DNA of 18,162 nucleotides, from the NCBI GenBank assembly GCA_046726415.1, contig JBKPAK010000130.1, positions 1 to 18,162 on the forward strand, given 5' to 3'. The position numbers and the translations under genes are program-made. The notes below the pieces were generated by a model. The model was not told where the DNA came from. It was given only the letters and a program-made list of their open reading frames with translations, and searched no databases. Within the stretch, counting starts at the first letter, position 1, and every line of letters begins with the position of its first letter. Origin of the DNA: Candidatus Methylomirabilota bacterium (lineage in GTDB: Bacteria > Methylomirabilota > Methylomirabilia > Rokubacteriales > CSP1-6). Shown here one piece after another: positions 1-18,162 of the stretch.

Positions 1-671
1 AGGTGGCCCTCCCGCATCACCACCGGCCGCGGGGCCGCGAAGTAGAGAGGGACGATGGGTATCTGTTCCTGGTGGATGTACTGCCAGACGTCGATCTCCG
101 TCCAGTTCGACAGCGGGAAGACTCGGATCGACTCTCCCTTGTTCACCTTGCCGTTGTAGAGGTTCCACAGCTCCGGCCGCTGGTTCTTGGGATCCCCCTG
201 GTGGAAGCGATCCCGGAACGAGTAGACGCGCTCTTTCGCGCGGCTCTTCTGCTCGTCGCGGCGAGCGCCCCCGAAGGCGGCATCGAACCCGTACCGACTG
301 AGGGCGTCCTTCAAGGCCTGGGTCTTCATGATGGCCGTGTACTTGTTCGAGCCGTAGTCGAACGGATTGATGCCCTGCCTCACCCCTTCCTGATTGATGT
401 ACTCGATCAGCCGCAGCTCGTGCTCCCGGCAGAACTGATCGCGGAAGGCGATCATGTCGCGGAATTTCCAAGTGGTGTTGACGTGCATCAGCGGGAAAGG
501 CACGCGGTCGGGGTGGAAGGCCTTCTGAGCTAGGCGCACCATAACCGAGGAGTCCTTCCCGATGGAGTACAGCATGACCGGGTTTTCGAACTCCGCAGCC
601 ACCTCGCGGATGATGTGGATGCTCTCCGCCTCGAGCTGCTGGAGGTGGGTCAGGGTGTAGCTGTTGGCCAT
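1..671 (-). CDS. cysD: Sulfate adenylyltransferase subunit 2 (CysD), 3' end runs off the window
   Basis: Absent from the ORF track because no stop lies in the window. Manual translation from ATG 671 gives [44 protein letters not shown]...[22 protein letters not shown]...[14 protein letters not shown]...[19 protein letters not shown]...IVPLYFA, which are CysD hallmark motifs. Confidence 0.96.
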
Positions 672-694
672 TCGGTCCCCCCGCCGCCGCTATC

Positions 695-1654
695 CTATCC
701 CTGAAAGGTCGGCCGGCCCTCGTCCCGATTCCAGAGGCGAATCAGATGGCGCTTGAGCGGCGCATCTTCCCAGTCCTCGAAGGCCGTCCGGCTGTGAGCC
801 AGACCGTGATTATTGAGGTACTGGATCTGACCGCGGTCAATGGTGAACTCCACGCGGCACGTCGGGGCCTCGGCGATCTCGCGCATCGCGGCCAACGCCT
901 CCCGACCCTCACCGTCGAGGGCGCAGCCGGCCAGCGCTTCGCCGTTCAGAATCAGGGCCTCGTTGTAGCGGGCGAGCAAGCCCTGGCCGCCGCGCTGGAA
1001 TACGGGCTGCCAGGCGACCTTCTCATCATCGGGGGCGTGCTCGGCCTGGCGATCCCACGGGAACGCCCGGTAGAGCCGCGGGAGTAGGTCAGGATGACGG
1101 CGCTGCAGCTCGTGGTGGACTGTGATCAGGCTGACCATGCGGCTCACGCCACCCTGGCGCGCCGAGTTTACACACACGAGACCGACCAGCTCGGGGGGGA
1201 GCGGCAGCCAGGGCGCGTCGGTATGAAAGAGCAGTTCCAAATTGGTCACCGAGCGCCGCACGCCGTAGGCCAGCGACTTCCCCGTGTCGCGCACGTCGTA
1301 GATCATGGTGCCGTCCCACTTCTGGGCGACCAGGCGCCCGAGCAGGGAGCCGAGAAGCCAGGCGACGGCGCGGTTTTCCTCGAGGGTGAATCGCTCGACC
1401 GGGATGCGGTCGATCAGCGCGATTCCCGTGCCCTCGCGCAGCTGGCGGGCCGCGGTGCGCATAACCCTGGCGCATTCCGCGAAGGGGAACTGTCCCGGCG
1501 ACAGAAGGAGCACGGGGAACGGATCTTTGCGCAGCGCCAGAACGACGTCTTCCACCTCAGCGACGGCCGCCTCTGGCAGAGGGATCAGCCAGTCCGTGGG
1601 TGAAATGGTGTCGTGGGTCCAGCACCGCTGGTCACTGAGTCTTGAGGCGAGCAT
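695..1654 (-). CDS. TauD/TfdA family Fe(II)/2-oxoglutarate-dependent dioxygenase
   Basis: HxD motif (LLFHTD), distal His (NNHGLAHSR) and C-terminal RHLIRLW. Start moved from 1690 to ATG 1654, which is preceded by the Shine-Dalgarno GGAGGAGAGC. Confidence 0.88.
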   Translation of the reverse strand: MLASRLSDQRCWTHDTISPTDWLIPLPEAAVAEVEDVVLALRKDPFPVLLLSPGQFPFAECARVMRTAARQLREGTGIALIDRIPVERFTLEENRAVAWLLGSLLGRLVAQKWDGTMIYDVRDTGKSLAYGVRRSVTNLELLFHTDAPWLPLPPELVGLVCVNSARQGGVSRMVSLITVHHELQRRHPDLLPRLYRAFPWDRQAEHAPDDEKVAWQPVFQRGGQGLLARYNEALILNGEALAGCALDGEGREALAAMREIAEAPTCRVEFTIDRGQIQYLNNHGLAHSRTAFEDWEDAPLKRHLIRLWNRDEGRPTFQG

Positions 1655-1872
1655 GCTCTCCTCCCGCGCGGCGTGTCGGCTGCGCCGCACCGGCCATTAT
1701 GATCGCACCGACCGGAAACGAGCTGCCAACGTCAGCGCGAAGGCTCCTATCCTTGACCCGCCACGGATGGGGTGCCGAGCGTCACGGCGAGAAGTCGAAA
1801 TGCGCGTGCTCTCGTAGGGCAGGGAGAGATCCCAGCGGTCCCGCTCACGCATAAGCGCTCTGGGACGTCAGC

Positions 1873-2859
<987 letters not shown>

Positions 2860-2962
2860 GTGGTCTCCCCCCGCGATATTCGACGTCCGCTCGAATCTAC
2901 CGTGCCCATCCCGTTCCCGCCATCCCCGCCGCCGGAACACCGAGGTCCGCGACATGCACGGC

Positions 2963-3940
2963 CTAGGGGGCGCGATACTCCTCGATGATCTTGAGAATGC
3001 GTTCTCGGGCGACGTTCCTGAGCGCCGGATCCGAGAGGTCGCGATCGAGGTAGTCCTCCTCCACCTCGTACATCTTCATGAACCGCGGGGGCTGGCCGGC
3101 CGGCGCCGTCTCGATGAAGGGACCGCGTCCCGTCAGGACACCCTCCCAGGTCTCGCGCAAGAGCGCCCAGAACGCCTGTCGCGGGCGAGCGAACGCCTGG
3201 CCGGCGGCGCACTCGGAGTCCGGCACGCGCACGTACCAGTTCTTTCCGGTTTCCCTGGCGAGCGGGGTGCGACCCGTCTCGCCGTGGATGGTCTTGACGT
3301 TCTCCTGCCGTTCGAGCCAGCTGCCGCCGTAGGCGATGATGCGGGTGCCGCGCGCGAGGGCGTGGTAATCGCCACGGCCCATGTCGCGCGTCTCGCGGCC
3401 CGGGATCGGAGCGTAGTTCGAGCACGACCACTCGGGATAGACCGTGTCCGCCCGCCACCGCGCCGCGCACTGGTAGCGCAGCCCATCGTCGAGGTTCGTG
3501 ACCCGTCGCGTCCACAACCCGGGAGTGGCTCTCAAGTCCTTCACCTGCCAATGCCGCGGGGCCACGAAGTCGTACAGGTACGGCGCATCGTACTCCCAGT
3601 CTTCCGACTGATGCCGGATCTCGCTGCCCGCCCGGAGCTCACCTCGCAGATCCGTGGCGAACAGGACGCGCTGGAGCCGGATCCGCCGGGGCGACAGGAG
3701 CTCGGCGGAAATCCACTCCTTGACCGACTTGTCGCGGTTGACGTCGTAGACGCGAGCGTCCCGGACGTACCCGGGGCGGAGGCTCTCCGTTTCGGCGTAG
3801 CTGTAGTCCACGAGGTAACAGCCCGCCATACTGCGGATGGCCTGCCGCCCCCGGTCAAGCTGGTCGTCGGCCGCGCTTGCGGCAGCCACAGCGCCAGCCA
3901 ACAGCATCAGAACAGCGAGGATTCGCGCGAACGTCGCCAA
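2963..3940 (-). CDS. Secreted DUF6607-like protein
   Basis: Signal peptide ([23 protein letters not shown]). [40 protein letters not shown] and PIPGRE resemble the DUF6607 family as I recall it. TTG start is preceded by AGAGGAGAGG. Confidence 0.75.
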
Positions 3941-3972
3941 CCTCTCCTCTCGCGAAGATCCGACGGCCTCGA

Positions 3973-3988
3973 GTTAGGAGTACCTAAC
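3973..3988. promoter_or_regulatory. DtxR/IdeR/MntR/SirR-type operator (TTAGG-N4-CCTAA)
   Basis: Palindrome GTTAGG-AGTA-CCTAAC about 32 bp upstream of the DUF6607-like start. It overlaps the -10 position (TACTCC, 3982-3977), which lies 17 bp from TTGACG (4005-4000) on the minus strand. Confidence 0.6.
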
Positions 3989-4016
3989 GCGGCCCCGCTC
4001 GTCAACCGGTGAGCGG

Positions 4017-6347
4017 TCAGCGCGAGAACAGCTCGCGCAAACGCTGCCACCAGTCGCCGATGCGGCCCGGAAGCTGGCCGTGCTCGTCGCAAGCCGGCGG
4101 CTCGGTGCCGGTCAGGAAGACCTCGCGCGTGACGAGCGGGCACGACGCACTGGCGCGCTTGCCCGAGGTGGGGTCGATCTCGGCAATGCTGAGGCCGGGA
4201 GGTATCGGGAAGGGCGGCGACGGATAGGCTTCGAGCGCCTGCTTCATGAAGTCGGCCCAGATGGGAAGGGCCGCCTGCGCACCGTTGAGCCCGTGGGCGT
4301 CGTCCTGATCGAAACCCACCCATACGACCGCGAGCAGTCGCGACGAATAGCCGACGAACCACGCGTCGCGCCCGTCGTTGGTCGTGCCCGTCTTGCCGGC
4401 GATCTCTCCGGGCACGCCGAGGGCTTGCGCGGGAGCACCCGTCCCCGAGCGCATCACGCCGCCCAACAGCGACGTCATGAGATATGCCTCGGCAGGAGAG
4501 ATGACGGCCTGAGGGGGCCCCTCGTGCCCGCCAGGGACACGGGTGGGATCGGCACCGGAAAGCGCGCGCACCGCCGTGACGGCTTCCGGACGGACGCCGC
4601 CATTGGCGAAGGCCGCGTAGGCTCGCGCCAACTCCAGCGGAGTCACCTCGAACACCCCCAGGGCGATCGCCGGCACCGGCGCCATGCTCCCCGCGATGCC
4701 GAGCGCGCGCGCCGTCTCGAGCACTGTGGCGGGACCGACCGCCTGCGCGAGGCGAACGGTGGCGCTGTTGAGCGACTGCTCGAGCGCGCGCCGCACGCTG
4801 ACCCGCCCCTCGTAGCGGTCGTCATAGTTGCGAGGACTCCAGGGCTTCCGATCGACCTGCAAGGTGAGTGGCGCATCATCGACGAACGAGGCGGCGGTGA
4901 AGCGCGGGGCACCGTCGCGGGCGCGAAGGGCGGCGAGGTACACGAAGGGCTTGAAGGCCGATCCCGGCTGTCGTCGAGCGTGGGCCGCCCTGTTGAACTG
5001 GCTCGCTCGGTAGTCCCGGCCGCCCACGAAGGCCCGGATTTCTCCGGTGGAAGGATCGAGCGCGACGAGAACGGCCTGCAGGCGAGCGCGCTGGTCCGGC
5101 CGGCGCAACCGCGGCGCGCTGGTCTCCAGCCGATCGAGGCCTCGAGCGATCGCGTTCTCTGCGAAGCGCTGGAGGGGCGGGTCGAGCGTGGTGAAGACGC
5201 GTGTGATCTGCCCGTCCTTCAGAGTGTTCTCGTCGAACCGCCGTTCTATCTCCTGCCGAACGTGATCGGCGAAGTAGGGGGCCATCTGGCCGGGCCCTGG
5301 CTGGGCGAAGGCCCGGATCGGCTCGCGCTGGGCCCGCGCATGGGCGTTATCGTCGAGCATGCGTAGCTCGTGCATGCGCGCCAGTATCGAATCCCGACGG
5401 TCCCGCGCCCGCGCCGGGTCGACCACTGGAGAGTACGTGTTGGGGGCGCGGAGCATGCCGGCGAGCAACGCGGCCTCACCGGCCGTGAGCTGGTGGGGTT
5501 CCTTGGCGAAGTACGCGCGCGCGGCGGCTCCCACCCCGCGGATGGCCAGCGTGCCACGCTGGCCGAGATAGACCTCGTTCAGGTACGCCTCGAGGATCTG
5601 ATCCTTCGAGTAGCGCCACTCCACCAACGTAGCCAGCCAAGCTTCCTGGAGCTTCCTGGCCAGGGTCCGCTGCGGCGTGAGCAGCCGGATCTTGACGAGT
5701 TGCTGGGTGATGGTACTGCCGCCTTGGCGCACCCGCCCGGCGCGAAGGTTCGCCCACCCGGCGCGCGCCAGGCCGTAGACGTCGAGGCCCCTGTGGTCGA
5801 AGAACCGATGGTCTTCCGCCGCCAGCACGGCATTCACGAGGAGGGGCGACAGGTAGGCCAGCCGGATTGGCCGATGATCTTCTCCCGACTGATCAGCCCC
5901 GCCCGTGAGCACCTCACCCTCTAGCTCCAGACCATCGACGGGCTGAGCGTTGCGGAGCACGCGGGCGATCCTCGGGCCGTCCATCTCGAGGCGGACGCGT
6001 TCCCCGTGTCCCGTCTCTCGCGACCCCTCGCCGCCCCGAGGAATGATGTCCCACACGGCTTGCCCGCGGCGGAACTGACCGGGTGCGCTTGGTGTGCCTC
6101 TCACCTCGGTATATCCCAGTCGGCCCAGGGTGCCAGCGAGGTCGATGAGGCGAACGTGGACTCCGGGCGCCAACCGCTGCCCGGCCATATAGACGAAGAG
6201 GCTGCGGCGCGCCTCAGCCCGCGCAAAGCGCCGCAACTCGAGCGTGGAAGAGACAGCGGCCGCGAGCGTGGCCAACACAGTGAGCCCGGCCAGCCCGATC
6301 AGGACTGTCCGAGCTTTCGGCAACTTTCGCAGATATTCCGGCGTCAC
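4017..6347 (-). CDS. mrcB: Class A penicillin-binding protein, PBP1b-like (transglycosylase + transpeptidase, UB2H-like segment)
   Basis: N-terminal TM helix and UB2H-like LGYTEVRGTPSAPGQF. Transglycosylase motifs EDHRF, QGGSTITQQLVK, RKLQE and KDQILEAYLNEVYLG. Transpeptidase motifs SAFK, SLN and KTGT. Start placed at GTG 6347 (AGGGG upstream); ATG 6392 is the alternative. Confidence 0.88.
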   Translation of the reverse strand: MTPEYLRKLPKARTVLIGLAGLTVLATLAAAVSSTLELRRFARAEARRSLFVYMAGQRLAPGVHVRLIDLAGTLGRLGYTEVRGTPSAPGQFRRGQAVWDIIPRGGEGSRETGHGERVRLEMDGPRIARVLRNAQPVDGLELEGEVLTGGADQSGEDHRPIRLAYLSPLLVNAVLAAEDHRFFDHRGLDVYGLARAGWANLRAGRVRQGGSTITQQLVKIRLLTPQRTLARKLQEAWLATLVEWRYSKDQILEAYLNEVYLGQRGTLAIRGVGAAARAYFAKEPHQLTAGEAALLAGMLRAPNTYSPVVDPARARDRRDSILARMHELRMLDDNAHARAQREPIRAFAQPGPGQMAPYFADHVRQEIERRFDENTLKDGQITRVFTTLDPPLQRFAENAIARGLDRLETSAPRLRRPDQRARLQAVLVALDPSTGEIRAFVGGRDYRASQFNRAAHARRQPGSAFKPFVYLAALRARDGAPRFTAASFVDDAPLTLQVDRKPWSPRNYDDRYEGRVSVRRALEQSLNSATVRLAQAVGPATVLETARALGIAGSMAPVPAIALGVFEVTPLELARAYAAFANGGVRPEAVTAVRALSGADPTRVPGGHEGPPQAVISPAEAYLMTSLLGGVMRSGTGAPAQALGVPGEIAGKTGTTNDGRDAWFVGYSSRLLAVVWVGFDQDDAHGLNGAQAALPIWADFMKQALEAYPSPPFPIPPGLSIAEIDPTSGKRASASCPLVTREVFLTGTEPPACDEHGQLPGRIGDWWQRLRELFSR

Positions 6348-6371
6348 CCGCCGCCCCTGGTCCGGTCTCCC

Positions 6372-6388
6372 AGCAGCTACCGTGCCAA
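6372..6388 (-). promoter_or_regulatory. sigma54 (-24/-12) promoter candidate for the PBP gene
   Basis: Minus strand reads TTGGCACGGTAGCTGCT against consensus YTGGCACGRNNNTTGCW, with exact GG-N10-GC spacing. Predicted TSS near 6361, about 14 nt before GTG 6347. Confidence 0.55.
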
Positions 6389-6690
6389 CCATATCTCGAA
6401 GCGGAGGCGGACATCTGTGCGACGTCCCGCAGAACTTCGCGGATTGGCGATGCGTTTCGGGTCGCGAGGCGCGGGCTGGGCGCTGGTCGGCTCTCACAAC
6501 CAAGAAGGCAATTCCTACAAGGCAGTTCCTGCGCGCTCCGAGACGGTGCCCCGCCTCCGCGGGCTCGAGATGGAGCCGCTGGGGCACCCCATCTCCGCTA
6601 GGATACGGGACAGGATCTCGTCTCGGGGCGCATCCGGAGCGTGGGCCTCGCCGGCCGACGTGCCGAAGGGTGACGGGGGTCAGGATGAGC

Positions 6691-7212
6691 ATGAGCGCTC
6701 GTGTCGCGACGCCAGCGGACGCTCCGGCCATCGCGGAGATTTACAACCACGGGATCGAGGAGCGCGTCGCCACCTTCGAGACCGAGCCACGGACGGCGCA
6801 GCAGATCGAGGCGCAGCTCCGAGAGAAGGGCGACCGTCATCCGACGATCGTCGTCGAGCGCGATGGGGTGGTGGTCGCCTGGGCCAGTGCGGGCCCCTAT
6901 CGCGCGCGTCCCGCCTACCAGGGCGTCGCGGAGCACTCCGTCTACGTCCATCGGGCCGCGCGAGGCACGGGTGCCGGACGCGCCGCCCTCGAGGCGCTCT
7001 GCCGCATCTACGCGGAACGCGGCTTCTGGAAGCTCGTCTCGCGGATCTTCCCGGAGAACGTCGCCAGCCTCGTGCTCCACCAGCGCGCCGGCTTTCGCAC
7101 CGTGGGCGTGTACCAGCGCCACGGCCAGCTCGACGGCCTCTGGCGCGACTGCGTTATCGTGGAGAAGCTCCTCGGCGACACGGCTGCCGAGCCCGGTCCG
7201 AGGTCACCCTGA
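6691..7212 (+). CDS. GNAT N-acetyltransferase, phosphinothricin/arsinothricin (ArsN1 family A-like) acetyltransferase
   Basis: IYNHGIEERVATFETEPR, RPAYQGVAEHSVYV, RGTGAG acetyl-CoA loop, GFWKLVSRIFPEN and HGQLDGLWRDCVIVEKLL. Start is ATG 6691 or 6685. Confidence 0.85.
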   Translation: MSARVATPADAPAIAEIYNHGIEERVATFETEPRTAQQIEAQLREKGDRHPTIVVERDGVVVAWASAGPYRARPAYQGVAEHSVYVHRAARGTGAGRAALEALCRIYAERGFWKLVSRIFPENVASLVLHQRAGFRTVGVYQRHGQLDGLWRDCVIVEKLLGDTAAEPGPRSP

Positions 7213-7313
7213 CGCGCGATCGCGCCGTCCGCGCTTGGACGAGGGGCGCGGATTCGACAGGTCGCGCCGGTCACCCGCTCGTTCGAGCGCGCTCAGGCCT
7301 CGGACATGGCCGC

Positions 7314-8372
7314 TCAGGCCGAGGCGAGCGGCAGAGCGACACCGCAGCCCGTCCCGCTCGAGAGCAGCGCGGCCGCGAGCACCTCCTGCACGTCGCGACC
7401 GACCTCCGGACCGCACAGTCCCTCCACGGGGCGGCCATCTCGGATGCGCGACAGGAAGTAGCTTGGGCCATCGCGCTCGTCGGGCGGGAGCAGAGGTGGA
7501 TCGCAAACGCGGCTGCCTCCCGCCGTCACCAGCTGGACGTGACCGGAGCCGACCCTCTGTCCCTCGCGCGTCATCCGCGACTGGTGCACCACCAACGTTC
7601 CGGCGTCACCGTAGACCAGCATGGCGAACGCCGGCTCGGCGCCCACCTGCGTCCAGCTCGCCTCGAGAAGCCCGAGCGCGCGGGGATAGCGGAGCACGAC
7701 GACGACATTGTCCTCGGCCTCGAGATCCGGCTTGCGAAGGCGCGCCGCCACGGCCGTGACCTCCTGGGGTTTACCGAGAAGGGTCCGGCAGAGCAGGGCG
7801 CCATAGCCGCAGTAGTCGACGAGCGCGCCGCCACCGTTGCGGGCGGGATCGTAGAGCCACTCGCAGAACTGCGGCGAGCATCCGAACTCGCGCGGACCGG
7901 CGTGACCTCCGCGATGACTCACCTGGACCGGCTCCCCCACGGCGCCGTCCTGGGCGAGGGCCAGCCCGTGGCGGAGCGCAGGCCGCCACACCGTGGGCCA
8001 GTTCACCATCAGTGGCCGCCGCGCGACCCGGGCCGCGGCAAGCAACGCCTCCGCCCCCGAGAGGTCGGCCGCCATCGGCTTCTCGACCATCACGGGCAGT
8101 CCGCGCTGCAGCGCGCGCACACCCAGTTCGGCCGAGGTCCGGTTGTCGGAGAAGACCAGAACGGCGTCGAGGTTGCGGCGCTCGAGGAGCGCGTCGTGCG
8201 CAGCGAGCGCAGGGACCCCGCCGTGGGTCTGCTCCAGGCGCTGGCGGAGCCGGGGATCGGGATCCGCCGCCGCGACGAGCTGGCCGAGATCGCCCGTCGC
8301 CACCGCGGCGAGATTCGACCACACGTGGTCGTGGCTCAGCCCGAGGACACCGATGCGCAGGCGAGGCGTCAC
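7314..8372 (-). CDS. Gfo/Idh/MocA family NAD(P)-dependent oxidoreductase
   Basis: N-terminal Rossmann-like LRIGVLGL, VMVEKPMA motif, GGGALVDYCGYG and AEDN. GTG start is preceded by GAGG. Confidence 0.9.
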   Translation of the reverse strand: MTPRLRIGVLGLSHDHVWSNLAAVATGDLGQLVAAADPDPRLRQRLEQTHGGVPALAAHDALLERRNLDAVLVFSDNRTSAELGVRALQRGLPVMVEKPMAADLSGAEALLAAARVARRPLMVNWPTVWRPALRHGLALAQDGAVGEPVQVSHRGGHAGPREFGCSPQFCEWLYDPARNGGGALVDYCGYGALLCRTLLGKPQEVTAVAARLRKPDLEAEDNVVVVLRYPRALGLLEASWTQVGAEPAFAMLVYGDAGTLVVHQSRMTREGQRVGSGHVQLVTAGGSRVCDPPLLPPDERDGPSYFLSRIRDGRPVEGLCGPEVGRDVQEVLAAALLSSGTGCGVALPLASA

Positions 8373-8382
8373 GCGCGTCGCC

Positions 8383-8954
8383 TCAACCCTTGAGGCCGCC
8401 CGCTCCCCAGCCGGCGATGAGATAGCGCTGCACGGCGATGAAGAAGACGAGGGCGGGGATGGTCACCATGACGCCGGCGGCCATGATCAGGCCCCAGTCC
8501 ACCACCGCCATGTGGAAGAACTCGTTGATCCCGATGGCCAGCGCCACACGAAGACCGCGATGACGGTGGGAATCATGTAGGGGAAGAGGGCCACCCCGCG
8601 CAGGAAGTCGCAGCCCGCAAACCGCTTGTGCAAGATCAGCGCGCCGGCCACGCCGGCCACGATCTGCAGCGCCGTGCTGCCGATGGCGTAGACGGTGGCC
8701 AGCCAAACGCTGCGCCAGAAGTCGGCGTCGGCGAGAATCTGAAGGTAATTGCCGAGACCGACCCACGTGCTGGTGGCCCGCAGCGAATGCTTGGAGTAGA
8801 AGCCGAGCCACACATTGTAGGCCACGGGAAAGATGGTGAACGCGAGGACCAGCGCGGCGGAAGGCAGGAGCAGGCCCATGCCGATGACGGCCTGGCGCCA
8901 CCGGCGCGAGGCCGGCCCCGACGCGAGCACCAGCGTGTCAGCGCGCACACTCAT
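8383..8954 (-). pseudogene. Carbohydrate ABC permease pseudogene: N-terminus of a MalF/UgpA-type permease joined out of frame to the C-terminus of a MalG/UgpE-type permease
   Basis: 8954-8538 encodes LLLPSAALVLAFTIFPVAYNVWLGF...WVGLGNY...FWRSV...FPYMIPTVIAVFVWRW (permease 1 N-half). 8541-8383, in another frame, encodes LAIGINEFFHMAVVDWGLIMAAGVMVTIPALVFFIAVQRYLIAGWGAGGLKG (permease 2 C-terminus). No EAA loop is present. Confidence 0.82.
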
Positions 8955-9020
8955 GGAAACGTCCGCGGGCGGCCCAGCACCGGGCGGGGAAGAGCGCCGG
9001 CCACCCGCACCGTCGCCGTC

Positions 9021-9170
9021 CTACTTACTCTTGGCGATGATGTCTCGCTGAATCTTCTCGCTGGCCTCCTTGGCCGCCGCCCGAGGGTCCTTTCCCTTTT
9101 CCACCACGGCCATGGCCATGTCGGCCAGGATCGGGGCCGCGGCCACGTCGCCGATCCAGGGGATCAGCCG
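9021..9170 (-). pseudogene. C-terminal remnant of an ABC extracellular solute-binding protein
   Basis: RLIPWIGDVAAAPILADMAMAVVEKGKDPRAAAKEASEKIQRDIIAKSK* resembles the terminal helices of sugar-binding proteins and sits just upstream of the permease. There is no signal peptide or body of the gene and no convincing start. Confidence 0.6.
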
Positions 9171-9234
9171 GTCTTGCGGATTGCACACCAGCAGCGGATG
9201 CGCGCGACCCGTCCCTGGCGAGCCCGGTTGGGAG

Positions 9235-9263
9235 ACTATAGTCAAGCCTCGAAACCGCCACAA
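9235..9263 (-). promoter_or_regulatory. sigma70-like promoter candidate for the leftward ABC/Gfo operon
   Basis: Minus strand TTGTGG-N17-TATAGT. The -10 lies inside the perfect palindrome GACTATAGTC (9234-9243). Confidence 0.35.
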
Positions 9264-9319
9264 CCGAAAACACCGCCTCGAGGGGCCCCTGTTCCAGACG
9301 CTCTCCCAGCGGCGCCTGG

Positions 9320-9348
9320 TTGCGCCCTGCCAGGCGCGCCGCTATCCT
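9320..9348 (+). promoter_or_regulatory. sigma70-like promoter candidate for the aminotransferase-hydantoinase operon
   Basis: TTGCGC (9320-9325)-N17-TATCCT (9343-9348), about 60 bp upstream of ATG 9410. Confidence 0.45.
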
Positions 9349-9409
9349 CGGGCGAGCACAGATGGCGGCCAGCAGCGATGCTCGCACGACCACCGCAGCG
9401 AGGGAGACC

Positions 9410-10756
9410 ATGAGCCAGACAGCGAGAGCGCGATCGGCGGCCGAGGATCAGGTACTGGCGATGGCCGCGCGCCGCCTTCCGGGCGGTGTGCTCGGCTCCA
9501 CGCGGTACGCCGACGAGGCCGCCTTTATCGTCAAGCGCGGCCAGGGATCAAAGCTCTACGACGTGAGCGGCCGCGAGTACATCGACTATCTCCTGGGCTC
9601 CGGCCCGCTCATCCTCGGCCACGCCCATCCGGCGGTCGTGGCCGCCGTGCGCGAACAGCTCGAGCATGGCACCACGTATTTCCTCGTGAACGAGCGCATC
9701 GTGGCCCTGGCCGACGAGATCTGCCAGGCTGTTCCCTGTGCCGAGCAGGTGCGCTTCACGGTCTCCGGCAGCGAGGCGACGTTCTTCGCGCTACGGGCCG
9801 CGCGCGCCTTCCGCCAGCGCGAGAAAGTGCTGAAGTTCGAGGGCGGGTATCACGGCAGCCACGACTATGCCCTGATGAGCTCCTCACCGCGCACACCCAA
9901 GGCCTTTCCCGCCGCCACCGCGGACTCCGCGGGCATCCCGCACGTGATCGAAGGGGAGGTGCTCATCGCGCCGTACAACGACCTGGCCACGGTCGAGGCC
10001 CTCCTCGCGGTCCACGCGGACGCCCTGGCCGCGGTGATCGTCGAACCGTTCCAGCGCTTGATCCCGCCCGCGCCGGGATTCCTGCAGGGACTGCGGGAGC
10101 TGACCGGCCGCCACGCGATCCCCCTGATCTTCGACGAGGTGGTGACCGGCTTTCGCTTCGCCTACGGCGGCGCCCAGGAGTACTACGGCGTTGTGCCCGA
10201 CCTCGCCGCCCTCGGCAAGATCGTGGGCGGAGGTTTCCCGCTGGCCGCGGTCTGTGGACGGCAGGACATCATGCGCGCCTTCGACCCACGCCTGGACAGT
10301 ACGCCCGACTTCGTAGCCCAGGTGGGCACACTGAACGGCAATCCCGTCGCCGCGGTGGCCGGGCTCGCCACGCTGGCCGAGCTCCGAAAGCCGGGGACGT
10401 ATGCGCGCCTGCGCGAGATCGGACGCACCTTGCGCGATGGTCTCGCCGCGCTGGTGCGCGATTCCGGGGTTCCGGCGCAGGTGGTGGGCGAGACTGCCGT
10501 GTTCGACGTGGTCTTCACCAACCAGCCGGTGACCGACTACCGCTCGATGCTCAGCGCCGATGGCACTCTCATGCGGACCTTTAACGACGGGTGCCTGCAG
10601 CGGGGCATCGTGAAGGGCGGGCAGAAGATCTACGTGTCACTCGCCCACACCGACGCCGACATCGCTCGCACCCTGGAGATCTTCGCCGATGTCCTCGCCA
10701 CCTTGCCGCGGCCGAAGGGGCAAGGCGAGCTCGGGCGAGGAGCCTCCAGGACGTGA
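9410..10756 (+). CDS. Class-III PLP-dependent aminotransferase (glutamate-1-semialdehyde aminomutase-like paralogue)
   Basis: GPLILGHAHP, SGSEAT, KFEGGYHG, LIFDEVVTGFR, LGKIVGGGFP (PLP Lys) and GTLNGNP. ATG is preceded by AGGGAG. Confidence 0.92.
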   Translation: MSQTARARSAAEDQVLAMAARRLPGGVLGSTRYADEAAFIVKRGQGSKLYDVSGREYIDYLLGSGPLILGHAHPAVVAAVREQLEHGTTYFLVNERIVALADEICQAVPCAEQVRFTVSGSEATFFALRAARAFRQREKVLKFEGGYHGSHDYALMSSSPRTPKAFPAATADSAGIPHVIEGEVLIAPYNDLATVEALLAVHADALAAVIVEPFQRLIPPAPGFLQGLRELTGRHAIPLIFDEVVTGFRFAYGGAQEYYGVVPDLAALGKIVGGGFPLAAVCGRQDIMRAFDPRLDSTPDFVAQVGTLNGNPVAAVAGLATLAELRKPGTYARLREIGRTLRDGLAALVRDSGVPAQVVGETAVFDVVFTNQPVTDYRSMLSADGTLMRTFNDGCLQRGIVKGGQKIYVSLAHTDADIARTLEIFADVLATLPRPKGQGELGRGASRT

Positions 10757-12840
10757 GCTGGCGCGTCGGCGTCGACATCGGGGGCACCTTCACCGACGTC
10801 GTTCTCGCCGAGGGGAGCGGCCGTCGCATTGCCGTGGTGAAGGTCTCCAGCACGCCGCGTGACTTCGGGCGCGGCGTGCTGGAGGCGCTGGCCACCGCCC
10901 TCGAGAGCCACGACCTCGCGCCCCGGGACGTGGCGTTCCTGGCCCACGCGACCACGGTGGTGACCAACGCGCTGCTCGAAGGCAGGGGCGCGCGGACGGC
11001 CCTCATCACCACGCGAGGCTTCCGCGACGTGCTCGAGCTGCGCCGCTCGGCGCGGGCGTCACTGTACGACCTCTTTCAGGACGCGCCCGCCGTGCTCGTG
11101 CCGCGCCACCACCGTCTCGAGGTCAGCGAGCGCGTCGATGCACAGGGTTTGATGGTGGAGCCCTTGAGAGAGGACGACGTCGACGACGCCATCGACTTCA
11201 TCAAGCGCCACGACATCGAGGCCGTGGCCGTCTGCCTCCTCTTCTCGTTCCTCAATCCCACTCATGAGCGGGCGGTTGGCGCCCGGCTGCGCGCGGCCCT
11301 GCCCGACCGGCCGGTCTTTCTCTCGTCGGAGATCCTGCCAGAAATCCGGGAATTCGAGCGCACGAGCACCACGGCCGTGTGCGCCTACGTGGGACCGGTG
11401 CTCGCGTCGTACCTCGGTCGGCTCGAGGCGGCGGTCACCGGCATGGGGCTCCCGGCGCCCTACGTGATGGGGTCGAGCGGCGGCCTCTTCACGGTCAGCG
11501 AGGGGCTCAGCATGCCGGCCATGGCGGTGGAGTCGGGCCCGGCTGCGGGGGTCATCGCCGCCGCCTTGGCTGGCAAGCAGCTCGGCCTGCCCAACCTGAT
11601 CTCCTTCGACATGGGCGGAACGACGGCCAAGGTAAGCCTCATCGAAGGCGGTGAGGTCAAGACGACGTCCGAGTACGAAGTGGGCGGCGGGGTCAACGCG
11701 CGCCGCTGGCTGCATGGCACGGGTCATCCGATCCGCGTTCCTGTCATCGACCTCGCCGAGGTGAGCGCCGGCGGGGGCAGCATCGCGTGGATCGACCCAG
11801 CCGGCGCCTTGCGCGTCGGCCCGCGGAGCGCGGGAGCGGAGCCCGGGCCGGCCTGCTACGGTCGCGGTGGCGAAGAGCCCACCGTGACCGACGCCGACCT
11901 CGTCTTGGGCTACCTCAATCCGGCGGCCCTGCTCGGTGGTGGGCTCCCGGTGCATCTCGACCGCGCGCGCGCCGCCATCGAGGCGCGGATCGCCCGCCCC
12001 CTGGGCCTCGACGCGGTTCAGGCCGCCGCCGGCATCGTGGACGTCGTCAACGCCGGCATGGCCGCCGCGTTGCGGATCGTCTCGGTCGAGCGCGGCTACG
12101 ACCCGCGCGAGTTCACCTTGATGGCCTTCGGAGGCGGCGGGCCCGTCCATGCGGCGCGCCTCGCCCAGGAGCTGGAGATCAAGCAGGTGGTCGTGCCGCC
12201 GATTCCCGGGGGCTTCTCGGCCCTGGGCCTGGTGGCAAGCGACCTGCGGCGTGACTACGCCCGCACGTTCTACACGCTCCTCGAGGCCGCCAAACCCGAC
12301 GAGGTTGCCGCGGCCTACGGCGCTATGGAGGCGGAGGCCCGCGAGGCGCTCGCCCGAGCCGGGGTGCCCCCGGAACAGCGCGAGATCGCGCGAGCGGCCG
12401 ACCTGCGCTATCGCCGGCAGGCCTACGAGTTGACCGTCCCTGTCGGCGATGAACCCATCAGCGGCGCGACGCTCGGCCGGCTCGCTGCCCACTTCCACGA
12501 CAAGCACCGAATGACGTACGGCCACGCGAGCCCGGATGAGTCCGTGCAGCTCGTCAACCTCCGAGTCTCCGCGATCGGCCGTCTGGATGGCTTCGCGCTC
12601 GATCGGCGGACGACCGCGACGGTCGGTCTCGAGGCGGGACCGACATCGCGACCGGTGTACTTCAAGGAGAGCAACCTCATGCACTGCGATGTGCTGCCGC
12701 GCGAGGCCCTGGCCGTCGAGATCGAGCGGAAGGGGCCGTTGATCGTCGAGGCTCGTGACAGCACCATTGTCGTTCCCCCCGGCTGGCGCCTGCGTGCCGG
12801 CGCGGATGGCTTCATCATATTGGAGGCCGGTCATGCGTGA
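10753..12840 (+). CDS. Hydantoinase A / 5-oxoprolinase family, ATP-binding subunit
   Basis: VGVDIGGTFTD, HATTVVTNALLE, EFERTSTT, ESGPAAG, FDMGGTTAK, AGGGSIA, GPACYGRGG, PTVTDAD and AFGGGGP. The GTG start overlaps the upstream stop (GTGA). Confidence 0.93.
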   Translation: MSWRVGVDIGGTFTDVVLAEGSGRRIAVVKVSSTPRDFGRGVLEALATALESHDLAPRDVAFLAHATTVVTNALLEGRGARTALITTRGFRDVLELRRSARASLYDLFQDAPAVLVPRHHRLEVSERVDAQGLMVEPLREDDVDDAIDFIKRHDIEAVAVCLLFSFLNPTHERAVGARLRAALPDRPVFLSSEILPEIREFERTSTTAVCAYVGPVLASYLGRLEAAVTGMGLPAPYVMGSSGGLFTVSEGLSMPAMAVESGPAAGVIAAALAGKQLGLPNLISFDMGGTTAKVSLIEGGEVKTTSEYEVGGGVNARRWLHGTGHPIRVPVIDLAEVSAGGGSIAWIDPAGALRVGPRSAGAEPGPACYGRGGEEPTVTDADLVLGYLNPAALLGGGLPVHLDRARAAIEARIARPLGLDAVQAAAGIVDVVNAGMAAALRIVSVERGYDPREFTLMAFGGGGPVHAARLAQELEIKQVVVPPIPGGFSALGLVASDLRRDYARTFYTLLEAAKPDEVAAAYGAMEAEAREALARAGVPPEQREIARAADLRYRRQAYELTVPVGDEPISGATLGRLAAHFHDKHRMTYGHASPDESVQLVNLRVSAIGRLDGFALDRRTTATVGLEAGPTSRPVYFKESNLMHCDVLPREALAVEIERKGPLIVEARDSTIVVPPGWRLRAGADGFIILEAGHA

Positions 12841-14563
12841 GACCGATCCCGCCACGTTCGAAGTCGTCAAGAACGCGCTCTACGCCGCGGCCGAGGAGAT
12901 GAAGGTCGTGCTCGCCAAGACCGCCTACTCCCCAATCCTCAAAGTGGCGGGCGACTATTCCTGTGGACTCTTCGACGTGAACGGCGAGATGGTGGCGCAG
13001 GGGCCAGACCTGCCCATCCACCTCGGCTCCATGCCTCTCGCCGTCAAGGCCGTCATCCAGGCGTGGCGCCGATTCGAGCCCGGAGATGTCTTCATCCACA
13101 ACGATCCCTACTTTGGCGGCAGCCACCTGCCCGACGTCAACGTCGTGACCCCCGCCTTCCACGAAGGCGACGGCACGCTCCTGGGGTTCGCCTGCGTGCG
13201 GGCGCACTGGCCGGACATCGGCAGCGCCACTCCCGGCAGCTACGGCGCCACCACCGAGATCTACGGAGAGGGCCTGCGCTTGCCGCCGGTGCGCCTCTGC
13301 GCGGCGGGCGTTCCCAATCCCGACGTGGAGAGCATCATCTTTGCGAACGTCCGAACCCCGGACGAACGCCGCGGCGACCTTCGGGCCCAGATGGCGGCAA
13401 ATCAGCGCGGCGTGCTGCGTCTTTCGGAGCTCGCCCGCAAGCACGGGGCCCCGCGCCTGCTCGCCATCATGCAGGAGGTCATGGACTACTCCGAGCGCAT
13501 GATGCGCGGCATGCTCGCGCGCCTGCCGGACGGGACGGCGACCTTCGAGGATTTCTGCGATGGCGACGGCATCATCGAGGAAGGCGAGAAGGAGGACCGC
13601 ACCTTCCGCATCCGCATGCAGGCGACCAAGCAGGGGGATCGGCTCACCGTTGACTTCGCGGGCACGGACCGCCAAGTTCCGGGGCCCATGAACGCGCCGT
13701 TGGCCGTCACGGCTTCGGGCATCTACGCCGCCATCAAGATGATCGCCGATCCCGCCGACCTCGCGCCACCGAACTCCGGCTGCTGGCGTCCCATCGATCT
13801 CAAGGCCGAGCCGGGCACAGTCGTCAACGCGCTCGCTCCCGCGCCCGTGGTCTTCGCGAATCACGAGATCTCCCATCGCGTGTGCGACATGCTCTTCGGG
13901 GCGCTGGCCGCCCTCGCCCCCCAGCGCGTCATGGCCTGCTCGCAGGGCACGTCGGCCATCCTGACCCTGGGCGGCGTGGACTACCGCAATGGAGATCGCT
14001 ACGTCAGCTACGAGACGATCAAGGGCGGCTTCGGCGCCCGCCCCACCAAGGACGGGATCACGGGAGTGGCCAGCGGCATCTCGAACACCATGAACACGCC
14101 CATCGAGATCCTCGAGATGAGCTTCCCGGTGCGAATCGAGCGCTACGAGATCGTGCCCGACACCGGCGGCGCCGGCCGACACCGGGGCGGCTGTGGCGTC
14201 CAGCGCGTGTGGCGCATCATCGGCGGCCCCAGCCAGGCGGCGGTCTGCTGCGAGCGCACGAAGTCGCCGCCCTTCGGGCTGGCGGGCGGTCTCCACGGAG
14301 CGCCGGCTCGAGTCGCCGTGGTGGGGCCTGACCGGGTCGAGCGCGAGCTGAACAGCAAGGCCACCGTCACCGTTCCGCCTGAGACCGAAGTGTGGCTACG
14401 GGCCCCCGGCGCGGGCGGCTACGGCCCTCCCGGCGAGCGCGACCCCGAGCGGCTGCGGGACGACGTCATCAACGGCTATGTCTCGCGCGACGCCGCAACG
14501 GGAGACTATGGCTACCGCGATCGCTCCCTGCTGACGTGCCCCGCCTGCGCGAAAGGGCGTTGA
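12833..14563 (+). CDS. Hydantoinase B / 5-oxoprolinase family, catalytic subunit
   Basis: KTAYSPIL, DYSCGLFD, PIHLGSM, HNDPYFGGSHLPD, AHWPDIG, NVRTP, NTPIEILE, GGAGRHRGG and GGYG. ATG is preceded by GGAGG and overlaps subunit A by 8 nt. Confidence 0.93.
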   Translation: MRETDPATFEVVKNALYAAAEEMKVVLAKTAYSPILKVAGDYSCGLFDVNGEMVAQGPDLPIHLGSMPLAVKAVIQAWRRFEPGDVFIHNDPYFGGSHLPDVNVVTPAFHEGDGTLLGFACVRAHWPDIGSATPGSYGATTEIYGEGLRLPPVRLCAAGVPNPDVESIIFANVRTPDERRGDLRAQMAANQRGVLRLSELARKHGAPRLLAIMQEVMDYSERMMRGMLARLPDGTATFEDFCDGDGIIEEGEKEDRTFRIRMQATKQGDRLTVDFAGTDRQVPGPMNAPLAVTASGIYAAIKMIADPADLAPPNSGCWRPIDLKAEPGTVVNALAPAPVVFANHEISHRVCDMLFGALAALAPQRVMACSQGTSAILTLGGVDYRNGDRYVSYETIKGGFGARPTKDGITGVASGISNTMNTPIEILEMSFPVRIERYEIVPDTGGAGRHRGGCGVQRVWRIIGGPSQAAVCCERTKSPPFGLAGGLHGAPARVAVVGPDRVERELNSKATVTVPPETEVWLRAPGAGGYGPPGERDPERLRDDVINGYVSRDAATGDYGYRDRSLLTCPACAKGR

Positions 14564-14576
14564 GCGACGAGAACCA

Positions 14577-14620
14577 CGACGGCGCGCCCAACGGCGTTGG
14601 CGTGAGCCGTCGCGTTTCCT
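14577..14620 (+). terminator. Possible intrinsic terminator after hydantoinase B
   Basis: CGACGGC (14577-14583) pairs with GCCGTCG (14606-14612) around an inner CCAAC/GTTGG stem. It is followed only by a weak TTTCCT tail. Confidence 0.3.
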
Positions 14621-14625
14621 GAGCG

Positions 14626-14679
14626 CAGTCCGGCGGCCGGCATGTGCTGACCACCGACAGTGCGGCGGGCCGGCATGTG
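14626..14679 (+). repeat. Imperfect 21/22-bp direct repeat upstream of the AOR promoter
   Basis: CAGTCCGGCGG-CCGGCATGTG (14626-14646) and CAGTGCGGCGGGCCGGCATGTG (14658-14679). The exact 12-mer GGCCGGCATGTG recurs 33 bp apart. Confidence 0.7.
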
Positions 14680-14707
14680 GACAATGCGCCGAGGGGCGGC
14701 GTATAGT
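14678..14707 (+). promoter_or_regulatory. sigma70-like promoter for the AOR gene
   Basis: TGGACA (14678-14683)-N18-TATAGT (14702-14707). Confidence 0.5.
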
Positions 14708-14793
14708 CGGCCTTGCGACAGCCGTGCGGCGGGTCCGCCGCGCGAATCGAACGCGATCTTCGCCCGGACGGGGCGTCAAGGCAGGAGTCGTTC

Positions 14794-16512
14794 ATGCGCA
14801 GATACCTCGACATCGATCTCGACCGCCGCACGATCAACTCGCGCGAGCTCCACGGGGAGGACATCGTCAAGGCCGGGCGCTACCTGATCGCCAAAACGCT
14901 GCTGGAATTGGGGGCGGCCACCGTCGACCCGCTGTCGCCCCAAAATCCTCTCATCTTCTCGGCCGGCCCCTTCGCGGGATCCAGCTTCTCGAACGCCAAC
15001 CGGACGAGTGTCGGCTGCAAGAGCCCACTCACCGGCGGCATCAAGGAGGCCAATGGCGGCGGCTCCTTCAGCTACGGGCTGGGCCAGCTCAGGATCGCCG
15101 GCTTTACCCTGCATGGAGCCTCGCCAGACTGGGTGGTCCTTCACTTCACAAAGGACGGCGACATCGACTTCGACGACGCCGCCCCGTACCTGGGCAAAGG
15201 CAACTTCGAGGCCCAGGACATGCTGCACAAGCGGTACGGGAAGAAGGTCACCATCGCCCTCTGCGGACCCGTGGGTGAGTACCAGGGGCTCCTCGCCGGG
15301 ATCTCTTTCAGTGACAAAGACGGGCGACCGTCGCGTCTCTCGGCGCGCGGCGGGGTGGGCGCGGTGATGGGATCCAAGAAGGTGAAGGCGATCGTCGTCG
15401 ACCTCGATCGCATCCCTCCGTTCCACGAGGCCAAGAAGGTCAACGCGTCCATCAAGGACTACGCCAAGATGCTGCAGGCCGACTCCATGGTGGCGAACTT
15501 CTACGCCAAGATCGGCACGATGGGCATGGCCGATCTGCAGAATTACATGGGCGGCCTCCCCGTGCGGAACTTCAGCGCCGGCCAGCTGGTCGACACCTCC
15601 ACCGGTGAGAAGTTCAAGATGGGCGGCGAGTACATCAGTCAGCTCAACGTCTCGCGCGGCGGCGATCACACCCACGCGTGCATGCCTGGCTGCGTAATCC
15701 AGTGCAGCAACGTCTACCACGACGCCAGCGGCAAGGAAGTGGTCTCGCCGGTGGAGTACGAGACGCTGGGACTGCTGGGGACGAACTGCGGCCTCAGCGA
15801 CCCCGATGACCTCGCCCAGATGAACTACATCGCCAACGACCTGGGCGTCGACACGATCGAGCTCGGGGCCACCTTGGCCGTGCTCATGGACGCCGGCCTC
15901 GGCGTCTTCGGCGACGTCAAGTTCATGACCGACTGCCTGGCCGAGATCCGTCGGGGCACCGAGCACGGACGCCTCTGGGCCCAGGGCACCGCACGCGTCG
16001 GCGAGCACTACAAGGTCGCGCGGGTGCCGGTCATCAAAAAGCAAGCTATCAGCGCTTACGACCCGCGGGTGATCGAGGCGACCGGCGTGACCATGATGGC
16101 GACCGCGCAGGGCGCCGACCACACCGCTGGCAACTTGCCCCGCCTCAAGACCCGCGAGATGGACGCGGAGTCGATCATCAGCCAGAGCCTCGCCCATCAG
16201 GCGCGGGTGGCCGCCAATGACTCCTTAGGACTCTGCATCTTCGGCATGAGCGTGACGAACCCCAACACGGAATTTCTGGCCAACGCCATCAACGCGGCGC
16301 ACGGAACGAACCTCACCAAGGACTTCTTCGAGCCCCTCGGGCAGGAGGCGCTTCGCCTGGAGTACGAGTTCAACCGCCGAGCGGGCTTCACCGAGAAGGA
16401 CGACGAACTACCCGAGTTCTTCTACCGCGAGCCGCTGCCTCCGACCAACCTCGTGGCGCGCTTCCACGCCGCCGACGTGCACGGCATGTACGAGCGCCTG
16501 CCGGCGGGATAG
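14794..16512 (+). CDS. Aldehyde:ferredoxin oxidoreductase family (W/Mo-bis-pterin, 4Fe-4S)
   Basis: KSPLTGGIKEANGGG, ARGGVGAVMGSKKVKAI, Fe-S cysteines CMPGCVIQC plus DSLGLC, EYET, DLGVDTI, YDPR and GADHT. ATG 14794 is preceded by AGGAG. Confidence 0.93.
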   Translation: MRRYLDIDLDRRTINSRELHGEDIVKAGRYLIAKTLLELGAATVDPLSPQNPLIFSAGPFAGSSFSNANRTSVGCKSPLTGGIKEANGGGSFSYGLGQLRIAGFTLHGASPDWVVLHFTKDGDIDFDDAAPYLGKGNFEAQDMLHKRYGKKVTIALCGPVGEYQGLLAGISFSDKDGRPSRLSARGGVGAVMGSKKVKAIVVDLDRIPPFHEAKKVNASIKDYAKMLQADSMVANFYAKIGTMGMADLQNYMGGLPVRNFSAGQLVDTSTGEKFKMGGEYISQLNVSRGGDHTHACMPGCVIQCSNVYHDASGKEVVSPVEYETLGLLGTNCGLSDPDDLAQMNYIANDLGVDTIELGATLAVLMDAGLGVFGDVKFMTDCLAEIRRGTEHGRLWAQGTARVGEHYKVARVPVIKKQAISAYDPRVIEATGVTMMATAQGADHTAGNLPRLKTREMDAESIISQSLAHQARVAANDSLGLCIFGMSVTNPNTEFLANAINAAHGTNLTKDFFEPLGQEALRLEYEFNRRAGFTEKDDELPEFFYREPLPPTNLVARFHAADVHGMYERLPAG

Positions 16513-16608
16513 CGTTCCCGCGACGGGTCGACGCGCCCCACGGCTCAGGAGGGATATCCGAGCGTTCGGGGATCGGGGTGGCGGTGGCCATGTCGAGGCC
16601 CCCAGCGG

Positions 16609-18021
16609 TCAATGACATTGGCCAATCCCCACATCGACGAACGTCCGGCTGGCCACCGGGATGAACTGCCACTCGTACCCCGTCGGGTAGAGGGTCAGCT
16701 TGAGGACGCCGAACGTGTCGTCGCTGCGGATCTCGCTGTTGGCCATCGCCGGTCCCACGAACGAATGGTGACTCCCCCCTCCAGTGCCAACGACGAATTG
16801 CCGGAGGCCCCGATACGGATCCCGTGTTCCGTCCGGACGCTGCGCCGCGAAGCGCTCGTAGGTGTGGTCGTGGCCTCCCAGCACGACGTCGGCGCCTGCC
16901 TCGTAGAGGGCCTGCCAGAACGCGTCATAGGCCGTGTCGCTTCCGTGGGGTCCGGAGCTGAAGCGCGGATGGTGCCAGTACGCCAGCGTGCAGCGGCGCT
17001 GGTCCGCGCCGAGCACCTGGCGCAGCCACCGTTCCTGGGGTGAGCCCACGCCGCACCCGCCGACGTCGGTGCAGTTCGAGTTCAGGACGATGATGCGCCA
17101 CCCGCCAAGCTCGTAATCGTAGTAGCCTCGGGCCGGGCTTCCCGCGGCCGCCCCGAAGTACTCGAAATAGCCGGACGCCCCGGGCGTCAGATAATCGTGG
17201 TTGCCGGGGGTCGGGCGGGTGCGTGCCTTGTGACGGCCCCAGCTCGGGTCGTAGCATGCCGCGAACTCGATGGGCGTCCCCGCCTCGTAGGCGTGATCTC
17301 CGAGCGTGAACACGACGCCGTCCACCACATCGAGCAAGTCCGCGGTGGCCTCGTCCCCGTCGCTGACGCAGGAGGCGATGTCTCCGGCACCGACGAGCAC
17401 CACGGCATCGCTGCGCGACGCACCCGGGCGCTTTTCCACCAGCGCCTTCAGCTTTTCGACGAGATCCTCATAAGAAGAGCGCGCGATGAGCGTGGTGAAC
17501 TGGCTTCGATAGTTGTTGACGAGGCTGATGCCGTCGACGTCGAGATCGTAGATCTTCCACTGATCACCGGGAGCGAGCCGGGTCTGGTAGGCCACGGGGA
17601 TCTGACGTCCCTGCTTGGTGAACACCCGCGTCCTGACCAGGGCTCGCTCACCATCGATCGCTTCGCCGAGATACTCGAACCGCTGGCGATCGGCGAGCTG
17701 GATTCGCGACAGGTACGTCCGCTGAAACAGCTCGGCAAAGAGCCGGACGAACTCCGCACGCTCGGCGGCCGACCGCGCCTCCCAGTGCTGACCGAGAGTA
17801 CGCTTGGCCATCTCGGGCCAGTCGAACATCTCGTCCATCACCTTGCGCGCCGCAGTTTGCCCTTCGGGCGTCGGGGTCCCCGGCCCGCCCAGGAGCTCGT
17901 AGAGCTTGTCGATGCGCGTCCGCAGGTAATCGGTCGGGGCCCCGGCCAGGGCCAGGGGTGGCGCGGCCACGGTGACGACGAGCAGTGGCCAGAGGAAAAA
18001 GAACCGTAGACGGAGCTTCAT
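16609..18021 (-). CDS. Exported fusion protein: MlaC/Ttg2D-type phospholipid-binding domain + calcineurin-like (purple-acid-phosphatase-type) metallophosphoesterase
   Basis: Signal peptide ending ALA-G. Residues ~27-196 carry MlaC motifs FDWPEMAKRTLGQHW, ERAEFVRLF and WKIYDLDVDGISLVNNYRSQF. Residues ~206-470 carry AGDIA, GDHAY, GNHD, WHHP and GHDH. Single frame, strong SD AGGAGG. Confidence 0.88.
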   Translation of the reverse strand: MKLRLRFFFLWPLLVVTVAAPPLALAGAPTDYLRTRIDKLYELLGGPGTPTPEGQTAARKVMDEMFDWPEMAKRTLGQHWEARSAAERAEFVRLFAELFQRTYLSRIQLADRQRFEYLGEAIDGERALVRTRVFTKQGRQIPVAYQTRLAPGDQWKIYDLDVDGISLVNNYRSQFTTLIARSSYEDLVEKLKALVEKRPGASRSDAVVLVGAGDIASCVSDGDEATADLLDVVDGVVFTLGDHAYEAGTPIEFAACYDPSWGRHKARTRPTPGNHDYLTPGASGYFEYFGAAAGSPARGYYDYELGGWRIIVLNSNCTDVGGCGVGSPQERWLRQVLGADQRRCTLAYWHHPRFSSGPHGSDTAYDAFWQALYEAGADVVLGGHDHTYERFAAQRPDGTRDPYRGLRQFVVGTGGGSHHSFVGPAMANSEIRSDDTFGVLKLTLYPTGYEWQFIPVASRTFVDVGIGQCH

Positions 18022-18084
18022 AGATACCTCCTGGACCAGCCGTTGAAGACCCGTCGGGGGAGCACGACCACGCTGATATGCCCA

Positions 18085-18113
18085 ACCTTACGTGAGCGGC
18101 ATGGGGGCGTCAA
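18085..18113 (-). promoter_or_regulatory. sigma70-like promoter for the MlaC-phosphoesterase gene
   Basis: Minus strand TTGACG (18113-18108)-N17-TAAGGT (18090-18085). Confidence 0.6.
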
Positions 18114-18121
18114 TCAGGCCG

Positions 18122-18150
18122 GCGTCACCGAAACTTCACCGAACTGACAG
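18122..18150. promoter_or_regulatory. 11-bp-period direct repeats, Pho-box/OmpR-family-like
   Basis: GCGTCACcgaa ACTTCACcgaa CTGACAG. TCACCGAA repeats exactly 11 bp apart, and the minus strand begins CTGTCAG. Confidence 0.45.
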
Positions 18151-18162
18151 CATCGCGCAATG

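Follow-up and report, generated by a model that had tools for sequence, protein, structure and literature searches.

What could a protein do that joins, in one chain, a lipid carrier of the MlaC type and a metallophosphoesterase? The question is raised by a gene near one end of the window, that is, the whole stretch of 18,162 nucleotides analysed here. The gene is a single frame of 470 residues on the reverse strand, with no internal stop. A sequence-only reading of this DNA had described a signal peptide, an MlaC domain, a short linker and a metallophosphoesterase in one frame; reading the frame together with Pfam returns the same architecture, with a linker of nine residues (Table 1). The host of the gene is an uncultured soil bacterium.

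Table 1. The fusion gene, its domains and motifs, and its upstream elements, in window coordinates.
Feature	Position	Strand	Basis or remark
Whole fusion gene (P0001): signal peptide, MlaC, linker, PAP-like metallophosphoesterase	16609..18021	-	470 codons + stop; two Pfam domains
Predicted Sec-type signal peptide, aa 1-26 (MKLRLR, hydrophobic core, ALA/G cut)	17944..18021	-	Inspection; low pLDDT in model
MlaC/Ttg2D-type domain, aa 28-196 (family C-terminal helix, aa 184-196)	17434..17940	-	Pfam, PDB sequence matches, Foldseek
Interdomain linker KRPGASRSD, aa 197-205	17407..17433	-	Low pLDDT, low identity, near-constant length
PAP-like binuclear metallophosphoesterase domain, aa 206-470, six conserved Cys	16612..17406	-	Pfam, Foldseek, phmmer
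Motif I GAGDIASC (D214 ligand; C218)	17368..17391	-	D214 and C218 in 34/34 fusions and 22/22 enzyme-only relatives
Motif II LGDHAY (D242 bridging ligand; Y245 PAP-specific Tyr)	17287..17304	-	34/34 fusions, 22/22 enzyme-only relatives
Motif III GNHD (N274 ligand)	17194..17205	-	N274 in 34/34 fusions and 22/22 enzyme-only relatives
Motif IV WHHP (H350 ligand)	16966..16977	-	34/34 fusions; aligns with the single His of kidney-bean PAP 'lmHsp'
Motif V GHDH (H384, H386 ligands)	16864..16875	-	34/34 fusions; aligns with GHVH of kidney-bean and wheat PAPs
Shine-Dalgarno-like AGGAGG	18027..18032	-	5 nt before ATG; read from sequence
Exact 8-bp direct repeat TTCGGTGA-N3-TTCGGTGA, 11-bp period	18125..18143	-	104-122 nt upstream of ATG

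By inspection, the N-terminus, MKLRLR-FFFLWPLLVVTVAAPPLALA with the cut before a glycine, resembles a Sec signal peptide. In all 34 fused relatives a hydrophobic 12-residue window (Kyte-Doolittle above 1.6) lies ahead of the conserved TDY motif. From the signal-peptide-like N-terminus and its hydropathy, the fusion protein is predicted to be exported to the periplasm, as is expected of the MlaC family. The sequence-only reading had claimed a signal peptide at the N-terminus and no second one at the junction, and both statements hold: nothing at the junction has the appearance of a signal peptide. The linker, too, had been placed exactly (17433-17407). Its pLDDT falls below 50 at residues 200-202 in the first AlphaFold2 model and at residues 197-204 in a model made from fusions only. 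Across the aligned fusions its length is nearly constant, and the position of the junction is constant.

The N-terminal half matches PF05494 (MlaC) over residues 56-192, with 132.5 bits against a cut-off of 26 (E = 1.6e-38). Its sequence matches in the PDB are 11hy, 2qgu and E. coli MlaC. In Foldseek, this half of the AlphaFold2 model superposes on lipid-bound MlaC/Ttg2D structures with TMt values of 0.70-0.82 (8dte, 0.82; 2qgu, 0.76; 7vr6, 0.74). As modelled, it has the mixed helical and NTF2-like fold of the solved lipid-bound MlaC proteins. The fusions keep 27 of the 39 positions conserved among 18 stand-alone MlaC proteins. Three charged residues conserved in the stand-alone proteins, E100, R146 and E163, are altered in the fusion clade, and the MlaC half may therefore differ in ligand or partner specificity.

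A canonical E. coli-type MlaC was rejected as the identity of the protein: its score on the corresponding equivalog model (NCBIfam PRK15117) is 25.8-28.6 bits, far under the cut-off of 195, and a chain of 470 residues is not a free carrier of about 200. Among free MlaC proteins, even the nearest share only about 56% identity with the MlaC half. Fold, family and predicted export are common to this half and the MlaC/Ttg2D carriers (PF05494; 5uwa, 6hsy, 2qgu, 8dte, 11hy). Canonical MlaC, of about that size, is unattached and shuttles between MlaA and MlaFEDB, whereas the fusion bears a 265-residue enzyme on the C-terminal helix of its MlaC domain. In the alignment to E. coli MlaC, the junction lies directly behind that helix.

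The C-terminal half matches PF00149 (Metallophos) over residues 221-388, with 37.3 bits against a cut-off of 21.5. Purple acid phosphatases (PAPs) carry five motifs with seven ligands, namely GDxx, GDxxY, GNH[DE], xxxH and GHxH. The fusion protein has all five motifs and all seven ligands. Each of the ligands (D214, D242, Y245, N274, H350, H384 and H386) is present in 34 of 34 fusions, and so is each of six cysteines (C218, C256, C317, C323, C344 and C469), which all fall within the enzyme half; the sequence-only reading had counted seven PAP-type ligands and six cysteines.

The top Foldseek matches of the enzyme half are all PAPs: 3zk4 (E = 4e-14), 1qfc (TMt 0.74), 1ute (0.67) and 1kbp, with identities to PAPs of 15-22% in the structural alignments. 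Matches found with phmmer are PAPs only, including a wheat PAP phytase (E = 8.8e-6 over 133 residues) and kidney-bean PAP (E = 0.004). In the model, the enzyme half has the PAP catalytic fold. It shares this fold and the five motifs, the PAP-specific tyrosine included, with plant PAPs (1kbp, 3zk4, 6gja) and mammalian ACP5 (1ute, 1qfc). Unlike the plant enzymes, it has no Pfam match to a plant-type N-terminal domain, and it carries the six conserved cysteines. A PhoD-type identity was rejected, with no PhoD match in Pfam and 2yeq ranking 35th in Foldseek (TMq 0.38).

The fusion is not confined to this assembly, which the earlier reading had named as one way in which it could fail. Among 120 listed proteins, 36 carry both Pfam domains, at 61-100% identity. 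The fused relatives come from JGI, ENA, NCBI and Logan records; all known members are metagenome-assembled and, where a source is named, they belong to Rokuibacteriota/Methylomirabilota. The other failure foreseen, two separate genes in relatives, fares no better. The apparent splits that were inspected, at 58% identity or above, are broken fusions, with at most three possible exceptions; P0271, P0274 and P0276 are the only possible genuine MlaC-only proteins. The split-gene hypothesis was rejected on the short or PF05494-only matches in that identity range, which either run through the linker into the beginning of the enzyme domain or stop where it begins. Broken copies include a frameshifted gene (P0046), one with an internal deletion (P0120), a chimera with PASTA (P0116) and one that begins inside the MlaC domain (P0089); they resemble copies of this one fused gene that were garbled in sequencing or assembly.

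Compared pairwise, 34 fusions are on average 0.685 identical in the MlaC half and 0.768 in the enzyme half, against 0.38 in the linker (residues 197-206), and the two halves diverge in step (r = 0.775 between their pairwise identities). Both domains are constrained and travel together. The enzyme-domain tree groups the fusions, 34 of 34 rows, in a single clade (SH-like support 96). In the MlaC-domain tree, 35 fusions fall within one clade of 60 tips (support 91), whose other 25 tips are 13 automatically recognised fragments and 12 more proteins, at most three of them perhaps genuinely MlaC-only. The fusion has a single origin, with co-inheritance of its halves. By these comparisons of sequences, it is not an assembly artefact.

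The full-length AlphaFold2 model from alignment A2 has a mean pLDDT of 89.4 and a pTM of 0.63; the model from the fusions alone is worse (mean pLDDT 73.3, pTM 0.52). AlphaFold2 leaves the relative orientation of the two domains uncertain. A domain-domain prediction of the enzyme (residues 205-470) against the MlaC domain (residues 28-198) scores 0.57 (runs at 0.57, 0.54 and 0.64), and the best of three controls scores 0.00. The pass mark of this prediction is reached by 116 of 157 solved complexes and by 2 of 215 mismatched pairs, a calibration that is only rough here, with a custom alignment. Scores of 0.60 or less comprise only 18 of the 157 solved complexes, but both of the mismatched pairs that pass. 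At least 95% of contacts are common to the runs, and the partner's pLDDT is 83 or more. This domain-domain prediction lends weak support to a defined contact between MlaC domain and enzyme within the fusion.

As the earlier reading had it, a convergent aldehyde:ferredoxin oxidoreductase gene lies downstream (14713-16512, forward strand). Its statement that no mla gene is adjacent stands for the downstream side, with no match to Mla families among the Pfam-scanned ORFs of the window; upstream, the window extends for 141 nt only. In the same set of scanned ORFs there is no phosphate-regulon or lipid-metabolism neighbour, and no Pfam match to hopanoid, lipid A or polyprenyl families. The claim that the gene has its own promoter upstream found no support: a sigma-70 consensus scan of 16300-18162 gave 0 sites. 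A scan for intrinsic terminators in this interval also gave 0.

Our preferred reading, which we hold tentatively and at slightly less than an even chance, is that the MlaC half hands a lipid phosphate ester to the tethered PAP-type hydrolase, for phosphate recovery or lipid turnover. The protein would be Sec-exported, disulfide-bonded and periplasmic, with two functional halves. The MlaC half would capture an amphipathic phosphate ester and bury its acyl chains; the likeliest ligand would be a glycerophospholipid or a monoester derivative of it, such as phosphatidic or lysophosphatidic acid. The PAP-type half, some nine residues behind the MlaC C-terminal helix, would then hydrolyse the exposed phosphate head group. 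Since the enzyme would act on a head group exposed by its own attached carrier, the substrate would be delivered in cis. Such a protein may serve to recover phosphate from membrane or scavenged lipids, or may take part in degradative lipid turnover in the envelope.

One point of chemistry counts against delivery in cis. PAP-type enzymes are mainly phosphomonoesterases, and the bulk envelope lipids phosphatidylethanolamine, phosphatidylglycerol and cardiolipin are diesters. Against it also stand the loose interdomain geometry in AlphaFold2, the weakness of the domain-domain prediction, the three altered charged residues of the MlaC half, and the lack of phosphate-regulon or lipid-metabolism genes among the scanned window ORFs and of pst, pho or mla genes around 12 loci of enzyme-only relatives. 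In its favour are the joint conservation and common clade of the two halves, the family-conserved positions and lipid-bound structural matches of the MlaC half, the invariant PAP-type ligands with PAPs as best structural matches, the habit of the enzyme module of taking up accessory binding domains, the weakly supportive domain-domain prediction, and the precedents discussed below. The position of the junction bears on the geometry. In Pseudomonas MlaC, the C-terminal helix gates access to the lipid cavity and regulates docking to MlaD, according to a preprint (bioRxiv 10.64898/2026.05.15.725309). With the junction at the corresponding helix, we infer that the enzyme should sit near the mouth of the cavity.

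It is possible, if unlikely, that the protein is a self-contained machine for extraction and hydrolysis, which pulls a phospholipid, or phosphatidic or lysophosphatidic acid, from the membrane or off MlaA and feeds its head group to the PAP-type centre. If this were true, the fusion would give Rokuibacteriota an Mla-independent recycling of lipid phosphorus in the periplasm, or a means of destroying mislocalised outer-membrane phospholipids. Here, for the first time, an Mla shuttle domain would have become the arm that delivers substrate to an enzyme, and the fusion would be a bacterial, convergent counterpart of eukaryotic acid sphingomyelinase.

The relatives of the enzyme half bear on whether the MlaC domain delivers a substrate at all. 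The enzyme family is bacterial and has 4419 representatives at E ≤ 1e-30; we found no NCBIfam model and no solved member for it. This widespread secreted module is joined, outside the phylum of the fusion, to CBM96, PKD, Big_2, GH99 or laminin-G-type domains, and the family thus habitually recruits an accessory binding domain; here, the recruited domain would be a lipid binder of the MlaC type. The module also stands alone behind a signal peptide (for example in forms of 298-375 residues), and 105 of the 266 proteins that carry it have more than one copy. A contig profile search with the fusion alignment returned at least 80 loci, and all those listed match the enzyme half only (query residues from about 135 to 470). 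For 12 of the 80, 121 of the 124 ORFs picked were scanned with Pfam, three large distal ones being left out; no pst, pho or mla neighbours were found around these 12 enzyme-only loci, and no neighbour recurs. At one of the 12 (L016), a beta-propeller phytase adjoins the enzyme-only relative. The nearest clusters in the ESM Atlas are of the enzyme type only and bear the automatic name 'Alkaline phosphatase family protein' (score 0.85, a lead and not evidence).

This promiscuity of the module supports the logic by which an accessory domain sets the target, and it also keeps a plain role in docking or localisation alive. The MlaC domain would then park a general periplasmic phosphatase, for example on MlaA at the outer membrane, on the MlaD hexamer at the inner membrane or on a membrane surface, and the enzyme would hydrolyse soluble organophosphates to scavenge phosphate. 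We regard this as rather unlikely. It would suit a module that occurs alone or beside many binding and adhesion domains that do not handle lipids, in multiple copies as is typical of scavenging exoenzymes, once next to a phytase, and with alkaline phosphatase as its nearest automatic name; the loose placement of the two domains by AlphaFold2 would suit it as well. However, a periplasmic enzyme of a diderm requires no anchor to be retained, and the family-conserved residues kept in the MlaC half go beyond the needs of a mere docking surface. Moreover, since the Pseudomonas helix is described in the preprint cited above as regulating MlaD docking, a 265-residue domain attached there would be expected to hinder canonical docking and not to help it. 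Such docking would resemble the way in which PKD, Big_2 and CBM96 modules tether the same enzyme in other phyla.

Delivery in cis might also concern another ligand: a polyprenyl (pyro)phosphate, lipid A or a phosphorylated glycolipid, or a hopanoid-type lipid, with envelope remodelling as the outcome and not phosphate salvage. This we consider improbable. The best NCBIfam match of the MlaC half is indeed the HpnM model (TIGR03481), whose 71.5-74.2 bits exceed its score on the E. coli equivalog, and the clade-specific changes at E100, R146 and E163 hint at an altered specificity. The HpnM score nevertheless lies far under the cut-off of 160.1. Stand-alone relatives score alike on this model (82.3 and 69.4 bits), so the leaning towards HpnM belongs to the lineage and is not peculiar to the fusion. 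Hopanoids themselves contain no phosphate, which counts against them as the ligand, and the scan of window ORFs described above offers no family that handles any of the lipids in question. Membership of HpnM was rejected for the MlaC half, on the score and on the lack of a hopanoid family among those ORFs. For a hopanoid speaks a report of the hopanoid methylase HpnP in Methylomirabilota/Rokubacteria, in a study (PMC12324291) that also presents HpnM as one group within the MlaC-domain proteins, with the shuttling of hopanoids as its proposed task. As presented there, HpnM is an MlaC-fold paralogue given a new cargo; unlike the fusion, it has a single domain.

That the fusion is an artefact of chimeric assembly or frameshift, or a decaying accident without functional coupling, is close to refuted: several relatives are broken (P0046, P0120, P0116) and every known member is metagenome-assembled, yet both domains recur together in records of four collections, with a constant junction, a near-constant length, correlated divergence of two conserved halves, and one clade in both domain trees.

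For the handing of a lipid phosphate ester to a tethered hydrolase, there are precedents by analogy. Acid sphingomyelinase (SMPD1) combines a saposin domain with a calcineurin-like PF00149 domain, and the interface of the two is essential for lipid hydrolysis (PMC4961792). The fusion has the same order, an N-terminal lipid-handling domain followed by a PF00149 catalytic domain, and like acid sphingomyelinase it would be extracytoplasmic and disulfide-bonded, although in the fusion both properties are predicted. SMPDL3A/B are among the weaker Foldseek matches of the fusion model. The two proteins differ in their parts: acid sphingomyelinase has a saposin fold, two Zn ions and DxH-type motifs, whereas the fusion has an NTF2-like MlaC domain and the PAP-type set with its tyrosine. 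As the former is also eukaryotic and lysosomal, the likeness is one of analogy and not of homologous architecture. An acid-sphingomyelinase-like architecture proper was rejected, with no saposin match in Pfam and MlaC as the N-terminal domain.

In Pseudomonas aeruginosa, MlaZ-MlaY links lipid extraction of the Mla type with a lipase in the periplasm, and the lipids are degraded and not returned (PMC10374164). The partners in that system are two proteins, an MlaA-like lipoprotein and a putative lipase, whereas in the fusion an MlaC-like carrier is covalently joined to a phosphoesterase. Acid sphingomyelinase and MlaZ-MlaY may be taken as precedents for a logic of carrier and hydrolase. PlcP is a phospholipase C of the metallophosphoesterase superfamily and is described as part of an intracellular remodelling pathway; unlike the fusion, it has no MlaC domain. 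It remodels lipids under phosphorus starvation and, by stripping their phosphate head groups, saves phosphorus (PMC4796936). Its likeness to the fusion, as a metallophosphoesterase, is by description only.

We found no published description of a fusion of MlaC with a metallophosphoesterase, in agreement with the sequence-only reading, which knew of none. In a phylogenomics paper on Veillonella Mla, the words 'fused' and 'fusion' are absent from the main text, supplementary tables aside. Public databases already contain the fusion proteins, labelled generically as 'ABC transporter substrate-binding protein' or 'MlaC component'. The conserved pairing is undescribed so far; it is one lineage-restricted domain combination and not a new kind of system.

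Current thinking casts MlaC purely as a carrier, and the ways in which lipid is loaded, gated and released by it are under active study. As catalysis would depend on exposure of the head group, the fusion would act as a built-in reporter for the presentation of cargo. It may further represent a new way for diderm soil bacteria to regain phosphorus from lipids or to keep watch over the lipid asymmetry of the outer membrane. More generally, it exemplifies how accessory domains, exchanged one for another, could direct the members of a large and uncharacterised family of secreted enzymes of the PAP-like type to different substrates. The function of the fusion we infer entirely, and the lineage is uncultured.

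Finally, the short upstream region holds the exact direct repeat of TTCGGTGA listed in Table 1. Exact 8-mer repeats at a spacing of 10-11 bp are expected about 0.011 times per 141 nt, a figure to be read with the repeat having been found post hoc. With three mismatches allowed, a search for repeats of this type gives one match in the window and at least one match in 22 of 200 shuffles. The repeat is a possible response-regulator site, which we assign to the fusion gene speculatively.

The fusion gene is a single frame of 470 codons without interruption (window 16609-18021, minus strand), as the sequence-only reading had described, with AGGAGG 5 nt ahead of its ATG. Its product, P0001, begins with a putative Sec signal peptide, likewise anticipated: MKLRLR, a hydrophobic core and ALA-G are Sec-like by inspection, and a strongly hydrophobic window precedes the conserved TDY motif in 34/34 fused relatives. 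Many orthologues start in a twin-arginine-like fashion (e.g. MTRRVL.., MKRRLF..), in contrast to KLRLR in the window protein; family members may be exported by different routes (Sec or Tat), or the arginine pair may be mere coincidence. The position of the linker between the two domains agrees with the one first proposed.

Features of the window and of P0001, and examples of the enzyme module elsewhere
Feature	Position	Strand	Evidence or remark
PAPS reductase and TauD-family dioxygenase genes, side by side	window 3-1690	-	Pfam
DUF6607 gene	window 2963-3940		Pfam; adjoins class A penicillin-binding protein gene
Aldo-keto reductase	window ORF		Pfam
GFO/IDH/MocA oxidoreductase	window ORF		Pfam
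Class III aminotransferase	window ORF		Pfam
Hydantoinase A and B	window ORFs		Pfam
MlaC domain (PF05494)	P0001 aa 56-192		Pfam E 1.6e-38, 132.5 bits
Linker KRPGASRSD	P0001 aa 197-205; window 17433-17407	-	
Metallophos domain (PF00149)	P0001 aa 221-388		Pfam E 4.9e-9, 37.3 bits
Example proteins with enzyme module	P0122-P0268		
Example loci with enzyme module	L001-L080, among them L069 9377-10777; L072 9131-10777; L016 9224-10801; L024 7364-11743		

The AlphaFold2 model of P0001, computed on a 74-row alignment, has a mean pLDDT of 89.4. Its N-terminal half finds MlaC/Ttg2D proteins in Foldseek (8dte, TMt 0.82; 2qgu, 0.76; E. coli 7vr6, 0.74) and retains 27/39 of the sites that are conserved among 18 free MlaC proteins. 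Three charged residues conserved in 15-17 of these 18 are replaced in 97-100% of 34 fusions, namely E100 (Q in P0001), R146 (Q) and E163 (D): they are candidates, judging from the alignment, for a changed ligand-facing or partner-facing surface, or for an interdomain contact. This half scores 71.5 bits with the HpnM model versus 25.8 bits with the E. coli MlaC equivalog, both far below cut-offs; free MlaC relatives show the same pattern. Another MlaC fusion, P0425 (333 aa), carries a SPOR peptidoglycan-binding domain after MlaC (PF05494 + PF05036).

The C-terminal half of the model resembles purple acid phosphatases (PAPs): lupin PPD1 3zk4 (E 4e-14), pig 1ute, rat 1qfc (TMt 0.74) and kidney bean 1kbp. 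By sequence, too, PAPs are its sole solved relatives (E 8.8e-6 to wheat PAP phytase), and the His ligands of the kidney-bean enzyme align with H350 and GHDH of P0001. The seven positions D214, D242, Y245, N274, H350, H384 and H386, which we take to be the PAP-type ligands following the motif definition of the PAP literature, occur in 34/34 fusions and in 22/22 enzyme-only relatives examined, bearing out their earlier assignment. The six cysteines noted at the same time are kept in 34/34 fusions; C218, C256, C344 and C469 are present in 22/22 enzyme-only relatives, C317 in 17/22 and C323 in 18/22. Since it is kept in the fusions and mostly in enzyme-only relatives, the cysteine pattern belongs to the whole enzyme family; it fits an extracytoplasmic, disulfide-bonded enzyme.

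This family is very large and widespread: a phmmer search of 50%-identity representatives matches 22,838 of them at E <=1e-3, and 4,419 at E <=1e-30. We found neither an NCBIfam model for it nor a close solved member. The enzyme module also stands alone behind a signal peptide, occurs in tandem copies in 105/266 proteins that bear it, and is fused to CBM96 in Micromonospora, Catellatospora and Acidobacteriota, and elsewhere to PKD, Big_2, GH99, glucose-dehydrogenase and laminin-G domains. In the surroundings of 12 of the 80 listed enzyme-only loci, where 121 of 124 picked ORFs were scanned, no neighbour recurred, and pst and pho genes were absent. The only phosphorus-scavenging neighbour among these 12 is a beta-propeller phytase gene (7615-8604) directly upstream of the CBM96-PAP-like phosphatase gene of the acidobacterial locus L016. 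The picture is that of a secreted phosphatase cassette whose target would be set by the attached binding domain, and in the Rokuibacteriota/Methylomirabilota lineage that domain would be a lipid carrier.

The most economical reading, plausible and about as likely as not, is substrate delivery in cis: an amphipathic phosphate ester would sit in the MlaC domain, its tails buried, and its exposed head group would be cleaved off by the tethered PAP-type centre. In the alignment to E. coli MlaC, the junction falls directly after the MlaC C-terminal helix. In Pseudomonas MlaC this helix is reported to control both entry to the cavity and docking with MlaD (bioRxiv 10.64898/2026.05.15.725309); by inference, the enzyme would lie close to the mouth of the cavity and may hinder canonical docking to MlaD. 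Domain-domain prediction gave 0.57 (runs 0.57, 0.54 and 0.64) with 0.00 for the best of 3 controls, a result classed as 'weak support'; the pass mark is reached by 116/157 solved complexes and 2/215 mismatches, and scores <=0.60 comprise only 18 of the 157 solved complexes but both passing mismatches. The runs, on author-made alignments, share at least 95% of their contacts, with partner pLDDT of at least 83. Against delivery in cis, the interdomain orientation is loose in AlphaFold2 (pTM 0.63; 0.52 with a fusions-only alignment), and neither the window ORFs nor the 12 enzyme-only loci provide informative genomic context. Moreover, PAP-type enzymes are chiefly monoesterases, and bulk membrane lipids are diesters.

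Alternatively, the MlaC domain may serve to dock or localise a general phosphatase; we hold this to be unlikely but worth keeping in mind, and it fits the many non-lipid partners of the enzyme module. It is quite improbable that the cis mechanism operates on a different cargo, such as polyprenyl phosphate, lipid A or a hopanoid-related lipid. That the fusion is an artefact is essentially excluded: of the 120 matches that a word-indexed search listed from 5.8 billion proteins, 36 are annotated with both Pfam domains (precomputed annotation; P0002-P0036 plus P0075, which is partial), with identities of 61-100%, which extends the combination beyond this assembly.

These relatives come from JGI, ENA, NCBI and Logan and, where the source is named, from 'Candidatus Rokuibacteriota' or 'Methylomirabilota'. 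An exhaustive phmmer search covered 1.84 billion 50%-identity representatives; the best 150 matches hold one fusion cluster at that identity, because only P0008 spans the full query and the other 149 cover aa ~200-470. Split-gene forms were rejected for the matches that were read. The short or MlaC-only ones among these, at >=58% identity, run into the linker and first enzyme strand (…VLVGAGDIASC…) before a frameshift or contig end, or begin inside the MlaC domain; these apparent two-gene relatives are thus frameshifted or truncated copies of the fusion. P0271, P0274 and P0276, which end cleanly past the linker, may be true MlaC-only proteins. Genuine free MlaC proteins are at closest ~56% identical, and those have 201-205 aa. 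Among the database entries, P0046 is a frameshifted public copy, P0116 a chimera with a PASTA-containing N-terminus in place of most of the MlaC domain, and P0120 a copy with an internal deletion in that domain.

Among 34 fusions, with the frameshifted P0046 excluded, mean pairwise identity is 0.768 in the enzyme half, 0.685 in the MlaC half, 0.38 in the linker and 0.305 in the signal peptide, and the pairwise values for one half are correlated with those for the other (r = 0.775); both halves are under constraint. In a 340-row enzyme-domain tree, all 34 fusion rows group in a single clade (SH-like support 96); among named relatives, proteins of Chloroflexota come nearest, a poorly supported sister relationship. 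In the MlaC-domain tree, 35 fusions span a 60-tip clade (support 91) together with 13 automatically recognised fragments and 12 others, only the three clean-ended proteins among these 12 stopping after the linker. As the fusions group together in both trees and both halves are conserved, the data fit one fusion event followed by vertical descent.

Functional precedents exist, as far as the consulted parts of the sources go, for a lipid-handling domain joined to a PF00149 enzyme (acid sphingomyelinase, whose saposin-domain interface is essential for activity; PMC4961792), for Mla-linked lipid hydrolysis (Pseudomonas MlaZ-MlaY, coupling Mla-type extraction to a periplasmic lipase; PMC10374164) and for phosphoesterases acting on lipids (PlcP-type metallophosphoesterases, in remodelling under phosphorus stress; PMC4796936). 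Full-text searches yielded no description of an MlaC-phosphoesterase fusion, as had been supposed. Public databases already list these proteins, labelled generically as 'ABC transporter substrate-binding protein' or 'MlaC component'. The finding is a combination of known domains that is well conserved and restricted to one lineage; the mechanism proposed for it is plausible.

An aldehyde:ferredoxin oxidoreductase gene lies downstream of the fusion gene in convergent orientation, as first read. Among the window ORFs scanned with Pfam, no Mla, phosphate-regulon or lipid-metabolism family was matched, consistent with the reported lack of an adjacent mla gene within a view that extends 141 nt upstream. 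The PAPS reductase/TauD pair suggests a sulfur-assimilation or scavenging theme. Pfam matches are absent for the long ORFs 8383-8901 (-), 8487-8954 (-), 8628-9413 (+) and 6006-8393 (+), which leaves an unannotated stretch between the GFO/IDH/MocA and aminotransferase genes (6006-8393 (+), 8383-9320). No sigma-70-type promoter and no terminator turned up in a consensus scan around the fusion gene, and the proposed promoter of its own is therefore unsupported. The upstream region contains an exact 8-bp direct repeat, TTCGGTGA-N3-TTCGGTGA, with an 11-bp period (window 18125-18143, minus strand; 104-122 nt before the ATG). It was found post hoc and occurs once in the window, with ~0.011 exact repeats of this kind expected per 141 nt; such a layout with an 11-bp period is typical of OmpR/PhoB-type response-regulator sites.
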